Of a stretch of 64,000 nucleotides of DNA, positions 1 through 64,000 are shown piece by piece. The stretch lies in the NCBI GenBank assembly GCA_963665665.1, contig OY762428.1, positions 1,792,001 to 1,856,000 of the forward strand, in the 5' to 3' direction. The notes beneath the pieces were generated by a model. That model did no database searches, was not told the DNA's origin, and was given only the letters and a program-made list of their open reading frames with translations. Within the stretch, counting starts at the first letter, position 1. Each line of letters begins with the position of its first letter. The position numbers and the translations under genes were made by a program. This DNA comes from Candidatus Kapaibacterium sp. Its GTDB lineage: Bacteria > Bacteroidota > Ignavibacteria > Kapaibacteriales > UBA2268.

Positions 1-30
1 TATTATATTCTTTAATATGTGTTTCACCAT
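1..30 (-). CDS. 5' end of a gene running off the window, probably membrane protein insertion efficiency factor YidD
   Basis: ATG at 30-28, one base after the rnpA stop, reads MVKHILKNII. The identity is inferred only from the conserved rpmH-rnpA-yidD gene order. Confidence 0.45.
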   Translation of the reverse strand, partial: MVKHILKNII

Positions 31-31
31 T

Positions 32-508
32 TTATTTTTCCCCCGTTTCATTTACGGGTTTAGCGCTATCCGGTTTGCGTCTTTGTTTTCTGATAAAAAC
101 GTTCGTGTAATAATCCAGAGCATTGTAAATCAGTTTTTCCACAGTTGGCTGAATGTCCTGAAGCGATATCATACGTGGAAGCTTCGGAGCTTTTCTCCAA
201 CTGATAACCAGCAGGTGAAGCGGAAACTGATCGTCAAAATCAAGTTTATTCAATGTAATCCGGACGCTTTCGCGCAGTAGTCTTTTCACCCTGTTGCGGG
301 TAACAGCTCTTTTTGCTGATTTTTTTGATATTGTAACAGCAAGATATGTAATGCTGGCAGCAGGATGTTTCTTTTTGATCAAAACTTTTTTGCATGGCCT
401 GAAGCAGGCGGCAAGAGTAGCCTCGGGACATGTAAACCTCCTGCCGTACCTGAAGACGGCAGGAATGGTTTTATATCCTTTTATGCTTTTTAGCCTTTTT
501 TTAATCAT
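32..508 (-). CDS. rnpA: Ribonuclease P protein component
   Basis: RNR motif 'ISKKSAKRAVTRNRVKRLLRE'; lies directly downstream of rpmH. Confidence 0.93.
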   Translation of the reverse strand: MIKKRLKSIKGYKTIPAVFRYGRRFTCPEATLAACFRPCKKVLIKKKHPAASITYLAVTISKKSAKRAVTRNRVKRLLRESVRITLNKLDFDDQFPLHLLVISWRKAPKLPRMISLQDIQPTVEKLIYNALDYYTNVFIRKQRRKPDSAKPVNETGEK

Positions 509-551
509 ACCGCTGTGCGGCCGGTTAATTCAAAGAACATATTTATTTTGC

Positions 552-698
552 TTACATGGAATCGCTTACAGAAAGCCTCATGCGGCCTTTTGCCCTGCGG
601 CGGGCAATTGTTTTACGTCCGTTTTTAGTAGCCATTCTTGCCCTGAAACCATGCTTGTTTTTCCTTTTACGCCTGCTTGGCTGAAATGTTCTTTTCAT
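552..698 (-). CDS. rpmH: 50S ribosomal protein L34 (absent from the ORF track, 48 aa)
   Basis: Manual translation gives [54 protein letters not shown] Shine-Dalgarno lies upstream. Confidence 0.97.
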
Positions 699-1022
699 CT
701 TGTTACTCCTTGCATTTAATATTATAAATTATATATTATTACTTATTTACAAATATCTATTCCAAAGAACTACAAAGATAGAAATAATTTTTCAATTTTT
801 AAATAATAATAGTATTATAACATGATTTTTTTTGGGCCAGGGGAACTTTGATTTGCTAAAGAAAAATCAAATAAAGCCGATTTTATAATTAATGAAATAT
901 TTTCTATTTTAACAAGTTAATAATTTTAGATATAATAAATGATGAATAAAATTAAATTTTATTACTATTTAGAAAAAAATTTCTATTTTAGCGACGAGAG
1001 CATTTAACAGTATTGGTGTAAT

Positions 1023-2225
1023 ATGAGCATAAAAGTTCCTTTTATAATAGTTGCTGACGACGACTCAGTGTCAGCTCAGTTTAAGGGTTTGATTCAAAAA
1101 GTATTCCCGGATGCTAACGTATATAAATATTACGATGGTATTGAAGCATGGGAACACATCCGTTCGATGAAAAGACGCAGCATCATTATTTCAGAATATT
1201 TCATTCCAAAATTTTCCGGGCTTCAAATACTCAAAAATTTGAGGAAAGACAAACACGCCGCGGATTCCTACTTTATTATGGTTTTTGATGATAAAGATGA
1301 AGACAGCGAGATCGAGATCCTGCAAAAGGGGGCCGACGACGTAATGAAAAAGCCCCTGAACATTGCCCGGATGATCACAGCATTAAGGAACAGCCACAGC
1401 GTTTATTCTTTGAAGGAAAGCCTGGAAATTGAAACTGCTAATATCAGGCAGCTTGAAAAAGAATTATCCTCGTTTGTGGACAAAGTAAGAGAAGTTCTGC
1501 AAATTACGATTAAATCCAGAATACCCAAATCCCTTGTCCCGAGCGATAAAGTTGTGAAAGCTTCCGCCTGGGTTGCATCACGTTTCCAGAATATGGATGC
1601 AGTAAAAATGAAAACAATAATCACCGCTGCTGAACTTTGCCACCTGGGCAGACTGGCTCTATCGGATGAAGATATCAGCAAACCTCATCTGAAAAATGGA
1701 ATGGTGTATAGGGAACTGATGTCGAAATCACCAAAATACGCAAGTGAAATTCTTTCCCGGATCAGCGGGCTGGAAGAAATCGGCCAGATACTGCGTCATG
1801 TATATGAAAATCATGACGGTAGCGGCATGCCAGACCAGTTCAGAGCATCACAAATACCTCTTGGCTCTAAAATTCTCCGGGTGATTTTAGATTTCGAGGA
1901 AAAAATGGATGAAACCCGTGGGCGGGTAAAAAAATCAATGGAACACATCTATTTAGAGTCAAAACGCCTTTATGATTATCATGTTGTTGCTCTTTTCGAC
2001 CAGTACCTGGCTGAAAACAGGATTAATGACGGGAATTACCGCGAAGAAGGACTTGAACTGGATAAATTAGTTAAAGGAATGACAATTTCCCGGCATATTA
2101 TTACCCGTTCGGGGCATAAAATGCTTTCCGGCGACCAACAGCTTGACGACGATAAGATCAATAAACTTAAATCCCTAAATAAAAGAGATCCGATTATTGG
2201 CAAAGTATATATCCGGAAAAAATAG
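1023..2225 (+). CDS. Response regulator receiver + HD-GYP-like domain protein (degenerate motifs)
   Basis: N-terminal REC features (ADDD ... GADDVMKKP), a coiled coil, then 'HVYENHDGSGMPDQF..SQIPLGSKILRV' resembling HHERxDGSGYP. Confidence 0.85.
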   Translation: MSIKVPFIIVADDDSVSAQFKGLIQKVFPDANVYKYYDGIEAWEHIRSMKRRSIIISEYFIPKFSGLQILKNLRKDKHAADSYFIMVFDDKDEDSEIEILQKGADDVMKKPLNIARMITALRNSHSVYSLKESLEIETANIRQLEKELSSFVDKVREVLQITIKSRIPKSLVPSDKVVKASAWVASRFQNMDAVKMKTIITAAELCHLGRLALSDEDISKPHLKNGMVYRELMSKSPKYASEILSRISGLEEIGQILRHVYENHDGSGMPDQFRASQIPLGSKILRVILDFEEKMDETRGRVKKSMEHIYLESKRLYDYHVVALFDQYLAENRINDGNYREEGLELDKLVKGMTISRHIITRSGHKMLSGDQQLDDDKINKLKSLNKRDPIIGKVYIRKK

Positions 2226-2247
2226 TCATAATAATATTAAATATTCC

Positions 2248-2282
2248 AACTCATCCGGTTTGATATATCGGGTGAGTTTTTT
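2248..2282 (+). terminator. Intrinsic terminator
   Basis: AACTCATCCG...CGGGTGAGTT stem followed by a T run, just after the REC/HD-GYP gene. Confidence 0.6.
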
Positions 2283-2419
2283 AATTATGCAAATTCAGGT
2301 AAATCATTTATTATTATTGGAATTTATAACAAATTATCATCAACTGCTGTTTGTTTCCCAAAATAATAATATTTTTGTGTCGTTGGTTTTAACGGATTGA
2401 AAATAATAAAGACGGAAGA

Positions 2420-3679
2420 ATGAAATTTATCAAAATTATAGCACTAATGATATTATTCAGCGGAACTGTGCGGGCATCTAAAATCCTTATACCAATGGAT
2501 CTTGCCCAGACAGACCATCTGAAAGCTTACGGGCTTGTTTACTGGGTACTGACCCAGGGAGCTCAGGCAGACTGGCTGCTAAATTACAGGGGCGGTGCAT
2601 TCATGACGGATGGTTCCGACCTGATAGCTGCAGAATGCCGTATCAGGGGAATATATTTTGAATCAATTGACGGTGCTACGGCAGCCTCGATATACAGCCA
2701 GGCAAAAAGCGAAGATGAGAACATGGATGTGGTCAGGCTGGAGAAAGCACCGAAAATTGCTGTTTATGCCCCTCCGGGTTCCCAGCCATGGGATGATGCT
2801 GTAAGGCTCGCGCTGGAATATGCTGAAGTGAAACATGAAATTATCTGGGACGAAGAAGTAGTTTCCGGCAAACTATCGGAATATGACTGGCTTCATCTTC
2901 ATCATGAAGATTTCACCGGACAGTACGGAAAGTTTTATGCAAATTTCCGAAACCAGCCATGGTATATTCAGCAGGTACAACTTAACGAAGCTATGGCAAA
3001 AAAACTTGGTTTTCCAAAAGTATCACTATTGAAATTAGCCGTTGCCAAGAAGATTAAGGAATATGTGGCAAACGGCGGATTCCTCTTTGCTATGTGCAGC
3101 GCCACTGATTCTTACGACATTGCACTTGCAGCCGAAGGCGTGGATATTTGCGAAACTATGTTCGACGGCGACCCTGCCGACCCAAATGCAAATAAAAAAC
3201 TTGATTTTTCGAAAACTCTTGCATTCGAGAACTTCCAGTTGAAGATGAATCCTTACGAGTATGAATTCTCGGATATTGATGTCCGCCCGGAAAACGGAAT
3301 GGGAAACCCCGACACTGATTATTTTACCTTATTTGATTTTTCTGCCAAATATGATCCCGTACCAACAATGCTTACCCAGTGCCATGTTAATGTGATTCGT
3401 GGATTCCTGGGGCAGACTTCAGCCTTCCACAAAAAATTTATCAAAAAATCTATAATAACAATGGGTTTAAGGGATGGAACCGACGAAGTGAAATATATAC
3501 ACGGGAATTTCGGGCGCGGAACTTTTACCTGGTTCGCGGGGCATGACCCCGAGGACTACCGCCATGCAGTAGGCGACCCCCCAACGGAATTGAAACTGCA
3601 CAGAAACTCTCCGGGATACAGGCTGATTTTAAATAATATCCTTTTTCCGGCTGCAAAAAAGAAAAAACAAAAAACTTAA
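2420..3679 (+). CDS. Conserved exported FCB-group protein, usually annotated 'asparagine synthetase B' (glutamine-amidotransferase-like fold, function unproven)
   Basis: Signal peptide; family motifs HLKAYG, WLLNYRGG, DWLHLHHEDFTGQYGKF, FAMCSATD, GHDPEDY and SPGYRLILNNILFPAA. Confidence 0.8.
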   Translation: MKFIKIIALMILFSGTVRASKILIPMDLAQTDHLKAYGLVYWVLTQGAQADWLLNYRGGAFMTDGSDLIAAECRIRGIYFESIDGATAASIYSQAKSEDENMDVVRLEKAPKIAVYAPPGSQPWDDAVRLALEYAEVKHEIIWDEEVVSGKLSEYDWLHLHHEDFTGQYGKFYANFRNQPWYIQQVQLNEAMAKKLGFPKVSLLKLAVAKKIKEYVANGGFLFAMCSATDSYDIALAAEGVDICETMFDGDPADPNANKKLDFSKTLAFENFQLKMNPYEYEFSDIDVRPENGMGNPDTDYFTLFDFSAKYDPVPTMLTQCHVNVIRGFLGQTSAFHKKFIKKSIITMGLRDGTDEVKYIHGNFGRGTFTWFAGHDPEDYRHAVGDPPTELKLHRNSPGYRLILNNILFPAAKKKKQKT

Positions 3680-3783
3680 TATTGCTTATTTTTGTAAAAA
3701 AATTATTTTATGGTTTGATTAGCAACCGTTGATATGCTATATTTGCCATAACATTAAATAATTAACCGGAGAAGAATACCCTG

Positions 3784-4614
3784 ATGAAAATATCCAAGTT
3801 ATTGATTATTTTTTCAATATTATTTCTTTCAACAGCAATCTCTGTTTTAGCTCAGCTAAGTATTGAAATTGCTGATACCACACTACAAAGAGGAGAAGAC
3901 AATAAAATTCTACTCCCTGTAAAAATCAACCTGCCCCCCGGTGATATAAATTCAGTAACTATAAAATTCAAATACGATGCGAGGATAATTGATATTAGTT
4001 CCGTTTCCGGCGGTACTGACTATATTATGCTCAGCCAGGCCCCTGATATTAAAAAAAGCTTTTCAGTTCTTGAGGAAGCTGACATAACTGTTAGTGACAA
4101 TACAATAGCGCCGGACAATGGCAATATTCTTTGTGTTTTTGAAATTGAAGGCCTTGCCGCCGAAGATTCAATAGCTTATATCGAACCGGTCGAGCTATAT
4201 ATCGATAATGAATTAAAAGAAGAGGCTGAATTGGCCAGAGCCACGATAAAAGTTACCGGGGATGCGATTATCAGGATTCTGCCAGAGGGCCTTGGGGATA
4301 ATTACCCCAACCCCTTTTACCAGAACACCAGGGTAATTTTCAATATCAAAAAAGAAACAAATGTAACGTTTTCACTTTTCTCTGTTATTGGTGAAAAAGT
4401 AGCCGATTCGGAAAGCTCCACTGAAGAGATAAAATTTGAATTTTTTACAAAAGACGGTACACCACTTGATGTAGAGAGCAACCCCAGGCTGCAACCCGGA
4501 AAATATGAACTCCTTCTGACTCCCCTAAACTGGAAATTTGCAAGCGGCCCTTATTACCTGCTACTGGAAACCGGTAGCGGAGCTTACAACAAATCAATAT
4601 TATATCATAAGTAA
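3784..4614 (+). CDS. Exported protein with a cohesin-like domain and a T9SS-CTD-like C terminus
   Basis: Signal peptide; cohesin-like 'FKYDARII...GNILCVFEI'; 'LGDNYPNPF...SGPYYLLL' C terminus. Confidence 0.6.
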   Translation: MKISKLLIIFSILFLSTAISVLAQLSIEIADTTLQRGEDNKILLPVKINLPPGDINSVTIKFKYDARIIDISSVSGGTDYIMLSQAPDIKKSFSVLEEADITVSDNTIAPDNGNILCVFEIEGLAAEDSIAYIEPVELYIDNELKEEAELARATIKVTGDAIIRILPEGLGDNYPNPFYQNTRVIFNIKKETNVTFSLFSVIGEKVADSESSTEEIKFEFFTKDGTPLDVESNPRLQPGKYELLLTPLNWKFASGPYYLLLETGSGAYNKSILYHK

Positions 4615-4621
4615 TGAAAAA

Positions 4622-7027
4622 ATGAAAAACTTCAAATATATACTGCTGTTTACTATATTACTAACCTGCTGCCGGGTTGATGTCGTTGCACAGGAAGACA
4701 GCAGCGATGTTGTCAATAAATTGTTGAAAGTTAAGAATCCCGAGGGCGTTGACTTCTGGTTGTGCTTTATGAAAAACTTCAAAGAGCCGAAAACTATTAC
4801 TACATCCAACGCACTGCATCTTGAATTATTTATTACCGGTGATGAAGATGCGAATGTTGTAATTGAAGCAAAAAATATTGGCCTCAAAGAAGAATTGTTT
4901 GTTCCTGCCAGAACAATTAAAAGTATTAAAATTGACCCTAAAGCTCAAATCCAAAGTTCGGAGATACTTGAAAAAAGTGCTGCTGTTCACATTACATCAG
5001 ACAATCCAATATCTGTATACGGCCTGAACCGCAGATTCCAGACAACCGATACTTACCTGGGCCTGCCCAAACGGGTGCTTGGCAATGATTACCGTGTTAT
5101 GTGTTATTCCGTATCCGACGGGCTTATGGCACAATTTGCAATTGTGGCAACAGAAAACAACACTATTGTAAAAATTGATCCGGCTGCAAATACCACAATA
5201 TTTCCTGATAAGGAAGAAAACAGGAAAATGCACAGCAAGGGAGAAATATTCCAAATAAGGATGAACAAAGGTGACGTTTATCAGGTAGCTTCAAGGTTTG
5301 AATCAGGAGACTGCGACCTGACCGGAACCAAGATTTCGGCAAATAAAAAAATTGCCGTATTCAGCGGGCATCAGTGTGCTTATGTGCCCAAAAAAGTTAT
5401 AGCGTGTAACCACCTCGTGGAACAGCTTCCGCCACTGCCGTCCTGGGGCAAGCATTTTTACCTTGGTATGCTGAAACCAAGATCAAAATACACATACCGT
5501 GTGCTTGCAAATGAAGACAGCACAAAAGTATTTGAAGATGCTAAACTTACAAGGATATTAAAATCAGGGCAGTTTTTCGAAAAAACAATCGAAAAGAATG
5601 TTCAGGTAAGTGCAGACAAACCAATCCTGGTATCCCAATATTCGCAGGGCTTCAGGAATGGCGATTCTATCGGAGATCCGATGATGCTTCTGATTAGCCC
5701 TACACAGCAGTTTCTTCGCAAATACAGGTTTGCAACCCCGATTAACGGCTCGTGGAAGCACTACGTTAACGTGGTTGTTCCTACAAATTCTATTTCCACC
5801 ATGCGGCTGGACGGACGAGGAATCGACACTGTTCTTTTCGAACGCCTCGGGCTAAGCCGGTACTCCATTGCATATCTCAGAATACCATTTGGCACTCACG
5901 TTATTGAAGGCGCAATGCCTTTCGGGATGTACTCATACGGCTTCGGTTACGGCGCAGATGCCTTTGATGCCTACGGAACTATGGGAGGACAGTCCTTCAT
6001 GGATTACGAACCGGCAAGAGATACATTGGAACCAATGGCGGAAGCCTTGTACGAAAAAGAGATTATGCAGATTATCTTTCGCGATGACCGCGTGGATGAT
6101 ACAGGTATAAAAAATATTAAAATACTTGATGCTGTTGGTATCAGGGCTGTTGTTCCTGTTATTGAAGAAGGCTCGCCGCAGGTTTCGATGAACGTGCGGC
6201 CTGTTAATCCCTCTGCTCCCGGCAGAATGATAATCGAAGCAACGGATATTGCCCTGAACACATCAGTTTTCACTCTTTGCTACGTAAAGGACAGAAAAAC
6301 CAAACTATTTGATTTCGAACTGAATGAAGGCGCCGAAGAGCAATGCCTGCCTGAACCGGGATGGGATCTCGGATTATTCGGAAAAATGTCTGTTTTTATG
6401 CATTCCGCTGATTTTTCCAGTTCCGGAAAAATTGTTTCTAAAGGAAAATTTTCTGATGCAATAGGATTTGGAGGATACGGAGGTATCATTCTTAGCAGGT
6501 ATGTTAAGCCAAATCTGACTTTAAGCGGCAGGCTTTCCTTCGAAAATTATGGCGGAGTAATTTCTGCTCCGGACAGTTCACTTTCACAAATCCGTGAAGA
6601 TACAACAGGCAAGTTGCTTCCTTACCAGGAATCAAGAGATTTAGAGCTTAAGGGTATTTTCATGCACATTGGCTTTAGTGCAGAATGGTACTACAAGGAG
6701 CATCTTTATCTGCTTGGCGGATTAAATTTCTCTTTAGCCCTGAGCAAATCTGTTGATTATTATCAGAAAATATTAATACCCGATGATATTACTTTTGCAA
6801 ACGGCAGCCGTGTTCGCGTACCCGATGATGCTCCTGATAGTTTTGATAATATCAAAACATTAAGGCTGGGGATATTTGCAGGGGCAGGGTTTTCATACCC
6901 CATATACCACCGGGTTACAGCCTTTGCAGAAGGAATTTTCGGCTATCATTTCGGCAGCCTGATTTCGGATGGAGACTGGGGAATGAGCCAGCTTTCGTTT
7001 GTTATTGGTGCAAAATACAATTTATAA
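4622..7027 (+). CDS. IgGFc-binding-protein N-terminal domain fused to a C-terminal outer-membrane beta-barrel
   Basis: Start moved to ATG 4622 (MKNFKYILL signal peptide). It shares motifs (G.DFW, DLTGTKISANKKIAVFSGHQCA, EQLPP..SWGK) with the 21426 and 24342 genes. The C terminus has alternating beta-strands ending FVIGAKYNL. Confidence 0.7.
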   Translation: MKNFKYILLFTILLTCCRVDVVAQEDSSDVVNKLLKVKNPEGVDFWLCFMKNFKEPKTITTSNALHLELFITGDEDANVVIEAKNIGLKEELFVPARTIKSIKIDPKAQIQSSEILEKSAAVHITSDNPISVYGLNRRFQTTDTYLGLPKRVLGNDYRVMCYSVSDGLMAQFAIVATENNTIVKIDPAANTTIFPDKEENRKMHSKGEIFQIRMNKGDVYQVASRFESGDCDLTGTKISANKKIAVFSGHQCAYVPKKVIACNHLVEQLPPLPSWGKHFYLGMLKPRSKYTYRVLANEDSTKVFEDAKLTRILKSGQFFEKTIEKNVQVSADKPILVSQYSQGFRNGDSIGDPMMLLISPTQQFLRKYRFATPINGSWKHYVNVVVPTNSISTMRLDGRGIDTVLFERLGLSRYSIAYLRIPFGTHVIEGAMPFGMYSYGFGYGADAFDAYGTMGGQSFMDYEPARDTLEPMAEALYEKEIMQIIFRDDRVDDTGIKNIKILDAVGIRAVVPVIEEGSPQVSMNVRPVNPSAPGRMIIEATDIALNTSVFTLCYVKDRKTKLFDFELNEGAEEQCLPEPGWDLGLFGKMSVFMHSADFSSSGKIVSKGKFSDAIGFGGYGGIILSRYVKPNLTLSGRLSFENYGGVISAPDSSLSQIREDTTGKLLPYQESRDLELKGIFMHIGFSAEWYYKEHLYLLGGLNFSLALSKSVDYYQKILIPDDITFANGSRVRVPDDAPDSFDNIKTLRLGIFAGAGFSYPIYHRVTAFAEGIFGYHFGSLISDGDWGMSQLSFVIGAKYNL

Positions 7028-7037
7028 AGGCATAAAT

Positions 7038-7703
7038 TTGCTTAAGCAGGGAATAGCGGTACTTAAAAAGGACCTGAAATCTGAATTCAGAACCAGGTAT
7101 GCATTATCATCTGTTATTCTTTTCGTACTTATAGCCGTAAGTGTATTGCTTTTTTCCCTTACCGGCGAAAAAATCAATGTGGAAATATCATCGGCGCTAT
7201 TGTGGGTAATAATGTTTTTCGGTTCCATGAGCGGCCTTTCCAGGGGATTTGTCAGCGAATACGAACGCTCCACAATGATGCTGCTTGAACTTTCGGCAGG
7301 TAACAACCCGATTTATATCGGCAAGTATGCATTTAATGTGTTTCTGTCACTGGTAATCAATATATGCAGTTCACTATTATTTTTCCTGCTTCTGTCTCCT
7401 CCCCCGCTGAAAATGCCGGTTGCTTTTATAATATTAATATTCCTTGCAGCCCTGGGCCTTGCTTCTTCAACTACAATCATTTCTGCAATAATTTCTGCGG
7501 CAAGGGGAAAGAATTCACTCTTCCCGATATTATCCCTGCCGGTTACACTGCCCCTTATACTTATCGGAGTTGAAACAACTCAATGGTGTTTCAATGGAAC
7601 AGAAACAATATCCATGTTGAGAAATTTTACTGTAATATTGGCTTATTCTGTAATTTTAACAACTGCTTCGTTTCTTCTATATGATTTTGTAAGGGACGAA
7701 TAG
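7038..7703 (+). CDS. ccmB: Heme exporter protein B (cytochrome c maturation)
   Basis: 'KKDLKSEFRTR', 'ALLWV..FF', 'F.SEYERSTM..L', 'LFPILSLPV' and six hydrophobic helices. The in-frame TTG at 7038 is the likely start. Confidence 0.88.
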   Translation: MLKQGIAVLKKDLKSEFRTRYALSSVILFVLIAVSVLLFSLTGEKINVEISSALLWVIMFFGSMSGLSRGFVSEYERSTMMLLELSAGNNPIYIGKYAFNVFLSLVINICSSLLFFLLLSPPPLKMPVAFIILIFLAALGLASSTTIISAIISAARGKNSLFPILSLPVTLPLILIGVETTQWCFNGTETISMLRNFTVILAYSVILTTASFLLYDFVRDE

Positions 7704-7782
7704 ACATTTCTTTTAAATTGGAAATATTTCTTTTTTTTCGTTATATTGAAATAATATTCTGAATATTATCACCGGGAAATTC

Positions 7783-10700
7783 ATGGCTCTGAACAAAAAA
7801 ATATTGGCCAAAATGACGCAACAGCAAATATTTGATCTTCTTAGGGATTATCAAATAAAAGAAAAAAAATGGAAAGAACGTGAGCAGGAGCTGATTGATC
7901 AGGAAGAAAACTACCGTTTGCTATATGAAAACGCCCCACTCGGATATCAGTCTCTGGATGAAGAAGGCAATATTATTGAAGTGAACAAAGCCTGGCTGGA
8001 TATTTTAGGTTACAAAAAAGAAGATGTTATCGGAAAGAATTTTGCTGATTTTCTGCCAAAAGAATTTCAGGAGCATTTTAAAAAGAATTTTCCGCAGTTC
8101 AAATCAATGGGATATATTCTTGGTATTGAATTCGAGATGATAAAATCAGACGGCAACGATGTAATAGTTTCCTTCGACGGGAAAATTGGTAAAACAAAAG
8201 AGAATAAATTCATAAGAACACACTGCATACTGAGGGATATTACAGGAAAAAAGAAATCCCAGGATTACATTTATAAAAAAAATGATCAAATCGAGAGTTA
8301 CAATAAAGCAATAATTGATATATCAACTGATGACGATGTAAACTCCGGAAATTTTTTTCAGGCAGCCCAAAAGATCTGCAAGAAAGCTACTGAATTAATG
8401 GATATTGAATATTCAAGCATCTGGTTTTTTAACAAAGACCATTCTGAACTAAGGATGCTGACACGACACAAAAGAAGTGAAAATTCATTTGATAAAGATA
8501 TTGTGATCAGCAGAAAAAAATATCCCAAATACTTTAGCGCTATTGAAAAAGAAAGGATCGTTATTGCTCAATCTAATTCGGATGATGAAATTTCACGGGA
8601 ATTTCTCCATAACTATTTTAAGTCCAACGATCTCCATTCAATGCTCGATGTAACTATCAGGTCAGGAACCGATATAATCGCTGTTATCTGTTTTGAACAG
8701 TCACGGCTTAACAAAGATTGGAATGATGCTGATATCATGTTCTCTGTTGAACTTGCAGACCAGGCAGCCCAGGCTTCGGCAATTTCCCAAAAAGTAAAAG
8801 CCCTTGAGAACCTTGAAAAAAGCCGTGATGAACTTGAAGAAAGCCAGGCAACAATTGAAGGAATATTAAATGCAGCGCCCATTGGTATTGGTATTGTTAA
8901 GGACAGGATGCTGGGATGGACAAACAGGTTTTTTAAAGAATTCACCGGCTACACGGATGAAGAGCTGAATGGCAAAAGTGCAAGAATAATATATCCGGAT
9001 GAAGAGGAATACAACAGGGTTGCTGAAATAAAACATCCAAAGGTGGAAAGATTCGGTTATGGTGATGTTGAAACCAAAATTCAAAGGAAAAACGGGGAAA
9101 TAAAAAATGTAATTATGAGCAGCGCGCAAATTGCTCGCGGCGATAGTTCAAAAGGATTGATATTTACTGTTTATGATATAACAGATTTTGCAAATACCAG
9201 GAAAGCCCTTGAAAAATCGGAAAAAGAAAAAAACCTTATTTTATCCACTGTTACTGAAAGCGTTATTTACCTTGATACTGACATGAACATTATCTGGGCC
9301 AACAAAGCAGCAGAAAAATTAAGCGGGAAAAATTATGAAGAAAACAAAAATTTAAAATGCTACCAATACTGGTATGGGCAAAATGAAAAATGCATGAATT
9401 GCCATATCGAAACTGCAATTAAATCAGGGGTGCTTTCACGTGCTGAAAGATTAACTTCCGACGGAAAATTTTATGATATAAAAGCTATACCTGTTTTTAA
9501 TAAAAACGGGGAAGTAAGCGGTGCTATTGAAACGGTATCCGATATATCGGATATAAAAACCTTATCGATAAAATTCGACCGCGAACTAAAAATCAACCAG
9601 GCATTGGCGGATGTATCTGCAAAGCTGTTGGAACCCGTACTTGAATTCGAAGATTATGCTGAAATAATATTAGACGAAGCGCTAAAACTAACAGCAAGCC
9701 CTCATGGCTTTATAAGTGCTATTGATGAATCTAACGGCAGTAATATATTATATGCCATGACGGATATGTTCGATCAGTTTTCCGGTATGAAAAATGAAGA
9801 CGGGTATATCGTGATGAAACCGGATGAAAATGGCTTTTATCCCGGATTTATCGGGCATGTTCTGAATACCGGCGAACCAATGTTTACAAACAATCCCCAC
9901 AATCCCGATGATCAATCGCCCGAATGCCTTTTGAACGTGCAACGTTGTGTTTGTGTACCGGCAAAATATGGCGAAACGATCCTTGGCCAGATTGCAGTTT
10001 TCAATTCCGCCAGAGATTATAAATCCGAAGAAATGCATATTGTTCAGAAAATTGCCAATTTATATGCCAGTATGCTTAAAAGAGTCATGGCAGAAAACGA
10101 TCTGAAAAATCTGAACAGGGAACTTGAAAAACGAGTTGCACAAAGAACCGAAAAACTGAACGATGCTGTAGAATATCTGAGAATTGAAGTTGAAGAAAGG
10201 CATCAGATACAGCAGGAACTTATGATTGCCAAGGATAAAATATCTGAAACACTGGAAAATGAAAAGGAAGTTAATAAAATGAAAACCAGGTTTATTTCAA
10301 TGGTTTCTCATGAATACAGAACCCCCCTGACGGTTATTTTGTCTTCCTCGCATTTGATCGGCAGATATTCAACCGGCGAGCATAAGGAAAAAATTGACAA
10401 ACATCTCAGGAAAATCCAGAATTCAGTCAGCCAAATGACAAAACTGATAGATGATGTACTGATTGTAGGCAAAAGCGAGGGGCGTTCTTTCACTGTAAAT
10501 TCATCAATTATCGATATAGTCTCGCTGCTCAAGGAAATTTACGAAGAAAGCAAAGTAATTGATTCCGGCAAACATTCTATTGAATTTTCCTGCGATACAC
10601 CAAAGATGAACTTTTTTACCGACAGGGCAATCTTAAAACAGATACTGACCAATCTGATATCAAATGCTTTGAAGTATTCCCCGAACAGCAAAATCGTAAA

Positions 10701-10974
10701 ACTTACGATGGAGCACAACGAAAAAGAAGTTGTGATAAAAGTAAAAGATCAGGGAAACGGAATTGCACAACAGGAACTGAATCAACTGTTTGAACCTTTC
10801 TTCAGGAATCCGGGCTATATTGGCAATATTCCCGGAATAGGCCTGGGGCTTGCAATTGTTAAAAGGGGTGCAACCGCACTTGGCGGGAAAATTGAAGTTG
10901 AAAGCATACCGGATAAAGGCACTGAATTCATTTTAACCCTGCCGGTGAAGAAAATTGATGCTATTAAAAAGTAA
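7783..10974 (+). CDS. Cytoplasmic multi-PAS/GAF sensor histidine kinase
   Basis: Several PAS and GAF segments; H-box 'FISMVSHEYRTPLT'; N-box 'NLISNALKYS'; G-boxes 'DQGNGI' and 'GIGLGLAI'. Confidence 0.93.
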   Translation: MALNKKILAKMTQQQIFDLLRDYQIKEKKWKEREQELIDQEENYRLLYENAPLGYQSLDEEGNIIEVNKAWLDILGYKKEDVIGKNFADFLPKEFQEHFKKNFPQFKSMGYILGIEFEMIKSDGNDVIVSFDGKIGKTKENKFIRTHCILRDITGKKKSQDYIYKKNDQIESYNKAIIDISTDDDVNSGNFFQAAQKICKKATELMDIEYSSIWFFNKDHSELRMLTRHKRSENSFDKDIVISRKKYPKYFSAIEKERIVIAQSNSDDEISREFLHNYFKSNDLHSMLDVTIRSGTDIIAVICFEQSRLNKDWNDADIMFSVELADQAAQASAISQKVKALENLEKSRDELEESQATIEGILNAAPIGIGIVKDRMLGWTNRFFKEFTGYTDEELNGKSARIIYPDEEEYNRVAEIKHPKVERFGYGDVETKIQRKNGEIKNVIMSSAQIARGDSSKGLIFTVYDITDFANTRKALEKSEKEKNLILSTVTESVIYLDTDMNIIWANKAAEKLSGKNYEENKNLKCYQYWYGQNEKCMNCHIETAIKSGVLSRAERLTSDGKFYDIKAIPVFNKNGEVSGAIETVSDISDIKTLSIKFDRELKINQALADVSAKLLEPVLEFEDYAEIILDEALKLTASPHGFISAIDESNGSNILYAMTDMFDQFSGMKNEDGYIVMKPDENGFYPGFIGHVLNTGEPMFTNNPHNPDDQSPECLLNVQRCVCVPAKYGETILGQIAVFNSARDYKSEEMHIVQKIANLYASMLKRVMAENDLKNLNRELEKRVAQRTEKLNDAVEYLRIEVEERHQIQQELMIAKDKISETLENEKEVNKMKTRFISMVSHEYRTPLTVILSSSHLIGRYSTGEHKEKIDKHLRKIQNSVSQMTKLIDDVLIVGKSEGRSFTVNSSIIDIVSLLKEIYEESKVIDSGKHSIEFSCDTPKMNFFTDRAILKQILTNLISNALKYSPNSKIVKLTMEHNEKEVVIKVKDQGNGIAQQELNQLFEPFFRNPGYIGNIPGIGLGLAIVKRGATALGGKIEVESIPDKGTEFILTLPVKKIDAIKK

Positions 10975-11150
10975 TGATATTACAACAATTAAAGGTAATA
11001 TTTTACAAATGTGGCATTTATATTAAACTTACTGATAAAATACATTTTTATTATAACAAACTTTTCTTATATTGCATCTATTGTTCCACTGTAAATTACA
11101 ACTGCCCCTAAAAAATCATTGGATAATTGTACAACTATGGTTTATATGAT

Positions 11151-11687
11151 ATGCAGAATTTCGAAAATAACGCGGTAATTAGGGTTATACATAACAGAAA
11201 GAGCGTCAGGACATTTATCAAACAGGCAATTTCCAAGCAGCAGGTGATGGCACTTGTCAGGGCAGGAATGGCAGCTCCTACTTCGAACAACAAACAACCC
11301 TGGGGATTCATTGTTATTAATGACCGGGATAAACTTGACAAACTTGCAGAGGAACTACCTTATGCAAAAATGCTTGCTGATGTTGATTCGGCTATTTGTG
11401 TTTGTGGCGACCTGACCAAAACTCTGCCGGACTGGGAAGCAGATTTCTGGATTCAGGACTGTTCCGCAGCTACTCAGAATATTCTTCTTGCCGCAGAAGC
11501 CCTTGGGCTTGGTGCAGTATGGACAGCTCTGTATCCGGCAACGGACAGGGTGCACACAGCACGTGAAATACTTGAAATACCATTCAATATCGTCCCGCTG
11601 AATATTATTCCTATTGGTATGCCCATGGGCAAAGAAAAACCAAAAAACAAATTCAGCATGAATTCAATACACTGGGACAAGTGGTAA
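11151..11687 (+). CDS. Nitroreductase family protein
   Basis: 'RKSVRTF', 'AAPTSNNKQPW', 'QDCSAATQNILLAAEALGLGAVW'. Confidence 0.92.
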   Translation: MQNFENNAVIRVIHNRKSVRTFIKQAISKQQVMALVRAGMAAPTSNNKQPWGFIVINDRDKLDKLAEELPYAKMLADVDSAICVCGDLTKTLPDWEADFWIQDCSAATQNILLAAEALGLGAVWTALYPATDRVHTAREILEIPFNIVPLNIIPIGMPMGKEKPKNKFSMNSIHWDKW

Positions 11688-11751
11688 TTAATCCGTTTCA
11701 GGAAATTTTGAAAAATCAAATATCCCCTTTTTCCGGGGATATTTGTTATAT

Positions 11752-12567
11752 TTATAATTTGCCTTCGCAAAGTATTTTATAATAACTCATAAATTTCTTT
11801 ATTCTTATATCATCCGGTTCATTTTCCCAATTACCGGCCTTTTTGAAGTGCGAGCCAACAATAAAACCATCAAGAAAGGGGAAATACTCCGCAAGGTTAC
11901 CCCTGTTTATTCCCGAACCTGCAAGAACCGGGATATTTGATTTTGTTTTCACCATTTTTATTTCTTCAACATCAGCTTTTTCCCCGGTGGCCCTGCCCGT
12001 AAGGATCAGCCCGTCAGACAAAAAGAACTCAGCAGCCTTTGCGGTTTCTGCTATATCAACATCAGAGCTTATAGCATGCGAGGAATGCTTTTTCTTAATA
12101 TCGGTTAAAATTGAAATCCCGCCTGCCCCGATGCTTTTCCTGTATCTCAGCAAATCAGCAGCACAAGAATCAATATATCCCTCATCAGCGAGGTGTCCGA
12201 ACACGAAACCTTCCGCACGGATAAAATCCAATCCGGCGCAATAAGCGGCAGCAAGCGCTTCTTTATTCGCACCGGCAAGTATTTGTATTCCGCAGGGCAG
12301 CCCTGTAGCCTGCTTCACTTCACGGCCAATAACTGACATCATCGATACAATTTCCGGCCCGGCAGAATTTTTCCGGTAGGGCCTGTCATGCATATTCTCG
12401 ATCATTATTGAATGTACTCCGCACTTTTTATATATTTTGGCTTCCTTCAATGCCTGCTCAATTATCTGTTCCGGAGTAGTGCCGGACTTCGGGGCACCCG
12501 GCAAAGCCTGGACGTGTATCATTGCAATAACAGGTTTTGGAGAGCTGAATATTTTTAGGAAATCCAT
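11752..12567 (-). CDS. BtpA/SgcQ family protein
   Basis: 'IAMIHVQALPGAP', 'IENMHDRPY', 'FIRAEGFVF', 'DIKKKHSSHA', 'DGFIVGS'. Confidence 0.9.
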   Translation of the reverse strand: MDFLKIFSSPKPVIAMIHVQALPGAPKSGTTPEQIIEQALKEAKIYKKCGVHSIMIENMHDRPYRKNSAGPEIVSMMSVIGREVKQATGLPCGIQILAGANKEALAAAYCAGLDFIRAEGFVFGHLADEGYIDSCAADLLRYRKSIGAGGISILTDIKKKHSSHAISSDVDIAETAKAAEFFLSDGLILTGRATGEKADVEEIKMVKTKSNIPVLAGSGINRGNLAEYFPFLDGFIVGSHFKKAGNWENEPDDIRIKKFMSYYKILCEGKL

Positions 12568-12594
12568 ATTTCACCCTTGAAGAAAATTATTTAT

Positions 12595-12888
12595 TTACAA
12601 AATCTCAATTACTTTGCCATATACATTTTTTGTCCACCCGTTGATTCCCCCGTGGTTATTTCCTATCAGCAGGCCCCGCTTTTCATTCTTCCCTTTCACT
12701 TTATGGGTATAGTAATTACCCTTTACTTTGCAATACACAATATCCCCGGTGCGGCATTCCTGCCAGCAAGCCGGAGCTATCCTGCACGGCTGTCTGGATT
12801 TTAATACAGGTTCCATCGAGTTGCCGGGTTCCCTGGATACTATAGTCTCGCCACGCTGTAATTTTTCAACTTTAAAGTTTCTATACAT
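12595..12888 (-). CDS. Small S24/S26-peptidase-like protein
   Basis: 'GNSMEP' (Ser), 'GDIV', 'THKV' (Lys) and 'IGNN' match the LexA/signal-peptidase fold signature. Confidence 0.6.
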   Translation of the reverse strand: MYRNFKVEKLQRGETIVSREPGNSMEPVLKSRQPCRIAPACWQECRTGDIVYCKVKGNYYTHKVKGKNEKRGLLIGNNHGGINGWTKNVYGKVIEIL

Positions 12889-13151
12889 AATTCAGTTATA
12901 CATTAAGTTAGATTCAAATTTTACTATAAATATAAGAAATAATATTGATTGCAATATTATAACAGCGGAGAGAGGCATATAAAAGTATCCTTTTTTTATT
13001 CAATTGATTATATTTTTTGGTTCCTTGAGACTTTTTCTTATTTTATATGTTATTATATAAAATAAGATAAACAGCTGCGCGATATTTTTTTGGGATTTTC
13101 TCTCTCAAATTAAAGCTAAAAATTTCGATTGATAATTATTATGGAAAGGTT

Positions 13152-15248
13152 ATGAAAAAATTACTACCAATCTTCATATTCATCATAAATACTTCGATAC
13201 TTACTGCTACTGATTTTTGGGAAAAAGCTGATGTGCCGGATATTCCGCCTGTAGCTTCGATTGTAAAGAATGCTAACGGGGATATATTTGCCTGTTCGCA
13301 CTGGGTTTCAAAATCTACCAACGGAGGCGAGAGTTGGGAAGACGCTAATACGGTTGTTTCGGGGAACAGCAACTATAACTTATATGACCTTCCTTATTTC
13401 TATAACAAAATAGTTGTTGCCGGCAACGGCTATTTATTCATCGCGCCGCCAAAAGGGCAAATGCTAAGGTCAACGGATTATGGTGCATCATGGCATATAA
13501 TATCGGAAGAATTTGAACCGGAAGAAGTACTTTGCATTGATAATAACGATGTATTATATTCACAAAATGACAATGATCTGTTTGTGTCAACGGATTATGG
13601 TGATACCTGGGAAATAAAATATTACCCCAAACTCTTTTCGACATATTTTATCTTTGATATAGTGTGCAACAGCAGCAACGATATTATTATTGATGGTTGC
13701 ACATCTCTGAAGTATAAAAAAGCTGACGGTGAATGGAAATATAAATGGCCATTTACATCTGATTTAGAAAATACTGTGGATCTGACTTGCAATGATCAGG
13801 AAATATTTCTGCTAACATCCGAAGCATTTCACTATTCTCCTGATTTCGGGAAAACATGGACAAGAATTTATCACAAATTTTCATTTCATGATGTTGCTCT
13901 TCCGGAAATCAACTATATAAACGGAACAATATATTTAACTTCAGAAAGCGGAGTTCATTTTAAAACAACGGATAATGGAAAAACCTGGGAAGAGGCTTTG
14001 CCGCAATTCAAATTTATTCCTATCTATGATATTGCACAATATGAAGATGAAATATATATCTGTGGCCCCGGACTTTGGAAATCGACTGACAGTTTAAAAA
14101 GCTTTGAAAAACTACCCGTGCAACCCGGTTATACATTCGGTACGATACAGGCTGAAGATTCTGATAACAATCTTTATTGCATTATGCCGGGCGGGATTTA
14201 TACTGGAAAAGATACTGAATGGAACATAATGCCTATGCCCGAAGGATTAAATCCCTATTTTACCGGCAGCCTTTATTCCACATCTAATTTTGACTTATGC
14301 CTTAATTATAATCATATCCATGACTATGAATACTTTTATTCTGAAAATGGACAATACTGGCAAGCTATGGGACTCGATAGATATTTTAAAAATAGTTCAC
14401 TGGGTAAAAAAGGTAAATTTTTCTTCTGGAGCAGTAAGGCTCTTGTTTATACTTCCAATGGATATGATTTTACTGAAATCGAGGTTCCTACGACAATAGG
14501 GGCTGTTTATATCGGAGAAAATAATGAAATACTTAATCGTAATGATACTATATTTAATGTTTCTACTGATTTAGGATTAAGCTGGAATAATTATACAACA
14601 ACAAGGAAAATAACCTGGTGGAGAATTTCCGACTTTGCTTTTGTAAATAATGTGATTTATGTAATTTATCAGGACGGAGTTTATTATTCCTCTGATTACG
14701 GAAAAAACTGGACGGGAATTGACATTATTAACAGCCTGCCGCAATACACAGATTGGATTGCCGGAAGCTTCTATGTTAACGGCCAGGAAATATATGTATC
14801 GTGCGATAAAGGCGCATTCAGAATAAATGCCGAAGATAATACAACAGAAGACTTAAACTCAGGACTTGATTCAAAAGTAGTCAGATGCATATTCCATGCC
14901 GCTGACGGTTATTTATATCTTAGTTCCAATAGCGGAATTTACAGAAGCAGGCAAACAATTGCCGGAGTCGAAGACAGATATAATGATTCTGATTTCTCAC
15001 TACAGGCAAATACTGACAATGATTACTCCATGCTTGATTTAACGATAAGCAGTAGTGATTCAGGAAATTATTCAATCAGCATTATCGATATTAACGGAAA
15101 AATTGTTTATACATCTGATAAATACCTAACTGGCTATACATCAGCAATTCGTGATATAGATATTTCACGTCTTGCATCCGGAGTTTATATCATTAATTGC
15201 AGTTCGGAATCAGGCGCTGCATCAGCAAAATTTACCATAGCAAGATAA
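13152..15248 (+). CDS. Secreted BNR/Asp-box beta-propeller protein with T9SS CTD
   Basis: Signal peptide; repeated S-x-D-x-G-x-T/S-W boxes; C terminus 'DINGKIV...LASGVYII...KFTIAR'. Confidence 0.85.
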   Translation: MKKLLPIFIFIINTSILTATDFWEKADVPDIPPVASIVKNANGDIFACSHWVSKSTNGGESWEDANTVVSGNSNYNLYDLPYFYNKIVVAGNGYLFIAPPKGQMLRSTDYGASWHIISEEFEPEEVLCIDNNDVLYSQNDNDLFVSTDYGDTWEIKYYPKLFSTYFIFDIVCNSSNDIIIDGCTSLKYKKADGEWKYKWPFTSDLENTVDLTCNDQEIFLLTSEAFHYSPDFGKTWTRIYHKFSFHDVALPEINYINGTIYLTSESGVHFKTTDNGKTWEEALPQFKFIPIYDIAQYEDEIYICGPGLWKSTDSLKSFEKLPVQPGYTFGTIQAEDSDNNLYCIMPGGIYTGKDTEWNIMPMPEGLNPYFTGSLYSTSNFDLCLNYNHIHDYEYFYSENGQYWQAMGLDRYFKNSSLGKKGKFFFWSSKALVYTSNGYDFTEIEVPTTIGAVYIGENNEILNRNDTIFNVSTDLGLSWNNYTTTRKITWWRISDFAFVNNVIYVIYQDGVYYSSDYGKNWTGIDIINSLPQYTDWIAGSFYVNGQEIYVSCDKGAFRINAEDNTTEDLNSGLDSKVVRCIFHAADGYLYLSSNSGIYRSRQTIAGVEDRYNDSDFSLQANTDNDYSMLDLTISSSDSGNYSISIIDINGKIVYTSDKYLTGYTSAIRDIDISRLASGVYIINCSSESGAASAKFTIAR

Positions 15249-15443
15249 GTTTAATTATCATGATTGGTTTCTAAATTATTTCTTGCTTCAATTTGAATGA
15301 TTTTGTATTTTATCTTTGAGACTCATTGATGATATTCTTGGCAGGCAAAAGATCAAACAGTATCAGACAATTCACATAAACTGTCGGATTATCATTCATA
15401 CTCGAAAATTCTAACATATTTTTAACATTTTATTGGAGTTATC

Positions 15444-16163
15444 ATGGAAAACGAACAGAATGAAGTAATCAGCATGCCAAGAATAGGCGATCCGGCCCCC
15501 GAATTTAAAGCTGTTACAACACAGGGAGAAATTAATTTCCCTTCTGACTATAAAGGAAACTGGGTAATACTGTTCAGCCATCCGGCAGATTTTACTCCTG
15601 TATGCACATCTGAATTTATGACTTTTGCCTCGATGGAGGATCAATTTGCAAAAGCAAACTGTAAGCTGGTAGGGCTTTCTGTTGACGGATTATACAGCCA
15701 CATTGCATGGCTTAGAACTATAAAGGAAAAAATTGAATACAGGGGAATGAAAGATGTTGAAGTAAAATTCCCGCTAATAGAAGATATATCAATGAATGTT
15801 GCAAAAAAATACGGTATGATACAACCAAATGAAGACACAACCAAAGCCGTAAGGGCAGTATTCTTTGTTGATCCTGCCGGTATCATCAGGACAATTATTT
15901 ATTATCCGCTTAGCCTGGGAAGAAATTTTGATGAACTTTACAGAGCCCTGATAGCACTTCAGGCATCCGATGAATTCGGAGTAGCAACGCCAGCCGACTG
16001 GCGTCCGGGTGACGATGTTATTATCAGCCCTGCCGGTTCATGCGGAGCTGCTGCCGACAGGATGGACGGCAAAGACGATAATATTGATGAGTGTAAGGAC
16101 TGGTTCTTCTGCACAAAGAAAATATCTAAAGAGACGGTGCTTGATAAGATCATTAAAAAATAG
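15444..16163 (+). CDS. Peroxiredoxin (Prx6/archaeal-type)
   Basis: 'FSHPADFTPVCTSE', 'GRNFDE', 'TPADWRPGD'; extra C-terminal Cys residues (GSCG, DWFFC). Confidence 0.95.
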   Translation: MENEQNEVISMPRIGDPAPEFKAVTTQGEINFPSDYKGNWVILFSHPADFTPVCTSEFMTFASMEDQFAKANCKLVGLSVDGLYSHIAWLRTIKEKIEYRGMKDVEVKFPLIEDISMNVAKKYGMIQPNEDTTKAVRAVFFVDPAGIIRTIIYYPLSLGRNFDELYRALIALQASDEFGVATPADWRPGDDVIISPAGSCGAAADRMDGKDDNIDECKDWFFCTKKISKETVLDKIIKK

Positions 16164-16248
16164 TATTTGTTAATACCATCAAATTTCTGAGGTAGATCAG
16201 AAATTGAGAGATTTTATCGAAGTATATATCTCCATGAATTGAATTAAT

Positions 16249-16283
16249 AAAAAAGCTCCATCCTATTACAGTTGGAGCTTTTT
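16249..16283. terminator. Bidirectional intrinsic terminator
   Basis: AAAAAAGCTCCA...TGGAGCTTTTT between convergent genes. Confidence 0.7.
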
Positions 16284-16305
16284 CATAAAATATCGAACTT
16301 AGCTG

Positions 16306-19300
16306 TTATTTGATATTTATCATCAATTTTTGCAGAATATTATTCTCGTGAGTGAATATCAGGTAATATGCACCGGCGGGAAGGTTTTTGGCTTTAAACT
16401 TATATCTGCTCTCTCCCGGAATAACTATACCCCTGAATACATCAAACACCCTGCGCCCGGATGCGTCTACTATAAATATTTCTGCTTCAAGATTTTTATC
16501 ATATTTATTTGTGCACACGGCTTCTGCTTTGGCGCTGAATGGGTTGGGAACTATCTCGATACTGATATTATTGTCAAATTCAGCAAGTTCCTCAACATCG
16601 GTTGGTATTCCTGTTGCTTTTACAATAATACAGCTTGTAGTATCCATGTATGCATCAGATCTTACACACATATCATATTCGTATTTTTTGTCTTCGGCAG
16701 GTGTAAATCTTAGAGTTATTGTTTTTTCTACAGACGGCTCAAGAACAAACGGAAATCCTGCACCAGGGAATGTAAAAATTTCATCATAATCACCGTCAAG
16801 ATAAATATTCTCAACAAAAACAGCCTGTTCTCCTTCATTTACAATAGCAAATTCTTTCTCTTTATAGTCGCCAATTTCGGTTTTGGTAAAGGACAGGAAG
16901 GGCTTGTCAATATTTAAAATACCAATAGGGCCGTCAGAAATTCCATTCAGGTAAACAATCTGTTCTGCACCGTTAAAGGCATTTGAATTTATCGTGAGCC
17001 TGCCTGTAAATTCCCATTTTCCTGCCGGCAGGAATTCAACAGTAATTTCCTTACTGCTGAAGGCATCAATTGTTATGTTGTTATACTCCTTATCGAGCGA
17101 AAACACTTCATTCAGATCATTAACAACAGTAATAGTGCTAATTTCAAGAGCTTCCTCACCCTTGTTTTCAATTGTCAGTGTTTTGGTTTGAAGTTCGTCC
17201 TTCATTCCGTCAACATATTTTAATGTATCGTTGCTGAGTATCATGAATGGTTTGGGGCTGTAACCATATCCCCATATATCATGATATGATACTGGAGCAT
17301 TAACAGCGTCCGTTGTAAATTTGATAGTTCCGAAGTAATCCTGTCTTTTTATCGGAGCAAAATTGACTTGATAATCAAGTTTTTCACCGGGATTTATTAT
17401 CTGAGGCATAGCAATATCACCTATCGAGAATACTTCGTCAGGATTGTCTCCTATGCTCATGCTTGTAATATTCATCGGAGCATCGCCAACATTAATAATA
17501 GAAAATGTCATATCCTTGCTGTTTCCTGTGTAAACAGTATCGAATCTTGTTACAGAAACGTTATATTTAACAACCGGTTTGTCGCCTTCCCAGGTTTTTA
17601 TATATCCGTCATACCCGTCTTTGTCAATATTAATAACTACATTGATAGGAGGATTTTCGATAGTAGTTACATCAATATCAGCGTTCGGCCAGCGAACTTT
17701 TATAGAATCAATTCCATTTGTTTTATCAATTCCAAAGTTCCTGATAAAAGGTTTCTGTCCTCCGAAATGCCCCTCGCCCGCCTGAATTTCACGGATTTGA
17801 GCAATGCCACCTGCGTAAGTTGTTATTCTGGCGCCCATTGCATCACGATTGCAACCCTCGGGAACGTTAGTCAGTTTAACGGAAGTCCAGTTTTTCTCGT
17901 TTCCGATTTTATTTTCAAGAAGAACCATTCTTAGTCCTTCTGTCGGGTCGTTGTGACAGACAAATAAGTCTTCGTCGCCGTCAAGGTCGAAGTCAGCCCC
18001 AACTGCTTCAGATGCATCCACCACCCATGAAAGGCCGAGATCCGCAGTAACATCATAAAATTCATTATCGTCACGCTGAATACATGCGTAAAGCCTGCGG
18101 GACTGAGGAGTATAGTATCCTTCAGCTATACAAATATCCTGCCATCCATCGTTATCCATATCAATAAACAGGCCGCCATAATCGCCAAGGTGAGCATAAG
18201 CAGGTGCATTCCTGTGAATGAGCGACATATCCCATTCCAGCCTGTAATCCGGGTATCCGGTGTTAACAGCTATATGTGTATGGCCTTCGGGTTTGCCGTC
18301 CCTTTCCTCGTATCCGCCGTGGATAAGGCATTGCAAAACATCAATATCACCGTCATTATCAAAATCGGCAGTAGGGGCTTCCCACTGGCAGAGTGGTTTC
18401 TGCACCCAGACACCATCGCTCTGATACCAGTCTCCACCGTATTTTTGTGATGTATAGTGTGCCTCGTTCTGTGCATCTGTAAAATTGCCGTTTTTCATAT
18501 TTTTCAGAAGGCGTCCACCCGTTCGGCAATAAGGAGATGTAAGAACATCCTGCCATCCGTCGTTATTCCAGTCTGTTACGTTTACTCCGTAAAGCGGTTC
18601 AGCAACAGCCTGCACGCCATTGTTCTTAATATAAGTGTAAGATCCGTCGCCGTTACCTTTAAGCAGTACATCCGGAAAATTTACACCGTATCTATAATCC
18701 ACGAATTTCGTAGCTACGTATACATCAAGAATACCATCATAATCATAATCAAGGTAGGACATACCAACTGCATCTATCAGGCCGTTCGGCAAGGTGCTGT
18801 AATACTGAATATCATTAATTCCGGAATCTTCTTTCAGTGTGAACTTACCGGTTCCGTCATTCAGGTAAACTTCCGGCCTGTCGGAATGTCCCGGCTGGAA
18901 CCATTCTAAACGGTGATAATAAAAGAATGTAACAAGGTCCCTGTCTCCGTCATTATCAATGTCTGCAAGAACAGCAACATCGAATTCCCTGTAATCTTTT
19001 TCAGGATCACGATTTTTATTAATTCCGGATTCATCTGTAAAATCAACAAAAACTCTTTTCAGGCCTGAATTTGAATCAGGGTTGGGAACGTTCAGGAAAA
19101 GTGAAAAAGTTGAACTGTTTCCGGCAGTAAGGCCGGCTGTACCAACGAGAATATCCGGGTAGTTGTCCCCATTAATATCGCAAATCTGAATTTTATCAGT
19201 CGGCAGGCCCGTAAGCCCGGCATTATCAGTAATATTGCTGAACCACGTCTCGTCCTGCGCGAAAGAAACAGAATACGCAATGAATAAATATGCAAATATC

Positions 19301-19383
19301 AGGCTGGTAAATCCCTTAACCGGGGCAGGTAAGTTTCTCATAATTTTCCCACTAAAATAAAACACGTTTTTTGTTCTTTTCAA
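16306..19383 (-). CDS. FG-GAP/ASPIC-UnbV (CRTAC1-like) protein with Ig-like (choice-of-anchor D) repeats and T9SS CTD
   Basis: Multiple DxDxDGxxD Ca-binding loops; 'RDAMGARI...NFG...IKVRWPN' UnbV domain; three 'I.N.G...L.I' Ig-like repeats; 'VPNPFS...LPAGAYY' CTD. The true start may be ATG 19341. Confidence 0.85.
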   Translation of the reverse strand: MKRTKNVFYFSGKIMRNLPAPVKGFTSLIFAYLFIAYSVSFAQDETWFSNITDNAGLTGLPTDKIQICDINGDNYPDILVGTAGLTAGNSSTFSLFLNVPNPDSNSGLKRVFVDFTDESGINKNRDPEKDYREFDVAVLADIDNDGDRDLVTFFYYHRLEWFQPGHSDRPEVYLNDGTGKFTLKEDSGINDIQYYSTLPNGLIDAVGMSYLDYDYDGILDVYVATKFVDYRYGVNFPDVLLKGNGDGSYTYIKNNGVQAVAEPLYGVNVTDWNNDGWQDVLTSPYCRTGGRLLKNMKNGNFTDAQNEAHYTSQKYGGDWYQSDGVWVQKPLCQWEAPTADFDNDGDIDVLQCLIHGGYEERDGKPEGHTHIAVNTGYPDYRLEWDMSLIHRNAPAYAHLGDYGGLFIDMDNDGWQDICIAEGYYTPQSRRLYACIQRDDNEFYDVTADLGLSWVVDASEAVGADFDLDGDEDLFVCHNDPTEGLRMVLLENKIGNEKNWTSVKLTNVPEGCNRDAMGARITTYAGGIAQIREIQAGEGHFGGQKPFIRNFGIDKTNGIDSIKVRWPNADIDVTTIENPPINVVINIDKDGYDGYIKTWEGDKPVVKYNVSVTRFDTVYTGNSKDMTFSIINVGDAPMNITSMSIGDNPDEVFSIGDIAMPQIINPGEKLDYQVNFAPIKRQDYFGTIKFTTDAVNAPVSYHDIWGYGYSPKPFMILSNDTLKYVDGMKDELQTKTLTIENKGEEALEISTITVVNDLNEVFSLDKEYNNITIDAFSSKEITVEFLPAGKWEFTGRLTINSNAFNGAEQIVYLNGISDGPIGILNIDKPFLSFTKTEIGDYKEKEFAIVNEGEQAVFVENIYLDGDYDEIFTFPGAGFPFVLEPSVEKTITLRFTPAEDKKYEYDMCVRSDAYMDTTSCIIVKATGIPTDVEELAEFDNNISIEIVPNPFSAKAEAVCTNKYDKNLEAEIFIVDASGRRVFDVFRGIVIPGESRYKFKAKNLPAGAYYLIFTHENNILQKLMINIK

Positions 19384-19661
19384 GATATTAAATATAAGTA
19401 TTTAACATGAACAGGACAATTTTTTCGACAGATAAATATATGATAATCTGGATTTTTATTTATAATTACCACTCTAAATGAATAAAAGGAAATATTGTTT
19501 GCCCTAATAATTCGTTTGCACTGAAAAATTTTATCAATTTTTTCTGATAAGGAGACTGGAGAAAAGCCCCAACCCATGCGAACATCGGATTAACCTAAAA
19601 GCATAGTGGCTCATATCGGTGAAGAATATGTTAACTAATTATCAGAGTATAATCGGGAAAA

Positions 19662-20495
19662 TCACCAGCCCAGAAAGTTTCGTTTTATCTTTTTAAACGC
19701 ATTTATACCAATTCCAATAGGATTTTTCAGGGCATAAACCTTCCAATTATCCAAAGCATCGATATATTTTTTATCGGTATTGTTTTCAGCGGCCCATATT
19801 CGGAAATTATCAAAACATTTTTCCTTAACATCAGAAATCCCAAGATTTTTCGTTCTGACGCTTGCAGCCGGTTCATCTAAGTAATTAACAAGGCATTCGT
19901 TTACAAAAGTAAAACCGGTTTGGGTAGCAACTCGCAGCCACAAAGCATAATCCTCTATAGCCCTCATTGCTTCCTCTTCCGGGAATCCACCTGATTTTAA
20001 TACCAGTTCCTTTTTTACCATTGCAGAACTGTTAATAACTACATTCCCGACTATAAGGTCAAAAAACGTGATTATGCTTTTGTTCCAGTAAATAAACTCT
20101 TCGTATGGCGGGTTTTTTCCGGGAATAACCCGAAAAGCATTTGTGCTGACAGCTTGTGTGCCGGTATGCTCCGCTGCTTTGAATTGCTTTTCCAATTTAT
20201 CGGGCAGCCACTCATCATCAGAATCCAGAAAAGCCAGCCAATCAGCTCTTGCAGCCTTTATCCCCCTGTTCCTTGGGGGTGCAGGACGTCCGGCACGCTC
20301 TCCGGGCAGCCAGATAAGGCGTGTGTCATCTATTGAATTAATGATTTCAGAAGTATCATCATCTGAGCCGTCGTCGCAGATTAATACTTCAATATTATCA
20401 AAGGTCTGGTTCAGGGCGCTTCTCACAGTTTTTTCAATTACGTCGGCCCTGTTCCAGGTTGGTATAATAACGGATATTTCAGGTGTATTATTCAT
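19662..20495 (-). CDS. Glycosyltransferase family 2
   Basis: 'SVIIPTWNR', 'DDGSDD', 'RNRGI', 'FLDSDD', 'EDY'. Confidence 0.93.
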   Translation of the reverse strand: MNNTPEISVIIPTWNRADVIEKTVRSALNQTFDNIEVLICDDGSDDDTSEIINSIDDTRLIWLPGERAGRPAPPRNRGIKAARADWLAFLDSDDEWLPDKLEKQFKAAEHTGTQAVSTNAFRVIPGKNPPYEEFIYWNKSIITFFDLIVGNVVINSSAMVKKELVLKSGGFPEEEAMRAIEDYALWLRVATQTGFTFVNECLVNYLDEPAASVRTKNLGISDVKEKCFDNFRIWAAENNTDKKYIDALDNWKVYALKNPIGIGINAFKKIKRNFLGW

Positions 20496-20500
20496 AACTA

Positions 20501-21289
20501 TTAACTATTTATTTTATATATTTTTGGGAATACATAACTTAAAACCAGAGAAGGGAGAATTCTGCCGAACTTTTCGAACGGAACTATCAATGATTCAAAT
20601 AATTTTAAAAATTTTCCAACTTTTAAAAATTTGTTCATTCCTTCTTTTCTTTCGCGGAAAAATGCATCCCTGTTTGTTTTATCTGAACTTATTCCATCAA
20701 GGTTATATACGCAGAAAGGAACAGGTATGTGCTTGTAGGAATATCCAGGATCAAATATTATCCTTAGCGATATAACATAATCTGAAGCATAAACAAGCGA
20801 AGTATCGTAGTATCCAAGTGATTCAAGGCATGATTTCTTCGTTAGCGTTGCCTGATGAGGGATACTGTCGGCAAGCATATAACTTTTCCTGATTTTAGCC
20901 GGAGATTTTTTAAGCAGCCTTTTCCCGTTTTTTAATAATACAACAAGATCAGCAAAAACAAAGTCCTCTTCTGAAACCTGATTAAATAATTTTTGCAAAA
21001 CGAACGAATTAAGAAGAAAATCCCCACTGTTAAGGAAAAACAAATAATCTCCGCAGGCAACTTTTGCACCCTTATTCATAGCATCATAAATTCCCTTATC
21101 TTTTTCTGATATAAATGTGTCAATCCTGTCGGAATATTTATTGATTATATCAACCGTACCGTCTGTTGATCCGCCGTCGATAACGATATATTCAAAATCG
21201 GTAAAAGTCTGGCCTACAACGCTTTTTATTGTTTTTTCAATTGTTTTGGCCTCGTTAAAGCAGACAGTTATGATGCTTAATTTCTTCAT
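20501..21289 (-). CDS. Glycosyltransferase family 2
   Basis: 'SIITVCFN', 'IDGGSTDGT', 'SEKDKGIYDAMNKG', 'FLNSGD'. Confidence 0.93.
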   Translation of the reverse strand: MKKLSIITVCFNEAKTIEKTIKSVVGQTFTDFEYIVIDGGSTDGTVDIINKYSDRIDTFISEKDKGIYDAMNKGAKVACGDYLFFLNSGDFLLNSFVLQKLFNQVSEEDFVFADLVVLLKNGKRLLKKSPAKIRKSYMLADSIPHQATLTKKSCLESLGYYDTSLVYASDYVISLRIIFDPGYSYKHIPVPFCVYNLDGISSDKTNRDAFFRERKEGMNKFLKVGKFLKLFESLIVPFEKFGRILPSLVLSYVFPKIYKINS

Positions 21290-21424
21290 TCATCTTTCGT
21301 ATAAACAAAAAGATAAAATTAAGCAATTAACCGGAGTTAGAAAAATGCGGGAGAATGAAAATATTAAAATGAACATTTATGTATGCTTTCCCGGACAAAG
21401 TCCGGGAAAGATATGAAAGTTAAG

Positions 21425-21644
21425 ATTACTTTACCACCCTGATGTTTATTGTCTTCTCGAAACTGCCTGAACTCATCCGGCAGATATACATTCCTGAGTT
21501 CAGCTTTTCAATCGGCAGGCGGACAGAATAATTACCCGGCTGTTGCAGGTTTGAAACAAGCGTAGATACAATGGTTCCGTCCAGGCTGAACAATTCTATC
21601 TTCACATCCGAGTATGACCCAATTGAATAATCAATAGTAGCTCC
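21425..21644. repeat. Copy 1 of a 220-nt near-identical duplication encoding the T9SS CTD
   Basis: Matches 24341-24560 at 213/220 positions by manual alignment. Confidence 0.95.
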
Positions 21645-24158
21645 GGCAGCGCCAACGGGATTTGGCCGCACTTCTTCAAGAGCGAATTCCATTCCGGGCA
21701 GAACTGCCGAGGGTTTCTTGGATTTTGCCACGAGATCGACTGTGTCCCGCCCGCTCTGATTATAATATACAATCAATCTGTTATTAAATATTCCTTCGTC
21801 AGCAGACGTATAAGATATTTTACAATCAGCGCTTTCGTCAGATGCAAGTATCTTTCCGTCCATGGGTTCAGGCAAAGTGAACAGACCGTCTTCATTATCC
21901 AGCCTTAGGCTGTCTATCGTTACCGGGAAATAGTCAAGGTTCGTAATAACCAGTGTATCTTCTTTGCTCTCGTTTATTTTATTTTCTCCCAAATCCATAG
22001 GATTACTGTTATACGATAATGGTGGTACTATATCCCTGACTACAGCGACAACAGAAGCGGTAATTTGCCGCGAATCTTCATACGTGATTATTACATTATT
22101 ATTGAAACTCCCGTGCATATCGCTTGTGAATGCAATTGTTTCCGCGTATTCTTCATCCGGTTGGAGCGTGAATTCAGTGCCGAAATCCTGCAAAGTAAAA
22201 TGCCCGTCGTTTGTTTCAAGCTCAATATTATTTATCGTAATTTCTTTTGCGCTGATATTTTTTAGCGTCAGTTCCTTCTCATTGTCGTATCGCGGATCAA
22301 CATTTCCAAAATTTACAGTATTCGATGACAACGATAGATACACCCCCTGGTAATAAATATCGATGAGGGTATCATTTCCGGCCCTGTCAACAAAACCAAT
22401 TAAAGCCCTGGCATTTTTTTCTTTATTAATTACCGTCAGATTCCATTCTGTTTCCGAGTCAACACCAGGTATAAATTCATCGTAGCTGAAAGTGCAATTA
22501 AACGTACTGTCCCTATATAAGATTAGCTTAGCCAAATTCGACCTTAATTCGGGATCCAGCGGATAATCCCTTACAATCGCATTGATTATATCGCCATACT
22601 CATCCTGAGTGTATTCCGGAACAGGCGGCAGTGTATCTTTAGGATCCAGGTCGTTGAATAACGCGCCGCCAGGGTAACCATAAGCTCTCACGCCATAAGT
22701 ATTTTCTTTGGCGCCAAAGATATAGGCGGCCAAAGGGCGGTCGGCTTTTACCCCACAAAATTGATCGACTCCCGGGTAAACTACCGTTACATACTGACCG
22801 TAATAATCTTCACCAACTTTTACAGGCGTCGGATTAGTATAGTCTAAATGCATACTTTCCCATATTATTTCGTCATTCTCAACCCGTCCCAATGAAATAT
22901 CGTCGGGAAGCATCATATAATTCGAATCGCATTTAAAAACAATTATCAACTGATTTTCCACGGGAATGTAGCTTCCTGCAATATCAGGGATATTGAATAA
23001 TATTTTTTTTCTGAACTGCTCTATCGGGATAACCGGAAAGGTAAACGGGCCGGAATTCAGAGAATGATCTTCCTCTTGTGTGCCCTGATTGTAGAAGTTT
23101 ACACCAATTGGCTTATCGCTGCTGATGTAAGTCGGCTGATAATCTGATATTATTTTGTCATCAGGCAGCCTGATCTCGGCATAACCCGCGCCACACTTGC
23201 CCCCGCTTTCCGACAGGTGGAGTTTCGGCTGGCCGTTGATATTTATTATTGTGTTATCTTCGCTTGCGTAAACACGGGCAATACCCGGATTCAACCGGCC
23301 GGGAATAACAGGAACAATATATTCTTTTCCGAATGAAAAGACAGGAAAAGTCATTTCAATTATATAATCGCACCATTTGTTTCCTACGGGAATATCCGCA
23401 CATTGATTTGCGGCAACTACCGAAACCGGTTTATTAGAAAGAATCCTGCTTCCGCTCAGGTCGCCTGCATATCCCTCGGACATAAAAACCCAAACGTCAC
23501 CTTTTTCGAGAGTATTACTGACAACTTTTCCGGGGGTAAGGCCACCGGCAGTTTCAGTTTCATCATTCCCAGCGAGTGTGAAGGAAACTTCAGTATCGTC
23601 CTCGGTTGCAGTTATGCAGCAAATACCGGGCAGGTTCATATTAAACTGTTCGCTGAAACCTGGATCCTCGTTATACCCGGAAACAATATATTCCGTTCCG
23701 AGTGATGATTTCGGTATTGCTAAAAAACCGTCGGCAACGGAAGAATAATTAACGCCAACAAATACCGATACGGGATTATCGGATATTACTTGTATTCCGG
23801 AATTTTTATATACCATTTCCGGCAGGGGAGCATCGGCATTTGATTTAATAACCGGATGCGCCTGTGCAGGTGTAAGTTTAATTGTTTTTGAATCAAACAC
23901 GCCTAAGCTTAATGTACTGTAGTAGCCTTTTCCATCAATTTTTATCTCAACATTTGATTCTTCGGTAGAAACCACCTGAATTAATATCTCATTGTCATTA
24001 GTTTCAAGCAAAGCCGGGGGAATCGAGAACCAGAATTCCGTACCGTAATTTGAATTCTGTATTAAATAGCCAGTATTTTCATCGGCTATGACTGTATTGG
24101 CGAGGCCAGATAAAAGCAATATGACAATCATAGCAAAAAGTAGATTTCCTATCTTCAT
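21426..24158 (-). CDS. IgGFc-binding-domain protein with two Ig-like domains and T9SS CTD
   Basis: Start set at ATG 24158 after a GGAGG RBS; 'NYGTEFWFSIPPA', 'DLSGSRILSNKPVSV..NQCA'; 'RPNP...LNSGMYICRM' CTD. Confidence 0.82.
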   Translation of the reverse strand: MKIGNLLFAMIVILLLSGLANTVIADENTGYLIQNSNYGTEFWFSIPPALLETNDNEILIQVVSTEESNVEIKIDGKGYYSTLSLGVFDSKTIKLTPAQAHPVIKSNADAPLPEMVYKNSGIQVISDNPVSVFVGVNYSSVADGFLAIPKSSLGTEYIVSGYNEDPGFSEQFNMNLPGICCITATEDDTEVSFTLAGNDETETAGGLTPGKVVSNTLEKGDVWVFMSEGYAGDLSGSRILSNKPVSVVAANQCADIPVGNKWCDYIIEMTFPVFSFGKEYIVPVIPGRLNPGIARVYASEDNTIININGQPKLHLSESGGKCGAGYAEIRLPDDKIISDYQPTYISSDKPIGVNFYNQGTQEEDHSLNSGPFTFPVIPIEQFRKKILFNIPDIAGSYIPVENQLIIVFKCDSNYMMLPDDISLGRVENDEIIWESMHLDYTNPTPVKVGEDYYGQYVTVVYPGVDQFCGVKADRPLAAYIFGAKENTYGVRAYGYPGGALFNDLDPKDTLPPVPEYTQDEYGDIINAIVRDYPLDPELRSNLAKLILYRDSTFNCTFSYDEFIPGVDSETEWNLTVINKEKNARALIGFVDRAGNDTLIDIYYQGVYLSLSSNTVNFGNVDPRYDNEKELTLKNISAKEITINNIELETNDGHFTLQDFGTEFTLQPDEEYAETIAFTSDMHGSFNNNVIITYEDSRQITASVVAVVRDIVPPLSYNSNPMDLGENKINESKEDTLVITNLDYFPVTIDSLRLDNEDGLFTLPEPMDGKILASDESADCKISYTSADEGIFNNRLIVYYNQSGRDTVDLVAKSKKPSAVLPGMEFALEEVRPNPVGAAGATIDYSIGSYSDVKIELFSLDGTIVSTLVSNLQQPGNYSVRLPIEKLNSGMYICRMSSGSFEKTINIRVVK

Positions 24159-24287
24159 GATAAGCCTCCGGATATAAATTGATAACATTCTTATATATAA
24201 ACAAATCAAAGGATTGAAAGTTGCATAAATATTTTTCCCGAACGTTTATTTGAAAAAATCACTAATTAATTATTCGTTGATTTGTAA

Positions 24288-24314
24288 AAAAAACCGGCGA
24301 GAACGCCGGTCTTT
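24288..24314 (-). terminator. Intrinsic terminator
   Basis: ACCGGCG-AGAA-CGCCGGT hairpin with an A run on +, i.e. a U tail on -, after the 24342 gene. Confidence 0.7.
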
Positions 24315-24340
24315 CCATAAACAGATTTCTAAAATGAAAA

Positions 24341-24560
24341 ATTACTTTACCACCCTGATATTTATTGTCTTCTCGAAACTGCCTGCACTCATCCGGCAGA
24401 TATACATTCCTGAGTTCAGCTTTTCAATCGGCAGGCGCACAGAATAATTACCCGGCTGTTGCGGGTTTGAGACAAGCGTGGATACAATGGTTCCGTCCAG
24501 GCTGAACAATTCTATCTTCACATCCGAGTATGACCCAATTGAATAATCAATATTAGCTCC
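24341..24560. repeat. Copy 2 of the 220-nt CTD duplication
   Basis: See 21425-21644. Confidence 0.95.
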
Positions 24561-26771
24561 TTCCGGGCCGGCAGGATTGGGATGAATTTCATTCAATGCG
24601 AACTGGCAGCTTTCTGTAACGGCGCTGGAATTTTTTACCAGAATGGATAAATCTGCGCTTTCCGATCTGTTCTCATCATAGCTGACTATAATCTCATCCT
24701 GATAGTAACCGGGTGAATCCGACTGGAATTTTACTGTCAGTTCTATTTCATTTTGACTTTCCAATATTTCATCGCTAATCGTATTTTCTATTTGAAAATT
24801 ATTATCGTCATATTTTAATGTGATTTCATTTATGGTAACATCCTGAAAACATACATTTCTTATCTTAATTTTTTTCTCATTTTCTTCGCCGGTTTTCGTT
24901 TCCTCGAATTCAATTTCTCCCGGATTGATTTTTACAAGACGTTTGAACACATTTATATCAACCAGGGTGTCGTTTCCGGTTTTATCAAAGAAATAGATCA
25001 ATCCCCTGGAATTTTCGGATGTGTCAGTTTGCTCCAGAGTCCATGATACGGCCCGATCCAACCCCGGCATAAAATCACCACAAGTGAAATTAAAATTATA
25101 GCTGCTGTCCGGGATCATCATAATTCCTGCCATGTTGGAACGTTGGCCTTCATCTTCCGGGAAATCTGTTATTGTTCCGGAAAATGTAGCAGTATTTTCA
25201 TCAAAGGAATATTCCGGAACGGGCGAGGCCGAATCTGCAATATTCAGAAATTTCGTCCCGGCAGCAGAAGGAAATCCATAAGAATCGCACCAGTCAAATC
25301 CGAATGAATAAGCCGCAAACGGGGCTTGGGATTTTATCTTATAAAACCCTGTTGCAGGTAAAAAAAGCGTTTTTAGCATATAATTCTTTCCGTCGGTGGA
25401 ATCAGCAAATTGCTTATTAAATTTGGTTCCAATAATCTGATTGTTCTGAATATTCTGCCAGTTGCCATATTCATCCATAATATCGATTAATTCAATATTT
25501 TCAGAAGCGTTACCAAGAGAATCTGATTCATATATTAAAGAAATATAATTCTGATCATATCCCGCCCTATGATCAATGCCTGGCTGAAAAATATTTAATT
25601 CCTTTTGCAAATTTTCAATCGGATATATATTCATTTGGAAAGGATCTGAATCAGGCAAGGGATAACTGTCCTCCATACACCCTGTATTATATAAAGATAC
25701 TCCGATCGGTTTGTCTGCCGTGATAATTGCCGGATGGTTCGGGTATTCCTCTGTTTTCTTGCAAACTCTTGTCTCTATATAGCCTTCGTTTATCAAGCCC
25801 CCGCCTGTTGTCAGAAAGCCAATATGGTTTCCGTCCAAGAACACATTCGTACTGTCTTCCGATGCATATATCCTTACGATACCCGGATTTTTCCTTATAG
25901 GAACAAAAGGAACCAGATATTTTTTTCCCCAGCAATCAACTGGCAGGTCCGCTTCTACAATATAACCGGCATATTTATTTCCAAAGGGAATCATTGCACA
26001 ATAATTCCCGCTTACAACAGCTACGGGCTTATCCGAGCTTACAACCGATCCGCTTAGGTCGCTTTCGTCGTTTTTGCTCATGAACATCCATACGTCGCCT
26101 TTGTTCAGCGTTGCTGTTTTTTCTTCTCCCGGAAGCATTCCGCCTCCGGTTTCAGTCTTTGAATTTCCACCGAGTGTGAATTTAACCTTGGTATTATCAT
26201 ATACAGATGTGATACAACTAACACTCGGGAAACGAAGGCTCCAATTTTCCCTCAGCATAGGGTCGGTGCCGTAGGAGGAAATAATATATTTCGTTCCAAG
26301 CGACGAAACCGGGAGAGCAAGAAATGCTCCCGAAGAAGCTTGGAATCTTACAAGAACATATACCATAACAGGCGCTGCAGATTTAATTGCAATGCCGTTC
26401 CCCTGGTAAAGGGCCTCCGGTAAAGATTCTTCATTTTGATCTTTTATTATCGGGAATCCCAATTCCGGTGTTAAATCAACATGAGATACAGTGTTTGATG
26501 TAAGTTCGATACTTTTTGAATAATCTTTGCCACTGATACTGATATCTACATTAGTATTGAATTGCGAAGCAATAAAAATTCTTAAAAAATATGTCTCGGA
26601 ATATTCCAGCATGGCAGGCGGAATGGAAAAATAAAATTCTGTGCCGGTGTTATTTGAATTAAGGAGATGCTTCAAATCCTCCTCTATTTTGCTGATATCC
26701 TGCTGTGCAAATGTAGCCGATGGAAGAATCAAAACAAAGAACAATACAAGTAGTTTGTAGCAGTAATTCAT
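24342..26771 (-). CDS. IgGFc-binding-domain protein with an Ig-like domain and T9SS CTD (tandem paralog)
   Basis: Signal peptide; 'NTGTEFYFSIPPA', 'DLSGSVVSSDKPVAVVSGNYCA'; CTD nearly identical to that of its neighbour. Confidence 0.82.
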   Translation of the reverse strand: MNYCYKLLVLFFVLILPSATFAQQDISKIEEDLKHLLNSNNTGTEFYFSIPPAMLEYSETYFLRIFIASQFNTNVDISISGKDYSKSIELTSNTVSHVDLTPELGFPIIKDQNEESLPEALYQGNGIAIKSAAPVMVYVLVRFQASSGAFLALPVSSLGTKYIISSYGTDPMLRENWSLRFPSVSCITSVYDNTKVKFTLGGNSKTETGGGMLPGEEKTATLNKGDVWMFMSKNDESDLSGSVVSSDKPVAVVSGNYCAMIPFGNKYAGYIVEADLPVDCWGKKYLVPFVPIRKNPGIVRIYASEDSTNVFLDGNHIGFLTTGGGLINEGYIETRVCKKTEEYPNHPAIITADKPIGVSLYNTGCMEDSYPLPDSDPFQMNIYPIENLQKELNIFQPGIDHRAGYDQNYISLIYESDSLGNASENIELIDIMDEYGNWQNIQNNQIIGTKFNKQFADSTDGKNYMLKTLFLPATGFYKIKSQAPFAAYSFGFDWCDSYGFPSAAGTKFLNIADSASPVPEYSFDENTATFSGTITDFPEDEGQRSNMAGIMMIPDSSYNFNFTCGDFMPGLDRAVSWTLEQTDTSENSRGLIYFFDKTGNDTLVDINVFKRLVKINPGEIEFEETKTGEENEKKIKIRNVCFQDVTINEITLKYDDNNFQIENTISDEILESQNEIELTVKFQSDSPGYYQDEIIVSYDENRSESADLSILVKNSSAVTESCQFALNEIHPNPAGPEGANIDYSIGSYSDVKIELFSLDGTIVSTLVSNPQQPGNYSVRLPIEKLNSGMYICRMSAGSFEKTINIRVVK

Positions 26772-27050
26772 AAAATTTTCCTCTTTTTTTTTTGTTTTTC
26801 CAGTATATATTTTTCAATTTACAATTTTTAAACATATTAATGAAATTTGTGCAGGGATATTTATAATATTACCATGATATTATCTGTTTTCAAATTCCAA
26901 CAAAAGAAAATGTTTTGTAACCGAAAAAGTTTTTCTAAGCCGTAAATTTTAAGTATATTGAAACTTGCGGCAAATTTGATTTGGATTAGTCTGCAACAGA
27001 AAATTGAATAATTGTAATTCAGGCATTAAGCCATAAAAGGAGTTTTTCGG

Positions 27051-27923
27051 ATGAACAAAATTGTTGAAGCAAGGTTTATCGGCCCCGATGTGAAGCTGTT
27101 TCGCATTGATGCCCCTAAAATTGCCCAAAAGAGAAAAGCAGGACAGTTCATTATCCTTCGCGTATCGAAGGATGGTGAGAGAATACCTTTAACTATAGCT
27201 GATTCTAATATTGAGGACGGCACTATTACTATTATCGTTCAGGGAGTTGGCAAAACCACACGCCACCTGAACGGCCTTGAAGCCGGGGACTTTATACAGG
27301 ACCTGGTTGGTCCGCTTGGCAAAGAGTCTCATATCGAGAATTTCGGTACTGCTGTAAGTATTGGCGGCGGAGTTGGTACTGCCATTGCTTTCCCTACTGC
27401 CAAAGCGCTGAAAGAAGCAGGCAACAAGGTTATCGGTATTATTGGAGGCCGCTCTAAGGAATTCGTTATCCTTGAAAAAGAAATGGGAGAAGTCTGCGAC
27501 GAAGTTTACCCGACTACTGACGATGGTTCCTACGGCTTCCACGGATTCGTTACACAGAAACTTCAGGAGCTTATCGACTCCGATACAAAAATTGACTTTG
27601 TTCTTGCAATCGGCCCTATCCCGATGATGAAAGCCGTTGCAGAAGTTACAAGGCCTTATGGCATAAAAACAGTTGTAAGCCTTAACCCGATTATGGTGGA
27701 CGGCACCGGTATGTGTGGCGGTTGCAGGGCTGTTGTTGATAATAAAACTGTTTTCGTATGCGTGGACGGCCCTGAATTCGACGCCCACCTTGTTGATTTT
27801 GACGTGCTGACAAACAGGAATAAAATGTATCTCGAGCAGGAACACGCATCACTCGAAAAGCACAAATGCAATATTGACAGGATGTACGATAAGGCTAAAA
27901 AAGAAACCGGGAAGGAGGCTTAA
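27051..27923 (+). CDS. nfnA: NADH-dependent reduced ferredoxin:NADP oxidoreductase small subunit (NfnA/SudB-type)
   Basis: 'GQFIILR..ERIPLTI', 'GGGVG', 'TDDGSYG', and the [2Fe-2S] motif 'DGTGMCGGCR...CVDGPEFD'. Confidence 0.88.
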   Translation: MNKIVEARFIGPDVKLFRIDAPKIAQKRKAGQFIILRVSKDGERIPLTIADSNIEDGTITIIVQGVGKTTRHLNGLEAGDFIQDLVGPLGKESHIENFGTAVSIGGGVGTAIAFPTAKALKEAGNKVIGIIGGRSKEFVILEKEMGEVCDEVYPTTDDGSYGFHGFVTQKLQELIDSDTKIDFVLAIGPIPMMKAVAEVTRPYGIKTVVSLNPIMVDGTGMCGGCRAVVDNKTVFVCVDGPEFDAHLVDFDVLTNRNKMYLEQEHASLEKHKCNIDRMYDKAKKETGKEA

Positions 27924-27926
27924 ACC

Positions 27927-29378
27927 ATGGCTGAAATGACAAATAAAGAAAGAATGAAAATCCCCCGCCACCACATGGCAGAGCAGGATCCGAATAAAAG
28001 AAATAAGAATTTCGAAGAAGTAAACCTTGGTTACGACGAAGCAACTGCTATGGCTGAAGCCGACAGGTGTATCCGCTGCAAGAAACCTCTTTGCATTGCA
28101 GGATGCCCCGTGGCAGTGAAGATTCCCGACTTTATAAAAATGGTTTCCGACGGTAAATTCAAGGAAGCTGCAGCAATCCTTAAAGAAGACAACGCACTAC
28201 CCGCAGTTTGCGGCCGCGTTTGTCCTCAGGAAGAACAGTGCGAGCAGGTTTGCGTGGTTGGTAAGAAACACGAACCGGTTGCTATAGGCTATCTGGAAAG
28301 ATTTGTTGCCGACTGGGAAAGAAAAAATGTCGGTATTCAGGTTCCTAAGATCGGCGAGAAAACAGGCAAGAAAGTCGCAATCGTTGGCGGCGGCCCGGCA
28401 GGACTTAGTTGCGCAGGCGACCTTATCCAGATGGGACACGACGTAACGGTATTCGAAGCCCTTCATTCTATCGGCGGCGTGCTGGTTTACGGTATCCCGG
28501 AATTCAGGCTGCCTAAGGAAATAGTTCAGGCCGAAGTTGACGCCCTGGAAAAAGCAGGAGTTAAATTCGAAACAAATTATGTTGTGGGAATGATCGAAAC
28601 AGTTGACGAACTTCTTGAAGAATACGATGCTGTATTCGTTGGTGTGGGAGCAGGGCTTCCCTACTTCCTGAATATTCCCGGCGAACACCTGAACGGCGTT
28701 TACTCTTCAAATGAGTTCCTTACCCGTGTAAACCTGATGAAAGCATACAGCTTCCCGAATACCGACACTCCCATGTTCAACCTTGTTGATAAGGAAGTAG
28801 TTGTGTTTGGAGGCGGTAACACTGCTATGGATGCCGTAAGGACATCGCTCAGGCTAGGCGCTAAGCGCGCGATTATTGCCTACCGCAGGACAGAAAAAGA
28901 AATGCCTGCAAGGATTGAAGAAATCAAACACGCCAAAGAAGAAGGCGTTGAATTCATGCTCCTGGTATCACCACTGGAATTCCTCGGCAATGAAGACCAC
29001 AGGCTTCGCGCTATAAAACTTCAGAAAATGGAACTTGGCGAACCGGACGCTTCAGGGCGCCGCCGTCCCGTTCCGATCGATGGCGCTATCGAAGAAATCC
29101 CCGTTCAGGCTGCTGTTGTTGCTATCGGCAACGGATCGAACCCGATCATCAGCCAGACAACACCCGACCTGAAAGTGAACAAATGGGGTAATATCCTTGT
29201 GGATGATAAAACTATGAAATCCAATAAGAAGGGCGTTTTTGCCGGAGGCGACATCGTTACGGGCGGCGCCACGGTTATCCTTGCTATGGGCGCAGGCCGC
29301 ACAGCCGCCGCAGCTATAGACGAATACCTGAAAAACCCCGACACATGGGAAGAAAAAGAAGAAGAAACTGCTGAATAA
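27927..29378 (+). CDS. nfnB: NfnB/SudA-type large subunit (GltD-like Fe-S flavoprotein)
   Basis: 'RCIRCKKPLCIAGCP', 'CGRVCPQEEQCE', 'GGGPAG', 'GGGNTAMD'; adjacent to nfnA, with no glutamate synthase large subunit. Confidence 0.88.
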   Translation: MAEMTNKERMKIPRHHMAEQDPNKRNKNFEEVNLGYDEATAMAEADRCIRCKKPLCIAGCPVAVKIPDFIKMVSDGKFKEAAAILKEDNALPAVCGRVCPQEEQCEQVCVVGKKHEPVAIGYLERFVADWERKNVGIQVPKIGEKTGKKVAIVGGGPAGLSCAGDLIQMGHDVTVFEALHSIGGVLVYGIPEFRLPKEIVQAEVDALEKAGVKFETNYVVGMIETVDELLEEYDAVFVGVGAGLPYFLNIPGEHLNGVYSSNEFLTRVNLMKAYSFPNTDTPMFNLVDKEVVVFGGGNTAMDAVRTSLRLGAKRAIIAYRRTEKEMPARIEEIKHAKEEGVEFMLLVSPLEFLGNEDHRLRAIKLQKMELGEPDASGRRRPVPIDGAIEEIPVQAAVVAIGNGSNPIISQTTPDLKVNKWGNILVDDKTMKSNKKGVFAGGDIVTGGATVILAMGAGRTAAAAIDEYLKNPDTWEEKEEETAE

Positions 29379-29399
29379 TATTTCAGCATAATATATTTG

Positions 29400-29428
29400 A
29401 AAAACCCGGCCAAGGCCGGGTTTTTTTT
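29400..29428 (+). terminator. Intrinsic terminator of nfnAB
   Basis: AAAACCCGGCC-AA-GGCCGGGTTTTTTTT. Confidence 0.85.
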
Positions 29429-29491
29429 GCTATAAATGGTTTTATTAGTATATTATAAAATGTTCAACAGTTCTTTGGTATTTATATTCTT

Positions 29492-29650
29492 AGCTCCGTA
29501 GGAGCGAAATTTTTGTAGTAATGTGATTTAAGAAATTAAATAAAACTCCGTTGAAGTGACACCAAACATTTTCTATGCCGCCCCTACGGGGCTTATACAT
29601 ATCATTGGGTAATAAACACTACAAAAATGCCGCAGCTACGCTGCTGTTGG
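29492..29650. repeat. 'Empty' four-hairpin REP/MITE-like element
   Basis: Hairpins at 29493, 29545 (degenerate), 29580 and 29632. The ends match those flanking the tnpA gene. Confidence 0.85.
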
Positions 29651-29730
29651 AATATTAGAAACCCTTTGAAATAAAATAAAATATGTTTAAATTTAGGGCA
29701 AGTAATCAGCTCTTTTTGAATTGTATTCCA

Positions 29731-30346
29731 AGCTCCGTAGGAGCGAAATTTTTGTAGAAAAAGGATATAAGAAATTAAACAAAACTCCGTAGGAGTGACA
29801 TATCATGGCTAATAAATACACACAACTTCTTGTTCAATTGGTTTTTGCTGTTAACGGGCGGGAATGTATGGTAAGAGAAAGAGTGCGTCCTGAAGTTGAA
29901 AAATATATTATGGGTATAATCAAAAACAATTCTCATAGTCCTTTATCAATCTTTTGTATGCCGGAACATATCCATATTTTACTTGGCCTTAATCCAAATC
30001 AGTCAGTAGCAGAAATTGTTAGGTTAATTAAAGCAAACAGTTCAAAATGGATAAATGATAAAAAGTTGATACCATTTAAATTCAGTTGGCAGGAAGGATA
30101 TGGCGCTTTCAGTTATTCCAGAAGTCATTTGGACAGAGTTGTTAATTATATTCTGAATCAGCCGAAACATCATAGAAAAAAGACATTTAGAGAGGAGTAT
30201 ATCGAGTTTTTACAAAAATATGATGTTGTTCATGAAACTAATTATCTATTTAACTGGCTGGATTGATTCTATGCCGCCCCTACGGGGCTTATAAATGTCA
30301 TTGGGTAATAAGTACTACAAAAATGCCGCAGCTACGCTGCTGTTGG
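29731..30346 (+). mobile_element. Y1-transposase element (IS200-like/RAYT-like) bounded by paired C-GTA-G hairpins
   Basis: Two + orientation hairpins (29732, 29784) lie before the ORF and two - orientation hairpins (30276, 30328) after it. No tnpB is present. Confidence 0.8.
29805..30266 (+). CDS. tnpA: HUH/Y1 tyrosine transposase (IS200/IS605 TnpA or REP-associated type)
   Basis: 'QLVFAV..RE', HUH motif 'PEHIHIL', 'KANSSKWIN', 'WQEGYGAFS', catalytic 'YILNQ..HH'. Confidence 0.93.
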   Translation: MANKYTQLLVQLVFAVNGRECMVRERVRPEVEKYIMGIIKNNSHSPLSIFCMPEHIHILLGLNPNQSVAEIVRLIKANSSKWINDKKLIPFKFSWQEGYGAFSYSRSHLDRVVNYILNQPKHHRKKTFREEYIEFLQKYDVVHETNYLFNWLD

Positions 30347-30448
30347 GATTTTAAATATAAATGAAGAAGAAAAAGAGGTTAAGAGAAAAACTTTTGATAT
30401 AGATACAGAATTTGTCCTATTTAAATTGAAAATATTTTGGATTTGTTC

Positions 30449-30880
30449 ATGAATGGAAACTTTTATTATTATATTTTTTATCGATATTTAACAGGTTGGC
30501 TTATAAGAAAAAAAGTCGTTGGATATAATGAAATTAATTCAGGGCTTTTCTCTACTGTATTAAAAATATATATGCTCCAAGGTTTTATTTTATCAATAAT
30601 TATTTTTTCTTTAATTCTTATAGGCATTGATTTAACATTTTATATTAAGAAACTTGGTGAAACTTTATGGTTGGCTATTGTTATGCCAATCTATTTTTTG
30701 CAATACTTTTTTTTCAATTATAATCGTAGAGCTGAAAAGATTTATCATTTTTACAAAAACAAGTTAAATGAATCCGAAGAAAGAGAATGGGGTATACAGT
30801 TGATTTTTAATATTTTATTACTTATTACTTTTGTATTCTCAATGACTCTTTTCTTTATTGCAAATGCACTTTATACATGA
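30449..30880 (+). CDS. Hypothetical AT-rich membrane protein
   Basis: Three hydrophobic segments and a very AT-rich sequence; no motif recognised. Confidence 0.6.
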   Translation: MNGNFYYYIFYRYLTGWLIRKKVVGYNEINSGLFSTVLKIYMLQGFILSIIIFSLILIGIDLTFYIKKLGETLWLAIVMPIYFLQYFFFNYNRRAEKIYHFYKNKLNESEEREWGIQLIFNILLLITFVFSMTLFFIANALYT

Positions 30881-30976
30881 CTAATATTTTTATTGGAAGA
30901 AATTTAATTTCATTTTACATAAGATAGATTATACTGCAAAATCCGGGAGGTTTTCGGCTATTTACTTCTTTTTTTT

Positions 30977-31240
30977 CTAAGATATTAGGTTCAAAATATC
31001 TTTTTTCAATTCTTCAGGGTTTTCCTGTACAAATACCGGAATTTTATATTTGGCAAGCAGTTCCATAAACTCAATTCTTGTAATTCCCAAAACCCGGGCC
31101 GCCGTCCCGGAAGAAACCCGGCCAGATTCAAAAAGTTTAACCAATGAGTTTATCTTTATTTCCATTTCAAACTCTTCGCTATTCAATTGCAAAGAGTCTG
31201 CAAGAAATTTCGGATATTTTATATTTATCATTCCTTCCAT
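30977..31240 (-). CDS. UPF0175 family putative antitoxin
   Basis: 'LVKLFESGRVSSGTAARVLGITRIEFMELLAKYKIP' is typical of UPF0175. Confidence 0.8.
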   Translation of the reverse strand: MEGMINIKYPKFLADSLQLNSEEFEMEIKINSLVKLFESGRVSSGTAARVLGITRIEFMELLAKYKIPVFVQENPEELKKDILNLIS

Positions 31241-31337
31241 ATTAATCTCATTTTTTAATATCATCTCTAAATATTATGATACAAAATATTTAGATTTATT
31301 GCAATAACTGATTTTATTCATTAATTTATAAATCAAT

Positions 31338-31680
31338 CAGTTCTTTGGTATTTCACGTTAACCTTCGGAAGGTTTGTGTTTTATATCGCCCTTATTATCA
31401 ACGGCATGTTTATAAAAACAGCTCCGTAGGAGTGACACCAAACATTTTCTATGTCGCTCCTACGGGGCTTATACATATCATTGGGTAATAAACACTACAA
31501 AAATGCCGCAGCTACGCTGCTGTTGGGAACAATTATAAAAATTTGAAATGATAATAAATATGTTTAATTTAGGGTAAGAAATCAGCTCTTTTTGAATTAT
31601 ATTCTTAGCTCCGTAGGAGCGGAATTTTTGTAGAAAAAGGTCACTAGAATACAAATATGAAAAATTCCACTCCTACGGAG
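31338..31680. repeat. Second cluster of C-GTA-G hairpin repeats (empty element plus inverted doublet)
   Basis: 31421-31640 is a close copy of 29545-29764; hairpins at 31421, 31456, 31508, 31608 and 31670. Confidence 0.85.
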
Positions 31681-31738
31681 ATGAGGAAAGATCTCAAAAA
31701 CAATTAAGGTATTGGATATCTGAAGAAAATGTAAGAAA

Positions 31739-31769
31739 CTCATCGGATGACAGGCAGTCATCCGATGAG
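31739..31769. repeat. Perfect 13-bp inverted repeat with self-palindromic arms
   Basis: CTCATCGGATGAC-AGGCA-GTCATCCGATGAG; a related copy lies at 50038-50070. Confidence 0.7.
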
Positions 31770-31797
31770 CAGATATTTGGTCAATCGTAAATAAATT

Positions 31798-32472
31798 TCA
31801 GCGATAATACAGGTTGTCGTATGCTTTTTCTTTGTCCAAATGTATTGGCATTTTTAGTTTCGCCAGGTCAATTCCCGGGCTCAACCCCTGCGGAAATCGG
31901 CAATACATATTAACAATATCCCATTCTATTCCGGTATAATAATCGTCGTGGCTCATATCATAGCGGTTCAGCATTGATTCCGAACTTGACGCCCCTATCC
32001 CAGTTATCAACCATACCGGGGCCGAAAAAACTAATACAAATCCATGGCTGATAGTGCCAATTGTCCCAAGGATACTCCAGGCAGAAACGCCCCCGACATT
32101 ATTATCAGTTGTCTGAATATCTATCCTGAGAGTTTTTGTTTTAACAATACATTTCACTCCGTGATCCATTGTTAACAGATAGAAGTTTAGTGAATCTGTT
32201 GCTATAAGCTCCCCTCCGATAGTAATTGTACTGTCGTAGAGGTCAGAAACACCATCGAATATTATATCAAGATCCTCGTATATGATGTTATCATAGTCAC
32301 GGCAGTGATAATAAATACTGTCAAAAGCAAAAGTGACAGTTGCCCAGGCTCCGTTTGCGTGCTGTACGAATTCCTGCTCTTTTTTCAGCCATCCGTCGGG
32401 TGCTTTATTGGAAGCACAGGATGAAGCAAAAATTACAATAGCGAGGAAGAATAATAAATTACGGGTTAACAT
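31798..32472 (-). CDS. Hypothetical lipoprotein
   Basis: Lipobox 'FASSC' after MLTRNLLFFLAIVI; translationally coupled to the upstream gene. Confidence 0.7.
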   Translation of the reverse strand: MLTRNLLFFLAIVIFASSCASNKAPDGWLKKEQEFVQHANGAWATVTFAFDSIYYHCRDYDNIIYEDLDIIFDGVSDLYDSTITIGGELIATDSLNFYLLTMDHGVKCIVKTKTLRIDIQTTDNNVGGVSAWSILGTIGTISHGFVLVFSAPVWLITGIGASSSESMLNRYDMSHDDYYTGIEWDIVNMYCRFPQGLSPGIDLAKLKMPIHLDKEKAYDNLYYR

Positions 32473-34051
32473 AGCGGCTCTCCCAAAACATTTTTTCCAT
32501 TTCATTTTCATATTTCTTGAATTCCGGGGCCTCAGCTTTCAGAAACTCCCCGGGATTCATGAACATCATTCCGGCTTTCATCAGGTTTTCTCCGGCAATC
32601 CATTCTTTGCGCATCCATTCTAAGTAATATCCACTGTTTTCCAGAAAGTACTCGTAATTATTAAAGTCTTCCGGCAGTTCATAGATAAGTTTACGGCTTT
32701 CGCCCGGCAGGTTCATCAGGTAATCGTCACTGTTGTTAAGGGCTTTCAGGTTTTTATCATCTATCAGCCCGTCAGTCAGAATAAGTTCGGGAAATATTTC
32801 GACGGTTTCGGTTTCCCCTGTAATCTCGGCAAAGGCAAGATAATCTATTCTCCAAAGCCCTTTTGTCATTTTCAGCCTGATTTTTATATTTTCATTCTCA
32901 CTGCTTTGGAGCTGTGTTATTTTTATATCCCTGCAAATAGGCCCTATCTCTCCGGTTTCCCCGATCTTTTTATATTCCCCGTTAATTTCCTGGAATACTT
33001 CAATTTTTCCCAATAATTTGTCAATTTCAGAAATTCCGTCCCCGAAATTTCCTTTCGAACGCTCGTACATTGCTATTGCATCAGTTGCCCTGCTGCCGAG
33101 GTAAGTCAGCCCCTGATAGAATAGGTAAGTTGTTAGTAATGTTTGCCTGGATGCAAGTATCAAACCCGGATTATTGAAGTTGTTTCTGATATTTAATTCC
33201 ACAATTTCTTTTTTACCAAGATCTGTTGAATCTGCGGGGCTAAACCATTCATCAGAATCGCATTTTGATATTTTCGGTAAAATATCACCTTCTTCCGAAA
33301 AGGCATTTTCCGGGTAAGAGAAATTTATTGCAGACAAAAACCTGCCGTTTCCGTCATCATAAACACGGCCGTTTTTCGGTTTCTTAGCTGCTATCATTTT
33401 ATTTGACCTGATAAAATGACTTTCGATAGCTTCATTACTTACTTCAAGTTCGGCGAACCTGCCGCGGGGCTTGAACGAATAGAGCGCATCAATATCGCTG
33501 TATTCCATTGAAGGGGTTATTGCCCTGGAAAAAGCTTCGCACTCCATTCTCATGGTGTCGCCGTCGAAAGCATAAAAAGTCGGACAACAGCCAAAGCATG
33601 CTTTGGGATTTGCCAGGCAGGCTATTGTAACAACAACTGATATTCCTGTAATAACTGCAAGCCCGGCATAATTTTTATTACTCGTAATTTTGTTTGTTTC
33701 TATCAGAACTACATCGTTTTTACATCTTCTGAATTCTCCTGATTCAACCGTATCCCTGTTTGCATCAAGTATTACTCCCTGGCCAAAGAAGGAAGAGTCG
33801 CTGAAAGCGTAATCCCATTCATCAAAAACAATGGCATTGCCGTCCTTTAGATGAAGCTTCATGAATGCATCTTCGGGAGCCGGAAGATATGTACTCAATG
33901 AGTATGTTTTGGGATTTATCAATTCCCGTTCAAGTGTCTGCCTGGAGCAAGATATACCTAAAATGATAACACTTATAATCAAAATTCTGCATAAAAATCT
34001 ATTCAGAAATTTCCTCTTTGCGGGAATTTTGGGGTCAGGCTGCCTTTCCAT
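32459..34051 (-). CDS. Conserved hypothetical lipoprotein with a 'KACFGxCPTFY' motif
   Basis: Lipobox 'LGISC'; an internal hydrophobic helix followed by CLANPKACFGCCPTFY. Confidence 0.75.
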   Translation of the reverse strand: MERQPDPKIPAKRKFLNRFLCRILIISVIILGISCSRQTLERELINPKTYSLSTYLPAPEDAFMKLHLKDGNAIVFDEWDYAFSDSSFFGQGVILDANRDTVESGEFRRCKNDVVLIETNKITSNKNYAGLAVITGISVVVTIACLANPKACFGCCPTFYAFDGDTMRMECEAFSRAITPSMEYSDIDALYSFKPRGRFAELEVSNEAIESHFIRSNKMIAAKKPKNGRVYDDGNGRFLSAINFSYPENAFSEEGDILPKISKCDSDEWFSPADSTDLGKKEIVELNIRNNFNNPGLILASRQTLLTTYLFYQGLTYLGSRATDAIAMYERSKGNFGDGISEIDKLLGKIEVFQEINGEYKKIGETGEIGPICRDIKITQLQSSENENIKIRLKMTKGLWRIDYLAFAEITGETETVEIFPELILTDGLIDDKNLKALNNSDDYLMNLPGESRKLIYELPEDFNNYEYFLENSGYYLEWMRKEWIAGENLMKAGMMFMNPGEFLKAEAPEFKKYENEMEKMFWESRYVNP

Positions 34052-34110
34052 AATAGACTCCGATTATTTGTATGATAATAAAATATAAATAAATGCTTTG
34101 TTATTTCAAA

Positions 34111-34509
34111 CTAAAAGTTAATACCACTCTCATTTTTGAATTTGTCAAACCTGATTGTAACAGTTTTACCCAATGCGTTATGTTCAATATCAACAATCTT
34201 ACAATTGCTGAAAATATATGTATCAATTGTACCATCATCAGAAATGTTCTCGATTTTAAATTCATCAATAAGTTTACTCTTTTCTGATTCAAAGGTTGAC
34301 TTCTCATCTTCCTCTATTGTAAAACTGTATAGCCCGGAACCTCTTTGGGGTTCACGAAATTCACCACTGTATTTAATTGCTAAGCTGTAGCGTCCCCAGG
34401 ACATTGTCCCGTTTAACGAAGCAAGTTTTTCCCCGATATTCAGATTGTCAAGGGAACATGCGGTCAAACCGATTAATATGATAACCGTGATTATTGCAAA
34501 GTATTTCAT
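34111..34509 (-). CDS. Hypothetical lipoprotein
   Basis: MKYFAIITVIILIGLTAC lipobox; GGAG RBS. Confidence 0.7.
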   Translation of the reverse strand: MKYFAIITVIILIGLTACSLDNLNIGEKLASLNGTMSWGRYSLAIKYSGEFREPQRGSGLYSFTIEEDEKSTFESEKSKLIDEFKIENISDDGTIDTYIFSNCKIVDIEHNALGKTVTIRFDKFKNESGINF

Positions 34510-34746
34510 GATATTCTCCGATTTCTATGTTGAAAAACTATTTCAAAATCAATTCGAAGGAAAAATACCGAACATAACAATCTGATTTGTCACACGGGAA
34601 TAGAAATAATGTCAAAAAAATGTCAGGATAATTAATTGATAAAAGGTTTTATGGCAATTTTTTAATAACTGGCTTTGTTTTAATATTAATATTTACTAAA
34701 ATGTGATAAAGTAAAAGAAGTAAATTATTTGAAGAAAAATCCGGCA

Positions 34747-35502
34747 ATGAGAATTGTTAGCCACGAGAAATTTAATGATAGTAATTATGCCAGGGATAAT
34801 GCATCACTTCCTGGTAGAATGGAGGCCATTCATAAAGAGCTTAAAAGAAAATATCACTATATCGATGCTGTTCCGGTTGATGAAGCTTACTTGCTTTCGG
34901 GGCACAGCAGCCAATACATTGATACTGTAAAACAAGATAGCGAATTATATAATATGGCTCTTCTTGCTGCCGGCGGAGCCAGAATAGCAGCCGAAACCGG
35001 CGCACTTGGCGAACCTGCCTTCGCTGCAATCCGGCCTCCGGGCCATCATGCCTACAGGGAACAGGGATGGGGATTTTGCCATTTTTCCAATATGGCTCTT
35101 TCCCTGCTGCACCTGAAAAACAAAGGCTTCATCAAATCCGCTTTCCTGCTGGATTTCGATGCCCACACCGGGGACGGTACAATTGATGTTTTAAAGAACG
35201 AGAAAGATATTTTCATACTGAATCCGATGGCTGAAAAAAATGATATTTATAAAAAAGTAATCGAGGACTATATAAAAGAGCTGCCCTTTGTGGATATTAT
35301 TGCAGTATGTGCCGGATTTGATTCCTACAAACTTGATCTCGGCAGGAAACTGGAAACATTCGATTTTTATTATATTGGAAAAACATTATCATTATTCTCT
35401 AAAAAGCTGAGCCATAATAAGCGCTATGCTGTCCTGGAAGGAGGCTATTACCTTCCGGACCTCGGTAAAAATGTCCTGGCTTTTTGCGAAGGGTTTGAAT
35501 AG
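34747..35502 (+). CDS. Zn-dependent histone-deacetylase-family protein
   Basis: 'RPPGHHA', 'GFCHFSN', 'DFDAHTGDGT', 'AGFD', 'VLEGGY'. Confidence 0.92.
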   Translation: MRIVSHEKFNDSNYARDNASLPGRMEAIHKELKRKYHYIDAVPVDEAYLLSGHSSQYIDTVKQDSELYNMALLAAGGARIAAETGALGEPAFAAIRPPGHHAYREQGWGFCHFSNMALSLLHLKNKGFIKSAFLLDFDAHTGDGTIDVLKNEKDIFILNPMAEKNDIYKKVIEDYIKELPFVDIIAVCAGFDSYKLDLGRKLETFDFYYIGKTLSLFSKKLSHNKRYAVLEGGYYLPDLGKNVLAFCEGFE

Positions 35503-35511
35503 GAGATATTT

Positions 35512-35829
35512 ATGAGCGAAGAAGTAAAAATTGACTTTATTGAAAGAAATCAGCAGCATTCGGATTATGACTGGGCAAATATAACTGTTGCCGATGACCG
35601 GGTTGGCAAAGCCCGATGCCTGATTGAAAAAAAACGTTTGATAATTTATTCTATCAATATTTACCCGGAATACTCGGGTAAGGGCTACGGAAGAATATTC
35701 GTGGAGCAGGCTGCTGAAAAATGGGATGAAATTGTGGCAGACAGAGTCCGCGCTACTGCAATTGGATTCTGGGAGAAACTCGGTTTCGTGAACAACCATG
35801 ATGGCAACTGGATTTTCAGAAAGAAATAA
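35512..35829 (+). CDS. Small GNAT family N-acetyltransferase
   Basis: Acetyl-CoA motif 'IYPEYSGKGYG' and 'AIGFWEKLGF'; AGGAGA RBS. Confidence 0.85.
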   Translation: MSEEVKIDFIERNQQHSDYDWANITVADDRVGKARCLIEKKRLIIYSINIYPEYSGKGYGRIFVEQAAEKWDEIVADRVRATAIGFWEKLGFVNNHDGNWIFRKK

Positions 35830-35839
35830 AAATTACTTT

Positions 35840-36334
35840 CTACTTAACTTCAATAAATTCTTTCATCTTTTCGAATTTTTTCGGGCCGATTCCTTTTACA
35901 TTCATGATGTCTTCTACTTTGCGGAAAGGAGTCTTTTTCCGATAATTAATTATTTTCACGGCTGTTTTTTCGCCAATGCCATTCAGCTTTATCAGTTTAG
36001 CCTTGCTGGCACTGTTCAGGTCAATCTTTCCCATAATGGTGGATTTGGGTTCTTTCCCGGGTTTTGCCTTCGGAGAATTTATATTTATACTATCAGTTTT
36101 CACTTCCCTGTTTATACTTCCGTCAGGGTTTGTTCCTGTGTATGTTTTTCTCCGGGCTTCCGCCAGGCTGTCAAGGATATTAATTGTTTCTTCAACACCA
36201 GGATTACTTTGCTCCGGCGGATTGTATATAAGGCCGGCAGTCAGGCCACTTGCAATTATCAGCACAATTACAAGTTCCTGCCTGCTTACTCCAAGCAAGC
36301 CCTGCAAGCGTGAAAAATAGTCCTTTTTATTCAT
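35840..36334 (-). CDS. comEA: ComEA-family helix-hairpin-helix DNA-binding protein
   Basis: TM anchor followed by 'IDLNSAS..KL.KLNGIGEKTA.KII.YR..F...DIMNVKGIGPKKFEK'. Confidence 0.85.
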   Translation of the reverse strand: MNKKDYFSRLQGLLGVSRQELVIVLIIASGLTAGLIYNPPEQSNPGVEETINILDSLAEARRKTYTGTNPDGSINREVKTDSININSPKAKPGKEPKSTIMGKIDLNSASKAKLIKLNGIGEKTAVKIINYRKKTPFRKVEDIMNVKGIGPKKFEKMKEFIEVK

Positions 36335-36509
36335 GAGAACTCCCTGTTGGAAAGTCCCCAACCCGAAAAAACAGCAATATGTTACGAAATTATTTCATAA
36401 ATATCAAGATAAAACTTTTGAAATATAAATTTAATTGGCTAAATTTTTGCAACGTTACTTTTTTATGCTATTCTCGTTATTTTATATGAGAACTTAAATA
36501 AGGAATGAT

Positions 36510-37490
36510 ATGAAAAGGTTTGTATATATTTTAATAATTTTATTGGCATTCGGGGATTTGTTCGGTCAGAACGTCCCGGTTCTGTATTCCGGGATAGATA
36601 ATGGCGATAGCAATATTCGTCTTTTTATTGAGGGTAGCGGAAATCCTCCCTATTTCGGGCTTTATTATATAAACGGGGAAAAAACTAATGAAGATGATTT
36701 TGAACAGATCGCTCTTATCCCGAATACCGCTAACGGCAATGCTGTTTCGGTAATAGTTACAGGAACCGGAACGAAATCCTCGTTTTACGTTCGGGAAATT
36801 GATACATCCGGAGCAGGGCCTGCAAGTAATATCCTGCTTGTAGAATTAGCCGGTGGTAATGGTGATTCTGAATATAATCCCACTGTTTATACCAGTATTC
36901 GCGAAGATTACAGCACTTCGGGACTGACACTATATCACAAAGAATATGATGAACAATGCAAAGCAGAATTTAAAATATCCGACATAGATCAATATGAAAG
37001 GGTTAATATATTTTATCTTCGGGGATTTGATACCATACCTAAATTTTTGGGATACCTGTATTATCAGAATGAAGAATATGATTTTGAATTAAGCTGGCTA
37101 ACCCACGGAGACCGGGTAATTGTATCAAAAGATATTGATATTACCGGCTCTTCACAGATTAGTAACGAGGCATTCGTTTCAATGCCCGGCTGCAATTTCG
37201 ACCATTCCGATCCCGGATTTTATGTTAATGTTGCTAACTCCAGGGAGGAACTAAATAAAATATCACTGGAAATGACAATATACCCTAACCCCTGTGATGA
37301 AATAATCAATATTCCATTTAACCTGTCTGATGCCGAAAGTATAGAAATAATTGATTCAAAAGCTATTACAGTATTAAAGTCAAATCCCGTTTCAAGCCTT
37401 AAAACCTCTGAATTAGCCGGCGGATTATACATTCTTAGAATAAATTATAAAAACAGCGAAACAAAATTCCACAGATTTATAAAACTCTAA
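36510..37490 (+). CDS. Secreted protein with T9SS CTD
   Basis: Signal peptide; 'IYPNP...LAGGLYILRI...RFIKL'. Confidence 0.8.
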   Translation: MKRFVYILIILLAFGDLFGQNVPVLYSGIDNGDSNIRLFIEGSGNPPYFGLYYINGEKTNEDDFEQIALIPNTANGNAVSVIVTGTGTKSSFYVREIDTSGAGPASNILLVELAGGNGDSEYNPTVYTSIREDYSTSGLTLYHKEYDEQCKAEFKISDIDQYERVNIFYLRGFDTIPKFLGYLYYQNEEYDFELSWLTHGDRVIVSKDIDITGSSQISNEAFVSMPGCNFDHSDPGFYVNVANSREELNKISLEMTIYPNPCDEIINIPFNLSDAESIEIIDSKAITVLKSNPVSSLKTSELAGGLYILRINYKNSETKFHRFIKL

Positions 37491-37533
37491 TTTCTTCCGG
37501 TATCCTACCCGGCTTCCGGCAGAAAAACATTCT

Positions 37534-38613
37534 CTATGATTTTTCCTTCTTAAGCTTTGGTATTTTCTTTGGCGGCGCAGGTGCTGATTCCATCAGCCTG
37601 GCTACGAAACTGAAGTCCGCACTTAATTCAAGGATCAGTTTAAGCAGTACAAGCAATGGTACCGACAGCATCATTCCCGGAATACCCCATATATAACCCC
37701 AAAAAACGAGTCCGAAAATCACGGTTAGAGTGTTTAATTTCAATCCGGACCCCATAATTATCGGTTCGATAAAATTCCCCATTAACATTTGTATAAGAAC
37801 GAGCAGGATGAGCAGAAATAATATTGTATCAGGCGAATCGAACTGGACTATTCCCATCAGGACAGGAGGGATAACCGATATTGTTGATCCTATTGTGGGA
37901 ATGTAGTTCAATAAAAAAGTAAGGAAAGCCCAGAAAAACGGAAACTTCACACCGAAAATAGAACAGACCACAAAAACAAGGAACCCGGTAATAATACTGA
38001 TAAGTGTTTTTATTCCTAAGTATTTAACTATTGATTTCTGTATCTTTTGGAAGTTATCGATAAGTTTTTCTGCATAATCATTGCCACCAACATGCTGTAA
38101 ATAGCGGTCATAATTCATCATTCCGGAGAGAAGAACGATATAATATAGGGCGAACATGGCAAAAGATGTTGTAAATGATCCAAGTGATGAAGCCAGGCCG
38201 CCGGCAAAAGAGGATAAATTTTCGAAATTAATATATTCGTTAACTTTATCAAGATTTATCCTGGAATTGAAATGCTTTGCTCCTATCTCATTTGCCCAGC
38301 TAACCACAGAGCTTACGCGGTCGTTGAGCTTGCCATATATAAAATCCTGTTGGACTGCTATTTCCTCGCTGGTTTCAATTACTACCTGGGAAATTCCAAA
38401 AAGAACAAGAAGGGTAACTACAACCACTACCGGCAAAACAAGCCAGGCCGGCAATTTTTTATCTTTGAAGAATTTTATGAACGGATAAAAGAAACTGGCA
38501 AGCAGAAAGGCAAGTACCAGGGGAATTAAGATTGATTTCAGTACGGACATCAGGTAAAATACTAATGCCATGAGAAAAATTACAAGTATATTCTTAATAG
38601 TTTTATCGTTCAT
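37534..38613 (-). CDS. AI-2E family transporter
   Basis: 'YLGIKTLIS', 'LLNYIPTIG', 'GNFIEPIIMG..L', 'WGYIWGIPGM.LSVPL'. Confidence 0.92.
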   Translation of the reverse strand: MNDKTIKNILVIFLMALVFYLMSVLKSILIPLVLAFLLASFFYPFIKFFKDKKLPAWLVLPVVVVVTLLVLFGISQVVIETSEEIAVQQDFIYGKLNDRVSSVVSWANEIGAKHFNSRINLDKVNEYINFENLSSFAGGLASSLGSFTTSFAMFALYYIVLLSGMMNYDRYLQHVGGNDYAEKLIDNFQKIQKSIVKYLGIKTLISIITGFLVFVVCSIFGVKFPFFWAFLTFLLNYIPTIGSTISVIPPVLMGIVQFDSPDTILFLLILLVLIQMLMGNFIEPIIMGSGLKLNTLTVIFGLVFWGYIWGIPGMMLSVPLLVLLKLILELSADFSFVARLMESAPAPPKKIPKLKKEKS

Positions 38614-38791
38614 TGATGGCCCCGTTCAGGAATAATATATTTTTTTACAGCTTTGCTAATCTAAGGCTGAAACCAACAATAAGCAAGAAAAATTTTAAAT
38701 GAAGGCCTTGGTTTTTATAAATCGGTTAACCACGGCCGAATTGAAATAGAAGCTCTCCTTTATTGATACTCAAGTTCTAACAGAAAAACTA

Positions 38792-38825
38792 CAAAAGCCG
38801 GCATTACAATCAACACCGGCTTTTG
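38792..38825 (-). terminator. Intrinsic terminator
   Basis: CAAAAGCCGG...CCGGCTTTTG stem after the M28 gene. Confidence 0.6.
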
Positions 38826-38846
38826 CATTTGTAAATTCATCAAAAA

Positions 38847-40682
38847 CTATTTTTTCCCGAGTTTTATCTCTGTGCTGTTTGTTTCTCCGTCGCGTTCATA
38901 TTCAATTGTGATTGTATCGCCGGGGTTCATTTCCCGTATCATGAATTCGATATCGTAACGGTTATTTACTTCGGTTCCGTTTACAGTTTTGATTATATCG
39001 CCTTTTTTAACTTTTTTTGCAGCCGGGCTTTTCCTTTCAAACCCTGAAATAAGTATTCCGTCCTCATCATCCATTTCTTCTTCAATGCCAATAAATGCGC
39101 CGTTTCCGGGCATTGTATATGCCAGATCGGAATAAATATTTATGCCGCTTTTGCAGTCAGGTTTCGAATTGTTTGAAGCGATTTTTTTCAACAGGTAATC
39201 AGCAGTTTCAACTATCTTTTCCATACCTTTGTAGCGAATTTTTCTTTCAATATCATCCGGCTCTTTAATATCTTCATGCAGGCCGCTGGACAGCATAAGG
39301 AATGGAATACCACTATTATAAAATGCCTCGTGGTCCGAAGACAGGTCGCCATTGACAGCGCCGATAATATTAAGATCGGTATCAACAGCAAGCGTATCCA
39401 CAATTGATGTTAATAATCCTGAACTATTTATACCATAGATGCTAAGTTTGTCATCATCGAGCCTGCCGATTATATTCATATTTATAATTGAATTAATATT
39501 TGCAAGCGGAACGGGCGGTTTTGCAATAAAAGCGTTCGATCCTGTAAGCCCTGCTTCTTTTCCTCCGAAGAAAGCAAATATTACAGGCCTTGGGAGCGGA
39601 TTGGCAGCAGTCATCCTTGCAAGTTCAAGAACACCGGCACAACCGGAAGCATTATCATCCGCACCATTCATTACCTGTGGCTTATAGAATATCCTGCGTA
39701 TGGATTTTTCTTTTTTCCCAAGATGGTCGTGGTTTGCACAAACTACTATAAATTGATCTTTCAGCGCCGGGTCATTACCTTCAACCATGCCAAATATATT
39801 GGCTGTCATCTCAGTTTTGTCAGTCATCTGAAGTTTAAGATTAATTGATACGTCGGGCAGTTCGAAACTTACAGGCTGCAAAGTTTTATCAATTTTTAAT
39901 TCCATGGGAACTATCTGGTATTCCTTGTTCCTTGGGAAAAACTTTGCAACTTCGTCCCTGTTTACCTGAATACATACTATACCTGATTTTTTTGGAACCG
40001 AGATATTTGTTAAGGGCTCGTAAACACTTGCAGAATCGCCTTTTACCTTGATTAGCAGAAGGCCTGCGGCTCCGTGCTTTTCGGCATTTTTTGCTTTGTA
40101 TTCCATTGATGCAAAGGGATCAAAAGGGCCGCCCTTTTTTTCTTTGTCCGGGGAATTGGAAAGAGAAATTACAACTTTGCCTTTCACATCAACACCGGCA
40201 TAATCATCATAATTTAGCTCCGGAGCGCTTATCCCATAGCCTACGAAAACCAGATTTGTAGAAATCTCACCATCGCCGCTGAATGGCAACGGAGACCATT
40301 CCTGCCCGAATGTCCATTTTTTCTCTACTTTTCTCCACTTATCTTTCGGAAGGCCCGGCCTTGGAAGGAGGGTATTGAATGAAATGGCTGATTCTGCGGA
40401 AGGTGTTACCCCCGTAGGAACTGGGAATTCCATACTCCAGTTGCCATTAACTGGCTTTAAGCCGTAAAGCTTCATTTTTTCAAGAATATAATTTCTGGCA
40501 GCAACATCACCTGCAGATGCAGGATAACGACCCTGTAAATCTGAAGAAGCAAGAAAAGAAACATGTTCTTTCAGGTTGGATTTAATATCAGCTTCATTCT
40601 GCGCAAACAGACATGAGATTTGAATACTACCAATCAGGAAAGCAAGCAAAAGGCTTTTAGTAATTTTTTTCATTTTGAACAC
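38847..40682 (-). CDS. M28-peptidase-like protein with PA and PDZ domains (catalytic residues altered)
   Basis: 'ANHDH', 'NGADDNASG', 'SDH'; PA domain 'FVGYGI....YDDYAG.DVKGK'; C-terminal PDZ 'SPAAK..KKGDII'. Confidence 0.88.
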   Translation of the reverse strand: MFKMKKITKSLLLAFLIGSIQISCLFAQNEADIKSNLKEHVSFLASSDLQGRYPASAGDVAARNYILEKMKLYGLKPVNGNWSMEFPVPTGVTPSAESAISFNTLLPRPGLPKDKWRKVEKKWTFGQEWSPLPFSGDGEISTNLVFVGYGISAPELNYDDYAGVDVKGKVVISLSNSPDKEKKGGPFDPFASMEYKAKNAEKHGAAGLLLIKVKGDSASVYEPLTNISVPKKSGIVCIQVNRDEVAKFFPRNKEYQIVPMELKIDKTLQPVSFELPDVSINLKLQMTDKTEMTANIFGMVEGNDPALKDQFIVVCANHDHLGKKEKSIRRIFYKPQVMNGADDNASGCAGVLELARMTAANPLPRPVIFAFFGGKEAGLTGSNAFIAKPPVPLANINSIINMNIIGRLDDDKLSIYGINSSGLLTSIVDTLAVDTDLNIIGAVNGDLSSDHEAFYNSGIPFLMLSSGLHEDIKEPDDIERKIRYKGMEKIVETADYLLKKIASNNSKPDCKSGINIYSDLAYTMPGNGAFIGIEEEMDDEDGILISGFERKSPAAKKVKKGDIIKTVNGTEVNNRYDIEFMIREMNPGDTITIEYERDGETNSTEIKLGKK

Positions 40683-40878
40683 TCCATTATCATCTCAGAT
40701 CCGAAAAACCCAAACAAGGGGAAAAAACTCAGTTGGCAATTTATATTAAGCGAATGATTAATGCAAGAAAAAGGACGAATTTATATTGGTATAAATGGAT
40801 TTATGCACTAAAAAATAAATTATGCCGCCCCGAATGGAGCGGCACCAATATTAGTCGGAGAGGGAATCCAAAAAATAA

Positions 40879-41664
40879 CTACTTAAGTGAAAAAGTTATT
40901 GGTATGTTTACCCAGCATTTTACAGGGTTATTGTGCATGATTGCCGGAGTATAAGTAGCATTCATAACTGCTTTAATGGCAGCTTCTTCAAGCAACAGGC
41001 TGGATGAATACGTAATCTTTGCTTTTTCCGGTTTGCCGTATTTACCAACAAGAACCATCACGACAACTTTACCCTCTGTGCCTGATTCTCTTGCAAGGTG
41101 CGGATAAACAATACTTTTTTGCAATGCAGGAAGATCTACTCCCGGCTCCTTGTCAACCATTAACATAATTTCCGGGTCAGGTTCCGGTTCAATCTTTGAT
41201 TCGATTTGGATCTTTGTTTTCCCATCGTCGAAAACCGACTGCGGATTGTCGAAAATATCCCCGATAACATCACCGGCAACTGACAGTGAACGATGGATTT
41301 CATTCACGCTTGCAAAAACGTTATCTATCTCCTTCAAATCTGTTTCCGGTATCGGAATAGGATTTCCTGCAACCATTCCGCTGCCGATAATTAATTTCGG
41401 ATTATTAGGGATCACCGGCGGTGCAATTTCTGTTTTAATATCGTATAGTCCGAGAGTGGTAACAATATGCGTATTATCAATTGGGGCAGTAATTATTTCG
41501 GAATTGCTGCTGCTGATAATAGCAAAATAAACCACAAATATCAAAATAAAGAACGACATGCTGAAAGCGAACCCCCTCGCGGTATTGGAACGGATCTGGT
41601 CCATTAGTTCCCTGGCGGGAGAGAGTATCATTACTTTTCCGGGTTTTGTATAAGCCCTTTTCAT
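40879..41664 (-). CDS. Energy transducer TonB family protein
   Basis: N-terminal TM; Pro-rich linker; C-terminal 'YPHLARESGTEGKVVV...PA..NNPVKCWVNIPITF'. Confidence 0.88.
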   Translation of the reverse strand: MKRAYTKPGKVMILSPARELMDQIRSNTARGFAFSMSFFILIFVVYFAIISSSNSEIITAPIDNTHIVTTLGLYDIKTEIAPPVIPNNPKLIIGSGMVAGNPIPIPETDLKEIDNVFASVNEIHRSLSVAGDVIGDIFDNPQSVFDDGKTKIQIESKIEPEPDPEIMLMVDKEPGVDLPALQKSIVYPHLARESGTEGKVVVMVLVGKYGKPEKAKITYSSSLLLEEAAIKAVMNATYTPAIMHNNPVKCWVNIPITFSLK

Positions 41665-41861
41665 ATCACCTCCTAAGTTTAAAAATACTTTCCGAGGAGC
41701 TTATCATTTCGGTCGGCCATATCCGGATAATGTATGCAACCGTTCTTACTATTCAGACACTGGCAGGATCAAAAAAGTTACAGCGGCTATTTTCAGACAT
41801 CCGGAATCAATGTAAATTTAATTGTCTTAGTTTTAAATATTCCAACAAAGTTTACTACCCC

Positions 41862-41940
41862 TCCCCAACACACCCAGTGTGGAACCCTCACCGAAAGGGA
41901 GTGCTTGGCAGTATACACCTCCGATGGAGGGTTTTGGGGA
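41862..41940 (-). other. GC-rich multi-stem structure upstream of tonB (candidate structured RNA or decayed repeat)
   Basis: Closing stem TCCCCAA/TTGGGGA, inner AACCCTC/GAGGGTT stem and CACAC-TGG-GTGTG hairpin, within AT-rich intergenic DNA. Confidence 0.4.
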
Positions 41941-42161
41941 TATATAGGATAATAATATATCATAGTTCAGATAATCTGATGAGGTAATGGCTGATTTCAG
42001 CAGACTGGATTATGGGTGGCTTGTAAATAAAAAAATCATATTCTCGGGAGCAAGTTATTCTTGATGTGCGCAAGGCTGTTTACTGTGAATATACAAAAAT
42101 AATTGAAAACATCAGTTTATCATGGCAGTTCCGGCAATATTGATTCGGGGTGAAGTGATTT

Positions 42162-42207
42162 AATTTATTGCTGTCCGGGCTATTTTGTATATACATTGTT
42201 AGCAGCA
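42162..42207 (-). repeat. Truncated attC-like site (R''/L'' half) after cassette 2
   Basis: TGCTGCTAAC-AATGTATATACAAAATAGCCCGGACAGCAATAAATT is nearly identical to 43037-42998 and lies just after the stop codon. Confidence 0.7.
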
Positions 42208-42215
42208 TACCTTTT

Positions 42216-42899
42216 TTATTTTTCTCTGTTATCATAGAAATATTCACCAAGTTCAATAACCTTATTTTCAGTAGAGTCCTTCGCCTGATGTTTGAATTCT
42301 CTTATCAATTTGTTGGAAATTTCATTGCCAAACGTCCTTAATGTCTCGTAAGCGTCTGCCCGATAAACTTCCTGTTCTGTTTTGTCAAATAGAATTTGTC
42401 CCATTAGATCAGTCGCAGGTTGATAGTCAATCTTTTGAAATCCGAGAATGGCGTATCGTCTGTACTTCATTTGCTTGTCTTCAATTTTCTCTGTCAGTAT
42501 CGGTCCAATTTCTTTACCTGCTTCTTCGATCGGTCTGACTAAATATCCTTCGGCAACTGATTGGTTATGAAAAACAGAATAGTAATGGAAAGCACATTTT
42601 TTGTCGATTACTTGTTCAACTGTGAAGTGATAAATTAAAGTCAATACTATTACGGCTCCTGCTGTCTTAAAATTCTTTTTTCTCAGTTGAAGAAATCCGA
42701 ACACAAAGAGGTTCGCTGTAACCAACCAAAAAAATGTCTTGTAGAAGAATATCGAAGTCAGGGCAATGTCGAGCATTAGCAATTCTTTTCCTTCTGGAAT
42801 CCAAGCGTAGTTGTCCGTCCAAGTCCGCATTTTCCAAAATCCAATTACCAACAAACTGGTAATCAAATAGGGTAATATTTTCTTGGCAAGTGTCTTCAT
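42216..42899 (-). CDS. Hypothetical membrane protein with a HEAT-like helical C terminus (cassette 2)
   Basis: Three TM segments, then helical 'RRYAILG....YQPA..LM.QIL...YRADAYETL'. The start is moved to ATG 42899 because the ORF-track start lies inside the attC-like site. Confidence 0.75.
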   Translation of the reverse strand: MKTLAKKILPYLITSLLVIGFWKMRTWTDNYAWIPEGKELLMLDIALTSIFFYKTFFWLVTANLFVFGFLQLRKKNFKTAGAVIVLTLIYHFTVEQVIDKKCAFHYYSVFHNQSVAEGYLVRPIEEAGKEIGPILTEKIEDKQMKYRRYAILGFQKIDYQPATDLMGQILFDKTEQEVYRADAYETLRTFGNEISNKLIREFKHQAKDSTENKVIELGEYFYDNREK

Positions 42900-42910
42900 T
42901 TTATGGTTGC

Positions 42911-43041
42911 AGGTAACGTTTAGTATATGCAAAGTAGGCGATTGCGGACTTCAAACCTGTCAAACCGAGATGAAGTTGAAGCGGGCAACAACCGTTGAAT
43001 TTATTACTGTCCCGGCCTATTTTGTATATACATTGTTGTGT
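42911..43041 (-). mobile_element. attC-like recombination site (131 bp) between two gene cassettes
   Basis: On -, ACACAAC...GTTACCT ends enclose a 16-bp imperfect inverted repeat (GTATATACAAAATAGG / CCTACTTTGCATATAC). The site fills the stop-to-start gap. Confidence 0.75.
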
Positions 43042-43050
43042 GTTCGTGCA

Positions 43051-43566
43051 TTATTCATTCAGTTTATTTATCAAATCTATCCATTTTTCCGACTCAAACA
43101 ACATCCTCCTTTTAGTCAATACATTTGAAATCCTTGTTGCAATCAATCCACCATAAACCATTAGTTCTTGTATATTCATACTACTTTGGATATGTTGATT
43201 ACACCTGGCTGAATATAATCCTAAGTTCTCTATTGAACTCTTACTGTCAGGGTTTTGATTACGAGAAAGTAAATGTCCCCACTCATATTTTATGTAATCA
43301 CAATCCCAATCTGCAGGTCTATTCCAACAAAGAGGTAATTCAGTCCCCTCAACGTGAAAAAATGGTCTCTTATCCTGAGTGTCAAAGAGTAGATTTACAA
43401 TTTCTTTTAAAATCAGCTTTTTATCATTAGTGAATCGAATATCTGGAAAATCCGGTTTAATGTGATTTATCATAGTTTTCACTAATCTATCATCCTCTAA
43501 GTCTTTTATATAAGCCTCAGAATTACTTTCGATTATTTTTCTGTGGTCAATTAACTTCATCGTCAT
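43051..43566 (-). CDS. HNH-like (beta-beta-alpha-metal) nuclease candidate (cassette 1)
   Basis: 'YEWGHLLSR...SSIENLGLYSARCNQH' resembles the xGH...NL...CN HNH core. GTTGGGC lies 10 nt before the ATG. Confidence 0.6.
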   Translation of the reverse strand: MTMKLIDHRKIIESNSEAYIKDLEDDRLVKTMINHIKPDFPDIRFTNDKKLILKEIVNLLFDTQDKRPFFHVEGTELPLCWNRPADWDCDYIKYEWGHLLSRNQNPDSKSSIENLGLYSARCNQHIQSSMNIQELMVYGGLIATRISNVLTKRRMLFESEKWIDLINKLNE

Positions 43567-43647
43567 TTTTAATTAAGCCCAACAGTTAATTAAAACCAAT
43601 TTAACAAAAAAATAATAAATAATTTGCAATATCGGCTTTATTAAGCC

Positions 43648-43677
43648 AAAAAAAAAGCCCGGGACGAATCCGGGCTG
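43648..43677 (-). terminator. Intrinsic terminator of the dipeptidase gene
   Basis: AGCCCGG...CCGGGCT hairpin with a long A run on +. Confidence 0.75.
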
Positions 43678-43701
43678 AAGTTAAAAAGTTGATTTAGAAT
43701 T

Positions 43702-45357
43702 CTACTTTTCCTGCCATTCCACATCATAGAAGCCGGGCCTTTCTTTCAGAACCTGCTTCAGGAATTCCTCGCCGTAAAACGAGCTTTTCGGGTGGCGGCC
43801 GCCGTCGTTGTTCACGTCGTTTATATAGCCGTCATTGTATTTCATTACAAGCTGTTTCCAGAGGTCGCGCCAGATGTCAACCGTCATTTCCGCCTGGCTT
43901 ACGGAATAATCGCTAAGATAGTCGATAGCAGCCTGTTTGTCATTTTTATACATTTCCATTGCAGTTTTTTCAATTGCTGCCTGGTTTTTGTGGAATTTAT
44001 TTTCCAGCACCGACTGAACTGCCTGAATATCCTTTATCACATAGCTATATTTTGTGTAGGCTATGTTTGCAACCAGGTTGAATATCCAGAAACCTGATTC
44101 AAGCGAGAAATCATTGATAGCGCCTGTAATGTATGATTTCGGAGCTTCTTTCATGCAGCAGTAAAGCGGCTGATAAACGTTGGAATAATTATCGTCCACG
44201 CCATACCAGAAGCATCCGCCGATCTCATCAGGAAGGAAGCTGCGGCTCTGTGATACAAAGGCAAAAGCTGTCTGCTGGGTTGACACGGGGCGTCCCCATC
44301 CGCATGATTTGGAAGTATCGTTCGGGTTTTTCCATACAAGGCCTTTCCAGCGGTAAGGGCATCCGTAAGGGCCTGAAGCAAGACCTTTTGTCATATCGTA
44401 TTCAGTGCCTTCAAAGTGGTCTCTCATCAGGGCTATAACATCCTGAACGCTAAGTTTTTTATCCGGTTTGATAAACAGGGGATAAGGTTCGGCATCTTTT
44501 ACTGCGCGCCAGTAATCTTCAGGAAGGTCAAGCGATGGTGCCGCCCTGCGGAAAATTGACCATACCCTGCCCTCGCAGAATAAAGCGCCGCCCGGATCCA
44601 GCGGACAATATGCATCCATGAAACTGAAGGGTCCGTCTTCTTCTTTGTAATAGCCGTTTTCTTTAGCAAATTCAATAACATCCGGGGAATAAATGCAATT
44701 TTCGGGATCATCAAGCGGGAATTCCCTGATCCTTGACTGGTTTGCATGAACGCAGATATATCCGTCCGGCACCCTGCGGGCAACCCATACGGCTCCTTTT
44801 TCCTTGCCGCCCTTGCCTATCATCTCAAGTATCCATGCCTCGTTGGGGTCGCTAACGGAAAAGCTTTCGCCTGTGCTGTAATATCCGTATTTTGCTACGA
44901 GGCCGGTCATCACTTTAATGGCTTCGCGGGCTGTTTTAGCGCGGTGCAGGCCCAGCCACATCAGCGATCCGTAATCAATAATACCGGTAGAATCTTTAAG
45001 TTCTTTATGTCCGGTGAAGGTGGTTTCCCCTATGCTCACCTGGTGTTCGTTCATATTGCCGACAACCTGGTAAGTATGTGAAACCTGTGGAATTTTGCCA
45101 AGGAATTTTCCGGAATCCCACTCGTAAATTTCTATCATCGTGCCGGGTTCGTGATCCATTGCCGGCTTGTAGTAGAGTTTTTCCATGAAGCCGCCCGCGT
45201 CGGCATTGTATGTTATCATAACCGATCCGTCGGCGGAAGCGCCTTTGGATACCAGTATATTGGTACAGGAGATCAGTTCATTTACTCCAAAAGCCATAAG
45301 AAAAAGAAATATCGCACTAATCGTTGAGATTTTTCGCATTAAGCCCTCGTAATTCAT
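43702..45357 (-). CDS. C69 family dipeptidase (exported)
   Basis: Signal peptide followed by the N-terminal nucleophile 'CTN'; 'GNMNEHQVSIGETTF', 'TAREAI', 'GESFS..DPNEAWILEMIG', 'HANQSRI'. Confidence 0.93.
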   Translation of the reverse strand: MNYEGLMRKISTISAIFLFLMAFGVNELISCTNILVSKGASADGSVMITYNADAGGFMEKLYYKPAMDHEPGTMIEIYEWDSGKFLGKIPQVSHTYQVVGNMNEHQVSIGETTFTGHKELKDSTGIIDYGSLMWLGLHRAKTAREAIKVMTGLVAKYGYYSTGESFSVSDPNEAWILEMIGKGGKEKGAVWVARRVPDGYICVHANQSRIREFPLDDPENCIYSPDVIEFAKENGYYKEEDGPFSFMDAYCPLDPGGALFCEGRVWSIFRRAAPSLDLPEDYWRAVKDAEPYPLFIKPDKKLSVQDVIALMRDHFEGTEYDMTKGLASGPYGCPYRWKGLVWKNPNDTSKSCGWGRPVSTQQTAFAFVSQSRSFLPDEIGGCFWYGVDDNYSNVYQPLYCCMKEAPKSYITGAINDFSLESGFWIFNLVANIAYTKYSYVIKDIQAVQSVLENKFHKNQAAIEKTAMEMYKNDKQAAIDYLSDYSVSQAEMTVDIWRDLWKQLVMKYNDGYINDVNNDGGRHPKSSFYGEEFLKQVLKERPGFYDVEWQEK

Positions 45358-45663
45358 TCAGTAAAACATATATAAATCATTAAATAACTTTCATATTAAA
45401 TCATCGCAAAATTGCAATCGAAAAAGTTAATAATATTTGGGGATATAGAAAAGAACTTTAGGAAATAAACTTGAAATTGGACGGAACATTATATATATTA
45501 TCCTCGTCAAATAATAAAGGCCGATTTTGTTGTTATGAGTTTTTTGAGAAAAGGAGATGGGATGATTAAACTGTGGTATTGGTAATAATACTCGGGCGCT
45601 GATTTATGTGTTTTGGTTAATTTTTTGAGATAGTTACTTTTAATTATTCGGGGAGAACAATGT

Positions 45664-46368
45664 ATGGGATCACTGATAAAGATTTTTATTGTTATTATAC
45701 TCATAATATCATCTTATAGTAGTTCAAACTGTAAGAAGGAGTCAAATGCTTATTACGAGTATAATTATATACTCGGAAGAAACATTATTACCACAGACGA
45801 GTGGGACGAAATAGATAGTAATAAATTTAATCCTTATAGCCGAAGTTTAAGGTATTATCGGCCTTTCAAAGAACTATATAAGTATGTCAAAGAATTTTAC
45901 TGGGAGGATGAGTTCGTATTACTTTTCGGAGAAGTTAATACGATGACTTTTCTTTTTCAGGATAGCTCTATGATTTTTAAGCGGCTTCCAGGTGTAACCT
46001 GCGACTTTTGTTTCTTTGTAAAACAACCAGATAATAAAACTCGATTAGTATATACGAAATCGGTAAAACCGGTGATAGTTATATCAGATATTGAACTATC
46101 AAATGACACTTTATCTTTTAGTAATTTTGATAAATTATATGACATTAATGACTCATGTGATAATATTTCCTATTCTGCATATTATAATATTCTCATATAT
46201 GCTTTTCTTAATGACGGATACAAGGAATCATTTTTTAGAGAAACATGGATATATCCGTTTAAAGAAAAAGGCAATCGATGTCATCCTGAACAATCAAAGG
46301 AACTTGTAAAGATATTGCAATTTTTAACAAAGTATGATCTTTTTACTTATAATCCATTAAAGGATTAA
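45664..46368 (+). CDS. Hypothetical exported protein
   Basis: Signal-peptide-like N terminus; AT-rich; GGAG RBS. Confidence 0.6.
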   Translation: MGSLIKIFIVIILIISSYSSSNCKKESNAYYEYNYILGRNIITTDEWDEIDSNKFNPYSRSLRYYRPFKELYKYVKEFYWEDEFVLLFGEVNTMTFLFQDSSMIFKRLPGVTCDFCFFVKQPDNKTRLVYTKSVKPVIVISDIELSNDTLSFSNFDKLYDINDSCDNISYSAYYNILIYAFLNDGYKESFFRETWIYPFKEKGNRCHPEQSKELVKILQFLTKYDLFTYNPLKD

Positions 46369-46387
46369 AATTCGAAAGGGATGCACC

Positions 46388-46915
46388 ATGTACAAAACAA
46401 TTATATTTTTGACAATTATATTAATATTCGGCGCTTGCGGAAAAAGAGAAAAGGTAATAGAAAAATTTGCAGATGGAAAGATCATGTCTGTCCACGAAGT
46501 AGTAAACAACGTTCCGGATGGAAAAATGACTCTGTATTACCGAAATGGGCAAATTCAATATGAAGGAGAAATGACTTATGGTAGAAATTCGGGTACACAT
46601 AAGCAGTATTATGAATCCGGAAAAATTCGGGCCATCCTGGAATTCAATAATTCAGGCAGTTTAAGAAATTGTAATTACTGGGGTGAAAACGGCGAACACA
46701 TGGTTGTTGACGGGGACGGAACCTATATTTTGTACTATCCGGATGGAACTAAAGAATCACAGTTTACTTATAGAAACAGCCAATTAGTCGACACATCATT
46801 TAGATGGTACAGAAACGGAAATATTGAAAGGGAAGTTTATTATCGAAATGGCAAAATAATAGGAGAACCGAGACACTGGAAAAAGGATGGCAGCGAGTAT
46901 AATAATGATTATTAA
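46388..46915 (+). CDS. MORN-variant repeat lipoprotein (YwqK-like)
   Basis: Lipobox 'FGAC'; repeats 'YYRNGQIQYEG', 'YYESGKI', 'YYPDGTKE', 'WYRNGNI'. Confidence 0.85.
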   Translation: MYKTIIFLTIILIFGACGKREKVIEKFADGKIMSVHEVVNNVPDGKMTLYYRNGQIQYEGEMTYGRNSGTHKQYYESGKIRAILEFNNSGSLRNCNYWGENGEHMVVDGDGTYILYYPDGTKESQFTYRNSQLVDTSFRWYRNGNIEREVYYRNGKIIGEPRHWKKDGSEYNNDY

Positions 46916-47023
46916 AATTATTTTAAGGAGGGTTTCAATTGAAAGTCAGGCAGAGATTTAAAAGATGGAGGTTGCCCTGTTATCAGGTATTTGTTCAGAT
47001 TTGATAAATTTCTCTCAAATTAT

Positions 47024-47140
47024 AACCACGTGCTTTAGCTCGTGGATGGAAGTAATAATCCCTCAACCTCTGGGTTAACCCTGAGGTTGAAGGATGGCTA
47101 TAAAGAAGTACTCTCTCCACGACATAAAAGTCGTTGCAAT
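47024..47140. repeat. Tripartite palindromic element (REPIN/PATE-like)
   Basis: Left hairpin CCACG..TTTA..CGTGG, a central 38-bp palindrome and an inverted right hairpin CCACGAC..AAAA..GTCGTTG. Confidence 0.6.
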
Positions 47141-47423
47141 TGGAATATTAATAACCCTATTACGAAGTTGCAAATCGTAATGCTGTTTTCCTGAAGCTTT
47201 GCTTCGCAAATCCAAAGCAAAACTTTAAGGAAAATGGCCTTACCGGGTACAACATTGGAAGGAGTACCAATCTTTCTAAGATCAAAGCCTGTCCCAACAG
47301 ATAGATGATCTTTCATCCTTTTAAAGACTAACAAACAATATGTGGCATATCTCTGTATCTACGGAATATTTATTATTTTGCAATTTTTTCAGTTAAATTT
47401 TTATTTGATATTAGTGAACAACT

Positions 47424-48044
47424 TTGATGACTTTGAAAAATAAATATAAAGACAATCTTCCCAACCTGATTTTCAGTTTCATTCTTGTCCTGATTGTCAG
47501 CCTTAGTTTTTCCCGCTTTCTGATGTTCGTGGAATCCAGGCCGGGATCGCTGCTTGCCGACCCGGTACTGGCACTTTTCGAGCCTATTGACCTGACATAT
47601 TATACATTCGGAATTCTGTACGGGGCGCTGATTATGGCAATTTTATCGGTAGTGAAAGATCCGGCAAGTCTGGCGCTGGCGATGAAGGCCTACGCTATTA
47701 TGCTGCTGATACGCGCCGTGTTGATGTATGTTACCCCGCTCGAAGCCCCTGAAAAACTAATAGTACTTGAAGACCCCTTCGTGAAATTATTCAGCGACGG
47801 TGTGGCTTTGCGTCGCGACCTGTTCTTTTCCGGGCATACTTCCACGATGTTCCTTTTATTCCTAACGGTAAAATCCAAATTGCTGAAAGCCCTGCTGCTA
47901 ATGGGAACCGTTGCTGTTGGTGCCTGTGTTATATTGCAGCATGTCCATTACTGCGTTGATGTAGCAGTTGCACCACTTGCCGCATTTGCAGCATGGAAAA
48001 TTGCCGGAAAGATCTGGGGTGGGAAAGAAAATGGGAAGAAGTGA
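47424..48044 (+). CDS. PAP2-superfamily, sphingomyelin-synthase-like membrane protein
   Basis: Multiple TMs; 'DLFFSGHT' and 'HVHYCVDV' motifs. Confidence 0.8.
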   Translation: MMTLKNKYKDNLPNLIFSFILVLIVSLSFSRFLMFVESRPGSLLADPVLALFEPIDLTYYTFGILYGALIMAILSVVKDPASLALAMKAYAIMLLIRAVLMYVTPLEAPEKLIVLEDPFVKLFSDGVALRRDLFFSGHTSTMFLLFLTVKSKLLKALLLMGTVAVGACVILQHVHYCVDVAVAPLAAFAAWKIAGKIWGGKENGKK

Positions 48045-48141
48045 ATCAATCCAAATTCAAGATAATTTATCCATTAATATCAAATATTTTCTTATTTTTA
48101 GCAAATACTTTTTTACAATAATTTTGACAAGAGGAGAAATT

Positions 48142-49572
48142 ATGCGATGCTTAATTATTATAGCAGTTATATTATTCAATACTTCATTAGGAATATTTGC
48201 TCAAAATTATCAAACAGTAAATTCTGGAAGAATTCAATATTTCGGGCGATTGGAGCCATATGTTAGATTTCCAATAAAGGCTGCAAAAGTTGATTCGGTG
48301 AAGTATGACAAAGATTCAATTCTATACCTGAACAACAATATTCATAAGATCCATGAAAATTGTTACACACCATACGGAGCTTCCTTGCTTGGCTCAAAAA
48401 TTAAAATTGACAAAGACTGCAGGAATATTTTCTATAACAAATTTGGTCATGAAATTGTTATTGACACAAAAGCCGGATTGAATGATTCCTGGGAGTTTAT
48501 TTATGCAGAGGATTCTACTAACGGGTATGCAGAAGTAACTGAAATAAAAGAAATGGACTTTTTAGGTTTTACCGATACTGTTAAAGTTATAGAAGCTCAT
48601 GTTGAAAATGAGATTGATTCCAAAGAATATAATTTTGAAATTATACTTGGAAAGAACTTGGGATTAATTCAAACTGTCGATATGTTTAATTTACCCTTTT
48701 ATAAGAATATATATGAAAACAATGTAGATATACATTACCAATTAAAGGGAATATCCAGCCCGAGGCTGGGTTCAAATGATATGACCTGGCTCGAGGTAAA
48801 TGATTTCTATCCCGGTGATGAGATTCATATTCATTACAATTACTGGGAAGTCAGGGATACCTCAATATATAAATACATTGACAGGGTTGATTACAAGGAT
48901 TCCGTTAAATATACTTATACCAAAGAAAGCCTGAGAAGAATATCTAATTCGGATGGTCATGTTGATATAGAATATTCTCTTGATACTCTTGAAAAAACAT
49001 TTTATCCGGATATAAATTTTGACAAACCCGTGGGGCAACCGATAATATATGGTAATTTTATGTCATTATATAGCCTCGGAGATGCACAAGATGATGAAAA
49101 ATTTGAATATAATCATCCATATATTTATTACCGTCGCCAGGATTCTTGTTGGGAGTTAAAACATAGTGAAGGTTATGGATTTTCCAAATATGTAAGAGGT
49201 TTGGGAGGACCTTATTATAGGTTATATATTGAACCGGTTGAAAAACTTAGAAAAATTTTATATTTCAAAAAAAGAGATACAACATGGGGCGAACCCGTAG
49301 TTATTACTGCAAAAGAGGATGTACCTGCTACAGATGAAATTCTTGTTTATCCAAATCCATGCAGCGATTACCTGGTTTTTAGAAATACTCAAAATAATTT
49401 TGGGCTGAAGTTCGAATTATTTGATATGAATGGGGTTAAGATTTTTTTCAGCGCTATAAAGCAGAATACCGGAATACAGCTTCCGGTATTGTCTAACGGA
49501 GTTTATCTATACAGGATAAGCAATTCATTCAGAATTCTGAAATCAGATAAACTTGTAATTATCAGGGATTAA
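48142..49572 (+). CDS. Secreted protein with T9SS CTD
   Basis: Start at ATG 48142 after an AGGAG RBS; signal peptide; 'VYPNP...LSNGVYLYRI...KLVI'. Confidence 0.82.
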   Translation: MRCLIIIAVILFNTSLGIFAQNYQTVNSGRIQYFGRLEPYVRFPIKAAKVDSVKYDKDSILYLNNNIHKIHENCYTPYGASLLGSKIKIDKDCRNIFYNKFGHEIVIDTKAGLNDSWEFIYAEDSTNGYAEVTEIKEMDFLGFTDTVKVIEAHVENEIDSKEYNFEIILGKNLGLIQTVDMFNLPFYKNIYENNVDIHYQLKGISSPRLGSNDMTWLEVNDFYPGDEIHIHYNYWEVRDTSIYKYIDRVDYKDSVKYTYTKESLRRISNSDGHVDIEYSLDTLEKTFYPDINFDKPVGQPIIYGNFMSLYSLGDAQDDEKFEYNHPYIYYRRQDSCWELKHSEGYGFSKYVRGLGGPYYRLYIEPVEKLRKILYFKKRDTTWGEPVVITAKEDVPATDEILVYPNPCSDYLVFRNTQNNFGLKFELFDMNGVKIFFSAIKQNTGIQLPVLSNGVYLYRISNSFRILKSDKLVIIRD

Positions 49573-49577
49573 ATTCT

Positions 49578-50027
49578 GTGAGTATTAACCTTATTCAAAT
49601 AATAGATGATATTATCATTTTTGGCGAGCTTTATCAGGATATTCCTGATAAAGAGACTATCCTGGAAGAAAAATTAATAAGATTGTATTCTGCATATTTT
49701 GACTTGAATAATTTGAGTCATGAAAATTCTGATAATGAAACAGAAGGATTCGATTATTATAATATTCGTATGATTGTCGATGAGAATTTTCCGGATTTTG
49801 GTTATTATAATTCTGTGCTGAATATAAAAGCGCCAGAGGAAGATATTTTAGCCGGCATGGGAGATTCCGTAGATGACCTGACAGATATTATCATTGATTT
49901 AATAGAAATTAAAACCCGTTATATCAATTTTGGGATTGAAGATGCTGTTGGCCGGTTTTTGATTTCCTTTGAAACGCATATAAAGCAGCATCTGATAAAT
50001 TTATTAAACTATATCCATAATAAATAG
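49578..50027 (+). CDS. DUF5063-like hypothetical protein
   Basis: 'FPDFGYYN...GDSVDDLTDIIIDL...SFETH...H' pattern. Confidence 0.55.
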   Translation: MSINLIQIIDDIIIFGELYQDIPDKETILEEKLIRLYSAYFDLNNLSHENSDNETEGFDYYNIRMIVDENFPDFGYYNSVLNIKAPEEDILAGMGDSVDDLTDIIIDLIEIKTRYINFGIEDAVGRFLISFETHIKQHLINLLNYIHNK

Positions 50028-50037
50028 TCCAAAAACA

Positions 50038-50070
50038 AATCATCCGATAAGGGCATGTCATCGGATGATT
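50038..50070. repeat. Inverted repeat of the TCATCCGATGA family between convergent genes
   Basis: AATCATCCGAT...ATCGGATGATT. Confidence 0.6.
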
Positions 50071-50096
50071 GATAAAATTCAATATTATGAAATTTT

Positions 50097-53000
50097 TTAC
50101 CTGCCGCCGCTGATAGATATCCTGATATCAAGGCCAAGCTGGTGGGTACTGAATCCCGGCTGTGCAGCGCCCTCGGTAAATGTACCCTCGTAGCGGTAGA
50201 ATAGCGAGGCTGTAACACGCTGGCTCATGGAATACCTGGCGCGCGGCTCGATAATCAGCTGTGTATTGCCGTCAAGGGTGCGGCCTTCGTTGTCAGCGCC
50301 TTCGTAGCTGGCTGTATCCAGGATATCGAATGTGGCTCTCTGGTTGGATTTATAAGTCAGGAGCAGGCTCCATTCAAAATCATTTTTAAATGTGAATCCA
50401 AGAAAAGGAAATTCAAAACTGCGCATTGTATAACTTGCCTGAAGAGATATTTCCTCGGTTGCCTGCTTGGAAATAGTGGACTTGTTGGATGATACCATCT
50501 GGTAATTAGTTGTGGAATTCCACCTGAACGTTGCCGTCAGCAAGCCGCCGAGTTTTTTCTCGTCGAATCCAACAGTAACGCCGATCAGCGGCTGGAAGCC
50601 AAATTGTATCTGCTGCCCCTGCACGGCGCGCCCGTTATCAGTGATCTGGGCATTTTCCTGGTATTGGGACTGATAGGCATGCTCGAATGTAACCCTTTTA
50701 GCATATCCGTCCCAGATACCCCATTTTTCGATACCTTCCCAGCGTAGTCCCCAGTTGACTGCCGGAAGGAACTTACCTGCTTTGCCGCCTATCATGCTGA
50801 ATGTTTCAAGCCCGTCGTGGAAAGATTCAGCAAGTGCATTTTGCAATGCCTGGTTTTTCTTTACTTCATCATTGGGGAACGCCGCCTCGATAACGGCTGC
50901 TCTTTCGTTGTAAAGAGCAACAACATCCTCGATTGTTGAGGAGCCGAAAAGATTCATCCCAAGTATCGGCGGGAATGCCAGGTATGTTTTATTGAAGGAT
51001 TCCATAGCAACAATATTGGTAAATGTAGGATTTCCTTCATCATCTGTTTCAACTGTCTGGTTTTTGTTGTATCCAAGGTCAGTCTGCCAGTTCAGGTCAA
51101 GTGTGGCACCTTCCCAAAGCGGCCTTGTAGTCTTTATCTGCAAAGAAGTAGTTTGCGAGAAGTTATCCTGAAGAACAGCATTGGGCGGCCTCAGCCCGGT
51201 TTGGGTTTCAAATCCGAAGAATGGGAAGTTGCTTGAACCAACCATGCTGTATGATCCGTGCGGATTGGATATAAGGCCAAGCTGGTATGCCATACTCGGG
51301 CCGAATAAATTCCTGCTGTCGCGGAACATAGCCCCGCGGCTCCAGAAGTTATCAAGTCCCGTACCTCCGAATACACCGGGATTATTAGCAGAATTTGTCT
51401 GGGTAATATTAATATCTATCTTGTCGTAATCCAGGAATATCGTTTTAAATATTTTACCAACAGTGCTGAAGAAATCGCTCCCGCCTGCTGATGTTGTATC
51501 CGGAACTTTGAAAGGCACTTTTCGTTGGTCTCTGATTCCAAACCATTTATCGGCCATGGATTTCAAACGGATACCCGTATTGAACCTGATATTATTGGTA
51601 AAGCTGGCCTGCTTTGCTATATCCCTTGTCTCCGGGTCGGCCTGCAATGGATTATACCATGAATAATTCGTGGTAAAAGAACCGTTCATATCAAGGAACT
51701 GATTCATTCCTCCGATATTTGGCAGAGTTGGCTTAAAGTTTAAAGTAACTGATTGGGTGTGTTGGTTATTACGCCCGAAATCAATTAGTTTGCCATCGTT
51801 GAACAGGATTTTCTTGGCCAGCTCGCTGCCTGTTCTCTGCATTCCGTCATCATTTAGTTCGTAAGGCACCAGGGTGGAATTAGTATTTACAGAGTAATCC
51901 AGCCTGGGATTTAAAAATCCGTTCTCAGCAAATTTCCAGGAGAACTGTATATTTCTCATTGCCGAGAAATCCCTGAGAACCGGACTTGGTATGTCAAGGA
52001 AGCGGGATTGTTCGGTGGTTCTGCGACGTGCCATATCCAGCCCTGCAGAAAAGTTCGATGGGAGAAGATTGATCTTCACATCCTTATAAGTATCAAGTAT
52101 GGGCGTTTCGGCAGCCCATGTTAAAGGTTGGAATTCCAGGTATCTTGGCAGATTGGTTGAATATTGCGCGGTAAGTTTCCATATCCAGCTGAATCTTTGG
52201 GCAACAACCGGCGACCGTTCGAATTCCTGGGAATATGAATAGCCGAAAGTCATTTTATTCAGGGTTTCATTTATAAGGAAAAATTCCGTTGGTATGCCAA
52301 GCTGAACACCGGTTAAAGCCCAGCTGTCCTGCACTTTCAATGTTTGTGATTCGCGCCTGTAAGAATCAGCCAAAGCGTCTGCCTCGCCTTCAGTTGCCCC
52401 GTTATCAAGAGCCTGCTGCCTGATATTATTTGCAGCCTGGTCCAAAAGAATATCGTTATTAGCTTCATATTCCGGATTCTCGTAGAACTCGGCGTGAGTA
52501 TATGTAATCGGAATTTTCATTTTATTAAAACTTTTCGGAGCAAATTTTTCAAGATTTCCCTGCATGGCCACAGACCAGTTGGATGATGTTATCCTGTCGC
52601 CGAATCGTTCCTCCAGCTTATGGAAATTTGGCTCGGCCCTTTGGAAGGATGCGTTGATCGAGCCAAGATCAGCCAGCTTTACATCAAGATTGGAAACACC
52701 TGCCCAATCAACAGATCTTTCAGGGCTGATAAGCCTGAGCTCATCCACCCACATACATGTTGTCAGCTCGTTAGGGAAACGCTCGGAGGGGTTATAAATA
52801 CCAAGCCCGAAGAATTGAACCCTTGTCAGGATTGGATTACCCTTTATAGCAAAAGAGCCTGTCTCGTCTGATGAAGGAAATACCTGCCTGTCCCATATAC
52901 TTGAAGTATCCCTTATCTGTTTGAATGAAGTAAGTTCGCTTAATTCAACTTCAATATCCTGCCATCCCCTAACAAGTGGCCTGCGATATTCATAGTAGTT

Positions 53001-56000
53001 TGCCGAATCAGTACCGAACCTTACAAAGGCGTAAGCTTTGGGAATAGCATTATTGGCAAGGTAATCGGGCATGGAGCCGTCACCGTGAATGAAGAATTTC
53101 ATTTTTTTATAATTAAAGATATCCAGGGGACGGAAAATCCTTACGGCCATTCTTTCCTCGCCATAACGCAGGTTTTTAACACATACCGATATTGATTGTT
53201 CGTTAAGGTAAATATCCTGGTTAGGATCGGGATTGTTGAGCTGTTTTGGTGGCCGGACACCAGGAGGCATAGTGTAGAAGTCAGGTTCGCCGCTGTTTTC
53301 TTCCCTGTTTACGAAAGCAATGGACATAACACTGTCATTTGCCGGAACATCAGACTGGAAGTTGGATATTCTCTGCCACTGAGAACCAACAAGTCGCCAT
53401 TGGGCAATCTGTGCATTGATCATACCACCCTTGAAATATACCCTGATATATTGAATATTAGAGAACAAGGGATTTCCAACCCTGCGGGATGGTTTCCTTA
53501 TCGGAATCCTGTAAAGATACCAGCCGTTATTACCTCCACCCACAATCTGGCTGTTTGTTTGCGGATCAGGATTCAGTTCAATTTCGTAGCTGAAATAACT
53601 GTTGTCAAGAGAAATTGTCTGGCCGTTGTTTGTATTTAAAATTTCAGTATCCGGGAACTGGCCTATTTCAGAAACCCTGGCATTACCCTCGAAGTTGTTG
53701 TAACGGTCGAAATCAACTCCAAGCGCATCCCTTGTCTGGTCGTCTTTTCCGAAATTAAAGTAATAATCATCCTTTGCAGGGTCATCTTCCTGATCCAGGG
53801 GAGGCGGATAAAATTCTTTTTCCTGTTCGTTGAACCAACCGTCAATACCCCTGTCCTCGCCAACATCGATTATATTATTCGGAAGCGGGTTGGCATCAGT
53901 GGAACCGTCCTCTGTATCAGTTGTCTGGTTGGGGATAATATCCTCGCTGATCTGCCCGAGATCAATATACATTTGCGTTCTGCCGGGCTCGTAATTATTC
54001 AGCCTCATCATCACTTCAATATATTCGATATTTTCCGTATCAAAGTTTGTATTGAATGATGAGAACAGACGCTGCATACCTGCCCATATCCTTTCGCGGT
54101 TTTCAGGTTGAGCGGAGAATTTTGGGAAATTATCGTATTCAGGATTAAGAGTATCAAGGTATTCAGGATTTTTATTATAAATACCGCGAATATCCGGATC
54201 GAAATATATTTCCAGGGGGTTCAGGTTTGAACGGCCCTGAACTGTTGACCTGTTGGGGTAAACTTCCTTAATAGGTACGCGGGGAATAAAGAACTGCCAC
54301 CAGCGCATTTTACCACGATACAAGGCAGCTTCCTCATCAGTAAAAGCAATTGAACTATCCTGTGGCTGCGATGAGTGCTGCCATAATGTCGGGTTCAGCC
54401 CAAGCGTGATATATCTTTGTGCTCCTTCAAAATCATCGATATAAACCACTGGTTCGTTGTTGTCCGATGTTACTTCCGAGAGCCTTTTGTTTGGTTCAGG
54501 AAGAACCAAAGCCAATTCGCCTCGCAGCTGAACTGATGACTCCGCCTTTGTGGAGAAGAAAGGCAGTGCATCAAGTGCCCGTGTAATAAATGGTGTAGTC
54601 CAGAGAAGTTTACCGTCAATTCCAAACATAGTGTTTGATACGGGCTCTTCACCGATACGAACGCGATCAATTATTGCCGACTGGTCGTAATGCATAATTG
54701 TAAAGCCAAGCCCGGCATCTATCTTCCTGTTTTTCACCAGCAGGTAATCCCCCCTTACTCCCGCGAGCGTTCGGGTGGAGATGTTGAATATATCGTGCTG
54801 TTCGTATTCTATTTTCAAGTTGGCGTTGGGAAGCCCTGCCGCCTGGTTCCTGAGGGTAAGTGTACCGGCATAATAGTCAACTATATAGTCTTCATATTCG
54901 CGAAGTTTTCGTCCGTTCAATGAAACTTTCACTGATCCGGGCGCCAGGTTGAAAGCTCCGAGAGAAATCCTGTTTGTTGACCTTCCGGAAAGTTCGCCGG
55001 TAATCACGAACCTGTCGCGGGCAGTATTCCTGCGGGCAACATCGTAAGTTGTATCGTAAATTTCTCCGTAGGTATATTGCTCGGCAAGTTCGGCATTGCC
55101 CTGGGCTGCGAAATAATCGATAAGTCCGCCACGGAATGGTTCCGGATGAGGAAAAACAATTTCGCCGTATCTTTCATCAAAGAAGGGAGGCTGAAGGTCA
55201 AATTTACCATCGGGAGGAGCGGCGCCTGTACCATTTGTATAGCGGTCAACACCAAAAATTGAAACCAGCTTATCTGGTGCTCCTTCAAGAAGGTCGGTTG
55301 AATCATTAGATTTATTTATATACCAGATACCGATATTTGTTTCGGCTTTGTTGATGTTTGTGGCATTCATTGAATAAATATTCTTCATCTGCCTTGCCCA
55401 GAGCTTGCTGAACTGGGGCTGAAGGTTCGGCCTGTATATAAGTTTCAGGATAATAGTATCTTTAGTATTCTGATTAACTGAAAACTCACCAAAGTATTCA
55501 TCATCATCCGGAGTATCAGTTCTGATACCTTCAGTTCTGTATGCTACAGCATAGGTACGATCTTCTCGAAGATTGTAGATTGTAAGAGTTCCAAGATTCC
55601 TGTCATAACGGTAACGAGTTGTATCCAATCTTTGAAAACGTCCTCTTTCAACTTCACCGGACACAATAGGACTCTGCTTCATAGCATCAGGATAAGCTTT
55701 AATTGGCGAAGTATTATCCCCGGCAAAAACTGAATCAAGAGTAGCAAAGGCTATAGCCTCGGATGAATGAACTTCACGCACATCATTTGATGATTCCCAA
55801 ACTTCAATTTCCTTAATTCTCATTTTCTTAGGTTCAACAAGAATACTGTCATTATTGTTGCCAGCCATTTTAAAAGGGCTGGCTGGAATAACAGGATATC
55901 TTTCAAAATACTTAGTATAAATACCTTTGTATCGGGTATCCAGGAAAAAGTGATTTTTCGCAAAATCATAGGCTCGTATCTGGAAGTACTGCTTGTTGGC

Positions 56001-57062
56001 TCCGCCGCGAACGTCAACGAATTTTCTTTCGCCACGCCTTTGCGAAAACAATGTCTTTAGGTATAAGGGGCCGAACTGGAAATCCGCCCGAACACCAAAC
56101 AGTGCCTGGCCTCCGCCGATCAGTTGGGATTGAAGAGGAAGTGTTACATTACCCACCTCAACCAGTTTTATTATATCATCGTCGTAGCCTTCGTAGCCGA
56201 TCTTGAATTTATTGTCGTAATCGAATGTTCGCCTTGTATTCCAGTCAGTGCTGAGTTTTAATTTATCACCGATACGGCCGGATACATTCACTCGAATATC
56301 CTGGCTGAACATCGGGGTAGCCTGGGACTGCCCAAATGCCGAAACCGTACCAAGGTTCTGAGTATCCCAGCGAAAACCCATCCTCAGGTTAACTTCACCA
56401 TTCACGTTGATGCTGATTTCCGGTTTTCCGAAAATACCGATAACCGGGTTTGGGGGAACCGGAATTGTCAAACCGGTAGCCTGCCCTATAAGGCGGGCAA
56501 TATCGCCGCCGGAAAGCGCTTTTTTAATATCGTAATCAGTCAGAAGAGAATCCCACACTGCATTGCGCAGCTTATCTTTTCTGTCAGCGAGATATTCGTC
56601 AAGATCCATTTCATAAGGGTAGGATACATCCACGCTGTCGAGAAGATCCCTGCGAAGCATTTTATTTCCGGTAGTATCCATTAAAATTGAACTTTGATAA
56701 CCTTCAGGATTCAACTGATCATCAGTTCCGAATTTATAATTATCCTCGCCAACACGCCTCATAGGTTTATGATCATAAAGAAGCGGCTTGTCGGAATATT
56801 TCGAATTGGTATCAATAGTTTTCCTCAGGCTGTCTAAGTATGTATCCGATGAATCCGGCAGAGTAACCTGCTGCGGGAGCATGAATATAAAGGGAATGTT
56901 CGAAAAGAAATTCGAACCGAACAGGCTGTTGAATTGCAGCCATGAGAAACTATAATAATTTGCATGCAGGGTATTACAGCCCGCTTCGTGCACGTTTGTT
57001 GTCAGGGCGAAAATAATGAAGGCCGACAAAGTGACTATTTTTTTTATACTGCTACTACGCAA
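50097..57062 (-). CDS. sprA: Type IX secretion system outer-membrane translocon SprA
   Basis: 2321 aa; 'GRIGDKLKL', 'YEGYDDDIIKLVEVGNV', 'LFGVRADFQFG', 'YIDDFEG', 'IDLGQISEDI', 'WVDELRL'; C-terminal beta-strands. Confidence 0.95.
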   Translation of the reverse strand: MRSSSIKKIVTLSAFIIFALTTNVHEAGCNTLHANYYSFSWLQFNSLFGSNFFSNIPFIFMLPQQVTLPDSSDTYLDSLRKTIDTNSKYSDKPLLYDHKPMRRVGEDNYKFGTDDQLNPEGYQSSILMDTTGNKMLRRDLLDSVDVSYPYEMDLDEYLADRKDKLRNAVWDSLLTDYDIKKALSGGDIARLIGQATGLTIPVPPNPVIGIFGKPEISINVNGEVNLRMGFRWDTQNLGTVSAFGQSQATPMFSQDIRVNVSGRIGDKLKLSTDWNTRRTFDYDNKFKIGYEGYDDDIIKLVEVGNVTLPLQSQLIGGGQALFGVRADFQFGPLYLKTLFSQRRGERKFVDVRGGANKQYFQIRAYDFAKNHFFLDTRYKGIYTKYFERYPVIPASPFKMAGNNNDSILVEPKKMRIKEIEVWESSNDVREVHSSEAIAFATLDSVFAGDNTSPIKAYPDAMKQSPIVSGEVERGRFQRLDTTRYRYDRNLGTLTIYNLREDRTYAVAYRTEGIRTDTPDDDEYFGEFSVNQNTKDTIILKLIYRPNLQPQFSKLWARQMKNIYSMNATNINKAETNIGIWYINKSNDSTDLLEGAPDKLVSIFGVDRYTNGTGAAPPDGKFDLQPPFFDERYGEIVFPHPEPFRGGLIDYFAAQGNAELAEQYTYGEIYDTTYDVARRNTARDRFVITGELSGRSTNRISLGAFNLAPGSVKVSLNGRKLREYEDYIVDYYAGTLTLRNQAAGLPNANLKIEYEQHDIFNISTRTLAGVRGDYLLVKNRKIDAGLGFTIMHYDQSAIIDRVRIGEEPVSNTMFGIDGKLLWTTPFITRALDALPFFSTKAESSVQLRGELALVLPEPNKRLSEVTSDNNEPVVYIDDFEGAQRYITLGLNPTLWQHSSQPQDSSIAFTDEEAALYRGKMRWWQFFIPRVPIKEVYPNRSTVQGRSNLNPLEIYFDPDIRGIYNKNPEYLDTLNPEYDNFPKFSAQPENRERIWAGMQRLFSSFNTNFDTENIEYIEVMMRLNNYEPGRTQMYIDLGQISEDIIPNQTTDTEDGSTDANPLPNNIIDVGEDRGIDGWFNEQEKEFYPPPLDQEDDPAKDDYYFNFGKDDQTRDALGVDFDRYNNFEGNARVSEIGQFPDTEILNTNNGQTISLDNSYFSYEIELNPDPQTNSQIVGGGNNGWYLYRIPIRKPSRRVGNPLFSNIQYIRVYFKGGMINAQIAQWRLVGSQWQRISNFQSDVPANDSVMSIAFVNREENSGEPDFYTMPPGVRPPKQLNNPDPNQDIYLNEQSISVCVKNLRYGEERMAVRIFRPLDIFNYKKMKFFIHGDGSMPDYLANNAIPKAYAFVRFGTDSANYYEYRRPLVRGWQDIEVELSELTSFKQIRDTSSIWDRQVFPSSDETGSFAIKGNPILTRVQFFGLGIYNPSERFPNELTTCMWVDELRLISPERSVDWAGVSNLDVKLADLGSINASFQRAEPNFHKLEERFGDRITSSNWSVAMQGNLEKFAPKSFNKMKIPITYTHAEFYENPEYEANNDILLDQAANNIRQQALDNGATEGEADALADSYRRESQTLKVQDSWALTGVQLGIPTEFFLINETLNKMTFGYSYSQEFERSPVVAQRFSWIWKLTAQYSTNLPRYLEFQPLTWAAETPILDTYKDVKINLLPSNFSAGLDMARRRTTEQSRFLDIPSPVLRDFSAMRNIQFSWKFAENGFLNPRLDYSVNTNSTLVPYELNDDGMQRTGSELAKKILFNDGKLIDFGRNNQHTQSVTLNFKPTLPNIGGMNQFLDMNGSFTTNYSWYNPLQADPETRDIAKQASFTNNIRFNTGIRLKSMADKWFGIRDQRKVPFKVPDTTSAGGSDFFSTVGKIFKTIFLDYDKIDINITQTNSANNPGVFGGTGLDNFWSRGAMFRDSRNLFGPSMAYQLGLISNPHGSYSMVGSSNFPFFGFETQTGLRPPNAVLQDNFSQTTSLQIKTTRPLWEGATLDLNWQTDLGYNKNQTVETDDEGNPTFTNIVAMESFNKTYLAFPPILGMNLFGSSTIEDVVALYNERAAVIEAAFPNDEVKKNQALQNALAESFHDGLETFSMIGGKAGKFLPAVNWGLRWEGIEKWGIWDGYAKRVTFEHAYQSQYQENAQITDNGRAVQGQQIQFGFQPLIGVTVGFDEKKLGGLLTATFRWNSTTNYQMVSSNKSTISKQATEEISLQASYTMRSFEFPFLGFTFKNDFEWSLLLTYKSNQRATFDILDTASYEGADNEGRTLDGNTQLIIEPRARYSMSQRVTASLFYRYEGTFTEGAAQPGFSTHQLGLDIRISISGGR

Positions 57063-57449
57063 TGATTTTCAATCGATAATCCAACATGTTTATTTGTTCC
57101 GCAAAACCTTTCCTTTTACCCGAAAGGTATGTAATCAAAGATCATTCCATTTTGTTATCCGGAATGTTGCACCGGATAAACTTACAAATATATAAATCGT
57201 AGCAGTGTTTTTCTAATAATCACCTTAAATAGTTAACATTTTCCAAATATTAATTTAGCGTACTTTGCAGCTAAAAACAAATAAAAAAAGAAAACAAACA
57301 AAATTTGGCTTTGATTATGCAAATACCGGGCCCTAAATGACTGCAAAGAGCTTATTAATTTCGAAAATTTCTAACTTCTTGTTTCAGACTGATTGGTAAA
57401 GGATTAATTGTAAAAAAAATTACGAAGTATAGAAACAAAGTGGGTTGCT

Positions 57450-57872
57450 TTATAACAACTGCCTTGATCTCAGAAAAATTTCAGGAGTCATTGCTGCAAT
57501 ATTGCCGGGTTTGTAATCCTTCAGATTCCTTGTAATAATAACATTGATATCTCCATGATACATTGCGGAATAGTGTTGGAGGCCGTCTTCAAAATCTTTA
57601 AATTCCGAAAATAAGGCTTTGACTACAATATCCTTATTCATGGTCAGTACATCTGTAATTCTAAGTAAATATTTTAATTTATCAATTGTTTCCTTGTGAG
57701 AAGCTGCTTTTCTTAGTAAATAATAAAGATTGCTGATTATCACCGGGGTAACAAAACCTCTGATAATTTTTTTCTCACAGAGGGCAAGAATTCCTGAAGA
57801 ATGGTCTGAAAAAGGTTTCCTGTCAAAAAGAACATCAATCAGAACATCCGTATCAATTAAAATTTTAATCAT
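57450..57872 (-). CDS. PIN-domain (VapC-like) toxin
   Basis: 'ILIDTDVLID', 'DFEDGLQ', 'ITRNLKDY'. Confidence 0.9.
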   Translation of the reverse strand: MIKILIDTDVLIDVLFDRKPFSDHSSGILALCEKKIIRGFVTPVIISNLYYLLRKAASHKETIDKLKYLLRITDVLTMNKDIVVKALFSEFKDFEDGLQHYSAMYHGDINVIITRNLKDYKPGNIAAMTPEIFLRSRQLL

Positions 57873-58122
57873 TTATATTATATTTCTTAACTAATTCTTT
57901 TGTCAATTCATCTTTATATTCAAATTCAGATGGTGCTTTAAATGATCCACGCAGTGAATCAGTTATAGGTGTTAATTCTTCAATGTTTACATGTTCGGTT
58001 TCAGAAATCATTTTTAAATAATTTTCAACAACTTCCGACAAACTTTTACCATTTTTCTTAACGTATTCTTTGGCTTTGTCAATAATTGATTCTTCTATTG
58101 TTAGTGTCAGCTTTCTGTTCAT
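57865..58122 (-). CDS. DUF6364-type RHH antitoxin
   Basis: 'KLTLTIEESIIDKAKEY....GKSLSEVVENYL'; overlaps the PIN start. Confidence 0.85.
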   Translation of the reverse strand: MNRKLTLTIEESIIDKAKEYVKKNGKSLSEVVENYLKMISETEHVNIEELTPITDSLRGSFKAPSEFEYKDELTKELVKKYNIND

Positions 58123-58298
58123 ACCGGTCACTTTATTAAAAATTTTAGTTCTGTTTTTTAAAACGTATAAATTTTCTAATTATTACACGTGTATATCAGG
58201 TAATAGTATTTCAGTTACCTACTCCGGAGAATTTGAGCCTAATGAATAAATCCCTTTTTTGTAAATTGCAATGTTGAATAAATACTAATCCGGAAATT

Positions 58299-59618
58299 AT
58301 GAAAAAGAAAAAAATATATATAGAAACCTATGGCTGCCAGATGAATCTGAATGATTCCGAAATAGTTTCATCCATCATGAAAGACGATGGTTATGAAATA
58401 TCAGCCAGCCCGGAAGAAGCAGACCTTGTTTTGCTGAATACATGCTCTGTCAGGGATAATGCAGAACAAACCATAATTAAAAGAATGGATAACCTGCGCC
58501 ATTTGAAGAAAGCCAATAAAAACTTGAAATTCGGGATACTTGGCTGTATGGCAGAAAGGTTAAGAGAAAAATTACTTGATAAAACCCCGGATGTGCAGAT
58601 TATTGTCGGGCCTGATGAATACCGGCGTCTGCCCGAGCTTGTAAATTTTGCCGAATCGGGGGAAACGGGTATTGCTGTTAAGCTCAGCAGGGTAGAAACT
58701 TATGAGGATATTCAACCGCTAAGGACGAGCGGGCTAAGTGCCTGGCTTTCCATCATGCGCGGATGCAATAATTTTTGCACCTACTGCATAGTGCCTTATA
58801 CCAGGGGCAGGGAACGTTCGCGAAACATGGACTCGATTATTGACGAAGTTAAAAAGCTTGAGCAGGATGGTTTCAGGGAAGTAACCCTGCTGGGACAGAA
58901 TGTTAATTCCTTCAGGGATCGTGAAAGCGGGGCCGGATTCCCGGAACTTATTGATAAATGTGCCCGTTCAGTACCGGAATTGAGGATCAGGTTCGTTACA
59001 TCCCACCCAAAGGACATGAGCGACCAGCTTATTGAAACAATGGCTGCCCATGACAATATTTGCAAGTACATTCATCTTCCTTTCCAGTCAGGCTCAAACA
59101 GGATATTAAAAGCCATGAACAGGGGCTACACTGCCGAACACTATCTTGGAAGAATAGAGAAAATTAAGGAGTTAATGCCCGGATGTTCCCTTTCAACAGA
59201 TATTATCGCGGGATTTCCGGGAGAGAATATCCGCGATCATGAAGCAACGCTTGATATGATCAGGAAAGTACGCTATGACGGCGCTTACATGTTCAGGTAT
59301 TCGCCACGTGAAGGCACAAAAGCATTTAAAATGATTGACGATATTCACGAGGAGGAAAAACTCCGCCGCCTGAACGAGATAATAGCTGTTCAGAATGAGA
59401 TTTCCAAAGAACTGAATACAGAGGAAACCGGGCGTCAGCACCTGGTGCTTGCCGAAGGGCCAAGCAAAAGAAACCCGGATGAATGGCGGGGCAGAACAGA
59501 TAGCAATAAAAATTGTATTTTCCCCAACCCTGATAAGAAAATTAAAGCCGGAGATATTGTAAGGGTAAGAATTATTAGGTCAACAAGCGCTACCTTGTTT
59601 GGTGAACCTGAATGTTAA
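58299..59618 (+). CDS. miaB: tRNA-2-methylthio-N6-dimethylallyladenosine synthase
   Basis: 'TYGCQMN..DSE', 'NTCSVR..AE', radical-SAM 'CNNFCTYC', TRAM domain. Confidence 0.97.
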   Translation: MKKKKIYIETYGCQMNLNDSEIVSSIMKDDGYEISASPEEADLVLLNTCSVRDNAEQTIIKRMDNLRHLKKANKNLKFGILGCMAERLREKLLDKTPDVQIIVGPDEYRRLPELVNFAESGETGIAVKLSRVETYEDIQPLRTSGLSAWLSIMRGCNNFCTYCIVPYTRGRERSRNMDSIIDEVKKLEQDGFREVTLLGQNVNSFRDRESGAGFPELIDKCARSVPELRIRFVTSHPKDMSDQLIETMAAHDNICKYIHLPFQSGSNRILKAMNRGYTAEHYLGRIEKIKELMPGCSLSTDIIAGFPGENIRDHEATLDMIRKVRYDGAYMFRYSPREGTKAFKMIDDIHEEEKLRRLNEIIAVQNEISKELNTEETGRQHLVLAEGPSKRNPDEWRGRTDSNKNCIFPNPDKKIKAGDIVRVRIIRSTSATLFGEPEC

Positions 59619-59924
59619 ATATTGTATCTGAATAAGTTGTCCGACTCCGCCGGCGTGTGTCAGTAATAATAGCTGATTATTATGCTCTTCCGGGTATTTG
59701 ATCCGAAAGTAATAAGGATTGGAAATCTTTTCCTTTTTTGCGTTGGAATATGGACCTCCCGATAAGTAGTTACAGAATACTATTCGCCCTCAGCCGCCCC
59801 GATTTATCGTGGACATGCCAGGCAATAGCATTTGCCTTATTTTTGATTTCTTCAGGGGAATAAGTTTGCTTTTATGGCTGATCAATAATATCAGATAATA
59901 ATTGTTGTGCATTTCTGGAACAAT

Positions 59925-59960
59925 AAAAAACCTTCCGAAAGTAACAGCCCTTCGGAAGGT
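59925..59960 (-). terminator. Intrinsic terminator of the TonB-dependent receptor gene
   Basis: ACCTTCCGAA...TTCGGAAGGT stem with an A run on +. Confidence 0.65.
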
Positions 59961-59981
59961 AAATTATTTGCGGGTTTTCAA

Positions 59982-62450
59982 TTAATAACCGAAATCTACC
60001 ACTTCAGTATCGCCATTTCCGCTGTTACGTTTGCTATCATTGTAATCGTTAAACCTGTAAGTAAGAGTAAGATTTACAACCGGTGATTCTCTTTCAAAGA
60101 TATTGTGGCTGTACATGTATTCTGTCATGTGAGTGTTTTCATGCTTAAAAGATCCGATCAGGCCTCTTGAATTTAAGCTGATAGACAATTTCCTATTGAA
60201 AAGATCCTGGTTAATTGCAGCACCCATCATGAAAAATCCTTTCCGCTCACCCTGAGACGTGATACTCGGGCCACGATAAAATCCGTTTATCTGGAATTTT
60301 GTACCGGTGCTCATAAGCATATATGTTGCCATGAAGCGGGCATCCCAGACTTCCGTGGATGTTTCAACATCACTTTCCACTATATCGCCTTCAATTTCAT
60401 AATGGTAGAAATTACCGGAAAGATTAAGGTTCAGCATTTTCATCGGCATATAATTAATCATAGCTTCAGCACCTATCGAGCGATCCTCGTTCAGGTTTTC
60501 TGAAGTAAAGACAACAACTTCGTCTTCTCTGACATTAGCTACTCTGTCAATTTTATTTTTTGTATGCCTGTAATATCCTTCAAGGGATATGAACGATCCG
60601 TTGAAGTTTTTCTGAATACCCAGCTCATAAGAATCTGTATATTCAGGCTCCAGGTCGGGATTACCCTGGCGGACAGTATATTGATCCATGTACATCAGGA
60701 ATGGTTCAAGGTCGTGTCCGCGGGGACGTCTGATCCTTCGGCTGTAACCGCCGAGAGCCTGCAGGCCGTCACCCATATCAAACGACATGTGAAGAGTCGG
60801 GAAGAAATCCACCCTGTCAATTTTATATTCTTCATTAGTCTCGGTCAGGTCCATTAGCCTGTAGGTATATTCCCCGCGAAGCCCGAGCTGATAGCCAAGG
60901 TTACCGAACATGGAACCCCACATAGCATATAAGGAGTGAATATTCCTGGTAAAATCCATATAATTAGAAAAAGCATCGCTTTTTACCCAATCACTAACAT
61001 CCGAATCCCATTCGGAGAAGATATAATCTTCCTGATCGTGATCAAGCCTGGCCTGGTATCCGGCTTCAAATTTTGAATCCTCATCAACGGGATAAACATA
61101 GTCAGCTTTCAGCCTTATATCTCTGGTTTCCTCATCTTCGGTTGACCTGATCATCTCAGGGTTATCATCAGAAATTATAAAATTCTGATCTGTAATATAA
61201 TTGATCTGGTCGTCGCCATCACTGGCATCCCTCATAGACAGATAGCCGGTGATATTGATCTGATGGCCCAAATCATCGAATTTGTGAAGGAGATCAAAAT
61301 TTCCCGAAACATAATCTCTTGTTCTTGTTCCTATAGCTTTGCTCAGCTCGTATTCATGTTCTGTCTCAACAGAGGGAGAAGACCATACCTCAAGCCTGTT
61401 CCGGCGAATTCTTTCAAAATCGTGAGAGCCGGTGCTCATTTCAAGGGTCATGTTAGTCATATCACTGATATCGAATCCGACACCGCCTTTTACAGACCAT
61501 GATTTTCTGTTATGGCCTCCATCCATGTCCGCATCCTGATAATTAGTAGTATCTGTCAGGAATGTTTCACGATAAACCAGTCCTTCGCCGTGATATCTGT
61601 CGTCACGCCAGTCGCCGCCGATAAAGGCATTCCATGATTTTGCCCTGTAATTGAATACCCCGTCAACACCGTATTTATCCCTTGTTCCGATTTTTACGTT
61701 TGCAATTCCGTTTACGCCGGCCTCGAAATCATCTTTCAGAACAACGTTGATAATACCAGCCATTCCGTCAGGATCATACTTGGCTGAAGGATTTGTGATA
61801 AGTTCAATATTATTTATCATTTCCGACGGAATCTGCTCCAGGCCGTCAGTACCCTGAATAGGGCTGGGCCTGCCGTTAACAAAAAGGGTAAAGTTCTCGC
61901 TGCCCCTAAGCGATACATTACCATCAACATCAACAGTCACAGAAGGAACGTTCTCGAGTGCCTGTACTGCTGTTCCTCCCTTTGCCGAAATATCATTAGC
62001 AACGTTAACGATTTTCCTGTCCATCTTAAATTCAATTCTTTCACGCTCGGCTGTTACTTCAACTCCCTGGGATTGCTCCGCTGACTGATTAAGTTTAACC
62101 TGCCCCATATCAACAACTTTGTTTTTGGGAGTTACCATGATATTCTGAACAATTTTCCTCTTGAAGCCAATAAATTTAATATCAATATAAAATTTTCCGT
62201 AAGGAACTTTTTCAAGTTTGAAATTACCCTGCTGATCAGCAATTCCGCCTGTTACCTGGCTTGAATCCCTCATGCTGTACAAAATTACAGTTGCAGAGGG
62301 TAATGGCGAGGATGTTTTACCGTCAATAATCTGACCTGTAATTATACCATTAGCGTTCATTTGCCTGTTTCCCATTCCGCTGCCACGCTGTCCGTAAGCC
62401 GTTGTTAACGAGGCAATAATAATCATAAATACCGCAATGTACCTGCTCAT
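59982..62450 (-). CDS. TonB-dependent receptor-like outer-membrane beta-barrel protein
   Basis: Signal peptide, CarboxypepD_reg-like N-domain, plug 'IELITNPSAKYDPDG.AGIINVVLK', barrel 'GNPDLEPE'. Confidence 0.9.
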   Translation of the reverse strand: MSRYIAVFMIIIASLTTAYGQRGSGMGNRQMNANGIITGQIIDGKTSSPLPSATVILYSMRDSSQVTGGIADQQGNFKLEKVPYGKFYIDIKFIGFKRKIVQNIMVTPKNKVVDMGQVKLNQSAEQSQGVEVTAERERIEFKMDRKIVNVANDISAKGGTAVQALENVPSVTVDVDGNVSLRGSENFTLFVNGRPSPIQGTDGLEQIPSEMINNIELITNPSAKYDPDGMAGIINVVLKDDFEAGVNGIANVKIGTRDKYGVDGVFNYRAKSWNAFIGGDWRDDRYHGEGLVYRETFLTDTTNYQDADMDGGHNRKSWSVKGGVGFDISDMTNMTLEMSTGSHDFERIRRNRLEVWSSPSVETEHEYELSKAIGTRTRDYVSGNFDLLHKFDDLGHQINITGYLSMRDASDGDDQINYITDQNFIISDDNPEMIRSTEDEETRDIRLKADYVYPVDEDSKFEAGYQARLDHDQEDYIFSEWDSDVSDWVKSDAFSNYMDFTRNIHSLYAMWGSMFGNLGYQLGLRGEYTYRLMDLTETNEEYKIDRVDFFPTLHMSFDMGDGLQALGGYSRRIRRPRGHDLEPFLMYMDQYTVRQGNPDLEPEYTDSYELGIQKNFNGSFISLEGYYRHTKNKIDRVANVREDEVVVFTSENLNEDRSIGAEAMINYMPMKMLNLNLSGNFYHYEIEGDIVESDVETSTEVWDARFMATYMLMSTGTKFQINGFYRGPSITSQGERKGFFMMGAAINQDLFNRKLSISLNSRGLIGSFKHENTHMTEYMYSHNIFERESPVVNLTLTYRFNDYNDSKRNSGNGDTEVVDFGY

Positions 62451-62600
62451 TGTTTCTCCGTTATAATACATTTATCCAACAACATACTATTTGACACTCT
62501 GCCAGATAAAAAGTTTATTTATTAAATCCAAGGTAACGAAATATTAAAAATTATATTATCGAGATGTAATATAGTATTACCCGCAAATATCAAAAATACT

Positions 62601-62628
62601 AAAAAAGCCCCTGACAAAAGGGGCTTTT
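62601..62628 (-). terminator. Intrinsic terminator of rpsP
   Basis: AAAAAAGCCCCT-GACAAA-AGGGGCTTTT. Confidence 0.8.
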
Positions 62629-62648
62629 CATGAAATATTTCGATGAAT

Positions 62649-63074
62649 TTATTCTGCTTTTGCAGCTTCTTCTTCAGCTTTCTTTGCTTCTTCTTCGGCT
62701 TTTTTCTTAGCTTCGGCTCTATCTTTGCGTTTTTGTTTCAGCCTGTAATACCTTTCAAGAGCATTTTTCTTATGTGCTTCAACAGCTTCGTCAATTTCTG
62801 CAGCAGGTTTGTTCTTGAATTCAAGAGCACGGCGGAGCATAACGCCTTCCTGTTTTAGGATTCTGCCAACGATCTCCGAAGGCTGAGCACCAACGTTAAG
62901 CCAATAGATTGCTCTTTCAGGCTCGATAGTAACAGTATTCGGGTTTGTGTTAGGATCGTAAAATCCGATTCTTTCGATAAAAGCGCCGTCGCGGCGTTTA
63001 CGTTTGTCAATTGCTACGATATCATATACCGCGTGGTGAATTCTTCCTTTTCTTCTTAACCTAAGTCTTACCAT
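62649..63074 (-). CDS. rpsP: 30S ribosomal protein S16 (long C-terminal extension)
   Basis: 'MVRLRLRRKGR', 'RRDGAFIERIGFYDP', 'WLNVGAQPSE'. Confidence 0.97.
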   Translation of the reverse strand: MVRLRLRRKGRIHHAVYDIVAIDKRKRRDGAFIERIGFYDPNTNPNTVTIEPERAIYWLNVGAQPSEIVGRILKQEGVMLRRALEFKNKPAAEIDEAVEAHKKNALERYYRLKQKRKDRAEAKKKAEEEAKKAEEEAAKAE

Positions 63075-63120
63075 TGTAGTAACCTTGATTTTAATTTAAA
63101 AATTTCAGTAATTTATAAAA

Positions 63121-64000
63121 TCAGAAACCGAAACCTTTTGGAAGGCCGAACCCCTTCATAAAACGGGATTTTTTGCCCTTGGTAAGGTTTTTCATCATTT
63201 TATTCATTTCATCAAACTGCTTCAGAAGTCGGTTAACATCCTGAATTTGAGTTCCGCTTCCTTTGGCAATTCTTTTCCTGCGCGAACCATTAATAATTTT
63301 CGGCTTGGCTCTTTCGGCTTTTGTCATTGAATGTATAATAGCTTCAACGCGGTTGAAAGCTTTATCGTCAACCTGAACGTTTCTTAGAGCTTTATCCATA
63401 CCCGGGATCATACCAAGCAGATCTCTTACAGAACCCATTTTCTTGATAGTTTTCAGCTGGTCAAGGAAATCGTCGAAAGTAAACTGGTTCTTGCGGATTT
63501 TTTCTTCAATCTTTTCTGCTTCTTTTTTGTCTATCTGTGCTTCAGCCTTTTCCACGAGTGTCAGAACGTCACCCATACCAAGGATACGGGAGGCAATCCT
63601 TTCCGGGTGGAATGGCTCAAGTGCATCAACCTTTTCACCGACACCGACATATTTAATCGGCTGGCCGACAACATTAAGAACAGACAACGCGGCACCGCCC
63701 CTGGTATCACCGTCAAGTTTAGTAAGTACGATACCTGTCAGGCTGAGTTTTTCATGAAAGGCTTTGGCTGTGGTAACAGCATCCTGGCCGATCATGGCGT
63801 CGCAAACGAAAAGTGTTTCCGTGGGATTGATGGAAGTTGATATATTTTCCACTTCGTTCATCATCATTTCATCGATAGTCAGTCGTCCGGCAGTATCGAC
63901 GATAACAACGTCACGGGCAAATTTCTTTGCGTAGGACAGGGCTTCTTTTGCTATTTCTACAGCATCGCGGTTTTCTGTGTTGTAAACCGGGATTTTTATG
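63121..64000 (-). CDS. ffh: Signal recognition particle protein (5' part outside the window)
   Basis: 'DTAGR' at about 63900-63886, 'TKLDGDTRGGAALS', 'FHPERIASRILGMGD', M-domain 'SRRKRIAKGSG'. Confidence 0.97.
   Translation of the reverse strand, partial: IKIPVYNTENRDAVEIAKEALSYAKKFARDVVIVDTAGRLTIDEMMMNEVENISTSINPTETLFVCDAMIGQDAVTTAKAFHEKLSLTGIVLTKLDGDTRGGAALSVLNVVGQPIKYVGVGEKVDALEPFHPERIASRILGMGDVLTLVEKAEAQIDKKEAEKIEEKIRKNQFTFDDFLDQLKTIKKMGSVRDLLGMIPGMDKALRNVQVDDKAFNRVEAIIHSMTKAERAKPKIINGSRRKRIAKGSGTQIQDVNRLLKQFDEMNKMMKNLTKGKKSRFMKGFGLPKGFGF

Follow-up and report, generated by a model that had tools for sequence, protein, structure and literature searches.

Integron recombination is defined by the extra domain of the integrase IntI, which reads the flipped-out bases of the folded attC site. 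Sedentary chromosomal integrons of the Vibrio type carry long, species-typical attC sites (VCR), and pdif sites are short, double-stranded and dif-like and are served by the housekeeping recombinases XerC/D. The IntI-specific additional domain, located near patch III (Messier and Roy 2001, cited in PMC4889954 and PMC9668308), is described in the available portions of three papers as necessary for activity (PMC4889954, PMC9668308, PMC8138268), the insertion being termed essential for integron function in one of them (PMC8138268), and according to the accessible text of PMC2727003 the extrahelical bases of VCR sites are read by this domain. The 'Integron-like' subgroup of simple tyrosine recombinases (Smyshlyaev et al. 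2021, PMC8138268) already places insertion-less relatives of IntI on record as proteins, but the part of that paper available to us assigns to the insertion-less members neither a function nor a site family or cassette array. A literature search outside subscription journals and supplementary tables found no cassette arrays with an insertion-less IntI-like recombinase; the CALIN lists of IntegronFinder may already include such arrays.

Here we describe a locus in a 64-kb window (the whole stretch of Candidatus Kapaibacterium sp. DNA that was analysed, 64,000 nucleotides), which we read as an integron-like cassette array that has been decapitated. Most probably (we put this at roughly 0.7), the window holds a two-cassette, integrase-less array of a widespread system that is served in relatives by XL, our name for the tyrosine recombinase adjoining such arrays. 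This upholds the core of the first-pass annotation, which had proposed integron-like cassettes in an array that has no integrase and whose attC-like sites are lineage-typical. With two sites close to each other and no integrase gene in the vicinity, the locus is a CALIN, provided that its sites count as attC.

As far as the available text of PMC4889954 goes, the arrays resemble classical integrons and CALINs in joining an ORF to an imperfect palindrome with AAC...GTT ends and in running in one orientation; the recombinase gene is divergent and stands at the head of the array, next to a GTT junction, folding is better for the bottom strand and, as for CALINs, integrase-less arrays are common. 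They differ from classical integrons in that XL is without the IntI-specific insertion and falls below the TIGR02249 cut-off, in that the sites carry three conserved G·T pairs instead of extrahelical bases, and in that the site sequence remains recognisably conserved across families and orders. As in Vibrio, the sites are long (~120-135 nt) and alike within a lineage and the arrays are chromosomal with mostly unknown small genes, but here the extrahelical bases and the extra domain are both missing and the observed arrays are short, with 2-6 cassettes. A simple Xer-like tyrosine recombinase that has no extra domain, and small site-bounded gene modules, are shared with the pdif modules of Acinetobacter plasmids, to the extent covered by the accessible parts of PMC7399989 and PMC5790767, whereas the sites here are directly oriented palindromes of 135 nt that form hairpins and have an accessory recombinase of their own. 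In a further difference from Xer/dif recombination, the source genome's own XerD is a protein distinct from XL.

Layout of the locus and its cassette genes

The first-pass annotation had laid out, on the minus strand, a box, ORF1, a site, ORF2 and the start of a second site, and the sequence letters confirm this order. Between GTTGGGC and the ATG of ORF1 (43566) there are 10 nt, and the ORF1 stop codon (TAA, 43053-43051) is followed after 9 nt by ACACAAC, the R'' box of W1 (43041-43035), from which a long imperfect stem leads to the R' GTT at 42917-42915. ACACAAC to GTTACCT (42917-42911) spans 131 bp, and a further 11 nt separate GTTACCT from the ORF2 start codon. Beyond the ORF2 stop (TAA, 42218-42216) come 8 nt and then TGCTGCTAAC at 42207-42198. 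The second site had been taken for a left arm only; this was wrong, since W2 is a whole hairpin whose arms (42075-42098 and 42183-42206) are 79% complementary, and the earlier limit of 42162 cuts it because it extends to 42074. A direct repeat claimed to be common to both sites is indeed present, with 96% identity over 26 nt between 42175-42200 and 43012-43037 and a second stretch of 86% over 22 nt between 42159-42180 and 42995-43016. W1 and W2 are 837 nt apart, end in ACACAAC...GTTACCT and GCTAAC...GTAAAC, respectively, and are the only two matches of the covariance model in the window.

Table 1. Features of the locus and its flanks, in order along the minus strand.
Feature	Position	Strand	Remarks
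C69 dipeptidase, flanking core gene	43702..45357	-	own terminator at 43656-43676
RH leader	43584..43650	-	directly 5' of cassette 1, ends at GTT junction
GTTGGGC box	43583-43577	-	cassette 1 5' boundary, R'-type box
ORF1, cassette 1 gene, 171 aa	43051..43566	-	ORF listing
W1, attC-like site	42908..43045	-	model R1, 137.2 bits; in alignment A5
ORF2, cassette 2 gene, 227 aa from ATG 42899	42216..42899	-	ORF listing
W2, variant attC-like site	42074..42206	-	inverted repeat; covariance model 29.1 bits, E 2e-4
TonB-family protein, flanking core gene	40879..41664	-	beyond W2

Neither cassette gene has a match in Pfam, NCBIfam or PADLOC, and ORF1 has none among PDB sequences. The language-model neighbours of ORF1 include HNH clusters (scores 0.91-0.93), a lead that points to a probable HNH-type nuclease; for ORF2 the lead is a product with a hydrophobic N-terminal part, as judged by eye, and a putatively HEAT-repeat-like remainder. 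The cassette genes are patchily distributed: among the 129 other genomes of the bacterial family of the source organism, one has a homologue of ORF1 and four have homologues of ORF2. Downstream of the ORF1 homologue in genome G027 we found no recognisable site. The ORF2 copy in genome G113, 75% identical, likewise forms a cassette, with a site of its own and different neighbours, and its homology to the window cassette runs from GTT into the left half of the site. Gene and site thus travel as one unit with its boundary at GTT.

Structure and distribution of the site family

The source genome holds 12 copies of the site (nhmmer, E ≤ 6e-12), some of them truncated. Four form a single array with an ORF-site spacing of 0.7-1.3 kb, in which the sites begin 2-18 nt past a stop codon. 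Among 130 genomes of the bacterial family, 74 carry the site family, and they represent 40 of its 55 genera. It had been predicted that homologous sites would lie stop-proximal between variable ORFs in arrays of one orientation, and they do: the stop codon of a co-oriented ORF lies within 30 nt in 59/85 sites, as against 5/78 for a convergent ORF used as a control. A cassette begins with a sequence complementary to the R'' box of its own site (for example, GTTGTAGGGC with GCCCTACAAC and GTTAGCGGC with GCCGCTAAC).

Base pairing is conserved in this family. In an alignment of 93 sites, 90.7% of stem cells are paired compared with 70.0% in shuffles, and 20 of 23 stem pairs show compensatory change. 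The covariation score, from an alignment that is model-fitted at 18/23 pairs and composed of sequences related to one another, is 0.504 against 0.156 in shuffled alignments (0/500 as high) and 0.04-0.12 in slid controls. The imperfect palindrome is in this respect kept by structure and not by sequence, as in attC. Other hallmarks of attC are also present, namely core boxes in inverse orientation at the two ends (R'', ..AAC, and R', GTT..), an unpaired central spacer separating R boxes from L boxes (5-6 nt in one arm as opposed to 2 nt in the other), and a position at the 3' end of co-oriented ORFs in arrays of one orientation. On the bottom strand, the three columns of AAC are kept in 91, 89 and 86 of the 93 sites and TGTT in 91-92. 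A G directly follows AAC in 90 of them; according to the available part of PMC2727003, this bottom-strand G is found in most attC sites.

The family departs from attC in one feature. An attC site would have 2-3 extrahelical bases on the arm formed by R'' and L'', among them a G within L'' and, 6-8 nt from it, a T; we found none of these in the 93-site consensus, where the 18-bp stem is continuous with zero unpaired consensus columns, and only a few single sites, such as A3, contain bulges. Three G·T pairs are instead conserved on the bottom strand, in 84/88, 84/88 and 53/88 sites. As the top strand has A·C mismatches at these positions, its fold is the poorer one, and the bottom strand has the greater stability in 73 of 88 distinct sites. 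RNAalifold differs between the two alignments, returning 18 pairs for the bottom strand and zero structure for the top. For W1 the folding energies are -17.3 (bottom) and -13.7 kcal/mol (top), and the z-scores of the two window sites are modest (-1.8 and -2.0 for the bottom strand, -0.9 and -1.5 for the top).

In the system that we propose, a cassette would consist of one promoter-poor ORF and a site of ~135 nt for recombination, with a top strand running ...AAC, left arm, a ~70-nt centre, right arm, C-GTT.... As a single strand, such a site would form a long hairpin, with the bottom strand favoured. We infer that XL would cut and exchange strands at G/TT of such folded sites, like IntI at attC, so that cassettes would be inserted at the junction beside the XL gene and excised by site-by-site recombination. 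The system appears to be widespread in Bacteroidota broadly, including Ignavibacteria- and Kapabacteria-type lineages.

The linked recombinase and competing explanations

A linked tyrosine recombinase had been suggested as a feature to look for in relatives, and XL is found beside their arrays. It occurs in 32 of 130 genomes of the bacterial family and also in other Bacteroidota, among whose cultured members Chryseobacterium, Thermophagus and Thermoflavifilum are carriers. In genomes G040 and G064, XL is divergent at the array head. The arrays of relatives open with a GTT junction immediately adjoining the XL gene, and the first cassette likewise starts with GTT plus box beside the recombinase genes of loci L079 and L078. 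Of 30 XL loci, 9 have a site within 1.5 kb and 21 have none in that range; at named loci of other taxa, sites are present in 27/80 and absent from 53/80, and 40 of the 45 sites at these loci lie upstream of XL in divergent orientation. Cross-tabulation of the bacterial family gives sites in 49 of 98 XL-negative genomes and no detected site in 7 of 32 XL-positive ones.

Alignment with a canonical IntI reveals that XL is missing the IntI-specific insertion of about 40 aa, the additional domain located near patch III. The motifs KGxKxR and HxxRH are separated by 64-67 aa in 81/87 XL proteins, compared with 106-108 aa in 20/21 IntI. Against TIGR02249, whose cut-off is 265 bits, the XL proteins linked to arrays reach 215.9 and 216.9. 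By sequence, XL groups with integron integrases, since a quick tree with two Xer outgroup rows sets XL and IntI apart from the Xer proteins of the source genome (SH-aLRT 99).

Neither an integron integrase nor an XL gene was found in the source genome itself. Its closest relative of XL is Xer-type and 33% identical, its best TIGR02249 match is XerD (itself 374 bits, over its own cut-off), and none of its 10 tyrosine-recombinase genes is located at an array, the nearest being ~48 kb from a site. The notion of a tyrosine recombinase mobilising the cassettes in trans therefore holds in part: relatives have a linked enzyme, but none is encoded elsewhere in this genome, so mobilisation in trans would need an incoming gene. 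With 12 sites and zero XL genes, the cassettes here are most likely relics, mobile only with an outside recombinase. The accompanying statement that integrons are rare in the FCB group does not stand, as 113 of 401 sampled genomes of the phylum have a TIGR02249 match over the cut-off; what is unusual is the type of recombinase and the features of the sites, not the presence of integrons.

That frequency of IntI in the phylum, together with the attC hallmarks of the sites (AAC/GTT, G after AAC, spacer, stem, stop-proximal position) and reports, in the available part of PMC2095811, that IntI enzymes recombine varied attC, would suit an ordinary CALIN, in which normal attC sites stayed behind when a canonical IntI was lost, or such enzymes serve them in trans, and XL is a bystander. 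We consider this unlikely. Canonical IntI is present in only 1 of 130 genomes of the bacterial family, where the weak matches near it have a GC content of 0.47-0.66 as against 0.31-0.52 in the sites, and no site of the W1/W2 family was found within 1.5 kb of canonical IntI at 20 loci or within 10 kb at four; canonical IntI as the partner is rejected on present data. The XL loci, by contrast, hold sites in a fixed divergent geometry, and an 18-bp stem without a conserved extrahelical base is not what a normal attC would offer.

Much less credence still is due to two readings in which the site is no recombination site of this kind. A MITE- or REP-like repeat, spread by a transposase and tending to land behind genes, might be suspected from the length of ~135 nt, the terminal inverted repeats, the 12 dispersed copies including truncated ones and the presence, at 29817-30161 of the window, of a gene for a Y1 transposase (IS200/RAYT type). 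Against such a repeat, the arms covary while their sequence is not kept, array copies share one orientation and follow ORF stops at the rates given above, gene and site form one unit bounded at GTT, and the linkage is to a Xer/IntI-type tyrosine recombinase. Neither window site is near the Y1 gene, and a RAYT/IS200 partner was rejected, with two Y1 matches in the source genome and neither of them at a site. Equally improbable, in our estimate, is a structured RNA whose stem is selected for its function as RNA, be it an element of the 3' UTR, a terminator or an antisense small RNA from the bottom strand. Covariation is to be expected of DNA and RNA hairpins alike, RNA ordinarily contains G·U pairs and the site directly follows stop codons; yet the G·U pairs fall on the strand antisense to the ORFs, a terminator scan found no T run of terminator type after either whole window site, and Rfam at a loose threshold returned only chance-level matches in both array regions. 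One would not expect an RNA element to have conserved AAC/GTT ends, GTT cassette boundaries or a linked recombinase.

Returning to the integron-like cassette system served by XL, a more far-reaching interpretation is that it represents a second, undescribed branch of integrons, present in many Bacteroidota, with a dedicated insertion-less Xer-like recombinase nearest to IntI and G·T-marked hairpin sites without extrahelical bases, as either an ancestral form or a streamlined derivative. We advance this tentatively, at slightly less than even odds. In the ancestral case, classical integrons would descend from it through acquisition of the domain and of flipped-out bases. If the interpretation is true, gene-cassette capture would be possible without either of these, many integrase-less arrays now filed as CALINs or missed would be accounted for, and a large pool of Bacteroidota accessory genes would be opened to study. 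The origin of integrons from Xer-like enzymes, a question treated in PMC4792948 (as judged from its accessible part), would then become directly testable, and the presence of the system in harmless cultured strains makes experiments feasible.

Leader, hybrid sites and neighbourhood

Homologues of the RH leader precede the first cassette of an array at 2.76 Mb and occur at two more junctions between GTT and cassette, at 2.59 Mb; in other genomes of the bacterial family we detected only weak matches of 23-56 nt. RH may be an attI-like site, a promoter leader or a second type of site. The 2.76-Mb array includes a RhuM-family cassette that matches the candidate defence family PDC-S05. W2 combines the left half of the site family with a right half of RH type that still pairs with the left half, and a second hybrid copy, S2, is built from the same left-half and RH parts. 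Crossover at GTT alone does not explain these hybrids.

Four public sequencing runs were compared with the locus as contigs. Two of them, from a related strain (X19 and X20), cover both cassettes, with contigs that break at W1 and no clean excision joint in them, while X21 gave no matching contig. The joints observed, from 42197 to 42915, from 42967 to 42162 and others, were rejected as excision products, having short sides and 85% likeness and fitting other copies of the repeat. No target-site duplication is visible at the window sites.

Orthologues of the dipeptidase were found in 22 of 24 other genomes sampled from the bacterial family and in 0 of 16 genomes from the order's other families. 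None of the 22 loci has a TonB match within 1.5 kb of the dipeptidase, and none of 20 stretches downstream of it is syntenic with the TonB side of the window; as there are no genomes of the same genus and synteny is lost in these 20 relatives, no empty site is demonstrable. As a separate observation, genome G025 has a site of the W1/W2 family about 1.2 kb after its dipeptidase gene.

Cassettes and sites in the source genome

Direct reading of the sequence confirmed all of the minus-strand coordinates in the first-pass annotation, which had described two ORFs each followed by an attC-like site. These sites, W1 after ORF1 and W2 after ORF2, share a repeated left arm (identity of 96% over 26 nt and 86% over 22 nt). 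The two-site array proposed at 42162-43583 stands, but its lower limit does not, as it cuts W2, a full hairpin site (inverted repeat I3) that extends to 42074. Neither ORF has a match in Pfam, NCBIfam, PADLOC or PDB sequences; as leads only, language-model neighbours suggest that ORF1 could be an HNH-type nuclease and ORF2 a HEAT-repeat protein. The stretch of ~410 nt from W2 to the TonB start (41665-42073, minus strand) contains no evident gene and no Rfam match, and carries GC-rich inverted repeats such as CCCTCCATCGGAGG. Elsewhere in the window, a 155-aa frame (29817-30161, plus strand) matches Y1_Tnp (IS200/RAYT-type transposase; 75.7 bits), with no site of the repeat family nearby.

Coordinates of the array, its flanks and associated sequence elements (window positions unless a genome or stretch is named)
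Feature	Position	Strand	Remarks
GTTGGGC box	43583-43577	-	read from sequence; 10 nt to ORF1
ORF1, 171 aa	43566-43051	-	9 nt between stop and W1
Site W1, 131 bp	ACACAAC (43041) to GTTACCT (42911)	-	11 nt to ORF2 ATG
ORF2, 227 aa	42899 (ATG)-42216	-	followed by 8 nt, then TGCTGCTAAC
C69 dipeptidase gene	43702-45357		flank; terminator at 43656-43676
TonB-family gene	40879-41664		flank
Leader RH	43584-43650	-	window copy
Leader RH	2.76-Mb array		source genome
Leader RH	G000:C1:2589333-2589417 and 2591556-2591639	-	source genome
Hairpin GTTC-N2-CAAGATTCGC...ATCTTG	L035 15044-15085		starts at a cassette GTT
Hairpin GTTC-N2-CAAGATTCGC...ATCTTG	L078 7022-6985, 3700-3663	-	stretch from a relative
Hairpin GTTC-N2-CAAGATTCGC...ATCTTG	G000 near 2589330		source genome

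Iterated nhmmer searches of the source genome, which is closed (5.46 Mb) and in which the window occupies G000:C1:1792001-1856000, identified 12 copies of the site (E <= 6e-12). Apart from the window pair and an array at 2.76 Mb, six copies are dispersed, of which two consist of a left half only. The latter array (2761330-2764325) comprises four co-oriented ORFs of 216, 185, 223 and 339 aa, each followed by one site 2-18 nt past the stop; Pfam recognises a HEAT-repeat protein and a RhuM-family protein among them and has no match for the other two; the RhuM-family protein also matches PDC-S05, a candidate defence family. A cassette in this array opens with bases complementary to the box preceding its own site (GTTGTAGGGC with GCCCTACAAC; GTTAGCGGC with GCCGCTAAC), as expected of a circular cassette opened at G/TT.

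Contigs from public sequencing runs were also compared with the window. In runs X19 and X20, from a related strain, we counted 2 differences over 41000-42943 and 71 over 42918-45000; the first difference listed lies at 43531, near the 5′ end of the first cassette, with 54 more beyond those listed, and this onset of divergence may mark the boundary of a recombination tract. In run X16, summed contig depth reaches 1189 over W1 (42876-43009) compared with ~45 on the flanks, so that the sample must hold many more copies of the family than the genome's 12, or other carriers. In a different genus, the orthologous dipeptidase gene has a family site ~1.2 kb downstream of it (L209, G025:C107, 3205-3339); the dipeptidase neighbourhood may have been used twice.

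Structure and distribution of the site family

Eight bottom-strand copies served to build a covariance model, R1, with which 93 sites were gathered from 64 sequence stretches. Across a structure of 23 pairs (18 from the model and 5 added by us), paired cells amount to 90.7% compared with 70.0% in shuffles, both-sided changes occur in 20 pairs and the covariation score is 0.504 compared with 0.156 in shuffles (0/500 as high) and 0.04-0.12 for slid partners, figures to be read in the light of an alignment fitted to the model and of the relatedness of the sequences. Read on the bottom strand, AAC, the G after it and TGTT are each kept in 86-92 of the 93 sites, and the ends are nearly invariant. 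Three conserved bottom-strand G·T pairs (84/88, 84/88 and 53/88 sites) become A·C mismatches on the top strand. In 73 of 88 distinct sites, folding is more stable for the bottom strand (median margin 1.65 kcal/mol), as it is for the two of the window (-17.3 vs -13.7 and -15.2 vs -12.1 kcal/mol). The spacer is unequal, 5-6 nt on one side and 2 nt on the other, and no conserved unpaired base was found in the stem of the 93-site alignment.

The stop codon of a co-oriented ORF (>=60 aa) lies within 30 nt of the site in 59/85 cases, compared with 5/78 for convergent ORFs at the opposite site end. R1 found sites in 74/130 family genomes and 40/55 genera, many of them at contig ends, and in other genomes they form same-orientation arrays of up to six sites. 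The cargo is patchy: homologues of ORF1 and ORF2 occur in 1 and 4, respectively, of 129 other family genomes. One ORF2 copy (G113), 75% identical and set among different neighbour genes, has a short (~65 nt) site variant before it and its own full site after it; homology with the window begins at the CGTT box and covers the gene together with the left half of its site. No recognisable site was found downstream of the ORF1 copy in G027. The array is real, and the core reading of it, as integron-like cassettes with attC-like sites, is right.

An IntI-like recombinase without the IntI-specific insertion

The window array was described as lacking an integrase, and the source genome indeed encodes no integron integrase (IntI, TIGR02249), the best match being its own XerD (374 bits on the XerD model). 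Canonical IntI occurs in 1/130 family genomes, on a GC-richer stretch. The suggested search of relatives for arrays with a linked tyrosine recombinase was productive: in two genomes (G040 and G064) a gene with PF00589 and PF13495 domains, XL, is divergently transcribed at the array head. In G040 the first cassette opens with a GTT box, 12 nt before its ATG; in G064 it opens at GTTCAGCAAG. These proteins score 216-217 bits on TIGR02249 (cut-off 265) and 219-241 bits on NF040815 (cut-off 220), and alignment reveals that they are without the IntI-specific insertion. The KGxKxR-HxxRH distance is 64-67 aa in 81/87 XL proteins (the other 6 have no motif match), 106-108 aa in 20/21 canonical IntI and 69-73 aa in the two Xer proteins of the source genome. 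Traced beyond the source genome, the site family points to an integron-like system that is widespread and includes an IntI relative without the insertion; its mobility and the pairing of enzyme with site are inferred from comparative evidence only. Among the full-text articles searched, none described such a system.

XL is present in 32/130 family genomes and 20/55 genera, several copies carrying stop codons. Sites occur in 25/32 XL-positive vs 49/98 XL-negative family genomes, and within 1.5 kb of XL at 9/30 loci. Relatives in named genomes (39-81% identity) come, by record title, from Ignavibacteria, Melioribacteraceae, Kapabacteria, Chryseobacterium, Riemerella, Flavobacterium, Chitinophagaceae, Thermophagus, Thermoflavifilum, Cyclobacteriaceae, Calditrichota and a few others, under generic protein names (XerD, site-specific integrase, tyrosine recombinase/integron integrase). 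R1 sites were detected at 27/80 of the named loci; of the 45 sites there, a hand count placed 43 on the same strand and 40 upstream of the gene, where their cassettes point away from it. The proposal that a tyrosine recombinase encoded elsewhere mobilises the window cassettes found no candidate in the source genome, which has no XL (best match 33% identical and Xer-like) and in which none of 10 tyrosine-recombinase genes lies at a site. Its cassettes are most likely stranded. The G040 array has a second XL copy between two of its sites (L079 15001-15825, minus strand), and in G001 an XL gene starts ~105 nt past a site in the same orientation (L119 1261-2307); recombinase genes may themselves occupy cassette-like positions.

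A quick maximum-likelihood tree was computed for 110 proteins (87 XL, 21 IntI and the 2 Xer), leaving out frames interrupted by stop codons and fragments <240 aa. All canonical IntI fall in a single clade (SH-aLRT 100), and IntI plus XL separate from the Xer proteins (support 99). The placement of IntI among XL lineages is tentative, the deep branches being weakly supported (81-91). A passage in Smyshlyaev et al. (2021; PMC8138268) describes the insertion as not fully conserved in an integron-like subgroup. TIGR02249 exceeds its cut-off in 113/401 sampled phylum genomes, far more than the premise that integrons are rare in the FCB group suggests, and is found in most genomes of some families (16/17; 43/61 at E <= 1e-30); the IntegronFinder 2.0 paper names Chlorobi, Ignavibacteriae and Salinibacter among the carriers of complete integrons. 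No R1 site lies within 1.5 kb of 20 canonical IntI genes or within 10 kb of 4, and the canonical integrons of the phylum presumably use other sites.

Proposed cassette exchange and leader sequences

If XL acts in the manner of an integron integrase, it would bind the R and L stems of the folded bottom strand and exchange strands at G/TT; circular cassettes would enter at the GTT junction adjoining its own gene and would leave by excision between two sites. The conserved G·T pairs and the unequal spacer are candidates for directing strand choice. In classical integrons, the extra domain of the integrase reportedly contacts flipped-out bases, whereas here XL is without the domain and the sites are without a conserved unpaired base, two absences that would fit each other. 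The flipped-out bases of classical attC sites are described in PMC2727003.

In four places in the source genome the first cassette is preceded by a leader, RH, of ~95 nt ending in GTT. The two copies at 2.59 Mb are 2.2 kb apart, each ending in GTT followed by ORFs (161 aa; 317 and 467 aa), and no R1-type site was detected at these loci. RH sequence also makes up the right half of W2 and of another copy, S2, a hybrid make-up for which crossover at GTT alone does not account. Candidate explanations for RH are an attI-like site, a second type of site and homologous recombination.

Several unrelated cassettes, from two genera, share a further conserved hairpin (Table) whose first bases are the cassette GTT. 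In the G093 array (L080), a Cas6-family gene (14229-14885) lies directly past the last site and an Imm53 immunity-protein gene precedes the array.
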